Origin: an uncultured candidatus Porisulfidus sp.
GTDB taxonomy: Bacteria > Pseudomonadota > Gammaproteobacteria > Poriferisulfidales > Oxydemutatoraceae
DNA length: 64,000 bases
Assembly (NCBI GenBank): GCA_965215125.1
Contig: OZ244052.1
Coordinates: 576,001-640,000 of the forward strand
Reading direction: 5' to 3'
How positions within the stretch are numbered: position 1 is the first letter of the stretch; the number at the start of each line of letters is the position of its first letter. Under the pieces are notes generated by a model that had not been told where the DNA came from, did no database searches, and saw nothing but the letters and a program-made list of their open reading frames with translations. Below are positions 1 through 64,000 of this stretch, piece after piece. The translations under genes were made by a program, and so were the position numbers.

Positions 1-650
1 TCCGTATCTTTTTGGTCGCTAAAATTGCCTTTATAAATCCAGACCTTGACACCTATAATCCCGTATGTGGTTTTAGCTTCGGCAAGTCCGTAGTCTATAT
101 TGGCATCGAGAGTGTGCAGAGGTACGCGTCCTTCCTTGGACCATTCGGAACGAGCGATTTCGGCCCCGTTCAAACGTCCGGATACGCAAATCTTAATACC
201 CAGAGCCCCTAAACGCATCGTGTTTTGCACTGCGCGTCTCATCGCACGACGAAACATGATGCGTCGTTCCAACTGCAGTGCGATGCTGGAGGCAACCAAT
301 GTTGCGTCGGTTTCCGGTTTACGTATCTCCTCTATGCTAATCTGCACATTATTAACCGAAATACCGTTAATATCGGCGATTTCGTGGCGTAAAGCCTCTA
401 TGTCTCCGCCTTTTTTACCGATGACAATACCCGGGCGCGCCGTGTGTACGGCAATATGCACAGCCTTATCGGTGCGTTCTATCGTGACACGGCTTACCGA
501 GGCATGCGCAAGCTTTTTCAACAAATAGCTACGTATTTTTATATCGCTATGTAAGGTCTCGCAATACTCGTTGCGGGAAACCAACCACTTTGATTCCCAA
601 TCGATTACGATGCCCACTCTAAAACCGGTGGGGTGTACTTTTTGTCCCAT
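1..650 (-). CDS. rpsC: 30S ribosomal protein S3 (3' end runs off the window)
   Basis: Manual translation from the ATG at 650: [13 protein letters not shown]...[13 protein letters not shown]...[13 protein letters not shown]...GRVPLHTL; lies downstream of rplV. Confidence 0.97.
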
Positions 651-663
651 AAACTATATTTCC

Positions 664-996
664 TTATTCATCACTCAATGTAATGCTAATATGACTCGTT
701 CTCTTTTTAATCGCAGAAGCACGCCCTCTGGCGCGTGCTCTAAAGCGGTTTAAGGTTGCCCCTTGATCCACTCGTATCGTGCGCACTTTGAGCTCATCTA
801 TATCGGCACCTTCGTTATTCTCGGCGTTTGCAATCGCCGACTCTAACAGTTTCAAAACCAAGCCTGCCGACTTAGTTCGACCAAATCGTAAATTTTCAAG
901 TGCGCGTTCGACCGACAGCCCGCGTAGCCGATCGGCGACCAATCTGCATTTTTGCGGCGATATTCTACATCTTTTTAAGGTTGCCGAAATTTCCAT
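664..996 (-). CDS. rplV: 50S ribosomal protein L22
   Basis: MEISATLKRCRISPQKCRLVAD...RARGRASAIKKRTSHI; start set at the ATG at 996 within ORF 664..1116. Confidence 0.96.
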   Translation of the reverse strand: MEISATLKRCRISPQKCRLVADRLRGLSVERALENLRFGRTKSAGLVLKLLESAIANAENNEGADIDELKVRTIRVDQGATLNRFRARARGRASAIKKRTSHISITLSDE

Positions 997-1006
997 CACA
1001 TTCTCC

Positions 1007-1279
1007 TTAACGAGCCTTCCGGTCGCCCGAATGTTCCTTGAAAGTGCGCGTCGGAGCGAATTCACCCAGTTTATGTCCGACCATATGCTCGGAGATATAA
1101 ATCGGTACATGCGCACGCCCGTTATGTACTGCGATATTCAAACCGACCATTTCCGGCACTACCATAGACCGCCTAGACCATGTCTTAATCGGGCGTTTGT
1201 CTCGGGCTTCGGCTGCCTTTCTAACCTTTTTCATCAAATGTTCGTCGACAAAAGGACCTTTTTTTATAGAACGCGGCAT
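1007..1279 (-). CDS. rpsS: 30S ribosomal protein S19
   Basis: [12 protein letters not shown]...KTWSRRS...[11 protein letters not shown]. Confidence 0.98.
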
Positions 1280-1292
1280 ATTCGTAATCTCT

Positions 1293-2123
1293 TTATCTTC
1301 TGTTACTGCGACGACGCACGATATATTTATCGGTGCTTCTATTTTTTCTAGTCCTAAAACCTTTGGTCGGCATTCCCCACGGGCTTACCGGGTGACGGCC
1401 GCCGGAGGTTTTGCCCTCACCACCGCCGTGCGGATGATCTATAGGATTCATCGCCACACCTCTAACCGTAGGTCTCACCCCTCGCCATCTCTTGGCACCG
1501 GCTTTACCCAGTTTTCTTAAACCGTGCTCGTTATTAGAAACGATGCCGATCGTCGCCCGACATGACAGTTCTATGCGGCGCATTTCTCCCGACACCAATC
1601 GCAACATTGCGTAGTTTCCTTCGCGTGCCACATATTGCAACGAGGTGCCTGCCGCTCGCGCAAGCTGGGCACCCTTCTTGGGCTTCATCTCCACACAATG
1701 TACGGTTGTACCGACCGGAATATCTTTGAGTAAAAGTGCGTTCCCGCGTTTGATAGGTGCATCGCTACCCGACATCAGTTGGTCGCCGGGTGCGATATTC
1801 TCGGGAGCGATAATGTAGCGTCGTTCTCCGTCGGCGTATAACACCAAAGCGATATTGGCACTTCTGTTCGGGTCGTATTCTATGCGTTCCACACGGCACT
1901 GAATTCCATCTTTGTCGCGCTTAAAATCAATATGGCGGTAACGACGTTTATGCCCACCCCCTATATGCCTCACCGTAATTCTGCCGCCGGCACCACGTCC
2001 GCTGCTCGTTTTTTTGCCCTGCACCAAAGGTGCATACGGATCGCCTTTGTACAAGTCGCCGCGTTTGGTCGTCACCCTAAAGCGGGTGCCCGGCGATGTC
2101 GGTTTATATTTATGCAGTGCCAT
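1293..2123 (-). CDS. rplB: 50S ribosomal protein L2
   Basis: [30 protein letters not shown]. Confidence 0.99.
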
Positions 2124-2432
2124 CTATTCGCTTCCCGAAATGATGATATTGGAACCTTCGGCCAGGGTGATATAAGCCTTTTTCCAGTCCTTGCAACGCC
2201 CGAGCTTACCTTTAATCCTTCCTTTGCGCTTGCCTTTGACATTGACGACACGCACTCGCTCAACCTTGACTTCGTAATGCGACTCAATCGCCTTTTTAAT
2301 AGCGTGTTTGGTGGCTTTGGGTGCAACCCTGAATGTATGTTGATTAGACTGCATTACTCGGGTTGATTTCTCGGAGATATGGGGGCGGATTAACACACGG
2401 GCGGTTTTCTCTATCGGTAATAAATTTTTCAT
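2124..2432 (-). CDS. rplW: 50S ribosomal protein L23
   Basis: PHISEKS...WKKAYITL; S10 operon order. Confidence 0.96.
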   Translation of the reverse strand: MKNLLPIEKTARVLIRPHISEKSTRVMQSNQHTFRVAPKATKHAIKKAIESHYEVKVERVRVVNVKGKRKGRIKGKLGRCKDWKKAYITLAEGSNIIISGSE

Positions 2433-3031
2433 CGCAGGTTGTCCTGTATTTTTTCGATCGCCGGCTTGGTCATCAATACTTTATCGAAGCGCATCAAATT
2501 CACCGGGTCTATTTCGTGCGCCAGCAATACGCCGACCCACGGGATATTACTGCTTGCCATAAAGAGGGTTTCGTCCTCTTCCGCCAGCACGATCAAAACC
2601 GAGGTGATAGACATCGTTTTTAGTTTCTCTATCAATAGCTTGGTTTTGGGCTTTTCTATCGTCAATTCGTCTACGACGATTAAACGGTTTGAGCGGTTGA
2701 GTTCGGATAGCAAAGACTTTAGTGCGCCGCGATACATCTTTTTATTCAACTTTTGATTAAAGCTACGCGGTTGTGCCGCGAAAGTACGACCGCCACCTCG
2801 CCATAACGGGCTTCTGATGGTTCCGGCACGCGCACGCCCCATACCCTTTTGACGCCACGGCTTACTCCCTCCACCCGCAACTCTAGAGCGGTTCTTCTGA
2901 GCTTTAGTGCCACTTCGCGCCCGTGCTTGAAACGCTACCGCGGCTTGATGTATCAAGGCAGCATTGTACCGACAGTCAAAGATGCCTGCATCGACGAACA
3001 AGGTGCCGCCGTCTGCTTGTTTAAGTTCCAT
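2429..3031 (-). CDS. rplD: 50S ribosomal protein L4
   Basis: [25 protein letters not shown]. Confidence 0.98.
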
Positions 3032-3833
3032 CTTTGTTTCCTTCTTTCTGTGGTTGCGCTTGCTCGGATTCGGCTTTTTGATCCGCCTCGGTGGCTGGTT
3101 CGGGTTGTGTCTCTGCTTTCGCTTCGGTGGTTTGCTCGGATGTCGGTGTTGTTTCGTCGGATTGTTGCGGTTCTATATCGGGAGATACCGCTTGTATATC
3201 TATATCGGATAAATGTCTTATCAGTACCGTGTTATTGCGGCTCCCGGGTACCGCACCTTTAATCCATAATAACTGGCGTTCTTCGTCTACTTTGACGATC
3301 TCCAAATTTTTGACGGTCACACGCGCATTGCCCATTTGTCCGGGCATTTTTTTGCCTTTGAACACACGCCCCGGAAACTGACATTGCCCTACCGAACCCA
3401 TGACTCGATGGGATAACGAGTTGCCGTGGCTGTTGTCTTGCCCGCGAAAGTTATGCCGTTTGATGGTGCCGGCAAACCCTTTGCCTTTGCTGATTCCCGT
3501 AACTCGTACTTTCTGTCCTTCGCTGAATATCTCCACACCGATTTGCCCGCCGACTTTTTTGACTTCGCTGTCGGCAATACGAAATTCGCATATTTCTTTA
3601 CCTGCCAACACGCTTGTTTTTCTAAAATGTCCTTTCATAGGGCGCGTAATCCGCGATGCTTTTTTGTCATCGCCACCCACTAACTGCATCGCGTTATAGC
3701 CGTCTTTTTCAATCGTTTTAACTTGGGCTATGCGATTAGGAATGACGCGTATGATAGTGCACGGTACGGAGATACCCTCTTCCTTAAAGAGCCTACTCAT
3801 GCCCGCTTTCTGTCCGATTACGCCTATTGCCAT
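3021..3833 (-). CDS. rplC: 50S ribosomal protein L3 with acidic C-terminal extension
   Basis: [32 protein letters not shown]; start set at MAIGVIG. Confidence 0.97.
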
Positions 3834-3844
3834 TGTCCCGTCCG

Positions 3845-4174
3845 TCAATTTAACTTTATCTGTACATCTACGCCGGCGGCTAAATCCAAATTCATTAATG
3901 CATCCACCGTTTTCTCGGTCGGACCGACGATATCCATAATGCGTTTATGAGTTCTAATCTCGTATTGATCGCGGGCATCTTTATCTACATGAGGCGAGAT
4001 CAATACCGTAAAGTGTTCTATCTTGGTCGGTAAAGGAATAGGTCCTTTAATACTGGCACCGGTGCGTTTAACCGCTTCTGCAATCTCGCTTGCGGATTTA
4101 TCGAGCAGACGATGATCAAAGGCTTTTAATCTAATTCTTATTTTGCTCCCTGTTTCTAACATTTGTTTAGCCAT
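3845..4174 (-). CDS. rpsJ: 30S ribosomal protein S10
   Basis: [15 protein letters not shown]...GPIPLPT...[13 protein letters not shown]. Confidence 0.98.
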
Positions 4175-4199
4175 TTTCCGATTTCCCGTATAGTGCGTC

Positions 4200-5393
4200 T
4201 TATTCTATGATTTTAGCTACTACGCCTGCGCCTACCGTGCGACCCCCTTCCCTGATCGCAAAACGCAAACCCTCTTCCATCGCAATAGGTCCTATTAAAC
4301 TCACCGCCATCTTTACATTGTCCCCCGGCATCACCATCTCTACACCGGACTCCAATTCTACCGCACCGGTCACATCCGTCGTCCTAAAATAAAACTGCGG
4401 TCTGTAGCCTTTGAAAAACGGCGTGTGCCGACCGCCTTCCTCTTTAGACAATATATACACCTCCGCCTCGAACTTCTTGTGCGGCGTGATCGAACCCGGC
4501 TTGCACAACACCTGACCTCGCTCTACTTCCTCTCGCTTCGTCCCTCGCAACAACACCCCGACATTGTCTCCGGCACGACCCTCGTCCAACAGCTTCCTGA
4601 ACATCTCTACTCCCGTACAGGTCGTCTTGTTCGTCTCTCTTATTCCTACAATCTCTATCTCGTCTCCTACTTTCACAATCCCTCGCTCTATGCGACCGGT
4701 CACCACCGTTCCCCGTCCCGATATCGAAAATACATCTTCTACCGGCATCAGATAGTCTCCGTCTATCGCTCGCTCCGGTTCCGGGATATACTTGTCCATC
4801 TCCGCTATCAACTGCTCTATCGACGACACGCCCATCTCCGAGCTGTCTCCTTCCAACGCCTTCAGTGCCGAACCCGTCACAATCGGAATATCGTCTCCCG
4901 GAAACTCGTAGTTGGACAACAACTCGCGCACTTCCATCTCTACCAACTCCATCAACTCCTTATCGTCTACCATGTCCGCTTTATTCAAATACACGACGAT
5001 ATGCGGCACACCCACTTGGCGTGCCAACAAAATATGCTCTCGCGTCTGGGGCATCGGACCATCCGCCGCACTCACCACCAAAATCGCACCGTCCATCTGT
5101 GCTGCGCCGGTTATCATGTTCTTGATATAGTCGGCGTGCCCCGGACAATCCACATGCGCATAGTGCCTCGCTTCCGATTCATACTCTACATGTGCCGTCG
5201 CTATCGTTATCCCTCGCTCTCGTTCCTCCGGCGCATTGTCTATCTGCTCATACGAACGATACTCGCCGGCACCCTGCTGATCCAACATCACTTTAGTCAT
5301 CGCCGCCGTCAATGTCGTCTTGCCGTGATCTACATGCCCTATGGTTCCCACATTGACATGCGGTTTCGTTCTTTCAAATTTCTCTTTAGACAT
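4200..5393 (-). CDS. tuf: Elongation factor Tu
   Basis: [21 protein letters not shown]; 397 aa. Confidence 0.99.
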
Positions 5394-5407
5394 GTTATCC
5401 CTATCGT

Positions 5408-7498
5408 TTATTGTTTCTTGATAATGTCATCGGCTACATTATTCGGCACTTGCGTATACTTCAAAAATTCCATGGTATAGGTTGCGCGACCTTGCGTAGC
5501 CGAGCGTAAATCGGTTGCGTAGCCGAACATTTCCTTAAGCGGCACTTCGGCGCGTATCGTCTTACCCAATACACTTTCCTCCATAGCATCTATAATACCT
5601 CTGCGCCTATTCAAGTCACCCACGACATCGCCCATATAATCCTCCGGGGTTACGACTTCCACTTTCATCATCGGTTCAAGTAGCACCGGCGAGGCATTGT
5701 TAAATCCTTCTCTAAAGCAACGCGAGGCAGCGGTCTTGAATGCAATTTCCGATGAATCCACATCGTGATACGAACCGTCGTATAAAGTCACTTTAACATC
5801 AACCACCGGATACCCTGCAATCACGCCGTTCTGCATCTGCTCTTGAATACCTTTGTCTACCGCCGGGATATATTCCTTCGGCACAACACCGCCTACTATT
5901 TCATTGACAAAGGTATAGCCACTACCCGCTTCGGCAGGCTCTATCTTCAACCATACATGTCCGTATTGCCCTCGACCACCGGTCTGCTTGATATATTTGC
6001 CTTCTTGTTGGATCGCTTGCAGCGCGGTTTCGCGATACGCAACTTGCGGTTCGCCTACGTTTGCATCGACATTAAACTCACGACGCAAACGATCCACGAT
6101 GATTTCCAAGTGTAATTCACCCATCCCTGAAATAATCGTTTGACCCGACTCCTCGTCGGTCTTGACCTTAAAAGAGGGGTCTTCGGTAGATAATTTCTGC
6201 AAAGCCAGACCCATTTTTTCTTGATCTACTTTGGTCTTAGGTTCTACTGCCACTGCGATAACCGGTTCCGGAAAATTCATACTCTCCAGTGCAATCGGGT
6301 TGTTGCCGTCGCATAGGGTATGACCCGTAACCACACCTTTGAAACCGACACCGGCAGCAATATCTCCCGCCCTGACTTCTTTGATCTCTTCACGAGAATT
6401 AGAATGCATCTGCAACAATCGCCCGGCACGCTCTTTTTTGTCGGTTGAAGCATTCAAAATACTATCGCCGGAGTTCAACACGCCCGAATACACGCGGAAA
6501 AAAGTTAACACACCGACATACGGGTCGGTCGCAACTTTGAAAGCCAAAGCCGAGAAGGGTTCGTCGTCGGATGCTTTGCGTTGCGGCGGTTCCTTACCGT
6601 CTTCGCATAAACCGACGATATCGGGCACCTCCGACGGCGACGGCAGATAATAAATCGCTGCATCGAGCAGTGCTTGAACACCCTTATTCTTAAACGCCGT
6701 TCCACACAATACCGGCACGATCTCGTTGGCAAGGGTACGTATACGTATACCTTTGCGTATATCGTCCGCTTGTAGTTCGTTTTCCAGATATTTCTCCATC
6801 AGCTCTTCGCTGGCTTCGGCGGCACTCTCGGTGAGTTGATGGTGCAAGGTTTCACACTCCTCTTTCATATCATCGGGGATATCACCCGCTTCATAAGTAA
6901 CGCCTTTATCCTCACTGTTCCAACGTATTGCCGTTTGAGTGACTAAATCTATGACACCTTCAAACTTATCCTCACTTCCTATAGGAACTTGTAGCGGTAT
7001 CGCTTTTGCCCCCAAACGCTCCTTTATCTGAGATACAACTCTAAAGAAATCGGCACCCGCCCTATCCATCTTATTGACGAATGCGATACGCGGAACTGTA
7101 TAGCGATTGGCTTGCCGCCACACCGTCTCCGATTGTGGTTCGACACCGCCGACCGCACAAAATACCGCAACGGCACCGTCTAATACGCGCAAAGAACGCT
7201 CAACTTCTATAGTGAAATCAACATGGCCGGGCGTGTCTATAATGTTGATGCGATGTTCGTCGAACTGCTGATCCATGCCTTGCCAAAAGCATGTGGTTGC
7301 TGCCGAGGTAATTGTGATACCGCGTTCTTGTTCTTGTTCCATCCAGTCCATAACCGCCGAGCCTTCGTGCACCTCACCCATTTTGTGCGAGATGCCGGTA
7401 TAGAATAAAATTCTTTCGGTCGTCGTCGTCTTGCCGGCATCTATATGTGCCATGATGCCGATGTTGCGATAATGTTGCAAAGGTGTCTTACGAGCCAT
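5408..7498 (-). CDS. fusA: Elongation factor G
   Basis: [21 protein letters not shown]; 696 aa. Confidence 0.99.
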
Positions 7499-7502
7499 CT
7501 TT

Positions 7503-7970
7503 CTACCACCTATAATGTGAAAAGGCTTTGTTCGCTTCCGCCATCTTCATCGTGTCTTCGCGTTTCTTGACGGCACCTCCGCGATTATCTGCGGCATCTC
7601 GTATCTCTGCAGCGAGCTTGTTGACCATAGAGTCCGCTTTGCGCTTGCTCGCTGCATCTATAATCCAACGCATCGCCAAGGTTTGCTGACGAACCGGGCG
7701 CACTTCTACCGGCACCTGATAGTTTGCTCCGCCTACTCTGCGAGATTTAACTTCCACACGGGGCTTAGCGGCATCCAAAGCCTTCTTGAATACATCCAGT
7801 GCTTTATCGGATTTTTTATCAATTTTATTTAATGCGCCATAAACGATGCCTTCGGCAACAGACTTCTTGCCTCGCTGCATCACCAAGTTGATAAACTTAG
7901 CCAAGGTTTGGTCATGGTATTTCGGGTCTACTAATATTTCTCTAGGCTGTATTTCACGGCGACGCGGCAT
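7503..7970 (-). CDS. rpsG: 30S ribosomal protein S7
   Basis: [19 protein letters not shown]...[12 protein letters not shown]. Confidence 0.98.
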
Positions 7971-7985
7971 TTCTCTACTCTCCTA

Positions 7986-8360
7986 TTATGCTTTGGCACG
8001 TTTGGTTCCGTATTTGGAACGGCCTTTTTTCCTTCCTTCTACACCTTGGGTATCCAAGCTGCCGCGAATCGTATGGTAGCGTACTCCCGGCAAATCCTTT
8101 ACTCGCCCACCCCGTATTAGCACAACCGAGTGCTCTTGTAGATTGTGCCCTTCACCACCTATATAGGTCGTCACCTCGTAGCCGTTTGTCAAGCGGACGC
8201 GTGCAACCTTGCGCAGTGCCGAATTAGGCTTCTTAGGTGTTGTGGTATAAACACGAGTACAAACGCCTCGCTTTTGAGGGCATCTTTCCAATGCCACCAC
8301 ATTGCTTTTCGCAACCTTGGGTTTCCTCGGTTTGCGTACTAATTGGTTAATCGTCGTCAT
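7986..8360 (-). CDS. rpsL: 30S ribosomal protein S12
   Basis: [13 protein letters not shown]...[13 protein letters not shown]. Confidence 0.99.
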
Positions 8361-8450
8361 GTAATTAAAATACTCCTTTTCGGCAATATATAAGCGTAAA
8401 TAATCCTATCCGCCTTATTGCGGAATCAGCCTTTAGGGGAAGGATAAGGA

Positions 8451-8479
8451 ATTATAATAGGAAATGGAAAAATGTGCAA
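8451..8479 (-). promoter_or_regulatory. sigma70 promoter of the str/S10 operon
   Basis: Minus strand reads TTGCAC (8479-8474), 17 bp spacer, TATAAT (8456-8451), about 90 bp upstream of rpsL. Confidence 0.8.
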
Positions 8480-9513
8480 GGGGATGTACGATGCCATGAC
8501 ATATTGGACAAATGGGGGCAAAAGGAAGCGAGCTGTTGTGCCGGTGTTTTATAGGCTAGACTTTGGTGCGGTCTCCTGAAGTTATACCGCCCGAGATATT
8601 CAAATAATACATCGTTAAATCGTCCTAAATCGGTCACTAAAATATCCTCATGATGTGCTACAAACTCCTCCTGAATGGTGCGGTTAAATCTCTCGTCTAC
8701 GGCATTCATTTTCGGGCAACGAGGATAAGTATAACAGTGTTTAATGTTGTGTTGTTGTAGATAAGCCTCGAAGTCGCCGGCAAACTCGCTGCCGTTGTCG
8801 GTCAGTACTTGAGAGAGGTTGCCGGGGAATACCGTGTCCACCAATCTTGCGAATGTCGCAGCATTTTTACTGTGGGCACGTCGGCAGGCGACGGCAACGG
8901 CGAAACGGCTGTAGTGGTCAATCGCAGTGAACAGATAATAGCGTGTCCGATCAACGAAATAATGGATGGTATCCATAGCCACGCAGTGTCCGGGAAATTG
9001 CGCTTTGGCATCTTTGCCGAGACGGTTGCGTGGTTGAGAAACCTTACGTTTGTGTGTTTTCTTAGAGGGCGAACAACGCATGTTGTCCGATGCATCGGCA
9101 ATCAACCGAGCAATGGTGCGAGGCTTCGGACACTGCAGTTCCCGTGCATCACACCACGGCTTTAAGAAGTAGTAAATCTTCGGCGCACCCATATTCGGAT
9201 AGCTGTGTCGCAGTCGCCTAATCTCATCACTGATGTGAGTAGACCAATTACGGCGACGACGCTGCCGAGGTGCTTTACTTGCGTCTCGCAAAGCGGATAC
9301 ACCGCCCTCGTCAAAGCACTTTTTCCAGCGGTATAGGGTGGAACGGCTCACCCCGACAAAGTCTTGGGTTGCGTTTAAGCCGTGTTTGTTCCAAAATTCT
9401 AGTGCATTAAGTTTTTGTTTGGCATCTGTTGCCATCATAGCCTCCGTTTTGTTGGAAAAAGAGGCTATTTTATAAAAACCTGTAATGCGGTAGCCGATGT
9501 GCTGGTTTTGCAT
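8452..9513 (-). CDS. DDE (rve/integrase-core) transposase with N-terminal HTH, IS481-like
   Basis: VSRSTLYRWKK HTH; AMDTI...LTDNGSEF...ERFNRTIQEEF...YNFRRPHQSL; reading frame runs through the IR and stops in flanking DNA. Confidence 0.9.
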   Translation of the reverse strand: MQNQHIGYRITGFYKIASFSNKTEAMMATDAKQKLNALEFWNKHGLNATQDFVGVSRSTLYRWKKCFDEGGVSALRDASKAPRQRRRRNWSTHISDEIRRLRHSYPNMGAPKIYYFLKPWCDARELQCPKPRTIARLIADASDNMRCSPSKKTHKRKVSQPRNRLGKDAKAQFPGHCVAMDTIHYFVDRTRYYLFTAIDHYSRFAVAVACRRAHSKNAATFARLVDTVFPGNLSQVLTDNGSEFAGDFEAYLQQHNIKHCYTYPRCPKMNAVDERFNRTIQEEFVAHHEDILVTDLGRFNDVLFEYLGRYNFRRPHQSLAYKTPAQQLASFCPHLSNMSWHRTSPCTFFHFLL

Positions 9514-9616
9514 GTCGGCTACTTTGATTTAAGAGGTATTTTTCCACTAGGAAAAGTACTTTTCCTAGTGGAAAGATTAGGTTCTAAAGAGTCCAATATG
9601 TATCTGGCATTGTACA
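8485..9616 (-). mobile_element. IS481-like insertion sequence
   Basis: TGT...ACA ends; imperfect IRs TGTACGATGCCATGACATATTGGAC / TGTACAATGCCAGATACATATTGGAC; flanked by the direct repeat GGGGA (8480-8484, 9617-9621). Confidence 0.85.
9541..9574. repeat. Perfect 34 bp palindrome upstream of the IS481-like transposase
   Basis: TTTCCACTAGGAAAAGT|ACTTTTCCTAGTGGAAA. Confidence 0.95.
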
Positions 9617-9654
9617 GGGGAACCTTGATTTTTTGTCAACCTCAAGCGGTAATA

Positions 9655-9705
9655 CCTCGTCCGTCCTGCAGCGTGTCTCCTCCGACTTCCTAGGCACTGC
9701 ATCTG
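9655..9705 (-). other. Remnant of the IS110 left-end (bridge RNA) region
   Basis: Reverse complement is identical over 51 bp to 27091-27141. Confidence 0.85.
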
Positions 9706-9780
9706 ACCTTACCCCCCAAAACTGGGCCATGACAAAGATGAGATTTCCAGTTAAATTAGTAAACAACAGGAGGTTTCAAA

Positions 9781-10044
9781 ATGAAGAAACGATATACAGA
9801 AGAGCAAATTATCGGTGCGGTCAAATCACATGAGGCAGGTCGCACGATAGAGGATATTTGCCGAGAACTCGGTATAGCGCATGGCACCTTTTACAACTGG
9901 CGTAGCAAATATGCCGGGTTAGAAGTCAATGACGCCAAGCGATTAAAGAACCTTGTATCGGAGAATAACCGACTCAAGAAACTACTCGGCGAGCAATTAC
10001 TAGAAATCACCGCCCTCAAGGATGTGCTATCAAAAAAGTGGTGA
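9781..10044 (+). CDS. IS3 transposase OrfA
   Basis: MKKRYTEEQII...TFYNWRSKYAG...LSKKW; A6G slippery motif (AAAAAAG) at the orfA/orfB overlap. Confidence 0.93.
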   Translation: MKKRYTEEQIIGAVKSHEAGRTIEDICRELGIAHGTFYNWRSKYAGLEVNDAKRLKNLVSENNRLKKLLGEQLLEITALKDVLSKKW

Positions 10045-10856
10045 CCCCGGCAAGCAAAAGAAGCGTTGTTGCAGAGCTGAATACCCATTGGAGTTTGAGT
10101 GAGAGGCGCAGTTGCGCGCTGGTCGGGATCAGCCGTAGTAGTTATCACTATCAAGCACAGCCGCGTTGTGATGCAGAGATTAGAAGTCGCTTGTGCGAGT
10201 TGGCAAGCAAGTATCCACGCTATGGCTATTTGCTACTCTACCGTTTGCTACGAGAGGCAGGCTTTGTAGTGAATAAAAAACGGGTTCACCGCATCTACAA
10301 AGAAGCGAGACTGCAAGTACCCAAAAGACTGCGCAAGAAGCTCATCCGCACGAGGCAACGGCAGGCATTGCCTGAACAGGTGAATTGTCGCTGGTCAATG
10401 GACTTTGTGCATGATCGGTTAAGCGACGGCAGGTCGTTTAGGATATTCAATGTGATGGACGATTACAGTCGCGAACTGATCGGTCAATTCGCTGGTTTTT
10501 CGATTAGCAGTGGGCAAGTGGTGAGATGTTTAGAGCAACTCATCGCCGAGCGAGGTTGTCCGCAAAGCATCGTCTGCGACAACGGGCCGGAGTTCACTAG
10601 TAAAAAGATGCAGGTCTGGTCGCAAGATAGCGGCGTGGAACTACACTTTATTCAACCGGGTAAGCCGACCCAGAATGCTTTGGTGGAAAGCCTGAACGGT
10701 AAGTTTAGAGACAATTGCCTTAACCAGCACTGGTTCCGCAGCCTTCAGGAAGCGCGTCATATTATTGAACAGTGGCGATACCACTATAACCATGAACGCC
10801 CGCATAGCTCATTAGATTATATGACCCCGGTAGCATTCGCCACACGTGTTGCGTAG
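10038..10856 (+). CDS. IS3 transposase OrfB (DDE)
   Basis: WSMDFVHD...CDNGPEF...PGKPTQNALVESLNG...YNHERPHSSL. Confidence 0.95.
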   Translation: MVTPASKRSVVAELNTHWSLSERRSCALVGISRSSYHYQAQPRCDAEIRSRLCELASKYPRYGYLLLYRLLREAGFVVNKKRVHRIYKEARLQVPKRLRKKLIRTRQRQALPEQVNCRWSMDFVHDRLSDGRSFRIFNVMDDYSRELIGQFAGFSISSGQVVRCLEQLIAERGCPQSIVCDNGPEFTSKKMQVWSQDSGVELHFIQPGKPTQNALVESLNGKFRDNCLNQHWFRSLQEARHIIEQWRYHYNHERPHSSLDYMTPVAFATRVA

Positions 10857-10877
10857 CGTAAGGCTTGTTTAGTAGTT

Positions 10878-11090
10878 ATGAAACGAGCTAAAAATCAGCA
10901 GCTAGTAGAGGTCATCTCGACTAGAGATCGTCGCTTAAAGGCGCATTATGAGGCTGGTTTTTTAGTTGCAAGACTTCAATTTAGGCAACAACATAGGATT
11001 TTGTCTAAATTGCCACTGAACGAGAATAACCAACCCATATTGGAATGCGAGCTTGGAAATCTAGCTTTATTTAAGATTTTATTAGCATAA
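10878..11090 (+). CDS. Small hypothetical ORF inside the IS3 right end
   Basis: 70 aa ORF identical in both IS copies; no recognisable motif. Confidence 0.3.
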   Translation: MKRAKNQQLVEVISTRDRRLKAHYEAGFLVARLQFRQQHRILSKLPLNENNQPILECELGNLALFKILLA

Positions 11091-11175
11091 GGCACAGAGG
11101 TGACTTATAATACAGATCTCATTTAAGTTTTGGCCCTGAAAATGGGGAAAAGTCAAGTTGGTGAATTAGGAGACA

Positions 11176-12669
11176 ATGATGATAAAACGACTGCTGGTAT
11201 TTTTTGCAAGCATCTTATTGACTGGATGTTATGCTATAGGGATAAATAATTTAGAACCAAATTATGCTAAGGCGATTGAGTCAAGCTCGGATGATGCTAT
11301 TGCCTACATTAATCGAGGGAATGTTAAACATAATTTAGGCGATTATGAAGATGCAATCGCTGATTATGATAGGGCGATTAAGTTAGACCCGGATGATGCT
11401 CTTGCTTACTATAATCGGGCGGTTTCTAAAGGGGAATTAGGCAATTATGAAGATGCAATCGCTGATTATGATAGGGCGATTAAGTTAGACCCGGATGATG
11501 CTCTTGCCTACTATAATCGGGCGGTTTCTAAAGGGGAATTAGGCAATTATGAAGATGCAATCGCTGATTATGATAGGGCGATTAAGTTAGACCCGGATGA
11601 TGCTCTTGCCTACTATAATCGAGGGGTTAATAAATATAATTTAGGCTATTATGAAGATGCAATCGCTGATTATGATAGGGCGATTAAGTTAGACCCGGAT
11701 GATGCTCTTGCCTACTATAATCGGGCGGTTTCTAAAGGGGAATTAGGCAATTATGAAGATGCAATCGCTGATTATGATAGGGCGATTAAGTTAGACCCGG
11801 ATGATGCTCTTGCCTACTATAATCGAGGGGTTAATAAATATAATTTAGGCAATTATGAAGATGCAATCGCTGATTATGACAGGGCGATTAAGTTAGACCC
11901 GGATGATGCTCTTGCCTACACTAATCGGGGGATTTCTAAAGAGAAATTAGGCGATTATGAAGATGCAATCGCTGATTATGACAGGGCGATTAAGTTAGAC
12001 CCGGATGATGCTCTTGCCTACACTAATCGGGGGATTTCTAAAGAGAAATTAGGCGATTATGAAGATGCAATCGCTGATTATGACAGAGCGATTGAGTTAG
12101 ACTCGGATGACGCTCTTGCTCACACTAATCGGGGGGCTGCTAAAGAGAAATTAGGCTACTATGAAGATGCAATCGCTGATTATGATAGGGTGATTGAGTT
12201 AGACCCGGATGATGCTATTGCCTACATTAATCAGGGGGTTGCTAAAGAGAAATTAGGCAATTATGAAGATGCAATCGCTGATTATGACAGGGCGATTGAG
12301 TCAGACCCGGATAATTCTTTTGCCTACAATAATCGGGCGATTTCTAAAGGGAAATTAGGCAATTATGAAGATGCAATCGCTGATTATGACAGGGCGATTG
12401 AGTTAGACCCGGATTTTGCTATTGCCTACTATAATCGAGGGACTGCTAAAGAGAAATTAGGCAATTATGAAGATGCAATCGCTGATTATGACAGGGCGAT
12501 TGAGTTAGACCCGGATAATTCTTTTGCCTACAATAATCGGGCGATTTCTAAAGGGAAATTAGGCTATTATGAAGATGCAATCGCTGATTATGACAGGGCG
12601 ATTGAGTTAGACCCGGATAACACTACTGTTCGTAACAATCGAGAAAGGTTACTTAAAGATAAGGAATAA
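11176..12669 (+). CDS. Tetratricopeptide-repeat lipoprotein (13 TPRs)
   Basis: RBS AGGAG; signal peptide with lipobox LLTGC; 13 x 34 aa repeats DDALAYxNRxxxKxxLGxYEDAIADYDRAIxLDP. Confidence 0.95.
   Translation: MMIKRLLVFFASILLTGCYAIGINNLEPNYAKAIESSSDDAIAYINRGNVKHNLGDYEDAIADYDRAIKLDPDDALAYYNRAVSKGELGNYEDAIADYDRAIKLDPDDALAYYNRAVSKGELGNYEDAIADYDRAIKLDPDDALAYYNRGVNKYNLGYYEDAIADYDRAIKLDPDDALAYYNRAVSKGELGNYEDAIADYDRAIKLDPDDALAYYNRGVNKYNLGNYEDAIADYDRAIKLDPDDALAYTNRGISKEKLGDYEDAIADYDRAIKLDPDDALAYTNRGISKEKLGDYEDAIADYDRAIELDSDDALAHTNRGAAKEKLGYYEDAIADYDRVIELDPDDAIAYINQGVAKEKLGNYEDAIADYDRAIESDPDNSFAYNNRAISKGKLGNYEDAIADYDRAIELDPDFAIAYYNRGTAKEKLGNYEDAIADYDRAIELDPDNSFAYNNRAISKGKLGYYEDAIADYDRAIELDPDNTTVRNNRERLLKDKE
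11291..12616 (+). repeat. Intragenic tandem array of 13 x 102 bp units
   Basis: The core TATGAAGATGCAATCGCTGATTATGA recurs every 102 bp. Confidence 0.95.
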
Positions 12670-12677
12670 ATTCTACT

Positions 12678-12841
12678 TGATTTTCCCCATTTTTAGGGCC
12701 ACCTGCAAAGTCAGTTTTCATGCTATTGCCTACGCAAATACACGAGGGGGTTGATAACCCGGTGCGCTGTGCGAACGGACTTCATTATAATCTGTGCACC
12801 AGGCTTCTATAATCTCTCTTGCCTCTTTTATTGAACGAAAC
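12678..12841 (-). pseudogene. 3' part and IRR of an older IS3 remnant
   Basis: Minus strand encodes EAREIIEAWCTDYNEVRSHSAPGYQPP; IRR-like TGATTTTCCCCATTTTTAGGGCC at 12678. Confidence 0.8.
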
Positions 12842-12918
12842 TGACCTTACCCCCCAAAACTGGGCCATGACAAAGATGAGATTTCCAGTTAAATTAGTAA
12901 ACAACAGGAGGTTTCAAA

Positions 12919-13182
12919 ATGAATAAACGATATACAGAAGAGCAAATTATCGGTGCGATCAAATCGCACGAGGCAGGTCGCAGCACAGAGGACATTTGCC
13001 GAGAACTCGGTATAGCGCATGGCACCTTTTACAACTGGCGTAGCAAATATGCCGGGTTAGAAGTCAATGATGCCAAGCGATTAAAGAACCTTGTATCGGA
13101 GAATAACCGACTCAAGAAACTACTCGGCGAGCAACTATTAGAAATCACCGCCCTCAAGGATGTGCTATCAAAAAAGTGGTGA
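12919..13182 (+). CDS. IS3 transposase OrfA
   Basis: Near-identical to 9781..10044. Confidence 0.93.
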   Translation: MNKRYTEEQIIGAIKSHEAGRSTEDICRELGIAHGTFYNWRSKYAGLEVNDAKRLKNLVSENNRLKKLLGEQLLEITALKDVLSKKW

Positions 13183-13994
13183 CCCCGGCAAGCAAAAGAA
13201 GCGTTGTTGCAGAGCTGAATACCCATTGGAGTTTGAGTGAGAGGCGCAGTTGCGAGCTGGTCGGGATAAGCCGTAGTAGTTATCACTATCGAACACAGCC
13301 GCGTTGTGATGCAGAGATTAGAAGTCGCTTGTGCGAGTTGGCAAGCAAGTATCCACGCTATGGCTATTTGCTACTCTACCGTTTGCTACGAGAGGCAGGC
13401 TTTGTAGTGAATAAAAAACGGGTTCACCGCATCTACAAAGAAGCGAGACTGCAAGTACCCAAAAGACTGCGCAAGAAGCTCATCCGCACGAGGCAACGGC
13501 AGGCATTGCCTGAACAGGTGAATTGTCGCTGGTCAATGGACTTTGTGCATGATCGGTTAAGCGACGGCAGGTCGTTTAGGATATTCAATGTGATGGACGA
13601 TTACAGTCGCGAACTGATCGGTCAATTCGCTGGTTTTTCGATTAGCAGTGGGCAAGTGGTGAGATGTTTAGAGCAACTCATCGCCGAGCGAGGTTGTCCG
13701 CAAAGCATCGTCTGCGACAACGGGCCGGAGTTCACTAGTAAAAAGATGCAGGTCTGGTCGCAAGATAGCGGCGTGGAACTATACTTTATTCAACCGGGTA
13801 AACCGACCCAGAATGCTTTGGTGGAAAGCCTGAACGGTAAGTTTAGAGACAATTGCCTTAACCAGCACTGGTTCCGCAGCCTTCAGGAAGTGCGTCATAT
13901 TATTGAACAGTGGCGATACCACTATAACCATGAACGCCCGCATAGCTCATTAGATTATATGACCCCGGTAGCATTCGCCACACGTGTTGCGTAG
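13176..13994 (+). CDS. IS3 transposase OrfB
   Basis: Near-identical to 10038..10856. Confidence 0.95.
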   Translation: MVTPASKRSVVAELNTHWSLSERRSCELVGISRSSYHYRTQPRCDAEIRSRLCELASKYPRYGYLLLYRLLREAGFVVNKKRVHRIYKEARLQVPKRLRKKLIRTRQRQALPEQVNCRWSMDFVHDRLSDGRSFRIFNVMDDYSRELIGQFAGFSISSGQVVRCLEQLIAERGCPQSIVCDNGPEFTSKKMQVWSQDSGVELYFIQPGKPTQNALVESLNGKFRDNCLNQHWFRSLQEVRHIIEQWRYHYNHERPHSSLDYMTPVAFATRVA

Positions 13995-14015
13995 CGTAAG
14001 GCTTGTTTAGTAGTT

Positions 14016-14228
14016 ATGAAACGAGCTAAAAATCAGCAGCTAGTAGAGGTCATCTCGACTAGAGATCGTCGCTTAAAGGCGCATTATGAGGCTGGTTTTT
14101 TAGTTGCAAGACTTCAATTTAGGCAACAACATAGGATTTTGTCTAAATTGCCACTGAACGAGAATAACCAACCCATATTGGAATGCGAGCTTGGAAATCT
14201 AGCTTTATTTAAGATTTTATTAGCATAA
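14016..14228 (+). CDS. Small hypothetical ORF inside the IS3 right end
   Basis: Identical to 10878..11090. Confidence 0.3.
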   Translation: MKRAKNQQLVEVISTRDRRLKAHYEAGFLVARLQFRQQHRILSKLPLNENNQPILECELGNLALFKILLA

Positions 14229-14293
14229 GGCACAGAGGTGACTTATAATACAGATCTCATTTAAGTTTTGGCCCTGAAAATGGGGGAAGGTCA

Positions 14294-14625
14294 AAACCAG
14301 AACTGGTGCAGACAACCGTCTCGGAACTTGCCGTTGAAACTTTCTACAAAGGCATTCCGGGTCGGTTTGCCGGGTTGAATAAAGTCCAATTCCACCTGCT
14401 GGTCTCGGCTCCAGTGGAATATTGCCTTGCATCTAAACTCGATGCCATTGTCGCAGACGACACAGCTTCTTGAGCTTGCCGTTCTCAACTTCAAGCTCTC
14501 GCAGGCGTTTGGCTTCCGATACTTCCATGCCATTATACTTGCTGCGCCAGCGATAAAATGTCTTCTCGGCGATGCCTAGATCACGACAGATATCTACTAC
14601 TTTCATACCGGCTTCGTTTGACCAC
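14294..14625 (-). pseudogene. 5' part of the older IS3 remnant (orfA joined to mid-orfB by an internal deletion)
   Basis: EAGMKVVDICRDLGIAEKTFYRWRSKY...ENGKLKKL directly followed by VCDNGIEF...PGKPTRNAFVESFNGKFRD. Confidence 0.85.
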
Positions 14626-14639
14626 ATTAAGTTGATGTA

Positions 14640-14733
14640 CAGTGTCATGCCGATTGACCTATCGGGCACACATGCGAGTCTGCCCCTACAAGCTCAATCG
14701 GCGGCTCTATTTTGCCCCTACAAGGAGGGGAAT
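14640..14733. repeat. Composite hairpin repeat: module A with a GTAG-REP in its loop, followed by half of module C
   Basis: GCCGATTGA (14649) ... TCAATCGGC (14694) enclosing GGGCACACATGCGAGTCTGCCCCTAC (14664-14689), then CCCCTACAAGGAGGGGAAT. Confidence 0.8.
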
Positions 14734-14786
14734 AGGCGGTATTCTGTGCTACTATAGATTACATTTTCACGAAAACTAAACCGACA

Positions 14787-16151
14787 ATGTTATCTAAAAT
14801 TACTGCGATTAGTCCTATAGACGGACGATACCAGAATAAGAGCGAGGAACTTAGCGATTTTTTCAGCGAATATGCGCTGATGCGTTACCGCCTAATTGCA
14901 GAGATAGAGTGGTTTAAGTTTCTAGCTGCTCATAAGGGAATAAATGAAATCCCCGAACTTTCCGAACAAGCGGAGACATTTTTGACCAAACTAGTGGACG
15001 ACTTCGGAGAACAACAGGCGATTCAAGTCAAAACCATAGAAAAAACAACCCAGCACGATGTCAAGGCATTGGAATACTATATCGTCTCTCAAGTGCAAAC
15101 AATACCGGAACTCTCTAGGCTATCCAACTTTTTTCATTTTGCATGCACATCCGAAGATATCAACAGCACCGCTTACGGCATGATGTTCATAAATGCTCGC
15201 GGACAATGCCTGCTGCCTTGCATCCATCGCATCCGAGACAGCTTGAAAAATATGGCAACGCGTTATGCCGATGTCGCACTCTTAGCCAAAACCCACGGAC
15301 AACCGGCATCGCCGACCACGCTGGGCAAAGAAATGGCAAACTTTTGTTACCGCCTGCACGAGCAAACCAAAAAATTCGCTGCGATTAAAATAAGTGCTAA
15401 AACCAGCGGTGCGAGCGGCAATTACAACGCACACCATATCGCTTATCCCAAAGTTGATTGGCATCGCCTAAGCGAAGAGTATCTGGCATCGTTGGGATTG
15501 GCTCGCCACCCTTACAGCACACAAATAGAACCACACGATCAACTTGCCGAATTGATGGATGCGACTGCGCGTATCGCGCATATATTGTTGGACTTATGCA
15601 GAGATATTTGGCTTTATATCTCACTAGGAATATTCAGGCAGAAGACTGTAGACCAAGAGGTGGGGTCTTCAACCATGCCTCATAAGGTCAATCCTATACA
15701 TTTTGAGAATGCCGAAGGCAATTTGGGTCTTGCAGTTGCATTGGCAAGACACTTGTCGGATAAATTACCGGTGTCTCGTTGGCAACGAGATTTATCGGAT
15801 TCAACGGTGTTGCGGTCGTCGGGTACCGTCTTTGCTTATATGTTAATAGCCTTTGATTCGATAACTACGGGACTGGATAGGCTCAAAATTAATCACGAGC
15901 GGATAGCGGAAGAATTATCGGCACACCCCGAAGTACTGGGAGAAGCGATACAAACACTGCTAAGAAAATACGGTATGCAAGATGCCTACGAACAGCTCAA
16001 ACAGTTGCAACGGGGACAAGATGTATCGTTGCAGATGCTTAGACAATTTATAGAAAATACCGATTTGCCGGATAGCGATAAAAAATTATTGCTTTCTCTT
16101 GAACCAAAAAACTATACGGGCATCGCCGAACGTTTAGCTAGAAATGTATAA
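14787..16151 (+). CDS. purB: Adenylosuccinate lyase
   Basis: TAISPIDGRY, KTHGQPASPTTLGKE, signature GSSTMPHKVNPIHFEN. Confidence 0.97.
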   Translation: MLSKITAISPIDGRYQNKSEELSDFFSEYALMRYRLIAEIEWFKFLAAHKGINEIPELSEQAETFLTKLVDDFGEQQAIQVKTIEKTTQHDVKALEYYIVSQVQTIPELSRLSNFFHFACTSEDINSTAYGMMFINARGQCLLPCIHRIRDSLKNMATRYADVALLAKTHGQPASPTTLGKEMANFCYRLHEQTKKFAAIKISAKTSGASGNYNAHHIAYPKVDWHRLSEEYLASLGLARHPYSTQIEPHDQLAELMDATARIAHILLDLCRDIWLYISLGIFRQKTVDQEVGSSTMPHKVNPIHFENAEGNLGLAVALARHLSDKLPVSRWQRDLSDSTVLRSSGTVFAYMLIAFDSITTGLDRLKINHERIAEELSAHPEVLGEAIQTLLRKYGMQDAYEQLKQLQRGQDVSLQMLRQFIENTDLPDSDKKLLLSLEPKNYTGIAERLARNV

Positions 16152-16200
16152 GGCTGCGGGTGGTTTGCGTAATTATGTGGTGCCAGCGGTTGCAGTTGTG

Positions 16201-16246
16201 ACCACCCCGTCAAGCTACGCTTGCCACCCCTCCGAAGGAGGGGAAT
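16201..16246 (+). repeat. REP-like double-hairpin repeat (modules B+C)
   Basis: ACCACCCCGTCAAGCTACGCTTGCCACCCCTCCGAAGGAGGGGAAT between convergent genes. Confidence 0.85.
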
Positions 16247-16265
16247 AGTCGGCACTTACAGGTGG

Positions 16266-17324
16266 TTATTCTTTTTCGGCGGTCAGGTCGTCAAGCTCCA
16301 TATCCAGAGAGTCGTACGTGGGGCTTAGTAGCTTGTAGTACCAATTTGCGTAGAGTTGCGATAGGTACTCGTTATCGCTTTGTATCGCTGCTCTTGTTTC
16401 TACGAGGGTGTCGTATTGCGATGCAATATCTTCATTGAACGCAACCGACACGGTCGCATAAGATTCTTCGTCCAATTGATAACTTTGCATACCGAGTTCC
16501 AAGCCGTCAAAGGTAGTGAATGTTGCGTTTATATGCTTGTCGGGTAACAAAAAGCTATCGTCTTTAGGAAATACTTCCTTGAATTGCAGATAATCAACCG
16601 CAGCGGCAATTTGTTGTATCAGGTAGTCGCTTTTCATTTTACGATCTTCGGGTAAATTTTCCAGCTTGAAGTCGCCGCCCTTTATAAGTCTCACTAAGGC
16701 CATAGTGCTTACGGTCTCGCCGTCATGTCGTTCTATGACGATGCGATGTAAATCCTCGGGTGGGATATGAATAATATATTTATCCAACCATTTATCAATC
16801 TCTATATCCAAGTCCAAACGGCGATTGATCATCCAATTACGATTTTCATCGGGCAATCGTATATATTGTCCTTGATCTAAATGTGGTGCGGCATTGCCCA
16901 CGATAAGCTGCCAGCTACGATCTGCGTCGCTAATTTCTACTAAAATGCCTGCCCCTTCCTCCGCATCGGAATCGGCAATACCGAGCTTAGGAAAATCCTC
17001 CGGACGCGAGCTCATCTCTTCTATTTTTTCCGCTTCGGATAAAGAACGCAGCAAACTGCGTATCATCGTTACATCGGCGGGAAAATCGCCTTTTTCGACG
17101 ACCTGCCAGATATCCTCGTCGCTTTTTTGTATGCTCAGGGTTTGCTCGCCCTGCTTGAGGCGCAATTCGTTCAATCGGTTAATCACATTGACTGTATCGG
17201 TTGCGATATCGGGAAAAAGTTTTTGAGGCTCTTGTGTTTTGTCTTGTTCGCGAACCAGCATAACAACGGCGGCAGCGCAAACTGCGATCGCAAGTACGAT
17301 AAAGACCAGTGTTTTAGATCTCAT
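16266..17324 (-). CDS. DUF4340-type membrane-anchored protein
   Basis: N-terminal TM helix; last gene after GldG in the usual ABC-permease-GldG-DUF4340 order. Confidence 0.75.
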   Translation of the reverse strand: MRSKTLVFIVLAIAVCAAAVVMLVREQDKTQEPQKLFPDIATDTVNVINRLNELRLKQGEQTLSIQKSDEDIWQVVEKGDFPADVTMIRSLLRSLSEAEKIEEMSSRPEDFPKLGIADSDAEEGAGILVEISDADRSWQLIVGNAAPHLDQGQYIRLPDENRNWMINRRLDLDIEIDKWLDKYIIHIPPEDLHRIVIERHDGETVSTMALVRLIKGGDFKLENLPEDRKMKSDYLIQQIAAAVDYLQFKEVFPKDDSFLLPDKHINATFTTFDGLELGMQSYQLDEESYATVSVAFNEDIASQYDTLVETRAAIQSDNEYLSQLYANWYYKLLSPTYDSLDMELDDLTAEKE

Positions 17325-19279
17325 CGTCTTTGCCGACGTCGTTTAACAAATGCAAAAATTAGTGCTAAAACGGTGATTACCGCCGGCACTGCGCCGATGT
17401 TGATAATTTTAAGATCGCGCCCCAGTTGGTCTATGTCTTTAGCTAGATTATATTTAACATCGCGAAGTTGTTTGCGGGTTTGTAGCCTTTGATTTTGGAA
17501 TTTTTGGTATTCCTTCATCTGTTCGGCACTCAATAGGTTTGTACCTTTTTTGCGATCGGTGCGCTGCTCCTGTAATTCTTGCAATTTGGCTTCGGTTTCT
17601 CTGAGTTTGCTTTCCAATTCTTGTTCTACTTCTCTGTATTTGACCACAGCCCCTCGCTCTATCTCCGCCACCTTAGTAAAAGGGCGGCTAAAACTTGCAC
17701 GGCTGCGTATTCCTATTAAATCCTTGCCTCCGGTCATATTATCTATCGCGTTGATTACGAAGTCGCGGTTGTTGGCTATCGGTTGATACAGGCGTTGACC
17801 GAAAAAGTTCTGTACGACAACCCATAAACGATCGCTCAACACATCGACATCGGCAACGACAAGCAGATTTACCGGACCGTCCGATTTCGCTATATGCGGT
17901 GGTAAATCGGATTTGCTTTCGGCTGTTTTCTCTTCTTCTTCAACTTCCTCACCACTTACATCATCCTCTTCGTTTGCGCTCTCTTCGCCTTCTTCCTCTT
18001 CCTCCTCTTCTTCTTTAGGCGGGCCGTCAAATGCACTGCTAACTTCGCCTTTAAGGCGGGCAGCAATCGGATATTCTTTTTCGGAAGCACTAAACCCTTT
18101 TTCCAATTCGGACGGGTCGCTCATAAAACGCAGTATGTTCAGGGGCAACAGCGAAGATTCCTTGCTGGTGTAGATCAGCGGTGTCATTTCTATTTTGTCA
18201 TCATCCAGCACCTGCACATGCGATGCCATCGCAAAATTGACCTGCTCCAGTGCCGAAGTGACTACATCGTCTCGGTCTATACTATCTTTATTCAGACCTA
18301 AATAAAGAATGTTACGTTGCGGCCGCTGTCCCGGCACACTTATCTGCAAACCATGATTGAAGTCCGTCACTACAGTACGCTCGGCTACTTCAAAGCCCCA
18401 TTTCTTAAATAAGGTATTCAACGACGAACTCCTTATCGTTAAATCTTGCATGGGCATATCGTTCGGCAAAGGAATATCGTCTACTTCCGCAAAAGGATCT
18501 ACAAAAAAGATTGCATTGCCGCCGCGCATGACGTATTGATCGATTGCATAGAGCGTTTTATCCTTCAGGTTTTTAGGATGCACCACCATCAGCACGTCGA
18601 TCTCTTCTTCTATACGCTCGCTGTCGGTAAAGACCAATTTAACCTCAAAGAGCTGCTCTATTTGTTCTATAACCACCCACGGATTTTGTTGACTCCTGGC
18701 ACCCAAACCTTCTACCGGATACATAGGCAATGTAGACATCAAGCCTATTATCGGTTTCTCCGGATTCATCAGCGTGTAGAGCAGTTTGTCTATATCGTAT
18801 TCCAAAAAGACCTCGCGACGAGGATCTAGAAAGGGAATTTTTTCTACATCCCCGACTGCGTTACTGCCGGCAAGACCGAAGTACAACACATCGCCACTAT
18901 CTTCTAGAGGAATTCTTTGTATGCCGAAACCGGCGGCGCGGTCCTCATCCTCCGAAAAAGGTTCCGGATCTATAAAATTGAGCCTTAACTTATTGCCGGC
19001 ATAGAGCGCGTACTCTTCCAAAATCTCACGCACGCGTTGATAGTATTTACGATAATACGGGTTGTTACTGCTCGATTCCTGGGTGAAAAACAGATAGAGG
19101 TTGAGTGGCTGATCTATCGCAGATACGATATTGCGGGTACTCTCGGACAGTGTATATATTTTATTTTCGGTAAGATCTAAACGCGTGTGCTTGAACAACA
19201 TATTCGATAGAGTGATCAATACCAAAAATAATATCGCCAACAATATACAAATACTTTTAGAAGAAGATAAAAATTGCAT
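17321..19279 (-). CDS. GldG-family ABC transporter auxiliary component
   Basis: RLDLTENKIYTLSEST, FIDPEPFSEDEDRA, YAIDQYVMRGG, C-terminal coiled coil and TM; poly-Glu insert. Confidence 0.88.
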   Translation of the reverse strand: MQFLSSSKSICILLAILFLVLITLSNMLFKHTRLDLTENKIYTLSESTRNIVSAIDQPLNLYLFFTQESSSNNPYYRKYYQRVREILEEYALYAGNKLRLNFIDPEPFSEDEDRAAGFGIQRIPLEDSGDVLYFGLAGSNAVGDVEKIPFLDPRREVFLEYDIDKLLYTLMNPEKPIIGLMSTLPMYPVEGLGARSQQNPWVVIEQIEQLFEVKLVFTDSERIEEEIDVLMVVHPKNLKDKTLYAIDQYVMRGGNAIFFVDPFAEVDDIPLPNDMPMQDLTIRSSSLNTLFKKWGFEVAERTVVTDFNHGLQISVPGQRPQRNILYLGLNKDSIDRDDVVTSALEQVNFAMASHVQVLDDDKIEMTPLIYTSKESSLLPLNILRFMSDPSELEKGFSASEKEYPIAARLKGEVSSAFDGPPKEEEEEEEEGEESANEEDDVSGEEVEEEEKTAESKSDLPPHIAKSDGPVNLLVVADVDVLSDRLWVVVQNFFGQRLYQPIANNRDFVINAIDNMTGGKDLIGIRSRASFSRPFTKVAEIERGAVVKYREVEQELESKLRETEAKLQELQEQRTDRKKGTNLLSAEQMKEYQKFQNQRLQTRKQLRDVKYNLAKDIDQLGRDLKIINIGAVPAVITVLALIFAFVKRRRQRR

Positions 19280-19285
19280 TGCTTG

Positions 19286-20020
19286 TCACCCTTGCTTTCT
19301 ATTTTCCAAGATAACGACATTGGCAGCCAGCCAAAAACCTATCATCAACATAAAATAAATCAGGTCTCTAAGATCTATCACGCCTTTGTTGATGGAACTA
19401 AAATGAGATAAAAAGCTCAACGAAGTGATCGTGTCCAGTAAGGCCTGCGGCAACCATAGCTTAAAGAAATCAATCACGAAAGGGAAATTCGTAGTAATAA
19501 ATAAAAAACAAATAACGATGCTAATGATAAACGCAATCACTTGATTGCTGGTGGTTGCGGAAATACACGAACCAATCGCTAAAAACGCACCTGCCATTAA
19601 AAAGCTGCCCAAATACGACGAGAAGATAACGCCGTTGTCCGGGGCACCCAAGTAATTGACCGTTAACCAAACCGGAAATGTCAACAACAACGCCAGTCCG
19701 GCGAATAACCACGCAGCGAGATATTTGCCCAACACCGCCTGCGTGATGCTGATCGGCAAAGTCATCAGCAACTCTATGCTACCGTTCTTTTTCTCTTCCG
19801 CCCACAAGCGCATCGATATGGCAGGGATTAAAAACAGATAAAGCCACGGGTGATATTGAAAGAAAGGCACCAAATCGGCTTGCCGACGCTCGTATAGGTT
19901 GCCCAAATAAAAAGTAAAGGTCGCAGCGAGCATCAAAAATATTATGATGAACACATAAGCGAGCGGGGTCGTGAAATAGTGCGACAATTCCCTTTTCATA
20001 ATGGCATAAATCGTCTTCAT
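19286..20020 (-). CDS. ABC-2 type permease (GldF-like)
   Basis: FLIPAISMRLWAEEKKNGSIELLMTLP; multiple TM segments. Confidence 0.9.
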   Translation of the reverse strand: MKTIYAIMKRELSHYFTTPLAYVFIIIFLMLAATFTFYLGNLYERRQADLVPFFQYHPWLYLFLIPAISMRLWAEEKKNGSIELLMTLPISITQAVLGKYLAAWLFAGLALLLTFPVWLTVNYLGAPDNGVIFSSYLGSFLMAGAFLAIGSCISATTSNQVIAFIISIVICFLFITTNFPFVIDFFKLWLPQALLDTITSLSFLSHFSSINKGVIDLRDLIYFMLMIGFWLAANVVILENRKQG

Positions 20021-20946
20021 GCCAAGCTACCTTCGGTTATTTTTCTAAATACATCGTCCAAGCGACCGTGTTCAAATCTTAAATCGTCAACATCGGGGGT
20101 TCTGCTCGACATCCAGCTTTCAATCTGATTATAGACATTCATTTTTTCTTGGCCCTTTACAAACACCAGCCAGCGTTTACTGAGCGTATCGTATTCCAAA
20201 GATTTGACACCGGACATAGTTTTTAGATCCGTCAAAAGCTCCTCATCTTTAGCATACAGGCTAAGCGTGTTCTGATAACGAGATTGGGTCAATAATTTAT
20301 CGGGTGTCGTGTTGATCAGCATTTTCCCCCCGGCAATAATCAATGCTCTGTTACAAACCGCTGTAACCTCCTCTAATATATGGGTGGAAATGACAACTAT
20401 TTTGCTCGCGCTTAAGGAATTGATCAAAGTTCTTACATGGTGTTTCTGATTCGGGTCCAAACCGTCGGTGGGTTCGTCCATAATCAAAACTTTAGGGTCG
20501 TGTATCAGAGCTTGAGCCAAACCGACACGCCGCTTAAAACCTTTGGATAAGGTATCTATAGGCTGCATTAATACGTCTTCGAGAGCCAGCTCTTCTATCA
20601 CATAATCCAAGCCGTTGCGCGTTTGCTCCTTACTCAACCGGCGGACTTCGGCAACGAAGTCGAGAAAGTCTCTGACCGCCATATCACCGTAGGTCGGCGC
20701 ACCTTCCGGCAAATAGCCTATCAGTTTTTTCGCTTCTATGGGATCTACGTCTATATCGTGATCGTACACGCCGATACTGCCCGAGGTCGGTTTCAGATAG
20801 CCACAAATCATCTTCATCGTCGTAGATTTTCCCGCACCGTTAGGGCCCAAAAAACCTAAGATATCGCCTGCAGCGACATTAAAACTAATGCGGTCTACCG
20901 CGACAAAACTATCAAAGCGTTTATGTAAATCTTTTACTCTTAACAT
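20017..20946 (-). CDS. ABC transporter ATP-binding protein (GldA-like)
   Basis: GPNGAGKST, LSKGFKRRVG, IMDEPTDGLDPNQ. Confidence 0.93.
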   Translation of the reverse strand: MLRVKDLHKRFDSFVAVDRISFNVAAGDILGFLGPNGAGKSTTMKMICGYLKPTSGSIGVYDHDIDVDPIEAKKLIGYLPEGAPTYGDMAVRDFLDFVAEVRRLSKEQTRNGLDYVIEELALEDVLMQPIDTLSKGFKRRVGLAQALIHDPKVLIMDEPTDGLDPNQKHHVRTLINSLSASKIVVISTHILEEVTAVCNRALIIAGGKMLINTTPDKLLTQSRYQNTLSLYAKDEELLTDLKTMSGVKSLEYDTLSKRWLVFVKGQEKMNVYNQIESWMSSRTPDVDDLRFEHGRLDDVFRKITEGSLA

Positions 20947-21009
20947 TTTTATTGCTTATCAATCTAAGTATATTTGAAAAACCTTATTTATGGTCACACC
21001 TATATATTT

Positions 21010-21762
21010 TCAAGACCCCTGCAACATTTTTTCTAGTTTGGGAACATCCGCTTCGGTATCTACCGAAATATGCGATGATGTCGAAACGACTCCCACATAA
21101 ATCGTGCCACCATGCCATAACACCCGCAACTGCTCAAGACACTCGCTCAGTTCTATTTCCGCCTGCGCAAGCGAGGCAAAATGCTTAAGGAAATTACAAT
21201 AATATACATAAATTCCTATATGGTGCAAACCTGTTTTAGCCCCCGCAGGTAACCCTGCACGGCTAAAGTATAAAGCAAATTGCTTGCTATCGCAAACTAC
21301 GCTCACTACACTATCGGATGCTAAATCTTCCGCCGACACTTGTGTAGCAAGGGTTGCAACATCGGCACCGGGATGCATCCATAAGCATTGAACCGCAGTA
21401 CGTATGTCTTGCGGGCTTAGCAAAGGCTCGTCGCCTTGTAAATTCACGACGATTTGTTCGTCCTTCCATTTTTTGGCTACCGCTATCTCGGCACAGCGAT
21501 CGCTACCGGTTTTATGCGCCGGCGAACTCAGACACGCAATACCACCGAAACGATGAACGCAATCAATAATCCTCTGATCGTCGCTTGCGACGATAACTTC
21601 ATCGGCACCGCTTTGCACCGCATTTTCGTAGGTATATTGTATGAGCGGCTTAGCAAAAATTTTGTGCAGAGGCTTACCGGGAAAACGTTGTGATGCATAA
21701 CGCGCCGGAATGACGACCTTGAAATTAGGTAGAGATGGTCCGTTGCTTTTTATAATGCTCAT
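21010..21762 (-). CDS. kdsB: 3-deoxy-manno-octulosonate cytidylyltransferase
   Basis: [31 protein letters not shown]. Confidence 0.95.
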
Positions 21763-21934
21763 ATTCCTCGTCGGACAACTGCCGCGCCTCGTCCGCTATC
21801 ATCATCGGCAAACCGTCCCGTATTTCATAAGCGAGCTTCGCCGACAACGAAATCAATTCCTGTTTTTCCTTATCGTAGATCAACGCGCCTTTGGTAAGCG
21901 GGCAAACCAGAATATCAAGCAACTGTTTATCCAT
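21725..21934 (-). CDS. ycaR: Trm112-family protein (YcaR)
   Basis: [18 protein letters not shown]...[12 protein letters not shown]; between lpxK and kdsB. Confidence 0.9.
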
Positions 21935-21973
21935 AATGATGAGAATTATATACCTAAATCCGCTCTAAAGGGT

Positions 21974-22018
21974 ATTCCCCTGCTGTGGAGGGTGGCAGGC
22001 TTCGCCTGACGGGGTGGT
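21974..22018 (-). repeat. REP-like double-hairpin repeat (modules B+C)
   Basis: Reverse complement ACCACCCCGTCAGGCGAAGCCTGCCACCCTCCACAGCAGGGGAAT. Confidence 0.85.
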
Positions 22019-22042
22019 ACATTTCCCTCCTACGGGTGTTTA

Positions 22043-23065
22043 CTAATGCGGTATTCCGAGTTCGGCAAACAATGCTTGTTCAAACATCTCGTCTATTTGT
22101 AATTGTGTTTCAAGTATCCAAACATCGGCTGCTATTTTATGACCTTGCTCGGCAAGTTCCAGCCATTTCACACCGTCCTTGGCGGTCATTACCACCGGCA
22201 ATTTGTCCTTAAACTTGAAGTCAACCACGCGATAAGCATGATGATCCTTAAAGGCATGTTTGATCGGCAACATGCCGAGCGATTCCAGCGTTTCAAAAAA
22301 ACGCTCGGGATTTGCCAGTGCTGCGCATGCGTGTACACGCTGTCCCTTAAAATAATCGGTCGGGTAATGCTTATCGTAGACCGGCGTATATAAGCTCGTC
22401 GCCTTCAATCGCATACTATAACGATGTCGATGCGATGCTAATTCGTCGTTCTGCTCCGACTTCAAGTCTCCGTTGACAACCACAAACGAAACATTTTTGA
22501 TTCTTGATACCGGCTCCCGCAAAGGACCTGCAGGCAATGCATAACGGTTGCCGAAAGCTCTGCTACCGTCTACTACGGCAACCTCTACCGTTCTTGCCAA
22601 ACTGCGATGCTGTAACCCATCGTCCGACAAAATCAATTCAACGCGATGCCGATCTATCAATAGCTGCGCCGTTTGATTAAGTTTTTTACCGATTGCAAGC
22701 GGGCATCCGGTCTTTTGATAGATGAGCTTAGGTTCGTCGCCCACCACTCGAAACGAAGTATCATTCTTAACTTCTATAGGCGCACCCGTACTCCCCGAGC
22801 CACCGTAGCCGAGGCTTACCACGCCGACCTTAATACCGTACGCTTGAAAACATTCCGCTAAATGGATTACCAGCGGTGTCTTGCCGGTGCCGCCGACGCT
22901 TAGATTACCTATTACGACTACCGGCACCGACAACGGCCGCGGTGTCTTGAACCTATAATAATACGCTCTAAAGGATAGTGCGATGCGATAAAGCAACGAT
23001 AACGGCAACAACGGCCACGCCCAATAACGCGGTGCGTGATACCAAAGGCGGTCGTACCATCTCAA
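22043..23065 (-). CDS. lpxK: Tetraacyldisaccharide 4'-kinase
   Basis: VIGNLSVGGTGKTP, LSDDGLQH, LPAGPLRE. Confidence 0.95.
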   Translation of the reverse strand: MRWYDRLWYHAPRYWAWPLLPLSLLYRIALSFRAYYYRFKTPRPLSVPVVVIGNLSVGGTGKTPLVIHLAECFQAYGIKVGVVSLGYGGSGSTGAPIEVKNDTSFRVVGDEPKLIYQKTGCPLAIGKKLNQTAQLLIDRHRVELILSDDGLQHRSLARTVEVAVVDGSRAFGNRYALPAGPLREPVSRIKNVSFVVVNGDLKSEQNDELASHRHRYSMRLKATSLYTPVYDKHYPTDYFKGQRVHACAALANPERFFETLESLGMLPIKHAFKDHHAYRVVDFKFKDKLPVVMTAKDGVKWLELAEQGHKIAADVWILETQLQIDEMFEQALFAELGIPH

Positions 23066-24825
23066 GCCGCTATTCTCCGACCGTGTCCGGACATGTAGAG
23101 TTTATGATAGGTCTTCTGTGCGGCGATTAACTCGTCGTGCGTACCTTGCTCTACGATATGTCCTTTTTCCAAGACTACGATGCGATTTGCCAACCTAATC
23201 GTAGAAAAACGATGGGCAATTAAGATCATCGTACATTGATCGGAAATCTTCTCCAATGCCAGTTGAATCATGTTCTCCGACTCTGCGTCTAGTGCCGAGG
23301 TTGCTTCGTCAAAAATGATAATCGGTGCGCGCTTCAACAATGCACGAGCGATTGCGACCCGTTGCCGTTCGCCTCCCGATAAGCGACCGCCGGCATCACC
23401 GATTACGGTGTCAAATCCCTGTGGTAATTTTTTTATGAAATCTATTGCGTACGCTTTTTGCGCAGCTTCTTCTATTTGCGACGGCGAGGCTTGTGTACCG
23501 TATGCAATGTTGTTGGCGACGCTGTCGTTGAACAATACGATATCTTGCCCGGCATAAGCAATTTGTGTGCGTAACTGAGCCAACGATAGTTCTTTTATAT
23601 CATGGCCGTCAAGTTCAATATAACCCTCGCTACACTCATAAAGCCGAGGAAGCAAGCTAACCAAGGTGGATTTACCCGAACCCGAAACACCGACCAATGC
23701 CAATGTCTCTAAAGAAGCAATCTCTAAATTGATATGCGACAACGCCGGCTCGGGATTCTCGGCAAGCGGCTGTGTATACGAAAACGATACATCGACATAG
23801 CGGATGTGTCCTTGCCAACGACGCGCCACATACTTGTCGTTATCCGACTCCGGTTTTATATCCAAAAAATCAAATACGCTCTGCGCTGCAACGATGCCTT
23901 GTTGCAAAATCACATTGACTTGCACTAAACTGCGTACCGGTCTAAATAGCAATATCATCGCAACGATGAAAGAGACGAAAGTCCCCGGCGATACTTTGGG
24001 AAGCAGCTGTTCGGCATTCATCAAATAGACGATTGCCGCCAAACTCAATCCTAAAATCAACATCATAACCGGCGTGCCTATAGACTTGACTGCCGATGTG
24101 CGCATTAAATAGCGGCGCACATTCTCGTTGTTGGCTTCAAAATGTGCGGTTTCGTAATCGTAGCCGTCAAAAATCTTAATCGTGCTGTTGCTTCTAACCG
24201 CCTGCTGCACATTGCCGGTTAAATTAGCCATCAATTCTTGATGACGATGATGCAACGAACGAAAGCGTCTATTAATATAATTCAATATATATATGATAAT
24301 CGGTACCAACACCAACATCAGCAAAGTCAGTTGCCAGCTGATATAAAAAAGCCAAGCCAAGAGACCCAACACCGTCAGCGTATCCCTAACCAGAATCGTC
24401 AACGCCCTAGACGAAGCACTTGCGGTAATGCCGATGTTGTAGATTATCCGTGAAGTCAGCTTGCCCTCGGAGTTTTGATCATAATAAGATGCCGGCAAAC
24501 GCAATATATGGGCGAATGTCTCGGAGCGTAGCTGCTTGACTACATAGTTGCCCACATAATCCATATAGTACGAACCCATGAAACTACCCACACCTCGGGC
24601 AAGCAATACCAATACGATGAGTAAAGGCAACCATTCCAGAAAGACATATTGATCTTCGCTATAAAAACCCTCGTCTATCAAAGGTTTCATCAACATAGCA
24701 AAACCGGTGTCGCTTGCCGCATAAATCAACATCCCCAAAATCGCAATCACAAAATAACGCGAGCGTTGCCAGCTATAACTCAGCAAGCGATAAAAAACGG
24801 CTCTATCTACATCAACATCCTTCAT
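23062..24825 (-). CDS. msbA: Lipid A export ABC transporter
   Basis: TMD plus NBD (GVSGSGKST, LSGGERQR, DEATSALD); adjacent to lpxK. Confidence 0.93.
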   Translation of the reverse strand: MKDVDVDRAVFYRLLSYSWQRSRYFVIAILGMLIYAASDTGFAMLMKPLIDEGFYSEDQYVFLEWLPLLIVLVLLARGVGSFMGSYYMDYVGNYVVKQLRSETFAHILRLPASYYDQNSEGKLTSRIIYNIGITASASSRALTILVRDTLTVLGLLAWLFYISWQLTLLMLVLVPIIIYILNYINRRFRSLHHRHQELMANLTGNVQQAVRSNSTIKIFDGYDYETAHFEANNENVRRYLMRTSAVKSIGTPVMMLILGLSLAAIVYLMNAEQLLPKVSPGTFVSFIVAMILLFRPVRSLVQVNVILQQGIVAAQSVFDFLDIKPESDNDKYVARRWQGHIRYVDVSFSYTQPLAENPEPALSHINLEIASLETLALVGVSGSGKSTLVSLLPRLYECSEGYIELDGHDIKELSLAQLRTQIAYAGQDIVLFNDSVANNIAYGTQASPSQIEEAAQKAYAIDFIKKLPQGFDTVIGDAGGRLSGGERQRVAIARALLKRAPIIIFDEATSALDAESENMIQLALEKISDQCTMILIAHRFSTIRLANRIVVLEKGHIVEQGTHDELIAAQKTYHKLYMSGHGRRIAA

Positions 24826-24830
24826 CGTGC

Positions 24831-25289
24831 TTATTCGTCGTCGCTTATGTTAAGGGCAGCACGAATCATCTCTTCCGAATAACCGCGTTGCCAAAGAAAT
24901 CGCCGCTGTTTAGCAAGTTCCCGAGCATTGCCGGGTTTTTGAGGAAATTTCTTCCGCAGACAAATTCGTGCATTGTGTTGCCAATCGGTATCCGACTCTG
25001 CAAGCATCTGCTCGACGCTTTCGGGATTAAGTTTTTTCTGTAGCAATTCCATTTTGATACGCATAGGACCGTAGAGCCTGTTGATGCGAGAAGTGATAAA
25101 GGATTCTATATAACGCATATCCGAAAGTAAGCCTTCGGCTTCCAGACGATCCAGTACGGCCTCTACGCTAGCTTCATTATATGCTTTGCTCCTAGACAGC
25201 TTGGATTTTAATTCTGCCCTATGGTGCTCTCGCCGGCTTAAATAAGATAGTGCTTTTTTAACTAAGGCAGCCTCGTCGTCCGCCATCAA
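24831..25289 (-). CDS. recX: Regulatory protein RecX
   Basis: [10 protein letters not shown]...GLLSDMRY...YGPMRI...RFLWQRGY; directly downstream of recA. Confidence 0.9.
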
Positions 25290-26371
25290 GCTGTAGAACC
25301 GGCGGTGGTTTTCTTAGAGGGTTCGCCGTTTGTTTTGTCTGCCTTTTCGTCCGTCTCTTTTTCGGCTTCATTCGCCGGTGTATCGCTCAATAGCAGAGTA
25401 CGCAGATTTTTTTCAAGCTCTTCCGCCACTTTAGGGTTCTCTTTTAAGTACATACGCACATTATCCTTGCCTTGTCCTATTTTCTCGTTCTTATAACTAT
25501 ACCAAGAACCCAATTTCTCGACCAAATTATGTTTCACACCCAAATCGATTAACTCGGCATCGTGCGAAATACCCTCTCCGTATCTGATCTCAAAAGTAGC
25601 AACCTTGAACGGCGGTGCCAATTTGTTCTTCACGACTTTAACGCGGGTCTCGTTGCCTACGACCTCGTCGCCTTTTTTGATCTGCCCGGTGCGCCGTATA
25701 TCCAAACGCATTGAAGAATAAAACTTTAATGCATTGCCGCCGGTTGTCGTCTCCGGGTTTCCGAACATCACACCGATTTTCATCCGTATCTGATTGATGA
25801 AAATAACGATTGCTTTTGAGCGTTGGATATTCGCGGTCAACTTACGCAGTGCTTGCGACATTAAACGCGCCTGCAAACCGACATGGGGATCCCCCATATC
25901 GCCCTCTATCTCATTGCGAGGCGTTAATGCGGCAACCGAATCGACAACCACCAAATCAACCGAACCCGAACGTACCAACATGTCGGTGATCTCCAAGCCT
26001 TGCTCGCCGGTATCCGGTTGAGATATCAAAAAATCGTTGATATTGACACCCAACTTGCCGGCGTAGACGGAGTCCAATGCATGCTCGGCATCGACAAAAG
26101 CCGCAGTGCCACCGGCAGCTTGACATTGCGCAACCGCGTGTAATGCAAGCGTCGTTTTGCCCGAGGATTCGGTGCCGAAAATCTCTATAATCCGTCCTTT
26201 GGGAAAACCACCTATACCCAATGCCAAATCCAAAGCGAGAGATCCCGACGGTATCACTTCTATATCGTAAGTCGCCTGCGTATCACCGAGACGCATAATA
26301 GAACCCTTGCCGAACTGCTTATCAATTTGCGCTAGCGCAGTCTCTAACGCTTTTCTACGACCTTCTTCCAC
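25286..26371 (-). CDS. recA: Recombinase A
   Basis: [34 protein letters not shown]; GTG start with AGGAG RBS. Confidence 0.99.
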
Positions 26372-26603
26372 TGTTATTTCTCCTCTGATTTAATGGACTT
26401 GGCTAAGTAAAAACCAATTTTCAAGCTATTCTATACCATAAATAGGCACCTTAAAAATAAAACCGACGAAGCAACCAAAATTTGGGTATGAACTGCATCT
26501 GTAGAGATAGACCCCCCGCTCCACAAACTTCATAATATTAGACCTTAATATCGTTTATGCTATAGTGTAAACATTCTAAAAATATTGATGAAGGAAATAA
26601 ATT

Positions 26604-26837
26604 ATGAAAAAAGAGGAAATGACAATAGACGAAGTTTATAGAGAACTTAAAGACGACATTCAAGGTATGGCGACTAAGCATGACTTGAAGGTTGGCTTGG
26701 ACGAACTCCGTAATGAGTTTAAGGCAGATATGTCAAAGATGCGTACTTGGGTTATTAGCTTGTTTATCGGTGCGGTAGTCATCATGGGAACGCTTGTAGG
26801 AGCGTACGCCAACATGACGATCGCGCTACTCAAATAG
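26604..26837 (+). CDS. Small coiled-coil protein with C-terminal TM anchor (DUF1640/CCDC90-like)
   Basis: MATKHDL...heptads...WVISLFIGAVVIMGTLVG; RBS AAGGA; upstream TGcTATAGT extended -10-like motif. Confidence 0.6.
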   Translation: MKKEEMTIDEVYRELKDDIQGMATKHDLKVGLDELRNEFKADMSKMRTWVISLFIGAVVIMGTLVGAYANMTIALLK

Positions 26838-26894
26838 GATTGCTAAAAAATACTCCATGAAAAATACCTCATAAAATTGTAGAGCAGACATACT

Positions 26895-27033
26895 GGGCTG
26901 TTGAAAAAGTGCGGACATCGCACAACACCAACCGTCCTGCGCCAACAAATAATGGTTTCCATAAATTGGATGAATAAATGTATAAATCATGCAGATACGA
27001 AACAACCACCCCGTCAGGCTTCGCCTGCCACCC
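26895..27033 (+). mobile_element. MITE-like element left part (related to 60735-60897), ending in repeat module B
   Basis: Begins GGGCTGTTGAAAAAGT; shares GCACAA..CCAA.CG...TGCGCCA......ATGGTTTCCATA with 60735-60897; module B at 27005-27033. Confidence 0.65.
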
Positions 27034-27084
27034 TAAGGGCGGACAGATATATTAAACCCTGGCTTATTTGATATAAGATAAACG

Positions 27085-27262
27085 CTTAGGCAGATGCAGT
27101 GCCTAGGAAGTCGGAGGAGACACGCTGCAGGACGGACGAGGCATTAAAGCCTGATGGTATGAAAAGCACTCCTCCGGCGTTATGACTATAGAGCTCGAAA
27201 GGCAGCTTGGGACTTTAGATCTCGTATTCATCTGTTTGGGCGGCGTAGTCATACTTTCCTAA
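27085..27262 (+). ncRNA. Putative IS110 bridge RNA (5' hairpin, target-binding loop, donor-binding loop)
   Basis: Stems TAGGCA/TGCCTA, CGGAGGAG/CTCCTCCG and TATGACTA/TAGTCATA; internal loops carry segments matching the target and donor junctions; ends approximate. Confidence 0.75.
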
Positions 27263-27319
27263 ACTGTGTTTGATACCTAGTATTTCATTCATTAACCAAC
27301 CCTTATGGAGTAATTTATT

Positions 27320-28294
27320 ATGGAAAACAAACAACCCGTCACGATTGGCGTTGATGTCTCTAAAGACACTTTAGAGGCGGCTCTATTATTCACTGATAAT
27401 AGTTTTGCCGAGCAACAATTTAGTAGTGATGCCCAAGGCATCAAACAGTTGTTAGCTTGGACGAGCAAACACCGCGCACAGCAGTGTCGCATCTGTGTTG
27501 AGGCGACCGGCGGTCTTGAACTAGACCTGTGCATGGCCGGCTATGATGCCGGGCATCCAATCATCGTGGCAGCACCGGTGCTGATCGCTAGATTCCGCGA
27601 CTCGCTCGGCATACGCAGTAAAACCGATCGCGTGGATGCGCGTATCATCGCACGCTTCGTATTTGCTATCCCGCCTGAAAACAATTGGCAAAAGCCCTCA
27701 CCGGCTGTGCAAGCTTTGCGCGACGCACTGAAATGGCGCAGGGAATTAGTCAAGTGTTGTACGATGTTAAGCAATTGCGCTAATACCCTGCGCGATGCGA
27801 AGCAAAAAAAGGTGGCAGCCACTAGCCTGAAGAACCATGAGAAGCAGATCGATAAGATTAATGCCTCAATGGACAAAATCATCGCTCAAGACGAGCACCT
27901 CACACAGCTTCACCAGTTGCTGTGTTCCATTCCTGGAATCGGAACTCAAACTGCGGCTGCCCTGTGTGCAGTACTGGATGATAATACGTTTCGCCATCCA
28001 AAGCAACTCGCCGCCTATATCGGCATCACGCCCAAGCACAAGCAATCCGGCAACTGCGCATCGCCCACGCCCATCTCTAAACAGGGCAATGCCGACCTGC
28101 GCACCCTCCTATTTATGGCAGCACTCTCGGCACGTCGGCATAACCTAACCATCCGTGCATTTGCCGACCAATTAAGTCGGCGGCGTCCGGAGTTAACTAA
28201 AAAGCAGATTATTGTTGCTTGCGCTCATAAGCTCACGCGTATTATTTATGGGGTCACCACGCACAAGCAACCGTTTGACACGAATTATTGTTGA
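27320..28294 (+). CDS. IS110-family DEDD recombinase/transposase
   Basis: IGVDVSK (D), VEATG (E), KTDRVDA (DD), IPGIG, KQSG (catalytic Ser), ISKQGNADLR. Confidence 0.96.
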   Translation: MENKQPVTIGVDVSKDTLEAALLFTDNSFAEQQFSSDAQGIKQLLAWTSKHRAQQCRICVEATGGLELDLCMAGYDAGHPIIVAAPVLIARFRDSLGIRSKTDRVDARIIARFVFAIPPENNWQKPSPAVQALRDALKWRRELVKCCTMLSNCANTLRDAKQKKVAATSLKNHEKQIDKINASMDKIIAQDEHLTQLHQLLCSIPGIGTQTAAALCAVLDDNTFRHPKQLAAYIGITPKHKQSGNCASPTPISKQGNADLRTLLFMAALSARRHNLTIRAFADQLSRRRPELTKKQIIVACAHKLTRIIYGVTTHKQPFDTNYC

Positions 28295-28350
28295 GCATTT
28301 GCGTCCTAAATCGATACTCACAAAAGGAGATAAAAAATGAATAAAACGGC

Positions 28351-28356
28351 TTGATT
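28351..28356 (+). promoter_or_regulatory. -35 box of the IS110 circle-junction promoter (pairs with -10 TATATT at 27048-27053)
   Basis: Joining the ends at the CA core gives TTGATT-N17-TATATT. Confidence 0.75.
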
Positions 28357-28404
28357 TTTAATAAGGCATCATGCAAGTCCGCCCCTACAAGGAGGGGAAT
28401 GGGG

Positions 28405-28914
28405 TCAGAGTTCGGCCAGTAATCGCAAGATACCTTGCATGGCTTCGGCTACGGTTGCGCGCCGAATGTGGTCGCGCGTGCCGGCAAAGTTACAGAGCTG
28501 AATGTGCTGCGTATGGTTGCGCAGTTGCCAGCCGATCCATACCGTGCCGACGGGTTTATCGCGAGTGCCACCGTCGGGTCCGGCGATACCGCTCACCGCC
28601 ACTGCAACATTCGCATCGGCTACTTTCAACAGCGTTTTCTCGAGCATCTGCGATACGACTTCGCGGCTCACCGCACCGTATTCTCGGAGTAGCGATTGAT
28701 CGATGCCGAGTGTGGTTGCTTTCGCCTCAAGACTATAGGTCACTAAGGCGGCACTGAACCATGCAGAGCTTCCGGGTAGGTCGGTACAGGCTTTGGCAAT
28801 CCATCCGCCGGTGCAGGACTCTGCCGTTGCCAGCTTGATATTATGCCTACACAATACGGTTGCGAGCTTTTCGCACATTGTATAGATTGATTTATCGCTT
28901 AAAATATCGGTCAT
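28405..28914 (-). CDS. pncC: CinA C-terminal / NMN amidohydrolase
   Basis: [28 protein letters not shown]...KPVGTV; start set at MTDIL. Confidence 0.88.
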
Positions 28915-28996
28915 GGCGGTAATCGGGCTTTGGTTATATCCTTTTATAAGCAAATCTATAGACTGTCATTATGCAATAATAAAGAACGAACATTAT

Positions 28997-31561
28997 ATGT
29001 CAAAGACTAAACACACACAGAGCATGCAACAGTATCTGGATATTAAGGCTCAGTATCCTAAGCTACTGTTGCTCTATCAGATGGGCGACTTCTACGAGTT
29101 GTTTTACGACGACGCCGAAAAGGCGGCGCGCTTGCTCGACATCACCCTAACCTCGCGCAACCGTTCCGATAAAGAACCTATTCCGATGGCAGGTGTGCCG
29201 GTACATTCGGTTGAGTCGTATATTGCCAAGCTGGTGCAACGCGGCGAATCGGTAGTGCTATGCAATCAGATAGGCGACCCTAAGACGAGCAAGGGTTTGG
29301 TCGAGCGGCAGGTGGTGCGCATTATCACTCCCGGCACTTTGACCGAAGAAAGCCTGTTGCAAGAAAGAAAAGAAAACTTACTCGTCTCCATACACCGAGA
29401 CAAGGGGAACTACGGCATCGCAACCGTCGAACTCAGCACCGGGAACTTTAGGCTTTGCGAATGCGAGGATATTGCAAGTGTCAACGCCGAACTTGAGCGT
29501 ATGCAACCTTCGGAAATCTTGCTGGCGGAGCATCAAGAATTAGAACTTTCCGTGCCGGCGCAACGAACGATACGTCCGCTCTGGCATTACGCCCACGATT
29601 ATTGTCACCGCATCCTTTGCGAGCAGATGAATACTCGGGATTTAAGCGGTTTCGGCTGTGAGCAACTGCATAGTGCGGTTTGTGCATCGGGCGCATTGCT
29701 TCATTACCTAAAGGAAACCCAAAAAAGCGTACTCCCCCATTTATCCAAATTAAGCGTAGAACATCTGCAAGATTACATCGCAATAGATGCCGAAAGTCGG
29801 GCGTGCCTAGAGATAGACAGCGCACTCTCGGGTCAAGATCGGCACAGCTTGGTTGCGACCTACGATAAAACCGGCTCGGCAATGGGTAGCCGCTGTTTGC
29901 GACGATGGTTCGGGCAGCCGCTTAAGGATCACAAGCGTATCGATAACCGGCTCGATGCGGTTGAATGGCTGATGCAACACGGCGATACCGAGGCGATTGT
30001 GCGGCAATTCAAAAAAATCAGCGATTTGGAGCGTATTATTTCCAGACTCGCTTTATTGACCGCACGCCCCAGAGACTTACTGGGTATGCGCGAAACACTG
30101 GAAATGTTGCCCGACATCAAAGCACTATTGAACAACACCGATGTGCGACTGTTGCAAAGGATCGATGCGATGCTCAATGTCAAGGAAGCCATCACCGAGA
30201 CTTTAGCGAAAGCGATAAAAGATCAACCGCCGGCAACGATACGAGACGGCGGCGTTATCAAAGCCGGCTTTGATGTTAAGTTGGACGAATTACGCACCTT
30301 GAGTAGCCACGGCGACGACTATTTACTCAAGCTGGAAAAAGACGAACAACAACGCAGCGGTTTATCCAATCTACGCCTCGGCTACAACAAAATACACGGC
30401 TACTATATAGAAGTTACCAAAGCACAAAGCCAACATGTCCCTGCCGATTATCAATGTGTGCAAACCTTGAAAAATGCCTCCCGCTTTACCATCCCCGCAT
30501 TGCAGCAATTTCAAGGGCGTATTCTGGCTGCACAGGAACAGGCACTGGCTTACGAAAAAAAACTTTATTTGGAATTATTGCAGAGCTTTGTGCCGGATCT
30601 TGTTTCATTGAAAGAATGTGCGCAAGGTCTTGCAACGTTGGATGTACTCAATAGCCTCGCACGCTGCGCACAGCAGTACCGATATTGCCGACCCGAGTTC
30701 TCGCAGCAGATCGGAATCAAAATCATCGCCGGCAGACACCCCGTTGCAGAACGCACAATGGAAAACGAATTCATTCCCAACGATTTGTATATGGACGAAC
30801 AACGGCGCATATTGATTATTACCGGACCCAATATGGGCGGCAAATCAACCTATATGCGGCAGACCGCATTGATCGTATTGCTCGCTCATATCGGTGCTTA
30901 TATCCCCGCCGACAAAGCCGTCATCGGACCTATAGATCGGATTTTTACGCGCATCGGTGCTTCGGACGACATTTCATCGGGACGGTCTACTTTCATGGTA
31001 GAGATGACCGAAACCGCAAACATATTAAATAATGCAACTCCGCACAGCCTAATCTTAATGGATGAGATCGGGCGCGGTACCAGCACCTTCGACGGCATGA
31101 GTTTGGCTTGGGCATGTGTGGCGTATCTCGCCGAATATAATCGAGCACTCACCTTGTTTGCAAGCCATTATTTTGAATTGACATCGCTAGACCGACACTA
31201 CGAAACTGTGCACAATGTACATATAGATGCGATTGAACACAAGGAGAAGATAATCTTTTTATATAAAGTCAAAGCCGGCCCCGCCAACAAGAGCTACGGA
31301 CTGCAAGTGGCTCGGCTAGCCGGGGTACCCGAAGATGTCATCAAGGTTGCCAAACAAAAGTTACATGGATTGGAGGCACAACAAAAACAAAACAATAACG
31401 ATCCCCAAATCGCATTGGAATTCTCTCAACAAACAACGCAGGTGGTTGAGCCCGAGAAAAAGCTCGCAAACCTAATTTCTGCGCTAGACCTCGATGCGCT
31501 CAGCCCGCGTGAAGCACATGCCAAACTCTATGAAATCAAAAGTGAAGCCGAAAAGATCTAA
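28997..31561 (+). CDS. mutS: DNA mismatch repair protein MutS
   Basis: [46 protein letters not shown]; start set at MSKTK. Confidence 0.98.
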
Positions 31562-34500
31562 GCCTAAAAATTCTATTTTCGGTTGGATTTTATTTGTTTC
31601 GACGGTGTTGTTCGCCATTGCTGCCCTACTCAGTGCTGCGGCGCGATGGTTTATACACGATATAGAGCAATATCGTGGAATGATTGTCTCGCAGATTTCC
31701 GATACATTCGGGTTAGACGCTTCTATAACCGAAATTGAGGGACGGGTGGATTTGATCAATCCGATTATTTACGCACGGCAAGTGGAACTCTCAAACCCCG
31801 AGGCTTCGACGCCGCCACTGATAGTTGAACAAATGGAAGTCGTGATAGATTTATTCGGCTCATTACTCAATGCCGAACCGCGTTTTCATTCGCTACGGAT
31901 GGCAGGTATAGAACTTGCAATATCCACCGATGTAGAAAATAAATTATTACGCCTGCCGCAGATTGACCGAGAATTCTCTATGCCCGAAAGACAATTTAAC
32001 CTCGGTGAACTGCTAAGCAAAGCCGTAGCGATTGACTACTTTGACATGGGCTTCCACGATGTACTGATACATTGGAATCATAAAGGTAGCGAAGACACCC
32101 GAAGCTTCAATATTGAACATTTTATACTCACCCCCCAATACTATAAAACGCAGCTGGCTTTGGTCGCAGAATTACCCGGAACATTGGGTACAAAGCTGAC
32201 TTTTATAGCCGAACTTGAACACGATATATTTAATCCGGGCGGTGATTTTTATATCAACACCGAAGATCTGAATTTAGCCACAATTTATCAACTGATCGGT
32301 GCACAATCTGCCCACCAAGGTCTGCTGAAAACCGAGTTATGGGGACGAGCATCGTATCGGCAAGGTTTGGAAAATTTAACCGGAACATTATCTCTAAAAG
32401 ACTATCTAAATCCTAAATTAAATCCTGCTTATGCAATATCGCATCTACAAACCGAATTGAATTGGCAAGCAAACGACGACGGCAGAGAACTAGGTTTTGC
32501 CGGCTTGTCATTACAAAGCGACGACGCGGCTTTAGAAAATGTCGACTTGGCAATCGTTCAAAACCGAAATGAAGCGGGTTATTTCAGTAATCTAAGATTT
32601 CAAGCGAATCATATCTCTCCCTCCATATACAATCGGCTTTTTTCTTATGCACAAACCGATTTTAGTATAGAACAAAACCGTATCCGAACTCCCGATGACA
32701 GACGAACCGTTGATTTGATACTGCACACTGCGCACTCCGACCGTTGGTTTGCATCGCCGCGTGTCTGGCCGCCGATACGATTATCGGAACCGCTAACATC
32801 GACCGACCTGCCACAACCGCTGAGCGGACAAATAGAATTGATGTTGGACGATGTTCGTCTTCATCGGCATCAATGGGTTTCGCCACAAAATTTAGAACGG
32901 ATAGAATTAAAAGGAAATTATAAGCACGACGACGAATACGCAGAATGGAATCTGAACGACCTCTATATCAAAGGTTCCGCCGATACCCGCATCGACGGAA
33001 ACCTTTTTTACAGGATAACCGGTGGCAAAGATAAACACCTGCGATCGTCGATGCATTTACACAATCTTAAGGCAACCGAAATCCCGCAGTGGATACCACC
33101 TCAAACGCTCAAACCCAGACTCGAAAACTGGCTACGCAACGCGGTGCGCGGTGGCACCGTCCAATACGCCGAACTCTCGGTGGACGGAAACCCGGATACT
33201 CCTTTCGGTGAGGATGCCGGTCTTTGGCGGCTACAAGCCCAAGCCGATGATGTCACTTTGCTGTATCGCAAACAAGACCCCGAAATTACGGAACTCGACC
33301 TAGATTTGCTACTGGAAAATAAAGTGCTGAAGATTCAAAGCGATAGTTTACGGATGATGAATTTTCATGCCAAAGATACAACCGTTCTGTTAGAAGACAT
33401 TGCCGTGCCTTATATCAAAATCGACACTCAAGGAAGAGGGCCGCTTGCCGATGTTTTGAGCTATGCAAAAACAACCGGATTGGTAGATCCCGAAAGTATC
33501 TTAATCTCAAATATAGAAACAGACGGCGATGTAGATATGAGCTTAAAGGTACATACGCGAATGGTCCCAACGCTAGTGCGCGAAACCTATGTGGGGGGTT
33601 ATATAGACTTGAACGGTGCGAATATGAAACTGAAGACTTTGGGCTTAGATTTCAACCAACTGGAAGGACGCTTGCATTTTGATAGACTAGGCGGACGCTC
33701 GGACAATATCAAGGCATCGTTGAACGACACCTATCCGCTGACTGCAACCGCCGAAGCCGACGCGGGTTCAACCTTGCTCAAAATGCAAACCCGCATCCCT
33801 TTTCCTACCGATTATCTAAAAATACGCTCGTTGCCCGAGAATACGCTCAATACCGCCGCCGATACTTGGTATGCGGAATTACTAATCCCGCCGTTGCGTG
33901 CCGATTCTAAAGGTGCGATGCGATTGAAATTGAACTCGGACTTGAAAGCCTTAGCGGTCAATATGCCCGACCCGATGTACAAACGCGCCGGTGAGGTTGT
34001 CGACTCGACATTCGTTGCCGAAATCACCGACACCGGCAGTAATTATCAATTTGACTACGGCGACCGCGTGCGTTTGGTCCTGCAAACTCCGAAAGCCGAA
34101 ACCGGCGACCGAACACCGACCGGTTTGTTGCATTTCTCCCCGGAAATTACCTATCCGTACGAGGTGAACGAAAATGCCCGTTTCACGGTACGCGGTGTGA
34201 TCCCGCATCTCTCTGTCAATGAATGGCTTGACTGGACGGAAGGCTATCAAGGTGGCGATGGCGGTTCCGAACTTTATGCACAAGATATAGATGTACTGAT
34301 AGACAAGCTGGTTTGGAATACCTCCACTGCCAATCAAGCACACTTGACAATCAGACAACAACAAGACAGAACGCTAGCAACGATAGACTCCGAAACAATC
34401 AAGGGCAATGCATCGATTCCTGCACAACAAAACCAACGCGTTTATATAGATTTGGAACATCTGATACTAGAGGGTAATGCTTTATCATCCGACACAAACA

Positions 34501-35435
34501 AACTGGATCCTACTACACTTCCCCCGACATCAATCAAGGTGGCTCGGTTCAAATCAACACGTTTTGATATTAAAGATGTCAAAATGTCACTATCACCCGA
34601 CACCGATGGGGTTCAAATAACCAAAATGAACTTCAACAAAAAGGATGGCGATAAAATTTTAATCCAAGCACAACTGCAGGGCGATTGGAAAAAGATAGGT
34701 GAACAAAACTATAGTAATTTCACTTTCCAATTAAACAGCGATGATTACGGACAGTTGTTGCGCGATTGGAATTTTTTTAGTGGACTACGAGGAGGACAAG
34801 GGCAAATCAACGGGCTTCTTAGTTGGAACCACAGCCCTATGGAATTTGAACTAGACCGACTGCAGGGTCCGGTTAAACTACAAATTAAAGACGGTTCTAT
34901 AGAAACCATAGAACCCGGAGTAGGCAGATTACTCGGCTTGTTGAATGTCAATGTACTCGCAAGACGCCTGTCGCTTGATTTCAAAGATGTCTTTGATAAA
35001 GGTTTTGAATTCGATAGGATGCAGGGCACGTTGGAATTTAACAAAGCCGATCTAATGACTCAGAACCTTGACATCAACGGTCCTGCCTTGAACATGAATA
35101 TTACCGGACGCACCGGCATCGCACAACGCGATTACGATCAAAAAATTGTAGTCACACCACACGTAGGCACCAATATTGCATTAGCAACCGCTTTCTTAGG
35201 CGGACCTTTGACGGCCGCCACCGTATTCCTGCTGGGAAAAGTCACCGAATTAGATAATTGGGTCGACAAAATCGTCACTTTGGAATACACGCTAAAAGGA
35301 ACTTGGGATAAGCCCGAAGTTGAATTTACCAGTGCCCCGATAGCAAAAAAATTAGACCCCATGAATACGCTCAAAACTCCAGGCAAACATATTAAAGGTA
35401 TCCTCGATAAGATATTCTCGCGTGAGGATAAGTAA
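31530..35435 (+). CDS. yhdP: AsmA-like/YhdP-family envelope bridge protein
   Basis: About 1300 aa, N-terminal TM, beta-rich, C-terminal GRLLGLL...[18 protein letters not shown]...[10 protein letters not shown]. Confidence 0.8.
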
Positions 35436-35528
35436 AATCATCCGAAAATGCCGTCCTTACAGAACTAAGGTGTTTACCGCAAACCACCCCATGGAAAGGC
35501 TTTACATTTTGTAATATGTACTAAGATC

Positions 35529-35607
35529 TGCACAATGTTATGCCGATTAACCTACTGGCTTAATCGGCGATTCTATTACGCTTGCCACCCCTCCACAGGA
35601 GGGGAAT
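35529..35607 (+). repeat. Composite hairpin repeat (module A, half of B, module C)
   Basis: GCCGATTAA-CCTACTGGC-TTAATCGGC, then TACGCTTGCCACCCCTCCACAGGAGGGGAAT. Confidence 0.8.
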
Positions 35608-35633
35608 GGCTTTCCCTACAGTAAGCGATGGTT

Positions 35634-37070
35634 CTACTTGGAGTCGGGGTCCATTTTATTCATTAAATTCTTAATTGTTTTTGCGTTCCGTAAAATAGTA
35701 TCTACCTCCGGTTGCGACTCGGATGCATCGGGAATATCGGAAAAAGAATCTGCGGGAGTATCATCGTTTCGGCTGTCTATCGCTTTGAACTTAGGCGAAT
35801 GACCGTAGTCATACGATCTAGGTTCTTTCTCGGCAACTAAAACAACCGCTTGTCCGGGATAAAACAACGCTTTTAAGTTAAGTTCCTTAAACAGCGACGA
35901 CAAAGCGTTTCGCCTACTGCTTTCCGCATGAGAAACCAATTTTTGCTTCAATACGGCATCGGATACCTCGTAGTGCACGACCCAACCTTCGGGAATAAGT
36001 ATCTCTATCAGTTCTTTCACCGCTATGGAACTATAATGCACAATAACAGCCTCATCCAACGAACCCACACCTTCCTTCGCTTTGATAACCGATTGCACCG
36101 ACCATAGATCGCGAACGACATCGTGTTCCTCGATGGTTGTCCGCTTATCTAGTTTCGATAAATCCGTATAGGGCGATGTGCTATGTCCCGGTATGTATTG
36201 AACACGGTGTATATTCGGTATCTTATCAAACGAGTCTGCATCATCCGAAGATAACATCTTTGCCGGATGATAAGATCCGATATTTCCTCGAGTATATTTA
36301 TTACCGAGTCCATCCGGTATCTCATAGTATAAGTCCGTGTTATCCGGAACGGGTATCTCGGCCTTTTCAAAATGCACAAAGTCGGCAACCGATTCATTAT
36401 GTATGACCGTATTTTCGGAAACATCATTGTCGACTATATTCGTATCCGACACCGATTGTTCTACAGGCAAGTCGGGGTATTCTTGTTGAAAATGATCTCG
36501 TCTCGTTTGTGCAGACACAGAGTCATCGGCAGGATAGTGGTTTGCTCTCGTTAGCGGTGCACGCGATATAGACTTTGGGGAATGCAGTCCAAGTGTGCCA
36601 TCGCCGTTGAAACCGTCTGCCGTTTGCCAAGGCACATAAGCGTGTAGCTGGATGACCAGCTTGCGATTCACCGAATCCACTAACAGCTGCCACGCCTCGC
36701 CCGCCAAAGTCGCTATCGCATCTTTGAGCGTCATTAGGTTAAGCCTTCTATGCACCGCCGGTATATCTAATCCTGAGAAAATGTTATACGCCTCGGCACT
36801 TTGCCGCCAATCTACACGATAACCCGAGCGTTGTAGCGCGTGATCAATCGCCTCTTGCACCGTTTTGACAGCGGAAGGAAAATTAATTTGCGTCAACACC
36901 AAAAGTGGGTTAACTTCTTCCAGCGCGGCATTTGTTTTATAACCGGTGTAGCGATCTACTTGCAATCTGCGATCGTGTGAACTTTGGCCGATAAAATATG
37001 TCTCGGCTACTACTATGGTGGCAGCCCAGATATTAATCAATAAAAGTAATAGACTTCCGATTATTTTCAT
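35634..37070 (-). CDS. Secreted protein with an ICE PilL-like domain, acidic linker and second STN/TcpQ-like domain
   Basis: Signal peptide; RYT...TVQEAIDHALQRSGYR...LDIPAVHRRLNLMTLKDAIATLAGEAWQLLVD resembles PFGI-1-class PilL; RBS AGGAG. Confidence 0.6.
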   Translation of the reverse strand: MKIIGSLLLLLINIWAATIVVAETYFIGQSSHDRRLQVDRYTGYKTNAALEEVNPLLVLTQINFPSAVKTVQEAIDHALQRSGYRVDWRQSAEAYNIFSGLDIPAVHRRLNLMTLKDAIATLAGEAWQLLVDSVNRKLVIQLHAYVPWQTADGFNGDGTLGLHSPKSISRAPLTRANHYPADDSVSAQTRRDHFQQEYPDLPVEQSVSDTNIVDNDVSENTVIHNESVADFVHFEKAEIPVPDNTDLYYEIPDGLGNKYTRGNIGSYHPAKMLSSDDADSFDKIPNIHRVQYIPGHSTSPYTDLSKLDKRTTIEEHDVVRDLWSVQSVIKAKEGVGSLDEAVIVHYSSIAVKELIEILIPEGWVVHYEVSDAVLKQKLVSHAESSRRNALSSLFKELNLKALFYPGQAVVLVAEKEPRSYDYGHSPKFKAIDSRNDDTPADSFSDIPDASESQPEVDTILRNAKTIKNLMNKMDPDSK

Positions 37071-37238
37071 ATCAAAAACTCCTGTGTGTTTATCTCTGCA
37101 TAACAAGCTGGTTTTATAGCTTGTTTCCCATAGCATACCGATTTTTAGGCATACCGTCCGGCTTTCCGACGAACGAACACGATAATCCGACAAACGGTTA
37201 ATGGTGTTAGAATATCGGCTTCATTAAGCTACTCTCTC

Positions 37239-38189
37239 GTGATGGATAAACTCAAATGTGCGGTCATAGGAACAGGTTATTTCGGCAAGTTTCATGCGCA
37301 AAAATATGCAACACTGGACGATTGCCAACTGATTGCCGTAGCCGATAAGAACCCGACATCGTGCGCAGTTTGTGCATCCGAAGTGAACGCACAAAGCTGT
37401 TCCGATTATCGTACATTGATCGGAACCATAGACGCGGCAAGCATCGTCACTCCGACGGCTACGCATTATGCAATCGCACGCGAGCTGTTGAATAACGGCA
37501 TCCATGTGTTGCTGGAAAAACCGATGACGACCTCGCTTGAAGAAGCCGACCGGCTAATTGAAACCGCTCGTCAAAACGATGCAGTCTTGCAAATCGGACA
37601 CATAGAACGTTTCAACCCGGCACTTACTCGTATTAAACATACGATTAACAAACCCGAGTTTATAGAGGTGCTAAGGCTTAGTGGATATCAAAACCGCAAT
37701 ACCGAAATAGGCGTAGTATTTGATTTGATGATACACGACCTCGATATAGTATTGAGTCTGGTCGGTTCGGAAGTGGAGTCTATACACGCTAAGGGCGTGC
37801 AGGTATGGAGCGAAGAGGTTGATATCATAAATGCTCGTTTGATATTCGCAAACGGATGTGTAGTGAACATCACCGAGAGCCGCATCAGCCTCAAATCCGA
37901 GCGTAAAATCAGAATATTCAGCAGGGATGACGGGTATCATTCCATAGATTTACAAAACGGCACGAGCGAGCACTATCGGATTAAGGACCGCAACCGTCGA
38001 GACTTCAGCCGACAAAGCTATCCGAGTATCGCAAATGCCGACCCGTTGCGCGACGAGATCAAACACTTCGTAAGTTGCATCAAAAACAAAACACCTCCTA
38101 AAGTCGGAGGTTCGGAAGGACGCAGTGCATTGGTGCTCGCCCAACGAGTGCACGATTCCTTATTCGGTAACGGAGCAATCAATCTATAA
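37239..38189 (+). CDS. Gfo/Idh/MocA oxidoreductase (GnnA/WbpB-like UDP-GlcNAc 3-dehydrogenase)
   Basis: VIGTGYFG, LLEKP, GHIERFNPA, DLMIHDLD. Confidence 0.85.
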   Translation: MMDKLKCAVIGTGYFGKFHAQKYATLDDCQLIAVADKNPTSCAVCASEVNAQSCSDYRTLIGTIDAASIVTPTATHYAIARELLNNGIHVLLEKPMTTSLEEADRLIETARQNDAVLQIGHIERFNPALTRIKHTINKPEFIEVLRLSGYQNRNTEIGVVFDLMIHDLDIVLSLVGSEVESIHAKGVQVWSEEVDIINARLIFANGCVVNITESRISLKSERKIRIFSRDDGYHSIDLQNGTSEHYRIKDRNRRDFSRQSYPSIANADPLRDEIKHFVSCIKNKTPPKVGGSEGRSALVLAQRVHDSLFGNGAINL

Positions 38190-38243
38190 TCAACTTATGA
38201 ATACCATGCGAAGTATGTCCGAGATCGGAAAGAGGAAAGCAAG

Positions 38244-39347
38244 ATGATACCGACTAGTAAGCCACGCCTCCAACACCAACGCCTGAAAACCGAATTGGAG
38301 CGAGCGGTCATCGATGTCATGCGAAGCGGGAACTACATATTAGGGCAGCAAGTAGAAGCATTCGAATCCGAGGTTGCTAACTTTCTGAATGTTCGGCACG
38401 CGGTATCTTGTGCCTCCGGCACCGATGCCTTATTACTGAGTATGAAAGCACTCGGTATAAAAGCAGGCGACGAGGTCATCACACCTACATTCAATTTTGT
38501 ATCGGTAGCCGAGGTTGCTTGTTATTTAGGTGCGACTCCGGTACTGGTTGATATTTCGCCTTATAGCTTCAACATAGACCCCGAGAGTATAAAAGCGCAC
38601 CTTAGCGAGAAAACTCGGGCAATCGTTGCGGTGCATCTATACGGCCAAACCGCAGATATAGAGTCGCTTATACAAATTGCCGAACAGCACAATCTGCTGT
38701 TAATAGAAGACTGTGCACAAGCCTTCGGTGCAAAATACGACGACGACTATGTCGGCACACTGTCCGAGGCCGGCTGCCACAGTTTTTATCCGACTAAAAA
38801 TCTAAGTGCATACGGGGACGGCGGATTGATTAGCACGAATAATACCGATTTGGTGGCACATTTACGGGCGTTGCGTAATCATGGTTCGTACACCCGCTAT
38901 CAACACGACGAAATCGGTTATAACAGTCGTTTGGACGAGATACAAGCGGCAGCACTACGCATCAAGCTAAAATACATAGAAGATTTTAATAACCAAAGAA
39001 CGGCAATCGCAACACAGTACGACACCCTACTGAAAGATTTTGTTACAATCCCGGCGCGCGATCCGCACGGCATCCATGTATTTCATCAATACACGATTTT
39101 GAGTCCTCAACGAGACCATATTAAACAAGCACTGCTCGATAACGACATCGTAGCCGACATCTACTATCCGCATCTACTCAGTGAGCAACTCGCACTCGCC
39201 GAGCGTTGTAAAACGCCGCCTTGCCCGAATGCCGAAACGGTAGCCAAACAATGTTTATCGCTGCCTATTTATCCGGGGTTGGATTCGGATACAATAGAAC
39301 ATATCGCTTCTATTATTATTGAAACCGCACAGCAAACCGATGATTAA
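38244..39347 (+). CDS. DegT/DnrJ/EryC1/StrS aminotransferase (GnnB/WbpE-like)
   Basis: ASGTDAL, VHLYGQ, IEDCAQ, SFYPTKNL, NSRLDEIQAA. Confidence 0.92.
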   Translation: MIPTSKPRLQHQRLKTELERAVIDVMRSGNYILGQQVEAFESEVANFLNVRHAVSCASGTDALLLSMKALGIKAGDEVITPTFNFVSVAEVACYLGATPVLVDISPYSFNIDPESIKAHLSEKTRAIVAVHLYGQTADIESLIQIAEQHNLLLIEDCAQAFGAKYDDDYVGTLSEAGCHSFYPTKNLSAYGDGGLISTNNTDLVAHLRALRNHGSYTRYQHDEIGYNSRLDEIQAAALRIKLKYIEDFNNQRTAIATQYDTLLKDFVTIPARDPHGIHVFHQYTILSPQRDHIKQALLDNDIVADIYYPHLLSEQLALAERCKTPPCPNAETVAKQCLSLPIYPGLDSDTIEHIASIIIETAQQTDD

Positions 39348-39364
39348 CCCTACGAGGTTTAACT

Positions 39365-39703
39365 ATGGCAACTTTGTTCACCAAAATTATTAATCGCGAA
39401 ATACCCGCCGACATCGTCTACGAAGACGAACAGTGCTTGGCATTCCGAGATATAGATCCCAAAGCACCGACCCATATCCTAATCATTCCCAAGAAGGAAA
39501 TTCCTAAAATATCCGAAGCGACGGCGGCGGATCAAAAATTACTCGGACACCTGCTCCTAAAAGCCGGCGATATAGCCCGCAACGAAGGTGTCTCCGACAA
39601 TTTCAGGCTTGTCGTCAACAACGGCGAAAGTGCCGGTCAAACCGTCTTTCATCTACACATACACCTAATGGCGGGCAGAGCCTTTAATTGGCCTCCGGGT
39701 TGA
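39365..39703 (+). CDS. hinT: Histidine triad nucleotide-binding protein, copy 1
   Basis: AFRDIDPKAPTHILIIPK...GQTVFHLHIHL. Confidence 0.93.
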   Translation: MATLFTKIINREIPADIVYEDEQCLAFRDIDPKAPTHILIIPKKEIPKISEATAADQKLLGHLLLKAGDIARNEGVSDNFRLVVNNGESAGQTVFHLHIHLMAGRAFNWPPG

Positions 39704-39810
39704 TTATCAAATAATCTCTTACAAATTACATATAAATAAGTTTGCTTCTCAAAGAAATATCGGCAAATACAAAATTTGCATAAAGACGGGATATTAGAAC
39801 ACACGGGTAA

Positions 39811-40950
39811 TTGCTTATAATGAATAAAAAATATCTGATGACACAACCTGAGTATCTAGAGGGTAAAGAAAGGGATAAAATAGAAGGATTAGACGGCAAG
39901 ATCAGGGATGTGAGTTCTCTCTGGGGCAAAGCACTGACATTAAAAAGAATACCGGTCATCCCCAATCAACCTCCAAACACCATGACACATAATTTGGGAA
40001 AATCACTGGACAATTTTACATGGTTAAGATATTTAGATCTAGATAAAACAGAAGCCTATAAGTTAAGAAAAGATGGAACCATAAAAAAGGAAAAGTCTCG
40101 GTTAAATTATGTTTTAAGGTCTGATTTTAATATAGAGTCTTATCCACAAAATCAAACACACACGGTTGATTTAGACAAACTCTACGATAGAGATAACGAA
40201 AAATATAAAGTGTTGCGTGTAGCACCTTCTATAGGATTCCCCACACCACCCTATTACATAAGATTTATCGCTTCACAAGCTGTGAACGATTTAACCGATA
40301 GTGTCCTCGCCCGTTTCGGCACCGGCAGATCTACTATGCAGGATGCTCAAGAATTGCTTTATAATCGTTGCTCTACGGTAAACTTGTTCGAGAAAATTAA
40401 GCATGAAAAATTCTTTTATTCGTGTCTGCATATACGCGCCAACGATATGCTTTTCTTTGAGCCTCGTTTTTTTCACGCTGCCTTAGCTAGTAATATCAAA
40501 AGACTAGTACACCGGGCGTGTCCACACGGCACGAAGCTCTACATTATGTCGGACATACATGATGCCGAGTATTTCGATTTTCTGAGAAATAGATACGATG
40601 TTTATACATATCGCGATTTCCCTGAACTTAAGTGCTTAATCGACAACGCAAGTCATGCCGCAGATAATCACCTACTATACGCAGTTGAAAAAAATATCAT
40701 GGATCATGCTTTGGTGAAGTTAGTGGCTCACCGAAGAAGCCTTTATCATTTCCAATCGGATTTTATATATAGTGTTCCTCGAACTATCCGGTATATTTAT
40801 GAGTATATAAAACGACATAGCAAGGGCGATACCATGAAAGCCTACACTATGATGGCAAACCATACGAGCATAAAAATGATGTTGCTTTCGATCCCATACA
40901 AGGGGCTAATGAAAAAAATATGGCATAAGTTTGCGACGAAGCCGGTGTAA
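39811..40950 (+). CDS. Putative O-fucosyltransferase-like (GT-B) protein, copy 1
   Basis: ALTLKRIPVIP; CLHIRAND and LYIMSD resemble fucosyltransferase motifs HxRxxD and (Y/F)xxTD; AT-rich. Confidence 0.55.
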   Translation: MLIMNKKYLMTQPEYLEGKERDKIEGLDGKIRDVSSLWGKALTLKRIPVIPNQPPNTMTHNLGKSLDNFTWLRYLDLDKTEAYKLRKDGTIKKEKSRLNYVLRSDFNIESYPQNQTHTVDLDKLYDRDNEKYKVLRVAPSIGFPTPPYYIRFIASQAVNDLTDSVLARFGTGRSTMQDAQELLYNRCSTVNLFEKIKHEKFFYSCLHIRANDMLFFEPRFFHAALASNIKRLVHRACPHGTKLYIMSDIHDAEYFDFLRNRYDVYTYRDFPELKCLIDNASHAADNHLLYAVEKNIMDHALVKLVAHRRSLYHFQSDFIYSVPRTIRYIYEYIKRHSKGDTMKAYTMMANHTSIKMMLLSIPYKGLMKKIWHKFATKPV

Positions 40951-40988
40951 ATTCCAGTGGCGGGGTTTAGAGAGTATGTGACTTCTCC

Positions 40989-41196
40989 TAACGACATCGT
41001 AGCCGACATCTACTATCCGCATCTACTCAGTGAGCAACTCGCACTCGCCGAGCGTTGTAAAACGCCGCCTTGCCCGAATGCCGAAACGGTAGCCAAACAA
41101 TGTTTATCGCTGCCTATTTACCCGAGGTTGGATTCGGATACAATAGAACATATCGCTTCTGTTATCATTGAAACCGCACGGCAAACCGATGATTAA
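40989..41196 (+). pseudogene. Duplicated 3' fragment of the aminotransferase
   Basis: NDIVADIYYPHLLSEQ...ETARQTDD, near-identical to the end of 38244..39347. Confidence 0.9.
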
Positions 41197-41213
41197 CCCT
41201 ACGAGGTTTAACT

Positions 41214-41552
41214 ATGGCAACTTTGTTCACCAAAATTATTAATCGCGAAATACCCGCCGACATCGTCTACGAAGACGAACAGTGCTTGGCATTCCGAGAT
41301 ATAGACCCCAAAGCACCGACCCATATCCTAATCATTCCCAAAAAGGAAATTCCTAAAATATCCGAAGCAACGGCGGCGGATCAAAAATTACTCGGACACC
41401 TGCTCCTAAAAGCCGGCGATATAGCCCACAGCGAAGGTGTCTCCGACAATTTCAGGCTTGTCGTCAACAACGGCGAAAGTGCCGGCCAAACCGTCTTTCA
41501 TCTACACATACACCTAATGGCAGGCAGAGCCTTTAATTGGCCTCCGGGTTGA
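41214..41552 (+). CDS. hinT: Histidine triad nucleotide-binding protein, copy 2
   Basis: Differs from copy 1 only by RN to HS. Confidence 0.93.
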   Translation: MATLFTKIINREIPADIVYEDEQCLAFRDIDPKAPTHILIIPKKEIPKISEATAADQKLLGHLLLKAGDIAHSEGVSDNFRLVVNNGESAGQTVFHLHIHLMAGRAFNWPPG

Positions 41553-41659
41553 TTATCAAATAATCCCTTACAAATTACATATAAATAAGTTTGCTTCTCA
41601 AAGAAATATCGACAAATACAAAATTTGCATAAAGGCGGGACATTAGAACATATGAGTGA

Positions 41660-42796
41660 TTGCTTATGATGGATAAAAAATATCTGACGACACAACCTAA
41701 TTATCCAAAAGGTAAAGAAAGAGATAAAATAGAAGGACTAGACGGCCAGATCAGGAATTTGAGTTCTCTCTGGGGCAAAGCACTGACATTAAAAAGAATA
41801 CCGCTCATCACCAATCATCCTCCAAACACCATGACACATAATTTGGGAAAATCACTGGACAATTTTACATGGTTAAGATATTTAGATCTAGATAAAACAG
41901 AAGCCTATAAGTTAAGAAAAGATGGAACCATAAAAAAGGAAAAGTCTCGGTTAAATTATGTTTTAAGGTCTGATTTTAATATAGAGTCTTATCCACAAAA
42001 TCAAATACACACGGTTGATTTAGACAAACTCTACGATAGAGATAACGAAAAATATAAAGTGTTACAGCTACCTTCTATAGGATTCCCAACACCACCCTAC
42101 TATATAAGATTTATCGCTTCACAAGCTGTGAACGATTTAACCGATAGTGTCCTCGCCCGTTTCGGCACCGGCAGATCTACTATGCAGGATGCTCAAGAAT
42201 TGCTTTATAATCGTTGCTCCACGGTAAACTTGTTTGAGAAAATTAAGCATGAAAAATTCTTTTATTCGTGTCTGCATATACGTGCCAACGATGCGCTTTT
42301 CTCTAATTATCGTTTTTTTCATGCTGCCTTAGCTAGTAATATCAAAAGACTAGTGCACCGGGCATGTCCACACGGCACGAAGCTCTACATTATGTCGGAC
42401 ATACATGATGCCGAGTATTTCGATTTTCTGAGAAATAGATACGATGTTTATACATATCGCGATTTCCCTGAACTTAAGTGCTTAATCGACAACGCAAGTC
42501 ATACCGCAGATAATCACCTACTATACGCAGTTGAAAAAAATATCATGGATCATGCTTTGGTGAAGTTAGTGGCTCACCGAAGAAGCCTTTATCATTTCCA
42601 ATCGGATTTCATATATAGTACTCCGCGAACTATCCGGTATATTTATGAGTATATAAAACGACATAGCAAGGGCGATACCATGAAAGCCTACACTATGATG
42701 GCAAACCATACGAGCATAAAAATGATGTTGCTTTCGATCCCATACAAGGGGCTAATGAAAAAAATATGGCATAAGTTTGCGACGAAGCCGGTGTAA
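41660..42796 (+). CDS. Putative O-fucosyltransferase-like protein, copy 2
   Basis: Paralog of 39811..40950 with clustered substitutions. Confidence 0.55.
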   Translation: MLMMDKKYLTTQPNYPKGKERDKIEGLDGQIRNLSSLWGKALTLKRIPLITNHPPNTMTHNLGKSLDNFTWLRYLDLDKTEAYKLRKDGTIKKEKSRLNYVLRSDFNIESYPQNQIHTVDLDKLYDRDNEKYKVLQLPSIGFPTPPYYIRFIASQAVNDLTDSVLARFGTGRSTMQDAQELLYNRCSTVNLFEKIKHEKFFYSCLHIRANDALFSNYRFFHAALASNIKRLVHRACPHGTKLYIMSDIHDAEYFDFLRNRYDVYTYRDFPELKCLIDNASHTADNHLLYAVEKNIMDHALVKLVAHRRSLYHFQSDFIYSTPRTIRYIYEYIKRHSKGDTMKAYTMMANHTSIKMMLLSIPYKGLMKKIWHKFATKPV

Positions 42797-43801
42797 ATTC
42801 CAATAGCGGGGCGGTTCGGACACAGTCGTATAGAAAAGTTGATTGGCACCGGGTGGATATATTTTTACCACGGCGCAGTCAAATAGGTCTTTTTCTATGG
42901 AATATAGTAAGTAATTGTTTGAGGCAATAGCATTGAGTTCAGGAAAATCATGATAGGTGTAGATTTTGAGTTCATGTCCTTTGCATCGGTAAAGTCCAGG
43001 AAAACGAAGATCTCTATTCTTCGATATTAAATAAATATCCCTGAATGATTTATTGAGTCTTATAGCGTGGCTGAAAATATGGTTAACTATGCTTAAAATT
43101 TTCTTAGATTTGCCGGCATATATAGAAAACTGTTTGTCGTATAGATTTAAGCAAGCGTAGGGAACCAAATTATAATTGTTATGTAAATAGTGGGTTTTTT
43201 GGCTTTTGTATAGCAAATTCTGAGTATCAAATAAACTTTGTCTGTTGGTCTTGAAATGTTCTAATATCTTGTTCGTCAAACAGTTAACTTTTTCCGAAGG
43301 AATTGTCTTTACATAATAGTGGGGTTTAGAGAGAGTGTGACTTCTCTTATTGTTAGTTAAAGATAAAGCCTTATGTTCGCTATTATTGTTTTTATAAAGT
43401 TGCTCTATATCGACAAGCGGTATTGAAGGTTGACCGGATAATTGCAATTCGGCATCGGCTTCGGAAATCCAGTTCAAAGAAGCGGCTTGTTGTTTAATCA
43501 TCCCATCTGCTTCAACTTTGTATATTTTTGTATTCGTCAAAGCCAGGTAATCTTCTAAACGAAAATCCGGAGAATTTTGCAACTTGTCACGCTGGTTTCT
43601 CCATGAAGTCGGAATCACCGGAACTCTATTTACATCGAGTGCGACACAAATAAAATCTTCTAATACATCAAGCCAATAATCTAAACCTTTATCATTGGGT
43701 TTAGGCCAGTTTTTATAAAATAGATATTTTGTTTCGTTTCGTGAAAGCATCTTGAATCTTGTGTCTGTCGGTAAGCTATATAGTATATATCGTATCAACA
43801 A
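42752..43801 (-). CDS. Divergent third paralog of the GT-like family
   Basis: RVPVIP, TKIYKV, VNCLTNKILEHF, IYTYHDFPEL, LLYSIEK align with the duplicated genes; lacks HIR. Confidence 0.65.
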   Translation of the reverse strand: MLIRYILYSLPTDTRFKMLSRNETKYLFYKNWPKPNDKGLDYWLDVLEDFICVALDVNRVPVIPTSWRNQRDKLQNSPDFRLEDYLALTNTKIYKVEADGMIKQQAASLNWISEADAELQLSGQPSIPLVDIEQLYKNNNSEHKALSLTNNKRSHTLSKPHYYVKTIPSEKVNCLTNKILEHFKTNRQSLFDTQNLLYKSQKTHYLHNNYNLVPYACLNLYDKQFSIYAGKSKKILSIVNHIFSHAIRLNKSFRDIYLISKNRDLRFPGLYRCKGHELKIYTYHDFPELNAIASNNYLLYSIEKDLFDCAVVKIYPPGANQLFYTTVSEPPRYWNLHRLRRKLMPYFFH

Positions 43802-43830
43802 TCCATAACTTGGTATCGAAACAATTTTCT

Positions 43831-44727
43831 CTAGTAATGCTCCTTAAGATCCCAACCGTATCCCGAGAAAAAATCGTATTTTTTAATCAACGAGTCTACC
43901 TCTATTTTTTGATCTTCTGTCCAGTCAAGTTCAAGGCGGCTTCTATAAGGTTCTCTAACTACTTGAGAAACACAATCTTCTAGATAGCCCGAGGGAATAG
44001 AAACTTGTAAAAATTCACAGAGTTTGGTTAATTGTCGCTGCGGATTCTCAACCATATCCTCATGCTTGGCTATAAACACCTCTGCGGCATTAACTTGTTT
44101 AAGGATTTTTATATTACCCTCACAAAAATTTATAAATTTTTTTCTGTCGTCGGCATTGGTTCTTACAGCCGTCGCAATCATATCGTATGGATTACGAACC
44201 GTAAAAATAAACTTTAAGATGATGCCCGTTTTTTGCAACTTTTGCTTAAGATTTTCTAATATCTTTCCTTTTGATAAAACTTCCACATTTTGTCTAGAAT
44301 GTTTTATTCCTATAACTTTTAGCGACTTAAAAGAGCCCTGGTATTGATTAGGAACATGTATATAGCGTTCGTATCGCTTCCCCCTAAGAATAACTGCATT
44401 TGTCTCGTTTGGTTGCGATGAGTACTGACTTCGTGTGTAATCTACACTTAAAATATAGTCAAACATTTTTAATATGTCGGCTTTATAAAGAATATCTTTA
44501 TCGGGACGCTTTCTTTTATTTATTTCTTTAAGAATTCCGATATATTGCATGGGTGCATAGCTAACAGTAGGTTCATCTGCAATAACTATATCAGGATGTG
44601 CCGTTAGTAAATAACTGAGTAGCGACGATCCCGACCGAGGAAAACCTATGGTGAGCACCATGATCCGTATACGGTCAAAAGAGCTTTTTTCAAAGTGCTT
44701 TTTATCCGATGTAGAGGAATCACGCAT
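43831..44727 (-). CDS. PAPS-dependent sulfotransferase
   Basis: 5'-PSB loop IGFPRSGSSLL; 3'-PB motif VRNPYD; HEDMVENPQRQLTKLCEFL. Confidence 0.85.
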   Translation of the reverse strand: MRDSSTSDKKHFEKSSFDRIRIMVLTIGFPRSGSSLLSYLLTAHPDIVIADEPTVSYAPMQYIGILKEINKRKRPDKDILYKADILKMFDYILSVDYTRSQYSSQPNETNAVILRGKRYERYIHVPNQYQGSFKSLKVIGIKHSRQNVEVLSKGKILENLKQKLQKTGIILKFIFTVRNPYDMIATAVRTNADDRKKFINFCEGNIKILKQVNAAEVFIAKHEDMVENPQRQLTKLCEFLQVSIPSGYLEDCVSQVVREPYRSRLELDWTEDQKIEVDSLIKKYDFFSGYGWDLKEHY

Positions 44728-44836
44728 AAAATGAAAATAATGCCGCTTACTTATGCTTTAGGTATTTATTCATTGCCAAAATAGCCTTTTGTGAGTCGGT
44801 GAGCACAGCCGAAATGACACTCATATAACACAATGT

Positions 44837-45640
44837 TTAACCGGCAGGCTGTGCGATACTTTGCGGGTCCAACCGGCGTTCAAACCAGTTGATACGCCAA
44901 TCTAGATGCGGTCCTGTGACACGGCCGGTCGCACCAACTTCGGCAATAATTTGTCCTTGTTCAACGCGTTCGTTCAGCGCAACATTAACTTTACTCAGGT
45001 GCAGAAAAGTTGAAGAGAGTCCGTAGCCGTGATCTATAACCATCGTGATTCCGGAAAAATACATATCTGCTATCATTCTCACAACACCGCCGGCCGGTGC
45101 TTGTATCTCGGTACCTTCGGGGCAGGCAATATCTACTCCGTAATGCGGGCTACGCGGTTGTCCGTTCAATATACGGCGACTACCGTAGACTCCGGTGATG
45201 ATGCCTTCAACCGGCCAAACGAACTCGTCAAAGGCATCTAAATTAGGAGAACTAATATCCCGTATTTTAACAATCATCCCGACTTCCTTGGCAATACGCT
45301 CGTAGACTTCGGGCGGAGGACTAACCTTGTTAGGGTCTAAACCGTCTATACGTTGAACCTCGTAGCTACGACTGGCAATTTTCAGGTTTTCTTCTATACG
45401 CCGACCGTCGGGCGTATGAACGACAAGACGAGCATGTTCGGGCGCATCCGATGTCAAACCGAATATAAAATCACCGTTCTCCGATATTTGCAATAATCGC
45501 CCGTCTAAATAAACTTTAGAGCCTGCTGTTGTTCGGGCACGTACAACACCCCCTTGTATTAATTGACCACGGAATTCAAGCGACGGAACTTCAGCCGCTG
45601 CCGTACCGATAAATAAAACAAAAAACAGAACGGTATTCAA
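44837..45640 (-). CDS. M23 family metallopeptidase
   Basis: PHYGVDI, IDHGYG, FLHL, TGRVTGPHLDW; signal peptide. Confidence 0.92.
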   Translation of the reverse strand: MNTVLFFVLFIGTAAAEVPSLEFRGQLIQGGVVRARTTAGSKVYLDGRLLQISENGDFIFGLTSDAPEHARLVVHTPDGRRIEENLKIASRSYEVQRIDGLDPNKVSPPPEVYERIAKEVGMIVKIRDISSPNLDAFDEFVWPVEGIITGVYGSRRILNGQPRSPHYGVDIACPEGTEIQAPAGGVVRMIADMYFSGITMVIDHGYGLSSTFLHLSKVNVALNERVEQGQIIAEVGATGRVTGPHLDWRINWFERRLDPQSIAQPAG

Positions 45641-45651
45641 AAACTATATCC

Positions 45652-46488
45652 TCATCCGCTATCGGGCGCGCCGCTGTCAGACTTTAGATACAAACGTTTG
45701 GCTTGTAGTTTCTCGTCGTCGGGTAGCTTTGGGGCATAGTTAAAAATTGCTTTTTCCCAATGTCCGTATCGAGGGTTGCTAAGCAATATCCATTTAGTGC
45801 CCCAATATTCCTTGTAAGGTTCTACCTCGGCTACACGTGCCTCTGCAGAAGGAGAATTCGCCAGAAATCTGAAGTCGTTGTAATCGTCTCCGAACATCAT
45901 AATAATTCGATGTGTTTCTGCTATCGCCGCTCTACGACTACTTTTATCACTGCCCCATTCAGCCTGCTCTCCTTTGCATAATATCTGATCGGCTTGTACC
46001 TCGGAATCCACCATCATCCTGATATTCTTGACGGTAGCTTCTTCTAAAGCCGCGTCTCTATTCGTAACATAGAGCACGGCGATACCTTTAGACTTGATTT
46101 CCGAAATCAACTCTTTGACCCCTTTTATAGGCTTTGCTCTCGCCGCATTAGCCCAAACTTTCCAAGTATCATAATGATATACCTGACCGCTTGTGATTAG
46201 ATATGCTTCATACGGGCTATTATCCAATACTGTTTCGTCAATATCAAAAATTACCGCCGGTGGTAAGTTCCGATAACCTTCACGTTGCTCTAGGGCAGCA
46301 GTCCAATTTTTATTCTGCAAGGCTCTGTCTAAATTCATACGCGCTGCATTGAATGCTTGATTAGTTGCGGCAACGTACTCCGCCGACGATTGCATCCACA
46401 AAGTACTATTCAAACCTCCGTAATCCATATTGCGTGAGTCACAACCGAAAATCGGCAAAATTAAAAATAAAATGGTTATCTTTTTCAT
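45652..46488 (-). CDS. Class C acid phosphatase / 5'-nucleotidase lipoprotein (e(P4) family)
   Basis: Lipobox IFGC; FDIDETVLDNSPY; YVTNR; FGDDYNDF; NPRYGHWE. Confidence 0.9.
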   Translation of the reverse strand: MKKITILFLILPIFGCDSRNMDYGGLNSTLWMQSSAEYVAATNQAFNAARMNLDRALQNKNWTAALEQREGYRNLPPAVIFDIDETVLDNSPYEAYLITSGQVYHYDTWKVWANAARAKPIKGVKELISEIKSKGIAVLYVTNRDAALEEATVKNIRMMVDSEVQADQILCKGEQAEWGSDKSSRRAAIAETHRIIMMFGDDYNDFRFLANSPSAEARVAEVEPYKEYWGTKWILLSNPRYGHWEKAIFNYAPKLPDDEKLQAKRLYLKSDSGAPDSG

Positions 46489-46613
46489 AATAAGTCCCTC
46501 CTCCCTAAAATAACAATGCATAGTCAAATTGACTTTACACACTATTATACAACTACTAAGAGTAGAGATGCGACCCATTCCCACGGATCATTTCTCTCCT
46601 CTGAAGGGGAACG

Positions 46614-46659
46614 ACCACCCCGTCAGGCGTAGCCTGCCACCCCTCCACAGGAGGGGAAT
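46614..46659 (+). repeat. REP-like double-hairpin repeat (modules B+C)
   Basis: ACCACCCCGTCAGGCGTAGCCTGCCACCCCTCCACAGGAGGGGAAT. Confidence 0.85.
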
Positions 46660-46678
46660 GATCGGCCCCTACGGGTGG

Positions 46679-47254
46679 TTATCGTAGTTCTACCGGACTC
46701 CACCAGTTCGGGCTGGACAATTCCACTGCTTCCATGCCTGTTAATTTGTTTGATAACTCTAGGCCAGCCACACCCGGTTCGGTCTCCAAGAGATAGGCGT
46801 TCTTAGTGAAATCCATCTTAGATATTTGATTAAGATCCATCCCGGCAAAGAAAGCATCTATATCCGCTTGTTTCATCTCGGGTGATAAAACGACGAGCAC
46901 ACCTCCCGGCAAAGCTTTCCATGCACCGTTCTCGGTGACTAAGACCGGGAATACATTGTCGCCCATTTGATGCCAACTCTGCTTCTTGACCACCCTCAAC
47001 TCACCGTTATCGGCAAGCACATCCTCCGATTTTATCGCCGACGGTTGTTCGGATTGCTCTTCGGCATCGTAGCGTTCCATTACTAGATTTTCGGCTTCCC
47101 ATAAGGAGATTATGTAATCTCCGTCTTGCCAACTATACACTTTACCGTCTTTGTCGGGAAGCACACGAAATCTTTCGCTATCTTGCGCCATAACCGGCAA
47201 CATACTCAAGCCGATAACAATCGTAGCTAAAACTAAAATATCTTTATGTTTCAT
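46679..47254 (-). CDS. Hypothetical secreted protein
   Basis: Signal peptide ending MA-QD; RBS GAGG; C-terminal alpha/beta domain of unknown family. Confidence 0.65.
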   Translation of the reverse strand: MKHKDILVLATIVIGLSMLPVMAQDSERFRVLPDKDGKVYSWQDGDYIISLWEAENLVMERYDAEEQSEQPSAIKSEDVLADNGELRVVKKQSWHQMGDNVFPVLVTENGAWKALPGGVLVVLSPEMKQADIDAFFAGMDLNQISKMDFTKNAYLLETEPGVAGLELSNKLTGMEAVELSSPNWWSPVELR

Positions 47255-47290
47255 GACCACCTCAATAATTGAGTCCGATTTCAAGGCACT

Positions 47291-47677
47291 TTATTTATCG
47301 TATTTGATATAAGCAAAGCGAGCATCCGATGGGGTACCGGTTAAGGAACTCTCTTCTTCACCGGGCTGCCATTGTATAACTTCTTCTATTTTCTTAGCTA
47401 GCTCAAAGTCTTTATTCGTCACACCTTTGGCGGCGTGGTTCATCAGCTTAACAATAACAAAAGCATAAGAAACGGTTAAGTCGGGATGATGAAAAGCTGC
47501 CTCCGATAAATGCCCGACGGTATTGACTACCATCAGGGTGCTCTTCCAGCTATGGGTACGATATTTACGGCGAATCCAACCGTTTTCATAATACCAGTGC
47601 GGCAGTTCCTCTTTGAGGCGTGCTTCTATGTCCGCCTCACTATATGCCTCTTCGTCTTCGTGTTGTCTCCAACTCAT
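47291..47677 (-). CDS. Pterin-4-alpha-carbinolamine dehydratase
   Basis: EAAFHHPDLTVSY...LMNHAAKGVTNKDFELAKKIE. Confidence 0.9.
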   Translation of the reverse strand: MSWRQHEDEEAYSEADIEARLKEELPHWYYENGWIRRKYRTHSWKSTLMVVNTVGHLSEAAFHHPDLTVSYAFVIVKLMNHAAKGVTNKDFELAKKIEEVIQWQPGEEESSLTGTPSDARFAYIKYDK

Positions 47678-47909
47678 AATAATCTCCGTTAATTTGGTTA
47701 AACATAAACCATTGTAATACAATATCCGAACTATCGGGGGTGTCACGAATATAAATTTTTCGCATTAAAATTTCCACCCGATGCCACATAGTTTATACCG
47801 ACAATGGTTATGGTTTGTAGTACAATGACTTAAATCTTAATGAACACCACAGATTGAAAATGACTCTCTTTCAATGCAAAACTACATTTAATATGCTCTA
47901 CAAAGTGCA

Positions 47910-49607
47910 ATGACGGAAACGATAATCAAACTAAAGCAGAGCAAACGTCTCAAACGCAAGCGAGGCCAACCTAAAGGCAGACAGGTCTCGGATGTCGCTC
48001 TGTCGGAAATCAGAGATTTGTTGGGATATCGTTCCAGACGTCGCGATCTTCTGCTCGAACACTTGCATTTAATACAAGACCGCTACGGTCATATCGCTTT
48101 CGATCATTGTGTCGCACTCGCACACGAAATGAAAATATCTACATCGGAAGTCTACGAAGTTGCCACCTTTTATCATCATTTTGATTTGGTGAGCGACGAA
48201 CAAACACCGCCGCCGCCATTAACCGTTAGAGTATGCGATTCTATTAGCTGTCAAATGGACGGTTGCGAGGCATTGATAGAGGCATTAGAGAAAAACTTGA
48301 ATGCCGACGAAGTCAGAATACAACGCGTGCCTTGCGTCGGTCGTTGTGAGCAAGCACCGGTCGCGGTAGTCGGTACAAATCCCATTGCAACGGCAACACC
48401 GAAGACTATATCGGCGGCGATACAACAAAAATCAACCAAGGCACCCACCATCACAACGCATATAAGTTATGCGGCATACAAGCAAAAAGGCGGTTATCAA
48501 CTACTCAAGGCTCTGCACGACGGCACACGCAACACCGAGTCGGTGATACAAGCCTTAGACGACTCGGGATTACGCGGTTTAGGCGGTGCCGGCTTCCCGA
48601 GCGGGCGCAAATGGCGTATCGTCAAAGAACAACCGGCACCGCGTTATCTAGCGATCAATATAGACGAAGGTGAACCCGGCACATTCAAGGACCGATACTA
48701 CTTAGAAATAGACCCCCACCGTTTTTTCGAAGGGATGCTGATTGCATCATTCGTCGTAGAACTAGAAGCGATTTATATTTATTTGCGAGACGAGTACGCC
48801 GGGGTGCGCGAGATGTTGACCGAAGAACTGGAATTATTGCAAAAAGAATCCGAATTACCGTTGCCGTCCATAGAACTTCGACGCGCCGCAGGGGCTTATA
48901 TCTGCGGCGAGGAATCGGCAATGATAGAGTCCATAGAAGGCAAGCGCGGGATGCCTCGTTTGCGCCCTCCGTTCATCGCCCAAGTCGGTTTGTTCGGTAG
49001 ACCGACCTTGGAACATAATATGGAAACCTTGTATTGGGTGCGAGAAATCGTAGAAAAAGGCGGCGAATGGTTTGCTTCAAGTGGACGAAACGGGCGCAAA
49101 GGTTTACGCTCGTTCTCGGTGAGCGGGCGCGTCAACAAACCGGGTGTACATCTCGCACCGGCCGGCATCACCGTAAAAGAATTGATTGACGAATTCTGCG
49201 GCGGCATGCAAGAAGGACATGCATTCTACGGTTATTTTCCGGGCGGTGCTTCGGGCGGTATTTTGCCGGCATCGATGGGAGATATCCCGTTGGATTTCGA
49301 CACCTTGAACGAATACGGTTGTTTTATCGGATCGGCAGCGATAGTCGTGCTTTCGGATCAGGATGGGGCGCGTACGAGCGCACTCAATGCGATGCGTTTT
49401 TTCTCGCACGAATCGTGCGGTAAATGCACACCGTGTCGGGTCGGAACCTCTAAGGCGGTGATGCTGATGGAGAAAGAAAAATGGGATGTACCTTTGATGA
49501 ACGAACTGAGCAAGGTGATGGCGGATGCATCTATCTGCGGATTAGGTCAAGCCGCACCCAATCCTTTACAATGTATTATTAAGTACTTCCCATCGGAAAT
49601 AGAGTAA
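47910..49607 (+). CDS. NAD-dependent formate dehydrogenase beta subunit (NuoE/NuoF-like fusion)
   Basis: VCDSISC...PCVGRC [2Fe-2S]; GLRGLGGAGFP; YICGEESA; ESCGKCTPCR. Confidence 0.92.
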   Translation: MTETIIKLKQSKRLKRKRGQPKGRQVSDVALSEIRDLLGYRSRRRDLLLEHLHLIQDRYGHIAFDHCVALAHEMKISTSEVYEVATFYHHFDLVSDEQTPPPPLTVRVCDSISCQMDGCEALIEALEKNLNADEVRIQRVPCVGRCEQAPVAVVGTNPIATATPKTISAAIQQKSTKAPTITTHISYAAYKQKGGYQLLKALHDGTRNTESVIQALDDSGLRGLGGAGFPSGRKWRIVKEQPAPRYLAINIDEGEPGTFKDRYYLEIDPHRFFEGMLIASFVVELEAIYIYLRDEYAGVREMLTEELELLQKESELPLPSIELRRAAGAYICGEESAMIESIEGKRGMPRLRPPFIAQVGLFGRPTLEHNMETLYWVREIVEKGGEWFASSGRNGRKGLRSFSVSGRVNKPGVHLAPAGITVKELIDEFCGGMQEGHAFYGYFPGGASGGILPASMGDIPLDFDTLNEYGCFIGSAAIVVLSDQDGARTSALNAMRFFSHESCGKCTPCRVGTSKAVMLMEKEKWDVPLMNELSKVMADASICGLGQAAPNPLQCIIKYFPSEIE

Positions 49608-49621
49608 CTACGGAGAATATT

Positions 49622-52390
49622 ATGGCGGCAAATCCCGAATATTTTGCAAACACGCAAACGGTCGAGTTCGTACTAAACGGACAAACCATAAGTGCTTTTG
49701 AAGGTGAGACGATTTTACAAGCGGCGAAGCGACACGGAATAGACATCCCACATCTGTGTTTTAAGGAGGGCTTGCGTGCCGACGGCAACTGCCGTGCGTG
49801 CATGGTGGAAATAGAAGGCGAGCGGGTGTTGCAACCCTCATGCGTGAGACAACCGACTGCCGATATGAAAGTCACTACCGATAATCCTCGCTCCCTACAC
49901 GCACAACGTATGGTGCTGGAGCTTCTGCAATCCGACATGGTGCAGCAAAGCTATACATTAAATAGCGAATTAGACCGATGGAGCCGTCACTTAGACCTCG
50001 GCTTGCCGCGTTTTGAAAGCCGAGTTAATCCGCCTGCCGATAATTCTCATCCGGCGATTGCAGTCAATCTCGATGCCTGCATACAATGCACCCGTTGCTT
50101 GCGCGCGTGTCGCGAAGAGCAGAACAACGATGTGATCGGTTATGCTCGGCGCGGTGCCGGTTCGGAGATTGTCTTTGACTTGGACGACCCGATGGGGATG
50201 AGTAGCTGCGTGGGCTGTGGAGAATGTGTACAGGCTTGTCCCACCGGTGCGCTCATGCCGTCGCACGAAGTCGGTATGCAAGAACTAGATCGTAAAGTTG
50301 ATTCGGTTTGCCCTTATTGCGGTGTCGGTTGCTTGCTGAGTTTTAATGTTAAGGACGATAAGATTATTTATGTCGAAGGGCGAGACGGGCCTTCCAATCA
50401 TAGCCGCTTATGCGTCAAGGGACGTTACGGCTTTGATTATATACACAATGAAGATCGGCTCACAAAACCTTTGATCCGAGTTGAGGGCACCCCTAAAATC
50501 GCCGAGATAGAATCACTGAGCGACGATGATATCTCACAAATGTTTCGCGAGGCGAGCTGGGACGAGGCTCTGGATTATGCTGCCGAAGGCTTGAAAAAAA
50601 TATACGCCGAAGGTGGTCCTTCGTCGGTTGCCGGCTTCGGGTCGGCTAAAGGCACGAACGAAGAAGCATATTTATTTCAGAAATTGATACGCACCGGTTT
50701 TGCAACCAATAATGTAGACCACTGCACGCGCTTATGCCATGCTTCTTCGGTTGCCGCACTCCTGGAGGGCATAGGTTCCGGCGCAGTCTCCAACCAAGTG
50801 TGCGATGTTAAAGAATCCGAGGTTATCGTCGTTATCGGCGCAAACCCGACCGAAAATCATCCGGTCGCTGCGACCTTTATTAAAAACGCGGCGCGTTCCG
50901 GTAAGTCTTTAATCGTTATGGATCCGCGGGCGGTAGAGCTTTCCAAACATGCCGATTATTATTTGCAGTTCAAACCCGACACCGATGTCGCATTGCTCAA
51001 CGCAATGATGCACTCTATTATCAAACAAGGTTTGGTCGATGAAAAATTCATCGCCGAACGAACCGAAGGCTATAGCGAACTGGAGGCACATCTAAAAGAT
51101 TATTCCCCCGAGGCGATGGCACCTATTTGCGGCATAGATGCAAAAACCATAGACGAAGTCGCAGCTTTGTATGCGGGATCCAAAGCCTCTATCATCTTCT
51201 GGGGCATGGGCATCTCACAGCATATACACGGAACCGACAACGCGCGGTGCCTAATCGCGCTATCGCTGATGACCGGTCAAATCGGTAGACCGGGTACCGG
51301 ATTACACCCGTTGCGCGGACAAAATAATGTGCAGGGTGCTTCGGACGCAGGTTTGATACCGATGGTCTTCCCGGATTATCAACGCGTAGACAACGATGCG
51401 GCAGCGGATCGTTTCGAAAAATTATGGGGTTGCGAACTGGACAAAAAACCCGGCTTGACCGTGGTGGAAATCATGCACGAAGCCGAACGAAAAAAAATTC
51501 GCGGCATGTATATCATGGGGGAAAATCCGGCAATGTCCGACCCGAACCTCAACCATGCCCGCAAGGCACTCGCAACACTCGACCATTTAATCGTGCAGGA
51601 TATTTTTATGACCGAGACCGCGCTGTTTGCCGATGTTATTTTGCCGGCATCGGCTTTCCCCGAAAAAACCGGTACCGTGACCAACACCGACCGTCGCGTG
51701 CAGCTCGGCAGGCAAGCCTTAGACCCCCCCGGCGATGCGCGACTGGATTTATGGATTATACAAGATATCGCACAACGCATAGGTTTGGATTGGCACTACG
51801 AAAAAGTCTCCGATGTGTTTGACGAGATGCGCGAATGTATGGATAGCATCAAAGGTATTAGTTGGGAACGGTTGGAGCAGACAGGTTCGGTCACCTATCC
51901 GTGTAGCGATGCCGAAGACCCAGGACAACCGATTTTATTTAAGGAAAACTTTCCTACCGCAAACGGACTCGGTCGCTTCGTACCGGCGGAGTTCACCCAC
52001 GCAGACGAAATGCCGGATCAACAATATCCTTTTATATTCATCACCGGACGGCAATTGGAGCATTGGCATACCGGAGCGATGACGCGGCGAGCGTCGGTAT
52101 TAGCGGCGATAGAACCCCACCCGGTTGCATCGGTACACCCCGACGATTTGGCCGCCATCGACGCGCAAGCCGGCGACACCATTAGGCTGACTTCCAAACG
52201 CGGCACCGTAGAATGTTTGGCACGTACCGACAGAGGCTTGATACGCGGACAAGTCTTTATGCCGTTTTGCTATAGAGAAGCTGCCGCCAATTTGTTAACC
52301 AACGCAGCTTTGGATCCCTACGGGAAAATACCCGAGTTCAAGTTTTGTGCATTGAAGCTGGAAAAAATAGAGTCATCACCCGCATCGTAA
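49622..52390 (+). CDS. Formate dehydrogenase alpha subunit (Mo/W-bisPGD, Cys ligand)
   Basis: N-terminal Fe-S domains; CPYCGVGC; DHCTRLCHASSV; LRGQNNVQGASD. Confidence 0.95.
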   Translation: MAANPEYFANTQTVEFVLNGQTISAFEGETILQAAKRHGIDIPHLCFKEGLRADGNCRACMVEIEGERVLQPSCVRQPTADMKVTTDNPRSLHAQRMVLELLQSDMVQQSYTLNSELDRWSRHLDLGLPRFESRVNPPADNSHPAIAVNLDACIQCTRCLRACREEQNNDVIGYARRGAGSEIVFDLDDPMGMSSCVGCGECVQACPTGALMPSHEVGMQELDRKVDSVCPYCGVGCLLSFNVKDDKIIYVEGRDGPSNHSRLCVKGRYGFDYIHNEDRLTKPLIRVEGTPKIAEIESLSDDDISQMFREASWDEALDYAAEGLKKIYAEGGPSSVAGFGSAKGTNEEAYLFQKLIRTGFATNNVDHCTRLCHASSVAALLEGIGSGAVSNQVCDVKESEVIVVIGANPTENHPVAATFIKNAARSGKSLIVMDPRAVELSKHADYYLQFKPDTDVALLNAMMHSIIKQGLVDEKFIAERTEGYSELEAHLKDYSPEAMAPICGIDAKTIDEVAALYAGSKASIIFWGMGISQHIHGTDNARCLIALSLMTGQIGRPGTGLHPLRGQNNVQGASDAGLIPMVFPDYQRVDNDAAADRFEKLWGCELDKKPGLTVVEIMHEAERKKIRGMYIMGENPAMSDPNLNHARKALATLDHLIVQDIFMTETALFADVILPASAFPEKTGTVTNTDRRVQLGRQALDPPGDARLDLWIIQDIAQRIGLDWHYEKVSDVFDEMRECMDSIKGISWERLEQTGSVTYPCSDAEDPGQPILFKENFPTANGLGRFVPAEFTHADEMPDQQYPFIFITGRQLEHWHTGAMTRRASVLAAIEPHPVASVHPDDLAAIDAQAGDTIRLTSKRGTVECLARTDRGLIRGQVFMPFCYREAAANLLTNAALDPYGKIPEFKFCALKLEKIESSPAS

Positions 52391-52453
52391 AACAAAACAC
52401 TTGCTCTGTTCAGCATTTCATCTGAGCATAATGATTACTCCTCTATAACATCA

Positions 52454-53266
52454 TTGACGAACGATGCGCCATACCGAAACCCTCTATCACTACGACCGAT
52501 GTGCCGACTTGCCGCATATCTAGGCAAAGCCATTCCTTTGCGCAAACTCTTATTAGATCCCGAACATAGCCTTTATGTGCAGTCTTGGCAACCCAAAGAA
52601 TTGCAATACGCCAAGCTCAACGCCGACGGCTTCGGCTTCGGCTGGCATTATCCCGACGGACGTGCAGCCGTCTATAGAAATGCGCTACCTATATGGTCGG
52701 ATGTCAATTTGAACGACTTAGCCGACAGCCTGTACAGCGAACGGTGGTTTGCGATGGTGCGTAGTGCGACTGCAGGTTTTGCTACCGGCGTTGATAATAC
52801 ACAACCTTTTAGACACGACCGCTATCTTTATCTACACAACGGTTATATAAAAAATTTCAATCAGACCATGCGCCGAAAGATCAGCAACGAATTATCCGAT
52901 GAAATCATCGCTACGCTACGCGGATTGAACGACTCGGAATATCTATTCGCATTGTTGCGTCAATTCATTGCCGACCACCCACAGGAAAAGCTCATTCGGA
53001 TTATCAAAAACTTAATTCAATGGTTGACGACACATATAGCAGGCAACGAAGCTTTGCTCAACATGGTTATCAGCGATAGTCAATCTCTGTATGCGCTACG
53101 CTATGCTATTAATCACCAAGCACCCTCTTTGTATTTTCTAAGTGAGACCGATGCACTTTGGATTGCTTCCGAGAAACTGGATAACAGGTCGGCATGGGAA
53201 ACATTTCCCGAAAAGAAATTGATGGTGGTAGACCCCGAGTACGCGATTAGATGGACTGAGTTATGA
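52454..53266 (+). CDS. egtC: Ntn-amidohydrolase, EgtC-like (mature start probably MCRLAAY)
   Basis: MCRLAAYLG...SLYVQSWQPKEL...LNADGFGFGW...VRSAT...NTQPF...HNG. Confidence 0.82.
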   Translation: MTNDAPYRNPLSLRPMCRLAAYLGKAIPLRKLLLDPEHSLYVQSWQPKELQYAKLNADGFGFGWHYPDGRAAVYRNALPIWSDVNLNDLADSLYSERWFAMVRSATAGFATGVDNTQPFRHDRYLYLHNGYIKNFNQTMRRKISNELSDEIIATLRGLNDSEYLFALLRQFIADHPQEKLIRIIKNLIQWLTTHIAGNEALLNMVISDSQSLYALRYAINHQAPSLYFLSETDALWIASEKLDNRSAWETFPEKKLMVVDPEYAIRWTEL

Positions 53267-54435
53267 GATACGAAGAACTCGTAGCAAAACTTTCGCAACT
53301 ACACGATAAGGTGCAATACCTAACCGCATCTATGGATGACAATGCGTATCGTCAACAATATCATCCCGACTTGAGCCCTCTAGGCTGGCACTACGGACAT
53401 ATAATCTATATAGAGAACTTATGGTTGCGCGATACCGTACTAAACGAGGGCATGCTGAAAGAAAGCGACCACCAACTCTACAACCCACGGAATACCCCCA
53501 AGCATTTGCGAGGCAAAGCCCTGACGCATAACAATACGCTTTTAGAACGAGGGCAACGACAATTCAACAATAATATCGTGTTGCTCGAAAATTTGCCGAC
53601 CCGGGTCGGCAAACATCGCTTGATGAAAGATGCATACTTGCTAAAGTTTATTCTGCAACACCATACGCTACACCTAGAGACGATGAAAATGATTATCACC
53701 CAAAAGCATATTCAAGAGACGACACCGAGCAACAACGGTTGCACTCTCAACGGCGGTAGTCTCAAACACGCCACGCAAGTTAATAAAGAACCTTTGTTAT
53801 TTGAGCGCAAGCGATACCGAATCGGAGGCAAAGACAACTGGTCTTTTGATAACGAATTACCTCATCACTCGGTAAATTTGGATACTTTCGCAATCAATCG
53901 CTCTCCGGTTAGCAACGCCGAATATTTAGGGTTTATCGAAGCCGGCGGCTATCAAGACAAGCGGCACTGGAGTACGGAAGGCTTTTCGTGGCTACAAAAA
54001 TCAAAAGTAAAAGCACCCGACGGTTGGTGCTATCAAAACGGGTGGTTTCAAGCAGACCCCGAGGGTTATCGAAGTCTTGATGCCGATGCTGCAGTCTGTG
54101 GTATTTGTTACTACGAAGCACAGGCTTTTGCGAACTATGCAAACACAAGGCTTCCGCACGAATACGAGCGGGAAGTCTCACACCCACAACTAGAAAAAAA
54201 TACCGATACATGGGAATGGTGTTTGAATAATTTTCACCCGTACTCGGGGTTTAACTCTTTCCCGTATCGCGAATACTCTACACCTTGGTTTGATAAACAC
54301 CATCATGTACTACGCGGCGGCTGCCGCTTCAACGAAGTCAATTTTCATTTGCGGGCGAGCTTTAGGAACTTTTACGAAAAACACAAGCGGCATATTTTCT
54401 CGGGGATTAGGCTCGCTTACGATATCCACCCGTAG
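53263..54435 (+). CDS. EgtB-like non-heme iron sulfoxide synthase (DinB + FGE-sulfatase domains)
   Basis: SPLGWHYGH, HHTLH (HxxxH), FDNELPHH, WEWC, YREYSTPWF, RASFRNFY. Confidence 0.8.
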   Translation: MRYEELVAKLSQLHDKVQYLTASMDDNAYRQQYHPDLSPLGWHYGHIIYIENLWLRDTVLNEGMLKESDHQLYNPRNTPKHLRGKALTHNNTLLERGQRQFNNNIVLLENLPTRVGKHRLMKDAYLLKFILQHHTLHLETMKMIITQKHIQETTPSNNGCTLNGGSLKHATQVNKEPLLFERKRYRIGGKDNWSFDNELPHHSVNLDTFAINRSPVSNAEYLGFIEAGGYQDKRHWSTEGFSWLQKSKVKAPDGWCYQNGWFQADPEGYRSLDADAAVCGICYYEAQAFANYANTRLPHEYEREVSHPQLEKNTDTWEWCLNNFHPYSGFNSFPYREYSTPWFDKHHHVLRGGCRFNEVNFHLRASFRNFYEKHKRHIFSGIRLAYDIHP

Positions 54436-54572
54436 ACGTCGATTACTACACTTCATAATGTATGGTCGCCCAGCGCATCAAAGTTCTAAACAACATTGTA
54501 TTGATGAGCCTTCGGCTCAATGGAAAATTCAATAACATTCGCCTACTTTAGGTATTGTTGTACAATAGCGCA

Positions 54573-56249
54573 ATGGCTAAAAACATTAGACCGCACTCTT
54601 CCATAATCGTTGACGGCGACGCGCGTGCCCCCAGTCGCTCGATGTTGCGCGCCGTAGGTTTCAAAGACAAAGATTTTAATAAGCCACAAGTCGGGATTGC
54701 TTCGACATGGGCCGAGGTAACGCCCTGCAATATGCACATTGACCGTCTGGCTCGGCGGGCGGCGAGCGCGGTTGACGATGCCGGCGGCAAAGCTCTGATA
54801 TTCAATACGATTACCGTTTCCGACGGCATTTCCATGGGCACCGAGGGGATGAAATATTCTCTGGTGTCGCGTGAAGTGATTGCCGACTCTATAGAGACGG
54901 TTGTAGGATGCGAAGGTTTTGACGGTCTCATCGCTATCGGCGGCTGCGACAAAAATATGCCGGGTTGCATGATGGCAATCGCTCGTCTAAATCGTCCGGC
55001 GATATTCATATACGGTGGCACAATTCTGCCGGGCATTTTAGGTGAACAGAAGCTAGATATCATCAGTGTATTTGAAAGCGTGGGAAGTAAAGCAAAAGGC
55101 AAAATGAGTGCCAAGCAATTCAAGCAAATTGAATCTTGCGCAATTCCCGGTCCGGGTTCTTGCGGCGGCATGTACACCGCCAACACGATGGCTTCGGCAA
55201 TAGAGGCTCTCGGCATGAGCCGACCCGGCAGTTCGGCACAAAACGCGGTATCACGTGCCAAATCCGAAGATTGTACCGGTGCCGGAAAGTTGTTAATCAA
55301 TTTAATCAAAAAGCAGATACTGCCACGCGATATTATGACCAAAAAAGCTTTTGAAAACGCCATCACAGTCGTCACTGCGTTGGGTGGTTCGACTAATGCA
55401 GTACTACATCTAATTGCGATGGCGCATAGTGCCGGTGTCAAACTAAAACTCGAAGATTTTTCGAGAATAGGACGCAAGGTGCCGGTGCTTGCCGATCTTA
55501 GGCCCAGCGGTCGCTATCGCATGTCCGAATTGATTCGCATCGGTGGTATACGCCCGTTGATGAAACGGCTGCTTGAAAAAGGACTGCTGCACGGCGACTG
55601 TCTGAGCGTCACCGGTAAAACCTTGGAACAAGACCTAAAAGGTACTTCCGACTATCCTAAAAAGCAACAAATTATCCGCGATTGGGACAATCCGATAAAA
55701 GCCGACAGCCACCTCGTGATTCTGCGAGGCAACCTAGCACCTCGTGGTGCGGTCGCCAAAATCACCGGCAAAGAAGGCACGCAATTTGCCGGTACTGCTC
55801 GGGTATTCAATTCCGAAGAGGAGGCATTGCAAAATATTTTGTCGGGAAAAATTAACAAAGGAAATGTTATCGTAATTCGCTACGAAGGTCCGCGCGGAGG
55901 GCCCGGCATGCGAGAAATGCTATCGCCGACTTCCGCGATTATGGGGCAAGGATTAGGGTCCCATGTTGCGTTGATTACCGACGGGCGATTTTCCGGAGGC
56001 AGTCACGGCTTTGTCGTCGGACATATTACCCCCGAAGCGGCGACCGGCGGTCCTTTGGCTATCGTCAAAAACGGCGACTCTATTACCATCGACGCAGTAG
56101 CAAAGACTATAAACCTCAACTTGTCCGAAGCACGGATCAAACAGCGACTAAAACAATGGAAAGCCCCCAAAACCGAACAACGGCGAGGCACACTTGCCAA
56201 ATATGCACGGCTCGTAGCTTCTGCTTCCGAGGGTGCGGTGACCGAATAG
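54573..56249 (+). CDS. ilvD: Dihydroxy-acid dehydratase
   Basis: [56 protein letters not shown]. Confidence 0.97.
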
Positions 56250-56250
56250 A

Positions 56251-56410
56251 ACCACCACTTGCTCCAGTTGGGCAAGTGGTATCACGTTGTGCAGAAACTC
56301 TGCGTAGATATGTAGGTCGGATAGACTATAAAACCACCACTTGCTCCAGTTGGGCAAGTGGTATCAAGCTGTGCAGAAACTTTGTATGGGTATATAGGTC
56401 GGATAAACTA
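56251..56410 (+). repeat. Two tandem 82 bp units, each with a strong hairpin
   Basis: ACCACCACTTGCTCCAGTTGGGCAAGTGGTATCA at 56251 and 56333; stem ACCACTTGC/GCAAGTGGT. Confidence 0.9.
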
Positions 56411-56491
56411 TGGTTTATCCTTATGAGTGCAAAACGGTGTAGGTTGGCTCCTACGAGTGGTTTGCAGAAATTAATGATTAGATGAATTACG

Positions 56492-56923
56492 ATGCTTGAG
56501 TTTTGGACATCCGGTCCTATTTGGAAAAAGAGCGCATATAACACCTGGTGGTGTTTGGTCGGCTGCGCAACCGGTGATTTAGGCACGATTGCATATTTCC
56601 AGATTGCCGGTATTCGGTGGCCTACACTGTCTATTATGTTGCTCGCAATGGTCAATGGTTTGATTAGTAGCATTTTATTAGAGACTTTTATTTTGATTAA
56701 ACGACAACACTTCCCGTTTGTAACCGCATTGCGGACGGCACTGGGGATGAGTTTTATTGCCATGTTGGCAATGGAGATAGCGATGAATACCACCGATTTT
56801 ATTATCACCGGAGATGCAAGGCTGACGCTTGCGGCAATATTGCCTATATTGGTGGCAGGCTTTGTCACACCATGGCCGTATAACTATTGGCGGTTGAAAA
56901 AATTAGGGCTTAGTTGTCATTGA
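56492..56923 (+). CDS. DUF4396-family membrane protein
   Basis: NTWWCLVGCATGD...MSFIAMLAMEIAMN...GFVTPWPYNYWRLKK..CH. Confidence 0.8.
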   Translation: MLEFWTSGPIWKKSAYNTWWCLVGCATGDLGTIAYFQIAGIRWPTLSIMLLAMVNGLISSILLETFILIKRQHFPFVTALRTALGMSFIAMLAMEIAMNTTDFIITGDARLTLAAILPILVAGFVTPWPYNYWRLKKLGLSCH

Positions 56924-57014
56924 CTAATCGTTTATAATAGCCTACTTAAACAAAACCCGATATTCGTGAACTAACGAAAATGATTAATCCCACTTCAATT
57001 TTAAGGAGTTTAAT

Positions 57015-57647
57015 ATGCCATTAACACAAGAAGAGCTAAAGGCTCTGATGGAACAAAAAAACATCATGCGGCGCAAAGCATACGACGCAAGAGCAGCGCA
57101 AGAAAACAAAGATGAAATTAGCGAAAGCATCTGCGAAAAATTCATTGCTTTGCCGGAATACCAAAATGCGAAAACCGTAATGTGGTATATAGATTGCCGT
57201 TCCGAGACGCGCACTAAAAAACATCTGCAACTAGAAATCGATAAACAAGACAAGAAAATTATCGTCCCCTACTGCACGGTGGACGAGAAAGGCGACAATA
57301 AGTTGGGACTTTGGCATTTGAGCAATTTCGACGAGTTGATCGTCGGTAAATGGAACATCTTGGAACCACCACGCGAATTATGGGGTAACCCCGACAAAGA
57401 GGTAGAACCCGAAGAACTTGATATCGTTATGGTGCCCGGTGTCGGTTTTGACCGCAACGGCGGGCGCATGGGCAACGGTCAAGGATACTATGACCGCCTG
57501 TTGGAAAGGGCACGCAAAGATTGTCCGCTGATAGCTATCTGTTACGAATCACAGTTATTCGAAGAAATACTGGTAGGACCGCACGATATATTCATGGATA
57601 AAGTCATTACCGAAAAAGACATCTACGAGGGCCGAGGAAGGGACTAA
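57015..57647 (+). CDS. 5-formyltetrahydrofolate cyclo-ligase
   Basis: ILEP, DIVMVPGVGFDRNGGRMGNGQGYYDRLL, PHDIFMD. Confidence 0.93.
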   Translation: MPLTQEELKALMEQKNIMRRKAYDARAAQENKDEISESICEKFIALPEYQNAKTVMWYIDCRSETRTKKHLQLEIDKQDKKIIVPYCTVDEKGDNKLGLWHLSNFDELIVGKWNILEPPRELWGNPDKEVEPEELDIVMVPGVGFDRNGGRMGNGQGYYDRLLERARKDCPLIAICYESQLFEEILVGPHDIFMDKVITEKDIYEGRGRD

Positions 57648-58570
57648 TGACCGCCAAAATAGACGATACTTATGCAGAAGCCTTTAAGAGTCTCTATGTA
57701 GAGTTTTTAATCACTGCCCGAGATCGCAAATGGTTAGACCATGCGATTAACGCCTGCACCGGTAATGCGTCTAGTTCTATACTCTGCGATTGCGAAGCCG
57801 GCATGGATCGTTATGTAGGCCCGGGCGGCGACGAGCGTGCGCAAACCCCGGACGGACGTCCGGGCGCGATCATCCAACTACATGTACCGCGCTTTTGGAA
57901 GGATCGTGTCGCACGGCTTGAACGAGCGGCGTTGGTGCGTATCAGTCAGAATGTCTTGACTTGCCCGACCGCCTCTTGCTTCAATACGCTGGAGGATAGC
58001 GAGAACTATTATCAGATAGGACGCAAAGTTGCTTATTTCGGCAACGGTTATCAAAAACGTATAGAACGTTTCGGGCGGAAGATGTGGTGGATACCGATAC
58101 TCGGCGGAGAATTTATATTAGATCGCCGTCTCGGCTATAGCGAAGGTTTGATGGGCGGAAATTTATGGTTCTTCGGCAAAGATACGGATTCGGCACTTGA
58201 CGCCGCCGAAAAAGGTGTTGCGGCGATTGCCCCGATGCCCGAGGTCGTCACGACTTTTCCCGGCGGCATTGCCGGAAGTGGATCTAAGGCAGGTAGCCGC
58301 TACGATTTTACGATTGCCAGTACTTACGAAAAATTCTGTCCGATGCTTCAACAAAACCCTGATGTGGAACGCGGGCTACCCGAGGGTGTTGCCTCGGTGA
58401 TGGAGATTATTATGAACGGTCGGAATATAGAAGCCATCATCAATGCCACCCAAGCGGCGATATCGGCATCCAAAGATACCGAGGGTCTAATCATGATTTC
58501 GGCAGGTAACTATGGCGGCAAGCTAGGCAAGAGCCTAATCTACCTACACCCCGACAAGCAACCGACTTAA
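57647..58570 (+). CDS. Formylmethanofuran:tetrahydromethanopterin formyltransferase (Ftr/FhcD family)
   Basis: IDDTYAEAF, CDCEAG, TPDGRPG, QNVLTCPT, FPGGIAGSGSKAGS, ISAGNYGGKLG. Confidence 0.92.
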   Translation: MTAKIDDTYAEAFKSLYVEFLITARDRKWLDHAINACTGNASSSILCDCEAGMDRYVGPGGDERAQTPDGRPGAIIQLHVPRFWKDRVARLERAALVRISQNVLTCPTASCFNTLEDSENYYQIGRKVAYFGNGYQKRIERFGRKMWWIPILGGEFILDRRLGYSEGLMGGNLWFFGKDTDSALDAAEKGVAAIAPMPEVVTTFPGGIAGSGSKAGSRYDFTIASTYEKFCPMLQQNPDVERGLPEGVASVMEIIMNGRNIEAIINATQAAISASKDTEGLIMISAGNYGGKLGKSLIYLHPDKQPT

Positions 58571-58593
58571 GCAAGTTCACCGAGACTACCATT

Positions 58594-59481
58594 ATGCAAC
58601 AGGCGATTATTATGGACGGACAAAGTCTGTCACAAAAGATCGCCCAGGATTGTGCGGAACAATTAGCCGAATTAAACTATCCCGAGATTGTTTTAGCCAC
58701 CGTACTAATCGGTGATTATGCACCGAGTCGCCTTTATGTGAACTTGAAGATGCGGCTCGCTAAAAAAGCGGGGTTGATACCGCGTTTGGTTGAATTATCC
58801 GCCGATGTAAGCAACGACCAAGTCGAAGATACATTACTGAATCTTGCCAACGATAATCAGGTACACGGTATCCTCTTGCAATTGCCTCTGCCCGAACACT
58901 TAGACACCGACCGCCTGTTAGAGATGATTCCACCGGAAAAGGATGTAGACGGCTTGACCATACAAAGTATGGGACGTCTAATCAAAGACGAGGTCGGCAT
59001 GGTGCCTTGTACGCCGTTGGGTGTCATGCGGTTCATAAAAGAATACAACATTACAACCGAAGGGCGCACCGCCGTTGTAATAGGACGATCGTATCTAGTC
59101 GGCATACCGCAAATGCTACTATTATCCAAGCACGGTATCGATGCGAGCGTAACGCTGTGCCATTCTAAAACCGAGGCTATAGAGGATATTTGCCTTAATG
59201 CCGATATTATCGTCGCTGCTGCCGGCATCAACGGACTAATCGGCAAATCCGCCGTCAAACCGGGGGCTGCGGTTTTTGATGTAGGTATCACTTCGGTAGA
59301 CGGAAAAATCATAGGCGATGTCATTTTTGACGAAGTCAAAGAAGTTGCCGGAGCGATTACACCTATGCCGGGTGGCACCGGCCCGATGACGGTTGCCAGC
59401 CTCATTGAAAATACAATCAAAGCGGCACGAATGCAGGGCGTGATAGAGGACAACTCGCTAGACCAAGTAAACGAACCCTAA
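58594..59481 (+). CDS. folD: Methylene-THF dehydrogenase/methenyl-THF cyclohydrolase
   Basis: SRLYVNLK, HGILLQLPLP, EKDVDG, PCTPLG, VIGRS..VG, ITPMPGGTGPMTVA. Confidence 0.93.
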   Translation: MQQAIIMDGQSLSQKIAQDCAEQLAELNYPEIVLATVLIGDYAPSRLYVNLKMRLAKKAGLIPRLVELSADVSNDQVEDTLLNLANDNQVHGILLQLPLPEHLDTDRLLEMIPPEKDVDGLTIQSMGRLIKDEVGMVPCTPLGVMRFIKEYNITTEGRTAVVIGRSYLVGIPQMLLLSKHGIDASVTLCHSKTEAIEDICLNADIIVAAAGINGLIGKSAVKPGAAVFDVGITSVDGKIIGDVIFDEVKEVAGAITPMPGGTGPMTVASLIENTIKAARMQGVIEDNSLDQVNEP

Positions 59482-59502
59482 TTAGGTGTACTAACCTTAA
59501 AT

Positions 59503-60658
59503 ATGGCAATGGCTAATCGGCAGATAGAAAATATCAACCCTCAAATTCTGCGTCAATGCCGAGAACAAATCGGATTGAGTATAGAACAAGCTGAAAAAAA
59601 AGCTGGATTGCGTACACTTGCCGGCATTGAAGCAGGTGAAAAATATCCCACCATTAAGCAAATTGAAAAGCTCGCTAAGCGATACCATGTACCAGCGTGG
59701 GTTTTTTTGAGGAGAAAACTACCTGCTAAATACCGCCTTGAAAATTTTGCATCTTATAGAAAATTCCGGAATAGTCCTATTAGCGGTTATGAAGTAAGGT
59801 CTGTAATAGCAAACGTGGAACGGTTCAGAGAATTGTTATTAGAATTCAGAGACGACATGGAAGAACCCGTACAACCTTTCTCGCCACCGCAAATAATGGA
59901 AAGTGACTTCAAAGCTACCGCAGAGATTACTCGCAAGTGGTTAGGATGTACGGATATGTCGTACCCACTTATTGAATGGAAGCGTATGCTTGAAGATAAT
60001 AATGTCTTCATTTTTACAACCAGCAAATACTCGAGCTGGTCAAAAGTTGAGCCTGATAAATTTCGAGGGCTGTCCGTATATTATGACACCTTACCGATTA
60101 TCGTCATCAATAACTCCGATACATATAAAGCACAATCATTTACATTGTTTCACGAGTTGGGACACTTACTTAAAAAACAAAGTGTTCTAGATGAGCAAAA
60201 AAAAAATAGAATTACAGGAAGACGAAGAAAAATGGTGCGATATGTTTGCCGGGGCGGTTTTGATGCCCGAGGAAGATTTTTTACGCGAAGTGGAAACATT
60301 CTCTCACGAGGAACCATTAGAAAAACAAATGAGACAAATCGAAAAACTGGCAAAAAAATTCCAGGTCAGTTCTTATGCTTTTTTAGTGAGAATGAAACAT
60401 CTAGATGTTATCACTCAACCACAATACAATGAACTTGAAAATCAGTTGAGAAAAAATTATCTTGCTTACAAAAACAAGCTACAAGGGGGAAGGATATCAA
60501 GAAATATAGTAAAAGAGGCTCTGGAGCAGTACGGCACTATTTACTCTAAGACGGTTGTGCAGATGTATCGAAATCAAGAAATCGATTTGCATAAATTTTG
60601 TAAATTGGTCGGGATCAAGAAAGTGTCGGATGCGTTGGAATTAGAAACCCTACTATGA
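59503..60658 (+). pseudogene. XRE-HTH + ImmA/IrrE metallopeptidase, frameshifted in an A10 tract
   Basis: HTH and FTLFHELGH in ORF 59503..60432; EEKWCDMFAGAVLMP in the +1 frame; A10 run at 60197-60206. Confidence 0.85.
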
Positions 60659-60695
60659 GTTATTGTATAGACACAAACGTGTTTATTACTGCTGC
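60655..60695 (+). pseudogene. N-terminal stub of a PIN-domain (DUF4411-like) gene, truncated by repeats
   Basis: ATGA overlap with the peptidase stop; MSYCIDTNVFITA resembles the PIN first strand (xxDTNVxI). Confidence 0.6.
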
Positions 60696-60734
60696 CCCCT
60701 CCTTCGGAGGGGAATTAGCTTGTGCAGACCCATT

Positions 60735-60897
60735 GGGGCTGTTGAAAAAGTACCGTTTTGCACAAATCCAATCGCTTTGCGCCACCCGATGATGGTTTCC
60801 ATATTTGACAACCACCCCGTCAGGCTGCGCCTGACACCCTTCCACAGGAGGGGAATGTACCGTCCCTGCAGTTTATGGATACTTTTTCAACAGTCCC
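60735..60897. mobile_element. MITE-like element with 18 bp terminal IRs, containing repeat modules B+C (60811-60856)
   Basis: GGGGCTGTTGAAAAAGTA ... TACTTTTTCAACAGTCCC (1 mismatch); no coding capacity. Confidence 0.75.
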
Positions 60898-60904
60898 GAG
60901 GTTT

Positions 60905-63663
<2,759 letters not shown>

Positions 63664-63664
<1 letters not shown>

Positions 63665-64000
63665 TACCCGCTTGCCATTTTCACCGCTTCTTCAACATTG
63701 ACCGAAACCAACCTAGAAATGCCCGGTTCCGCCATCGTAACACCGATCAAAGCACTGACGCTTTCCATCGTCAAGCGGCTATGGGTAATAACCATAAATT
63801 GTACTTTCTCACTCATATCGTCTATCAGCTTGCAAAAATTTAATATATTATTTTCGTCCAACGGCGCATCTACTTCGTCCAATATACAAAAAGGGGCGGG
63901 TCTTAACTCAAAAATAGCGAATACCACCGCAAGTGCCGACAATGCTTTCTCTCCTCCCGATAACAAGCGTATGGAGGATAATTTTTTGCCCGGCGGGTAT
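63664..64000 (-). CDS. smc: Chromosome segregation protein SMC (C-terminal part)
   Basis: PPGKK...LLSGGEKALSALA...PAPFCILDEVDAPLD...FMVITH. Confidence 0.95.

What the first reader, a model, noticed from the sequence alone, without database searches (positions are those of the whole stretch)
27005..28400. IS110 bridge-recombinase element with a readable guide code: CA core, REP target, junction promoter
Seen: removing the element at a shared CA dinucleotide (27044-45 / 28370-71) restores the palindrome AGGGCGGA-CA-TGCAAGTCCGCCCCTAC, which resembles the empty REP at 14664-14689. Circularising at CA gives ...AAGGCAT-CA-GATAT... and the promoter TTGATT-N17-TATATT. The 275 bp left non-coding end holds two stem-closed loops. 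Loop 1 (stem 27112-19/27169-76) has AGGACGGAC (27129-37; target left AGGGCGGAC, 8/9) and GTATG (27157-61; pairs with target CATGC using one G:U). Loop 2 (stem 27181-88/27246-53) has AAGGCAGC (27199-206; donor left AAGGCATC, 7/8) and ATCTG (27230-34; exact complement of donor CAGAT). Known: IS621-type IS110 elements encode bridge RNAs, form junction promoters, target REPs and use a CT core. Inference: an intact, probably programmable bridge system with a CA core and a different REP target. The system class is known, but this ortholog may be uncharacterised.
Basis: partly seen in the sequence, partly recalled or inferred. Interest (0 to 1): 0.82.

Follow-up and report, generated by a model that had tools for sequence, protein, structure and literature searches.

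The report
Bridge-RNA insertion sequence with CA core
A 1.3-kb IS110-family mobile element sits inside a repeated palindrome and carries a two-loop guide RNA whose guide letters match its insertion site and its own ends; it is an uncharacterised relative of the known IS621 bridge-recombinase system that recombines at CA instead of the usual CT.

Summary
Window 27046-28371 is a 1326-bp IS110-group element inserted in a REP hairpin (GGGCGGAC-ATGCAA-GTCCGCCC). It is bounded by one shared CA. It has a 274-nt non-coding left end, a 324-aa DEDD/Tnp recombinase with all five IS621 catalytic residues, and a 75-nt right end.

The main new evidence comes from 26 copies in four genomes of the genus:
- The right target guide is 7 nt and changes with the REP loop it is inserted in. 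In 18 of 26 copies all 7 positions pair, 5 have one wobble, 2 have one mismatch, and 1 has a wobble plus a mismatch.
- The right donor guide changes with the first bases of the element; 26 of 26 agree at the variable base.
- Substitutions are concentrated in the guide loops, while the RNA scaffold is more conserved than the recombinase gene.

The left guides do not pair with the second core base. A CT-core relative from the same class pairs fully there.

No RNA or circle-junction data could be obtained. Verdict: a real, probably active, new member of the bridge-RNA IS110 kind, with an unusual CA core. Interest is moderate.

The parts
27037..27045 (+). Left half of the REP target: arm GGGCGGAC plus A. 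This is the left target, ending in the left copy of the CA core (27044-45).
   Evidence: The same left flank, GGGCRGA-CA, occurs in all G000 copies.
27046..27319 (+). Left end, 274 nt non-coding. It encodes the bridge RNA.
   Evidence: Between subfamilies the RNA part is 85-96% identical while the ORFs are 66-77% identical at the nucleotide level.
27048..27053 (+). -10 box TATATT. It is shared by the integrated promoter-like site and the junction promoter.
27061..27086 (+). 5' stem-loop of the RNA.
   Evidence: Consensus fold, helix 1.
27104..27109 (+). 5' strand of a closing helix. It pairs with 27256-27261 and brackets both loops.
   Evidence: It contains the only two compensatory pairs in the data set, both in a single sequence (G035 L036).
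27110..27178 (+). Target-binding arm: basal stem 27110-19/27169-78, small stem 27124-26/27165-67, distal hairpin 27139-42/27149-52.
27129..27138 (+). Left target guide AGGACGGACG, same sense as the top strand AGGGCGGACA.
   Evidence: Over the last 9 nt it gives 7 Watson-Crick pairs, 1 wobble and 1 mismatch.
27155..27161 (+). Right target guide UGGUAUG, complementary to CAT(A/G)(C/T)CA.
   Evidence: It co-varies with the REP loop across four guide classes.
27162..27163 (+). Putative handshake dinucleotide AA of the target loop. The first A can pair with donor T7 but not with target A7.
   Evidence: Read using the rule given in PMC11208158. Inference.
27181..27253 (+). Donor-binding arm: basal stem 27181-89/27245-53, second stem 27193-97/27237-41, distal hairpin 27208-12/27220-24.
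27199..27207 (+). Left donor guide AAGGCAGCU against the donor AAGGCATCA. It mismatches at position 7 and at the second core base.
   Evidence: The sister subfamily has AAGGCAUCU.
27229..27234 (+). Right donor guide CAUCUG, complementary to CAGAT of the left-end start.
   Evidence: It co-varies with G/A at the second base of the element (AUCUG with GATAT, ACCUG with GGTAT).
27235..27236 (+). Putative handshake dinucleotide UU of the donor loop. It can pair with target A7 and G6 but not with donor T7.
   Evidence: Read using the rule in PMC11208158. Inference.
27320..28294 (+). Recombinase gene, 324 aa. An RBS (GGAG) lies at 27307-10.
   Evidence: PF01548 and PF02371. NF033542 at 216 bits, above the cut-off of 140. 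IS621 and ISCro4 structures at E 2e-43 and 1e-44.
28295..28369 (+). Right end, 75 nt, with the -35 box TTGATT at 28351-56 and the left donor AAGGCAT at 28363-69.
28370..28388 (+). Right copy of the CA core, then the right half of the REP (TGCAA loop, GTCCGCCC arm, CTAC).
14664..14685 (+). Empty REP site of the same family within the window.

Best explanation
This is an autonomous IS110-group insertion sequence that moves by bridge-RNA-guided recombination.

Proposed cycle (inferred by analogy with IS621):
1. The element excises as a circle. Its right end and left end abut at a single CA, which places TTGATT 17 nt upstream of TATATT.
2. Transcription from this junction yields an RNA of roughly 200 nt from the left end (27060-27260).
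3. The RNA folds into a 5' hairpin and two stem-closed internal loops.
4. [quoted passage not shown]
5. [quoted passage not shown]
6. A tetramer of the 324-aa DEDD/Ser recombinase then exchanges strands at the CA core.

Shown here: the anatomy, the junctions, the complementarity, and co-variation of the guides with the DNA. Inferred by analogy: transcription, RNA binding, circle formation and the chemistry.
For: Protein:
- Pfam PF01548 and PF02371.
- NCBIfam 'IS110 family RNA-guided transposase', 216 bits, above the cut-off of 140.
- End-to-end alignment to IS621 and ISCro4 chains. D12, E61, D103, D106 and S243-G244 stand opposite the IS621 residues D11, E60, D102, D105 and S241-G242, which PMC11208158 names as catalytic.

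Junctions:
- 26 copies in four genomes are all flanked by one CA on each side.
- 24 of the 26 lie in a REP hairpin.

Right target guide (7 nt):
- Four guide classes (UGGUAUG, UUGCAUG, UAGCAUG, UAACAUG) sit in CATRYCA, CATGCAA, CATGCTA and CATGTTA respectively.
- 18 of 26 copies pair at all 7 positions, 5 have one wobble, 2 have one mismatch, and 1 has a wobble plus a mismatch.
- A copy's own guide class scores best for its own site in 22 of 26 copies.
- In G000, two guide classes share one REP pool. Only 146 of 100,000 random draws of CAT-type sites reach the observed score, and 0 of 100,000 do when drawing from all oriented sites.
- Occupancy by REP loop type: CATGCCA 4 of 6, CATATCA 1 of 4, CATGCAA 3 of 12, all other loops 0 of 30.

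Right donor guide:
- AUCUG occurs with elements starting GATAT and ACCUG with elements starting GGTAT, in 26 of 26 copies.
- 19 of 26 pair perfectly over 6 nt.

Conservation pattern:
- 20 of 42 guide-loop columns vary, against 8 of 103 scaffold columns (Fisher p = 2e-7).
- The RNA part is 85-96% identical between subfamilies whose ORFs are 66-77% identical.

Positive control:
- An unrelated class-mate element (G107, 35% aa identity, 5 copies, CT core) has the same layout at nearly the same distances. Its left guides equal its flanks (CCCAACCU and CGGUAUCU) and its right guides end in AG.

Recent activity:
- Copies A and B are identical over the whole element.
- A derivative carrying a nested IS481-like element at the same site, with the same 6-bp duplication, occupies two different REP loci. 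This fits mobilisation in trans.
Against: - No RNA evidence was obtained: no RNA run was listed as a holder, and Rfam gave no hit at E <= 1.
- No circle junction was seen in assembled contigs.
- Folding energy is only weakly better than shuffles (z -1.41 and -1.95; 18 and 8 of 200 shuffles fold as well).
- The helices never vary in the clade, so structure covariation is untested. The only 2 compensatory pairs are in a single sequence.
- Left-target-guide support is weaker. The third subfamily pairs at only 5 Watson-Crick pairs and 1 wobble of 9 with its own site, no better than with the other REP type. One nested copy (L051) has a left flank that pairs at 1 of 9.
- Left guides do not match the second core base: LDG ends CU in all copies, and LTG ends CG, CA, CU or UU.
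- The window copy is the worst-matched of the 26 at the right target guide.
- The copies are related, and some (C and D) are not independent events, so the statistics overstate.
- I chose the guide columns for the Fisher test after seeing the alignment.
Confidence: 0.88

Rival explanations
1. The recombinase recognises the REP hairpin itself, by protein contacts or DNA structure. On this view the left end is only a 5' untranslated or regulatory region, and its resemblance to the flanks is incidental.
For: - REP arms are palindromic and highly repeated, so some complementarity to G-rich loop sequence could arise easily.
- The third subfamily's left guide fits its site poorly (5 Watson-Crick pairs and 1 wobble of 9).
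- A preprint on ISPpu10 reports that a target stem-loop adds specificity beyond base pairing (abstract and passages).
Against: - The 7-nt right guide changes in step with the unpaired REP loop bases in four classes, including two classes that share one genome's REP pool.
- The donor guide tracks a single-base change at the element's own start in 26 of 26 copies.
- Substitutions cluster in the loops.

A structural contribution by the hairpin remains possible as an addition, not as a replacement.
Confidence: 0.04
2. The window subfamily is a decaying lineage. Its RNA has accumulated mismatches and no longer guides efficiently, and its copies are moved or maintained by the better-matched co-resident subfamily, or are no longer mobile.
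For: - Compared with the sister subfamily in the same genome, it has extra non-pairs at all four guides: LTG position 9 G, RTG one wobble, LDG position 7 G, RDG position 6 C.
- 2 of its 4 copies carry a nested IS in the recombinase gene.
- The genome holds several truncated left-end remnants.
Against: - Copies A and B are intact and identical over the element.
- 4 of the 5 copies with this left end sit in the minor REP variants that its own guide, and not the sister guide, fits best.
- With the guides swapped between classes, the mean score falls from 6.44 to 5.88.
- Natural IS621 guides also carry zero to two mismatches (PMC11208160 passage).
Confidence: 0.07
3. The high conservation of the left end reflects gene conversion between co-resident elements rather than selection on an RNA.
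For: Chimeras exist:
- G000 copy E has the window-type left end (273 of 274 nt) with a recombinase of the other subfamily (71% aa).
- G036 L045 shows the reverse combination.
Against: Conversion would homogenise the guide loops too, yet these are the variable part and they track the DNA partners. This explanation is compatible with the main one and does not replace it.
Confidence: 0.01

Closest known systems
IS621 of Escherichia coli (bridge recombinase and bridge RNA; PDB 8WT6)
   Same: - Two-domain DEDD/Tnp recombinase with the same five catalytic residues.
- Long left end encoding an RNA with a 5' hairpin, a target loop and a donor loop.
- Left guides same-sense and right guides antisense.
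- The 2-bp core is included in the pairing.
- The -35 box lies in the right end and the -10 box in the left end.
- REP sequences are the natural target.

Sources; PMC11208160 and PMC11208158 passages.
   Different: - About one third of aligned residues are identical (my count on the alignment printed).
- The core is CA, not CT. In IS621 relatives the T is described as almost invariant and read by the G63 main chain. The corresponding E-A-T-G motif is kept here.
- Left guides do not pair with the second core base.
- The REP family is different.
ISCro4 / IS622 of Citrobacter rodentium (PDB 9T56)
   Same: It is the best-scoring solved relative (E 1.2e-44). It recognises 14 nt, with right guides covering positions 10-14 (passages). 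This matches the 7-nt right target guide found here.
   Different: It has a CT core and is distant in sequence. It has been characterised experimentally, which this element has not.
ISPpu10 of Pseudomonas putida (preprint 10.64898/2026.03.19.712850)
   Same: It is an IS110 element whose insertions all fall in one REP family that forms a stem-loop, and it has a junction promoter (abstract and passages).
   Different: It has a CT core. Here the insertion point lies at the arm/loop boundary of the hairpin, and the guide reads the loop bases.
Unnamed IS110-group element of genome G107 (same class, 5 copies)
   Same: It has the same left-end layout, with the four guides at nearly the same distances from the element start, and it also inserts in a palindromic repeat.
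   Different: It is 35% identical in protein. Its core is CT, its left guides end CU and pair fully, and its right guides end AG.

Membership tests
IS110 family, IS110 group (bridge recombinase systems) | Recombinase with an N-terminal DEDD RuvC-like domain and a C-terminal Tnp domain | tested here: met
   PF01548 E 1.4e-20 and PF02371 E 1.3e-24. NF033542 at 216 bits, above the cut-off of 140.
IS110 family, IS110 group (bridge recombinase systems) | Catalytic residues D11, E60, D102, D105 and S241 (IS621 numbering) | tested here: met
   D12, E61, D103, D106 and S243 align to them. The residue list comes from PMC11208158 passages.
IS110 family, IS110 group (bridge recombinase systems) | Left non-coding end much longer than the right end, lying upstream of the gene | tested here: met
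   274 nt against 75 nt. The rule comes from PMC11208160 passages.
IS110 family, IS110 group (bridge recombinase systems) | Precise insertion with no duplication beyond a shared 2-bp core | tested here: met
   The same junctions occur in 26 copies. Empty sites have a single CA.
IS110 family, IS110 group (bridge recombinase systems) | [quoted passage not shown] | tested here: met
   TTGATT-17-TATATT by reading. All subfamilies keep it as TTGAYT. Function was not tested, and the circle was not observed.
IS110 family, IS110 group (bridge recombinase systems) | RNA with two internal loops, each carrying a same-sense left guide and an antisense right guide for target and donor | tested here: met
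   The same layout is found in a CT-core control element.
IS110 family, IS110 group (bridge recombinase systems) | Guides co-vary with target and donor DNA across relatives | tested here: met
   - Right target guide: four classes, with a copy's own class scoring best in 22 of 26 copies.
- Right donor guide: 26 of 26 agree.
- Left target guide: only partial.
- Left donor guide: no informative variation.

Source.
IS110 family, IS110 group (bridge recombinase systems) | Short (2-3 bp) sub-terminal inverted repeat flanking the donor | tested here: met
   AAT (28360-62) and ATT (27051-53) flank the 14-bp donor AAGGCAT-CA-GATAT, read. The feature is described in PMC11208160 passages.
IS110 family, IS110 group (bridge recombinase systems) | The RNA is transcribed and bound by the recombinase | not testable with these tools
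   No RNA holder was listed.
IS621-like subgroup (CT-core bridge systems) | CT core, with T at position 9 almost invariant | tested here: not met
   The core is CA in all 26 copies. The statement about T9 comes from PMC11208158.
IS621-like subgroup (CT-core bridge systems) | Left guides pair with both core bases | tested here: not met
   LDG ends CU against CA in all 26 copies. LTG ends CG, CA, CU or UU. The control element G107 pairs fully.
Rfam RNA family | Match to a curated covariance model | tested here: inconclusive
   No match at E <= 1 in 26500-29000. I do not know whether Rfam 15 holds a bridge RNA model.

The most novel reading that the evidence does not exclude
This genus-restricted clade may be a natural bridge-recombinase lineage whose crossover dinucleotide has moved from C-T to C-A.

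- The right guides have been re-tuned (UG instead of AG).
- The donor left guide still ends in the ancestral-looking CU.
- If so, pairing of the left guides with the second core base is dispensable here, and the recombinase tolerates or prefers A where IS621 reads T.

Such an ortholog would widen the core space open to bridge editing.

The co-resident subfamilies would also be a natural case of guide reprogramming that divides one REP family among competing elements. The RNA module appears exchangeable between recombinases that are only 60-70% identical.
Probability: 0.35. Interest if true: 0.62.

Novelty: new member of a known kind. Interest (0 to 1): 0.45.

Why it matters
Bridge recombinases are under development as programmable genome editors. 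Their use is limited by the core dinucleotide; published site selection in human cells was restricted to CT or GT cores (passage). A natural ortholog that recombines at CA is a candidate for a different core preference, and it allows a test of how the T9 contact described for IS621 is replaced.

The four guide classes found in one genus give a small natural data set on how guides are re-tuned to REP variants. It includes two classes that share one genome. The two chimeras suggest that the RNA module and the recombinase can be exchanged between lineages.

For the organism itself this is an ordinary intergenic insertion sequence.

Tried and rejected
- **Rfam scan** of 26500-29000 at E <= 1: nothing.
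- **The search for related loci** on genome contigs: only three near-identical copies in one related MAG.
- **Order-level genome search:** the clade was found only in the window's genus, in 4 of 4 other genomes of that genus. One distant hit came from elsewhere, among 53 genomes searched.
- **Class-level sample of 400 genomes:** every other match was at most 36% identical.
- **Plasmid collection, protein mode:** best hit about 35% identical.
- **Metagenome scan with a 16-nt invariant scaffold word:** 120 stretches were found and 80 loci returned. None of the 80 has the expected downstream stem, so all are chance matches. 
- **Sequencing runs:** no RNA holder listed.
- **Contigs of four DNA runs laid on 26600-28800:** joints skip exactly 1326 bases with 2 ambiguous letters, but the sides are only 19-22 letters. 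These are probably empty REP copies elsewhere, not this locus. No right-end-to-left-end joint was listed.
- **Structure covariation:** the helices are invariant in the 12 distinct left ends, so the test is uninformative.
- **Ends of two other multi-copy relatives** (G260, G411), examined to sample more cores: the boundaries could not be read cleanly, so they were dropped.
- **Locus L047 (G034):** dropped from the guide table because the left-end anchor was not found in the fetched stretch.
- **Eight further third-subfamily matches in G035** listed were not fetched.
They may list orthologs with non-CT cores, so the rarity of CA rests on passages of PMC11208158 and on one literature search that returned nothing.
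Full report
**What is there**

The window is G000:C1:576001-640000 of a 2.22-Mb, single-contig, 46% G+C genome. Its closest titled relative is a 'Candidatus Oxydemutatoraceae' MAG, a gammaproteobacterium.

Between 27046 and 28371 lies a 1326-bp element with these parts:
- a 274-nt non-coding left end;
- one ORF of 324 aa (27320-28294) preceded by GGAG;
- a 75-nt right end.

The element is bounded by CA at 27044-45 and 28370-71. The bases on either side of the two CAs differ, so exactly two bases are shared. Removing the element and one CA restores an 8-bp-arm hairpin, GGGCGGAC-ATGCAA-GTCCGCCC.

The genome holds 52 empty sites of this kind at up to one mismatch per arm. One is in the window at 14664-14685.

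**The protein**

The ORF carries PF01548 and PF02371. It passes the NCBIfam equivalog 'IS110 family RNA-guided transposase' at 216 bits against a cut-off of 140.

It aligns over residues 8-321 with the solved IS621 and ISCro4 recombinases (E 2e-43 and 1e-44). In that alignment D12, E61, D103, D106 and S243-G244 stand opposite IS621 D11, E60, D102, D105 and S241-G242. PMC11208158 reports those residues as the composite active site (passages). By my count on the printed alignment, identity to IS621 is about one third.

The nearest proteins in the large collection form a small clade: 90%, then 64-70%, 54-61% and 46-49% identical. Beyond that nothing exceeds 40%.
- In the order-level search, 4 of 4 other genomes of the window's genus carry the clade and no other genus does.
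- In a 400-genome sample of the class, every other match was at most 36% identical.

**Copies**

G000 holds these copies:
- two intact identical copies: A in the window, and B;
- two copies (C, D) interrupted at the same position by the same 1141-bp IS481-like element;
- a second subfamily, about 70% identical in protein: F and H intact, G frameshifted;
- a chimera, E;
- a degenerate copy, I.

The related genomes G034, G035 and G036 add further copies and a third subfamily about 60% identical in protein.

In all, I tabulated 26 copies with both junctions (with two right flanks taken). L047 was dropped because the left-end anchor was not in the fetched stretch. Eight more G035 matches were not fetched.

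All 26 copies are flanked by CA on both sides. Of these, 24 lie in a REP hairpin. The other two (L042, L051) have a REP half on the right but part of another copy's left end on the left.

**The RNA**

Twelve distinct left ends align without difficulty, with a mean column identity of 93%. The single-sequence and consensus folds agree on this layout:
- a 5' hairpin;
- a target arm (27110-27178);
- a donor arm (27181-27253);
- each arm is a basal stem, an internal loop and a distal hairpin.

Folding energy alone is unremarkable (z -1.41 and -1.95). The helices never vary in this clade, so they cannot be tested by covariation. The only two compensatory pairs are in a closing helix of one sequence.

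The informative signal is where the variation lies:
- 20 of 42 internal-loop columns vary, against 8 of 103 scaffold columns (Fisher p = 2e-7). I chose the columns after seeing the alignment.
- The RNA part is 85-96% identical between subfamilies whose ORFs are only 66-77% identical in nucleotides.

**Guides and DNA change together**

*Right target guide.* This is the 7 nt that follow the distal hairpin. It comes in four versions, and each sits in the REP loop variant it complements:
- UGGUAUG in CATGCCA or CATATCA;
- UUGCAUG in CATGCAA;
- UAGCAUG in CATGCTA;
- UAACAUG in CATGTTA.

Of the 26 copies, 18 pair at all seven positions, 5 have one wobble, 2 have one mismatch, and 1 (the window copy) has a wobble and a mismatch. 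A copy's own guide class is the best-scoring class for its site in 22 of 26 copies.

In G000, two classes share one REP pool. Random draws of eight CAT-type sites reach the observed score in 146 of 100,000 trials. Occupancy is 4 of 6 for CATGCCA, 1 of 4 for CATATCA, 3 of 12 for CATGCAA and 0 of 30 for all other loops.

*Right donor guide.* AUCUG occurs where the element starts GATAT, and ACCUG where it starts GGTAT, in 26 of 26 copies.

*Left target guide.* Support is weaker. GGACGGAC(R) fits GGGCGGACA (7-8 of 9). The guide of L036, GAGGGCU, fits GAGGGCA (6 of 9). The third subfamily's GAGAGGAUU fits GGGAGGGCA at only 5 Watson-Crick pairs plus one wobble of 9, no better than it fits the other REP type.

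*Left donor guide.* It is constant except at position 7, a position reported as mismatch-tolerant in IS621 (passage).

In G034 the listed REP sites are mostly of the GGGAGGGC-ATGTTA type. By my count this is 77 of the 100 rows shown. The third subfamily is therefore tuned to its hosts' commonest REP.

**The core**

The right guides end in UG and pair with CA. The left guides do not pair with the second core base:
- the left donor guide ends CU in all 26 copies;
- the left target guide ends CG, CA, CU or UU.

As a control, I read an unrelated element of the same class (G107: 35% protein identity, five copies, CT core). It has the same layout at nearly the same distances. Its left guides, CCCAACCU and CGGUAUCU, equal its flanks including both core bases. 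Its right guides end in AG.

PMC11208158 states that in IS621 and related orthologues the T of the CT core is almost invariant and is read by the main chain of G63. The E-A-T-G motif is retained here (E61-G64).

The CA core is therefore a real departure from the characterised subgroup. The CU ending of the donor guide looks like a remnant of a CT-core ancestor, which is an inference.

No held paper contains both 'bridge RNA' and 'CA core'. Supplementary ortholog tables could not be seen.

**Promoter and handshake**

Joining the ends at CA gives TTGATT-17-TATATT. The other subfamilies have TTGATT or TTGACT at the same place.

In this locus the flank already offers CTGCCA-17-TATATT (9 of 12). 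The integrated copy may therefore also be transcribed, as reported at a low level for IS621 (abstract of PMC13626964).

The two bases after each right guide fit the published handshake rule at position 7:
- A in the target loop can pair with donor T7 but not with target A7;
- U in the donor loop can pair with target A7 but not with donor T7.

This comes from reading against the rule in the passages, and is an inference.

AAT and ATT flank the 14-bp donor as a 3-bp inverted repeat, as described for the IS110 group.

**Mechanism and standing**

The best explanation is an active, autonomous bridge-RNA-guided insertion sequence (confidence 0.88).

Shown here: anatomy, junctions, complementarity, guide and DNA co-variation, and signs of recent movement. 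Copies A and B are identical, and the recombinase-disrupted composite occupies two different REP loci.

Inferred: transcription, RNA-protein binding, the circle and the chemistry.

Rivals are unlikely:
- Protein-only or structure-only REP recognition does not explain the loop-base co-variation.
- A decaying lineage is argued against by the intact identical copies and by the preference of this left end for its own minor REP variants.
- Gene conversion explains the chimeras but not the pattern of variation.

**Novelty**

The kind is known, and I could not find this ortholog or its clade described. It fails two features of the IS621-like subgroup: the CT core, and full core pairing by the left guides. 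It meets every feature of the wider IS110 bridge group that could be tested.

I file it as a new member of a known kind. The bolder reading is a lineage with a changed core preference, with probability about 0.35.

Noticed in passing
G000:764794-765934 and 298355-299495 (copies C and D). A 96% copy lies in the window at 8485-9616.: A 1141-bp IS481-like element with a 351-aa integrase-type ORF is present as 7 identical copies and 2 copies at 96%. It sits in the recombinase gene of two IS110 copies at the same position with the same 6-bp duplication, although those two copies lie in different REP loci. The composite was therefore probably moved in trans as cargo.
   Followed up: partly
G000:1998228-1999588 (copy E); L045 in G036: Two chimeras were found. 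One combines the window-type left end (273 of 274 nt) with the other subfamily's recombinase (71% aa). The other is the reverse, with its break near the 3' end of the RNA. The RNA module seems exchangeable between recombinase lineages.
   Followed up: partly
Window 9642-9705 (- strand); G000:521875-521933, 2109565-2109617, 1402490-1402598, 1981279-1981359, 1633278-1633322: These are solo fragments of the left end. Two of them (521875 and 2109565) lie between the two halves of a REP. The one at 2109565 ends at an internal ...GATG-CA of the left end, as if left by a partial excision at a pseudo-site.
   Followed up: partly
L042 (G034) and L051 (G035): In these copies the first 77 or 52 nt of the left end are duplicated in tandem, joined at an internal CA. 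They look like insertions into another copy's left end followed by loss of one copy. Preprints describe partial circles and half-match recombination for IS110 elements.
   Followed up: partly
G000:1334511-1334592 and 670310-670417: Divergent target-loop-like modules (77% identical) with different guide letters. The protein search found no recombinase match at these places. They may be orphan guide RNAs or old remnants.
   Followed up: no
Window 27005-27033 and 28385-28404: The REP is embedded between two other repeated palindromes. One is a 29-nt unit (ACCACCCCGTCAGGC...) with about 40 copies in the genome. The other is a short CCCCT...AGGGG unit. Together they form a composite repeat cluster.
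   Followed up: no
G035:C2:365666-380423: A long tandem array of at least 35 identical REP hairpins (loop ATATGA), spaced about 134 or 214 bp apart.
   Followed up: no

Follow-up and report, generated by a model that had tools for sequence, protein, structure and literature searches.

The window analysed here, a stretch of 64,000 nt, corresponds to C1:576001-640000 of its genome and contains at 57015-59481 three open reading frames, all on the + strand, which encode in this order a 5-formyltetrahydrofolate cyclo-ligase (MTHFS), an Ftr-family formyltransferase and FolD. MTHFS (57015..57647, 210 aa) is preceded by a Shine-Dalgarno-like hexamer, AAGGAG (57003..57008, + strand), which we read from the sequence 6 nt 5' of the start codon. 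Its TAA stop shares one base with the ATG of the formyltransferase gene in a TAATG overlap (57645..57649, + strand; junction sequence GGGACTAATGACC), an arrangement that we interpret as translational coupling. The second protein (57647..58570, 307 aa) is an MTHFS-linked paralog of formylmethanofuran:tetrahydromethanopterin formyltransferase, termed Ftr-m, and 23 bp separate its stop (58570) from the ATG of folD (58594..59481, 295 aa), which encodes a bifunctional methylene-tetrahydrofolate (THF) dehydrogenase/methenyl-THF cyclohydrolase. The reading-frame coordinates, the overlap and the 23-bp gap had been reported in an earlier, sequence-only reading of the window, and all are exact. The dihydroxy-acid dehydratase gene ilvD (54555..56249, + strand) is a conserved neighbour upstream of MTHFS; it is a synteny marker and no functional part of the module. 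An FDH-like pair (47910-52390) and a pterin-4a-carbinolamine dehydratase (47291-47746, minus strand), previously placed 5-10 kb away, are found 4.6-9.7 kb upstream of the module. The window was also said to lack mch and fae, and indeed it contains no mch, fae or further Ftr match; the genome's other Ftr, mch and fae profile matches map to C1:1.906 Mb, 104 kb and 102 kb. Scanning 56200-60000 for promoters and terminators returned sites no more numerous than in shuffled sequence, which leaves the 5' end of the transcript undefined.

MTHFS matches PF01812 (133.5 bits, positions 2-186 of 186) and TIGR02727 (134.3 bits, cut-off 84.9; positions 1-182 of the 182-position profile). Solved MTHFS structures align over its residues 15-205, including the G-x-G-x-GYYDR block, in which GRMGNGQGYYDRLL aligns with FRVGFGGGYYDRYL (1ydm) and YRLGFGKGYYDRLL (1sou). 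This Gly-rich/YYDR block has a role in catalysis, and residues G153-R161 are invariant in 39 linked copies. Cyclo-ligase activity on 5-formyl-THF with ATP is predicted from family membership only. FolD contains the catalytic (PF00763, 98.2 bits) and NAD(P)-binding (PF02882, 186.3 bits) domains and matches all 25 listed NCBIfam FolD models (205-279 bits), each below the model's own lineage-specific cut-off. MTHFS and FolD are each the single match in a profile search of the genome; as sole copies they are housekeeping genes too, which weakens any argument from guilt by association.

Ftr-m has the full-length two-lobe architecture of its family (PF01913, residues 3-151, 141.5 bits; PF02741, residues 154-301, 158.8 bits) and narrowly passes the FhcD equivalog model TIGR03119 (296.7 bits, cut-off 292.6) and NF002554 (315.7, cut-off 297). 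Current annotation pipelines label it an ordinary FhcD, and the paralogy is thereby hidden. Residues 4-301 align to 1m5h, 1ftr and 1m5s, with higher scores for stand-alone archaeal Ftr (227.6 bits for 1m5h, 220.1 for 1ftr) than for the complex-bound FhcD 6s6y_D (158.0). A conserved glutamate, E253, is invariant in 43 Ftr-m rows and shared by 80% or more of the 44 canonical rows; in the alignment to 1ftr its counterpart is the E in 'vyEivinG'. We take Glu245 to be the catalytic glutamate of M. kandleri Ftr. In M. extorquens FhcD the catalytic residue is Glu252 (PMC6926001). Judged by its position, E253 would be the equivalent of residues 245/252 in these characterised enzymes; the numbering is not confirmed. 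Ftr-m keeps 37 family-conserved positions, this glutamate and 36 others, and its chemistry is probably the same acyl transfer onto N5 of a reduced pterin as in Ftr/FhcD, although activity has not been shown. Five replacements are fixed in Ftr-m when compared with the 44 canonical rows: E19 (Arg in 91%), N102 (Cys in 68%), N133 (Asp in 89%), L152 (Met in 91%) and Y227 (Asn in 70%). Four of these Ftr-m-specific residues are absent from the canonical rows and N133 occurs in about 2% of them. Two insertions are found at 61-65 and 79-83.

Ftr-m shares 41% identity with the canonical FhcD of its own genome. In a family tree, which the sequence-only reading had proposed as a check, it does not group with canonical FhcD: the Ftr-m clade (28 rows, SH-aLRT 100) has a stem of 0.7+0.2 changes per column and short inner branches, and the other clade (47 rows) holds the genome's canonical copy together with five other canonical copies. 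The Ftr-m clade spans Gammaproteobacteria and Planctomycetota; its members share at least 73% identity with one another and no more than about 45% with other Ftr proteins. Identity to Ftr-m is bimodal across the 401 Gammaproteobacteria sampled, with values of 73% or more in one group and of 44% or less in the other. Once the query's own 50% cluster is set aside, the best-matching full-length representative is planctomycete (65% identity to Ftr-m), and full-length representatives that the tree places outside the Ftr-m clade do not exceed 45%. A canonical copy is also present in 51 of the 52 genomes with Ftr-m (the exception, G037, is 93% complete), and Ftr-m is an extra copy rather than a replacement of FhcD. 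The canonical copy in our genome sits in an fhcB-A-D-C cluster (C1:1.906-1.910 Mb), 1.27 Mb from Ftr-m, which lies between MTHFS and folD.

MTHFS is located directly upstream of Ftr-m in 76 of 80 species-representative loci and in all 30 loci from relatives, with a gap of -4 to +34 nt in the 76 adjacent pairs (6 nt or less in 67). In 61 of these 76 loci FolD follows within 400 nt. In all, FolD is found downstream of Ftr-m in 62 of the 80 loci, and MTHFS lies upstream as well in 61 of the 62. These genome counts are drawn from related genomes and are not independent. The arrangement of MTHFS and Ftr-m is not chance, and the linkage is conserved in both phyla. Across the phyla the branching of the MTHFS tree follows that of the Ftr-m tree, even for two Planctomycetota with unlinked genes, where L140 groups with L116 and L143 with L119. 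MTHFS copies at least 66% identical occur in 9 of the 10 Ftr-m genomes of our class sample but not in any of the 390 further genomes scored. The linked MTHFS is 64-100% identical in 77 related loci (median 71%), far better conserved than FolD (39-97%, median 52%), and shares only 23-33% identity with ordinary gammaproteobacterial MTHFS, from which its clade is separated by a very long branch (3.51+1.38). The chemistry of Ftr is acylation of pterin N5 (PMC6926001), and near-obligate pairing with MTHFS is expected if the Ftr-m product is N5-formyl-THF. MTHFS copies with 39-57% identity are, on the other hand, present in 7 sampled genomes without Ftr-m; two such relatives adjoin ilvD as in the window and one adjoins two mtd-like (Mpt_N) genes. 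MTHFS may therefore be an older resident of the locus. The gene ahead of MTHFS is ilvD in 48 of the 80 loci, as it is in two gammaproteobacteria without any Ftr.

Downstream of the module, 52 of the 80 loci carry serine-cycle genes in the same orientation (sga-mcl-mtkAB-hpr). Locus L133 has a single run of eight genes, MTHFS-Ftr-FolD-Sga-Mcl-MtkA-MtkB-Hpr, and the order at an Arenicellales locus is sga-hpr-MTHFS-Ftr. Judged by their coordinates, Mcl and Ftr-m are less than 10 kb apart in 23 of the 41 relatives. In our genome sga-mcl-mtkA-mtkB-hpr (C1:1106386-1111686, i.e. C1:1.106 Mb) lies outside the window, 474 kb from the module. Its malate-CoA ligase subunit beta passes NF010647 (620.9 bits, cut-off 604); the aminotransferase has BhcA as its best match, below cut-off (578 versus 650 bits), and the lyase matches CitE and malyl-CoA-lyase models below their cut-offs, so that the exact activities of these two are inferred from context. 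Serine hydroxymethyltransferase (SHMT) is present. By heading a serine-cycle operon in most relatives, the module is placed where there is a physiological need for methylene-THF. This link is not universal, as a search with one Mcl query found no homolog in four examined Planctomycetota, which carry the MTHFS-Ftr-m pair. The genome further encodes a PQQ alcohol dehydrogenase and a methanethiol oxidase outside the window, and XoxF-type dehydrogenases occur in one family of the relatives' order, which comprises marine and sponge-associated bacteria.

A search of the whole genome located fhcBADC, fae, mch and two mtd-like genes, all outside the window, and detected neither formate-THF ligase (FTHFS, ftfL; best 19.4 bits versus a cut-off of 27) nor PurU (118 versus 285.95 bits). 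RuBisCO is likewise missing from this genome and from all 21 relatives searched. FTHFS scores above cut-off in 3 of 41 relatives (G007, G009, G011) and in none of four Planctomycetota. In the class sample it occurs in 3 of 10 genomes with Ftr-m versus 35 of 44 gammaproteobacteria with canonical Ftr only (2 of 9 versus 32 of 41 when four unpublished genomes are left out). Ftr-m and FTHFS are not strictly complementary, since G007, G009, G011, G163, G339 and the Arenicellales genome G045 have both.

We propose that Ftr-m, MTHFS and FolD constitute a bridge from the tetrahydromethanopterin (H4MPT)/methylofuran pathway to the folate pool that is independent of formate-THF ligase. We rate its chances as even: gene content, the separate clade, linkage, co-inheritance, operon context and the lack of both ftfL and purU are observed, but which pterin is the substrate (THF or H4MPT), what donates the formyl group and which way the flux runs are only inferred, and there is no biochemistry. 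Formaldehyde, possibly supplied by the PQQ alcohol dehydrogenase or methanethiol oxidase, would be converted to N5-formyl-H4MPT by Fae, Mtd and Mch. The canonical FhcBADC complex would move the formyl group to methylofuran, or alternatively load methylofuran from formate with its hydrolase in reverse. Ftr-m, if active as an Ftr-type enzyme, would then transfer the formyl group from formyl-methylofuran to N5 of THF instead of H4MPT. MTHFS would use ATP to cyclise N5-formyl-THF, otherwise a dead end, to 5,10-methenyl-THF, FolD would reduce this to 5,10-methylene-THF, and SHMT would pass the C1 unit into the serine cycle (sga, mcl, mtkAB, hpr). The sequence-only reading had suggested that the Ftr paralog formylates N5 of THF without formate-THF ligase; every computational check put forward there turned out in its favour, and our clade, linkage and ftfL results support the idea by comparison alone. 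In its most specific form, which we hold with slightly more doubt than belief, Ftr-m is a formyl-methylofuran:THF N5-formyltransferase that, with a dedicated, co-evolving MTHFS, provides a two-enzyme, ATP-driven replacement for formate-THF ligase in marine/sponge-associated serine-cycle Gammaproteobacteria and in Planctomycetota links unexplained H4MPT genes to a 'partial' folate pathway, MTHFS being a main-line assimilatory rather than a repair enzyme. Characterised Ftr enzymes use H4MPT, and we know of none shown to use THF. Neither the MTHFS-Ftr-m pair nor a formyl-methylofuran:THF N5-formyltransferase activity was found described in the literature searched. The FhcABCD complex of Methylorubrum extorquens binds methylofuran tightly, though non-covalently, as a prosthetic group (PMC6926001); a separate Ftr would need either to dock there or to draw on a pool of free furan, which weakens the proposed bridge.

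The main rival, which we regard as unlikely but worth taking seriously, is that Ftr-m is a stand-alone, H4MPT-specific isozyme that shares formaldehyde oxidation with FhcD and is regulated together with assimilation. Methylene-THF would then come from serine or from spontaneous condensation of formaldehyde with THF. 5-Formyl-THF is a by-product of SHMT, and its salvage at high serine-cycle flux could explain why MTHFS resides in a THF/serine-cycle operon. In favour of this reading, Ftr-m passes the FhcD model, keeps the 37 family-conserved positions and scores higher against stand-alone archaeal Ftr than against 6s6y_D; the MTHFS relatives that stand without Ftr-m beside ilvD or mtd-like genes, the sole genome copies of MTHFS and FolD and the genomes holding both Ftr-m and FTHFS also fit. 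Left unexplained are the near-obligate adjacency, the matching trees even where the genes are unlinked and the Ftr-m replacements at near-invariant positions. The conservation of MTHFS, so far above that of FolD, is unusual for a salvage enzyme, and a serine-cycle organism without FTHFS, PurU and RuBisCO would have no enzymatic route left from formate-level C1 to THF.

Less plausible still is a dissimilatory bridge in the reverse direction, in which Ftr-m would pass the formyl group of formyl-THF to methylofuran and FhcA would free formate for the nearby NAD-linked FDH, replacing PurU/FTHFS for folate C1 units from demethylations, with MTHFS retrieving mis-formed 5-formyl-THF. In its favour, folate-bound C1 has no known exit to formate without PurU and FTHFS, the FDH-like pair lies in the window, and the reactions of Ftr are reversible, Fhc having been run both ways (PMC6926001). 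MTHFS drives 5-formyl-THF to methenyl-THF at the expense of ATP, and obligate pairing with such an enzyme suits the assimilatory direction better, as does the position of the module at the head of an assimilatory operon; moreover, no FDH is listed in its 3-kb flanks, though the queries did not include FDH. The sequence-only reading also raised the alternative that the cyclo-ligase acts on a pterin analog. Worked out for H4MPT, MTHFS would use ATP to drive N5-formyl-H4MPT to methenyl-H4MPT, Ftr-m would retain H4MPT as its substrate, and the pair would run the H4MPT branch reductively from formate. This reading can draw on the long MTHFS branch and the one relative beside two Mpt_N (methylene-H4MPT dehydrogenase-type) genes, but we largely discount it: Mch already interconverts these forms without ATP, the protein is the genome's only MTHFS and exceeds the MTHFS equivalog cut-off, and folate-dependent FolD follows in most loci. 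It would also leave the serine-cycle context unexplained, as methylene-H4MPT is to our knowledge not a substrate of bacterial SHMT.

For methylotrophy, the passage of C1 units out of the H4MPT pathway and into folate is a central issue, and the only established enzymatic link that we know of is free formate plus formate-THF ligase, as in M. extorquens. The marine and sponge-associated order studied here has a serine-cycle operon, no RuBisCO and mostly no ligase, and carries a conserved two-gene module where the link is needed. Should the proposed bridge into folate be correct, the Ftr family would gain a new reaction, MTHFS would have a primary role in metabolism, and the H4MPT genes of Planctomycetota, long a puzzle, would have a function that can be put to the test. 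The bridge would also correct reconstructions that score the folate C1 pathway of these genomes and of Planctomycetota as incomplete (PMC9874027).

Compared with Ftr/FhcD (EC 2.3.1.101; PDB 1ftr, 2fhj, 1m5h and 6s6y chain D), Ftr-m shares the two-lobe architecture, full-length alignment and conserved Glu. It differs in forming a separate clade additional to the canonical copy and outside the fhc cluster, in its operon with MTHFS and folate or serine-cycle genes, in its five replacements and two insertions and in its proposed acceptor, THF rather than H4MPT, which has not been shown. Divergent second copies without known function, termed 'Ftr2', also accompany the characterised Ftr1 in ANME, Archaeoglobales, Methanopyrus and Methanothermobacter; these are archaeal, and the portion of the report that we could consult mentions no link to MTHFS or folate genes (PMC9012536). 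Our family tree contained no labelled archaeal Ftr2 sequence. The module MTHFS shares family membership and conserved motifs with salvage MTHFS (EC 6.3.3.2), but it is co-inherited with a formyltransferase, heads an assimilatory operon and is unusually conserved, and it would carry main-line rather than repair flux. In histidine breakdown, glutamate formimidoyltransferase/cyclodeaminase (FTCD) follows the logic proposed for Ftr-m and MTHFS: a transferase attaches the C1 group to N5 of THF, and cyclisation to 5,10-methenyl-THF falls to a second, dedicated enzyme. In the FTCD system, however, the protein families are others, the donor is formiminoglutamate and the second step is a deamination without ATP. 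The FtfL, Fch and MtdA route of Methylorubrum extorquens has the same job as that proposed for the module, taking formate-level C1 from the H4MPT pathway to methylene-THF for one ATP, and its mtdA and fch genes sit in a serine-cycle cluster, as the module does in most relatives. The module genome lacks FTHFS, and FolD stands in place of MtdA and Fch; the ATP would be used by MTHFS, on N5-formyl-THF, whereas FtfL uses it on formate, and free formate would not necessarily be an intermediate.

Three genes on the plus strand of the window form a compact operon: a 5-formyl-THF cyclo-ligase (MTHFS, 57015-57647; TIGR02727, 134.3 bits, cut-off 84.9), a two-lobed formyltransferase of the Ftr family, here termed Ftr-m (57647-58570), which barely passes its model (TIGR03119, 296.7 bits against 292.6), and FolD (58594-59481). 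All three assignments come from Pfam and NCBIfam. Read from the sequence, an AAGGAG motif lies 6 nt 5' of the first ATG, that of MTHFS, and the MTHFS stop codon overlaps the Ftr-m start in a TAATG (57645-57649). The sequence-only reading had proposed these three open reading frames, their overlap and a 23-bp gap to the folD start, and all are confirmed; the formate dehydrogenase and pterin dehydratase that it placed nearby are also there, 4.6-9.7 kb upstream. The former is an NAD-linked formate-dehydrogenase-like pair, with a Nuo51-type subunit (47910-49607) and a molybdopterin subunit (49622-52390), and the pterin-4a-carbinolamine dehydratase (47291-47746) is encoded on the opposite strand. 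DUF4396 and ilvD genes are found upstream of MTHFS. A scan of window positions 56200-60000 returned 7 promoter-like and 4 terminator-like signals compared with 6.6 and 3.7 in shuffled sequence, leaving the operon ends undefined.

Other features of the window lie outside the operon. At 52454-54435, a class-II glutamine amidotransferase gene is followed by a gene with DinB_2 and FGE-sulfatase domains, a pairing that we take to be typical of ergothioneine/ovothiol-type sulfoxide synthase loci. An HTH_3/Peptidase_M78 (IrrE-like) gene at 59503-60658 is present as two overlapping open reading frames (59503-60432 and 60191-60658) that divide the M78 domain between them; the same two-piece match occurs in two relatives (loci L040 and L042), and a frameshift, faulty assembly or a pseudogene common to these genomes could account for the split. 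Two plus-strand reading frames of equal length (10038-10856 and 13176-13994; 272 aa, GTG start), 3.1 kb apart, could be two copies of one gene or stem from an insertion sequence.

The pairing of Ftr-m with MTHFS is widely conserved. In 76 of 80 species-representative loci from GTDB genomes, MTHFS directly precedes Ftr-m on the same strand, with a gap of -4 to +34 nt (≤6 nt in 67 of the 76); of the four exceptions, one is truncated at a contig end and the other three belong to Planctomycetota. Conservation at this level and across two phyla bears out the linkage suspected from the sequence alone and rules out a chance adjacency of housekeeping genes. Across linked loci, identity ranges from 73 to 98% for Ftr-m (median 82%), from 64 to 100% for MTHFS (median 71%) and from 39 to 97% for FolD (median 52%). 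The same MTHFS-Ftr-FolD operon, with Ftr identities of 78-84%, is found in three bins labelled 'uncultured Mycobacterium sp.' and 'Thiothrix sp.' (L061, L084 and L093), whose taxon labels look unreliable.

Serine-cycle genes follow downstream on the same strand within a 3-kb flank at 52 of the 80 loci. The commonest orders are (ilvD)-MTHFS-Ftr-FolD-sga-mcl (39 loci) and ilvD-MTHFS-Ftr-sga-mcl-mtkA (9 loci); a genome of ∼1.1 Mb (locus L133) carries the single run MTHFS-Ftr-FolD-Sga-Mcl-MtkA-MtkB-Hpr, and the Arenicellales locus reads sga-hpr-MTHFS-Ftr. The arrangement in the window, without serine-cycle genes, is in the minority, its ilvD-DUF4396 order being common to 5 of the 80 loci. An Mcl homolog is present in 40 of the 41 Ftr-m genomes of the order, by our reading of coordinates within 10 kb of Ftr-m in 23, and none was found in the four Planctomycetota with the query used. 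The malyl-CoA-lyase-like gene has a single in-frame stop in six relatives (G005, G014, G017, G018, G025 and G037), and mtkA is split at L134:10735-11897; errors in long-read assembly or decay of the genes could explain both.

Architecture, model score and a conserved glutamate place Ftr-m in the Ftr family, within which it forms a clade of its own. A homolog scan using one representative per 50% cluster returned 977 proteins at E ≤ 0.001. The best full-length representative, from a cluster with members labelled Planctomycetota, is 65% identical to Ftr-m, and those outside the Ftr-m clade share at most 45%. In a 75-row tree, Ftr-m sequences form a 28-row clade (SH-aLRT 100) with a long stem and short inner branches, apart from the genome's canonical FhcD, five more canonical copies and representatives labelled Lokiarchaeota and Thorarchaeota among the remaining 47 rows. 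Ftr-m is thus not grouped with canonical FhcD, in line with the paralogy assumed earlier, and neither its tree position nor linkage to fhcABC is that of a canonical FhcD. Compared with solved structures, it scores higher against stand-alone archaeal Ftr enzymes (227.6, 220.1 and 213.8 bits) than against M. extorquens FhcD (158.0 bits). Of 401 evenly sampled Gammaproteobacteria, 54 encode an Ftr of some kind and 10 of these the Ftr-m type (73-100% identity), with all other matches at or below 44%. We count 52 Ftr-m genomes (41 of the order, six further of the class, four Planctomycetota and one Arenicellales), and 51 also carry a canonical copy, the exception (G037) being 93% complete. A recent duplication of the local fhcD is ruled out by the 41% identity between the two proteins and their different clades.

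An alignment of 82 Ftr-m and 44 canonical rows has 37 positions conserved in both, including Glu-253 of Ftr-m, which aligns with the glutamate of the 'YEIVING' block in solved enzymes. Five positions are fixed differently in Ftr-m: Glu-19 (Arg in 91% of canonical rows), Asn-102 (Cys, 68%), Asn-133 (Asp, 89%), Leu-152 (Met, 91%) and Tyr-227 (Asn, 70%). Asn-133 occurs in ∼2% of canonical rows, the other four residues in none. Two short clade-specific insertions are located at 61-65 and 79-83.

The window's genome is complete (2.22 Mb, one contig) and encodes two Ftr proteins. The stronger Pfam match (194.8 bits, against 143.6 for Ftr-m) belongs to a canonical fhcB-fhcA-fhcD-fhcC cluster spanning 1.906-1.910 Mb; fae and mch are at 102-105 kb, adjoining RimK-like, CitG-like and ATP-grasp genes, and two Mpt_N dehydrogenase genes are found elsewhere. 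The H4MPT pathway is therefore complete, with the fhc and mch genes that the window lacks encoded away from it. Formate-THF ligase (FTHFS, ftfL), which the sequence-only reading had supposed to be dispensable, is indeed absent (top score 19.4 bits, cut-off 27), and no PurU reaches its cut-off (118 bits against 285.95). MTHFS and FolD of the operon are the sole copies, and SHMT is present. The genome encodes a methanol/ethanol-type PQQ alcohol dehydrogenase (775 bits against 480) and, at C1:1106386-1111686, a serine-cycle cluster with an sga-like aminotransferase, a malyl-CoA-lyase-like protein, the beta and alpha subunits of malate-CoA ligase (beta, 620.9 bits against 604) and a hydroxypyruvate/glyoxylate reductase. 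RuBisCO was found in none of 21 genomes of the order, this one included. Beside the fae/mch island lies an MtoX (methanethiol oxidase) equivalog (G000:C1:107724-109073, equivalent to L131:11724-13073, minus strand; 770.8 bits against 650), which would turn one substrate into both formaldehyde, to enter the H4MPT pathway, and sulfide, of use to a sulfur oxidizer. PMC11685487 describes Candidatus Oxydemutatoraceae and Candidatus Porisulfidus, the names in record titles of close relatives, as sponge-associated sulfur oxidizers.

Of the 41 genomes of the order, 3 have an FTHFS above cut-off; the four Planctomycetota have none, and the single Arenicellales genome carries one. Across the class sample, 82 of 400 genomes have FTHFS; cross-tabulation by hand gives 35 of 44 for genomes whose only Ftr is canonical and 3 of 10 for those with Ftr-m. 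Without four unpublished genomes (G339, with Ftr-m and FTHFS; G084, G185 and G351, canonical only with FTHFS), the figures are 2 of 9 for Ftr-m and 32 of 41 for canonical-only genomes. Because the genomes are related, this contrast does not amount to a statistical test and is only suggestive. Strict replacement of FTHFS by Ftr-m is ruled out, as six genomes have both.

MTHFSs of the ordinary kind, taken from 13 further gammaproteobacterial families, are only 23-33% identical to the linked enzyme and separated from it by a very long branch. Within the class sample, 9 of 10 Ftr-m genomes have an MTHFS at ≥66% identity (completeness of the tenth is 62%), and of the 390 others scored none does. 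The four Planctomycetota and the Arenicellales genome each have a single MTHFS, and the unlinked copies of two planctomycetes have exactly the grouping of their Ftr-m proteins (L140 with L116, L143 with L119). Since the groupings match even when the genes are unlinked, the two were inherited, and apparently transferred, together. Planctomycete rows are basal in the Ftr-m clade and Gammaproteobacteria nested, by midpoint root only; both trees are quick, midpoint-rooted searches, and the donor and direction of transfer remain unresolved. MTHFS copies at 39-57% identity occur in seven other class-sample genomes, and of three such loci examined, two lie beside ilvD without Ftr and one beside two Mpt_N genes. 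The former are from gammaproteobacteria without any Ftr gene (L137:4850-7164 and L138:3339-5798; MTHFS 57 and 51% identical), so MTHFS may predate Ftr-m at the locus; this synteny suggests a gammaproteobacterial home for MTHFS, at odds with the basal Planctomycetota in the Ftr tree. The latter (L136:6604-9481), from a 5.1-Mb gammaproteobacterium that encodes FTHFS and a canonical Ftr, has an MTHFS 54% identical to that in the window, oriented divergently from the two adjoining Mpt_N genes of the methylene-H4MPT/H4F dehydrogenase type.

We propose that Ftr-m would move formyl from formyl-methylofuran to N5 of THF, with both donor and acceptor inferred, and that MTHFS and FolD would then yield methylene-THF. 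N5-formyl-THF, to our knowledge, re-enters the folate pool through MTHFS only. Acylation at N5 of a pterin is the known Ftr chemistry (PMC6926001). Such a bridge is the best explanation because Ftr-m, few exceptions aside, is always additional to FhcD and always coupled to an MTHFS, usually precedes FolD and serine-cycle genes, and occurs mostly where FTHFS is missing; we remain evenly divided on whether it is correct. Counted against it are MTHFS relatives in genomes without Ftr-m, the six genomes with both Ftr-m and FTHFS, and the tight binding of methylofuran as a prosthetic group of Fhc in M. extorquens (PMC6926001; PMC8141765). MTHFS within a serine-cycle operon could also be mere salvage, and Ftr-m would then be an H4MPT-specific isozyme; set against its conserved pairing with MTHFS, we consider this unlikely. 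A prediction with two Ftr-m and one MTHFS chains (own alignments) scored 0.01 against a mark of 0.32 and is uninformative in either direction. A bridge running in reverse, as a dissimilatory route, is a slim prospect beside the serine-cycle genes downstream. That MTHFS acts on a changed pterin, an option raised at the outset, is barely credible even with one relative adjoining Mpt_N genes.

PMC9012536 notes archaeal 'Ftr2' paralogs of unknown function; like Ftr-m they are second Ftr copies, and the relationship between the two is not established. Full-text literature searches, which did not extend to most subscription journals, yielded no description of an MTHFS-linked or THF-using Ftr. We take the nearest functional analogue of the proposed formyl bridge from methylofuran to THF to be the FtfL/Fch/MtdA route of M. 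extorquens, and its nearest logical analogue to be formiminotransferase with cyclodeaminase.
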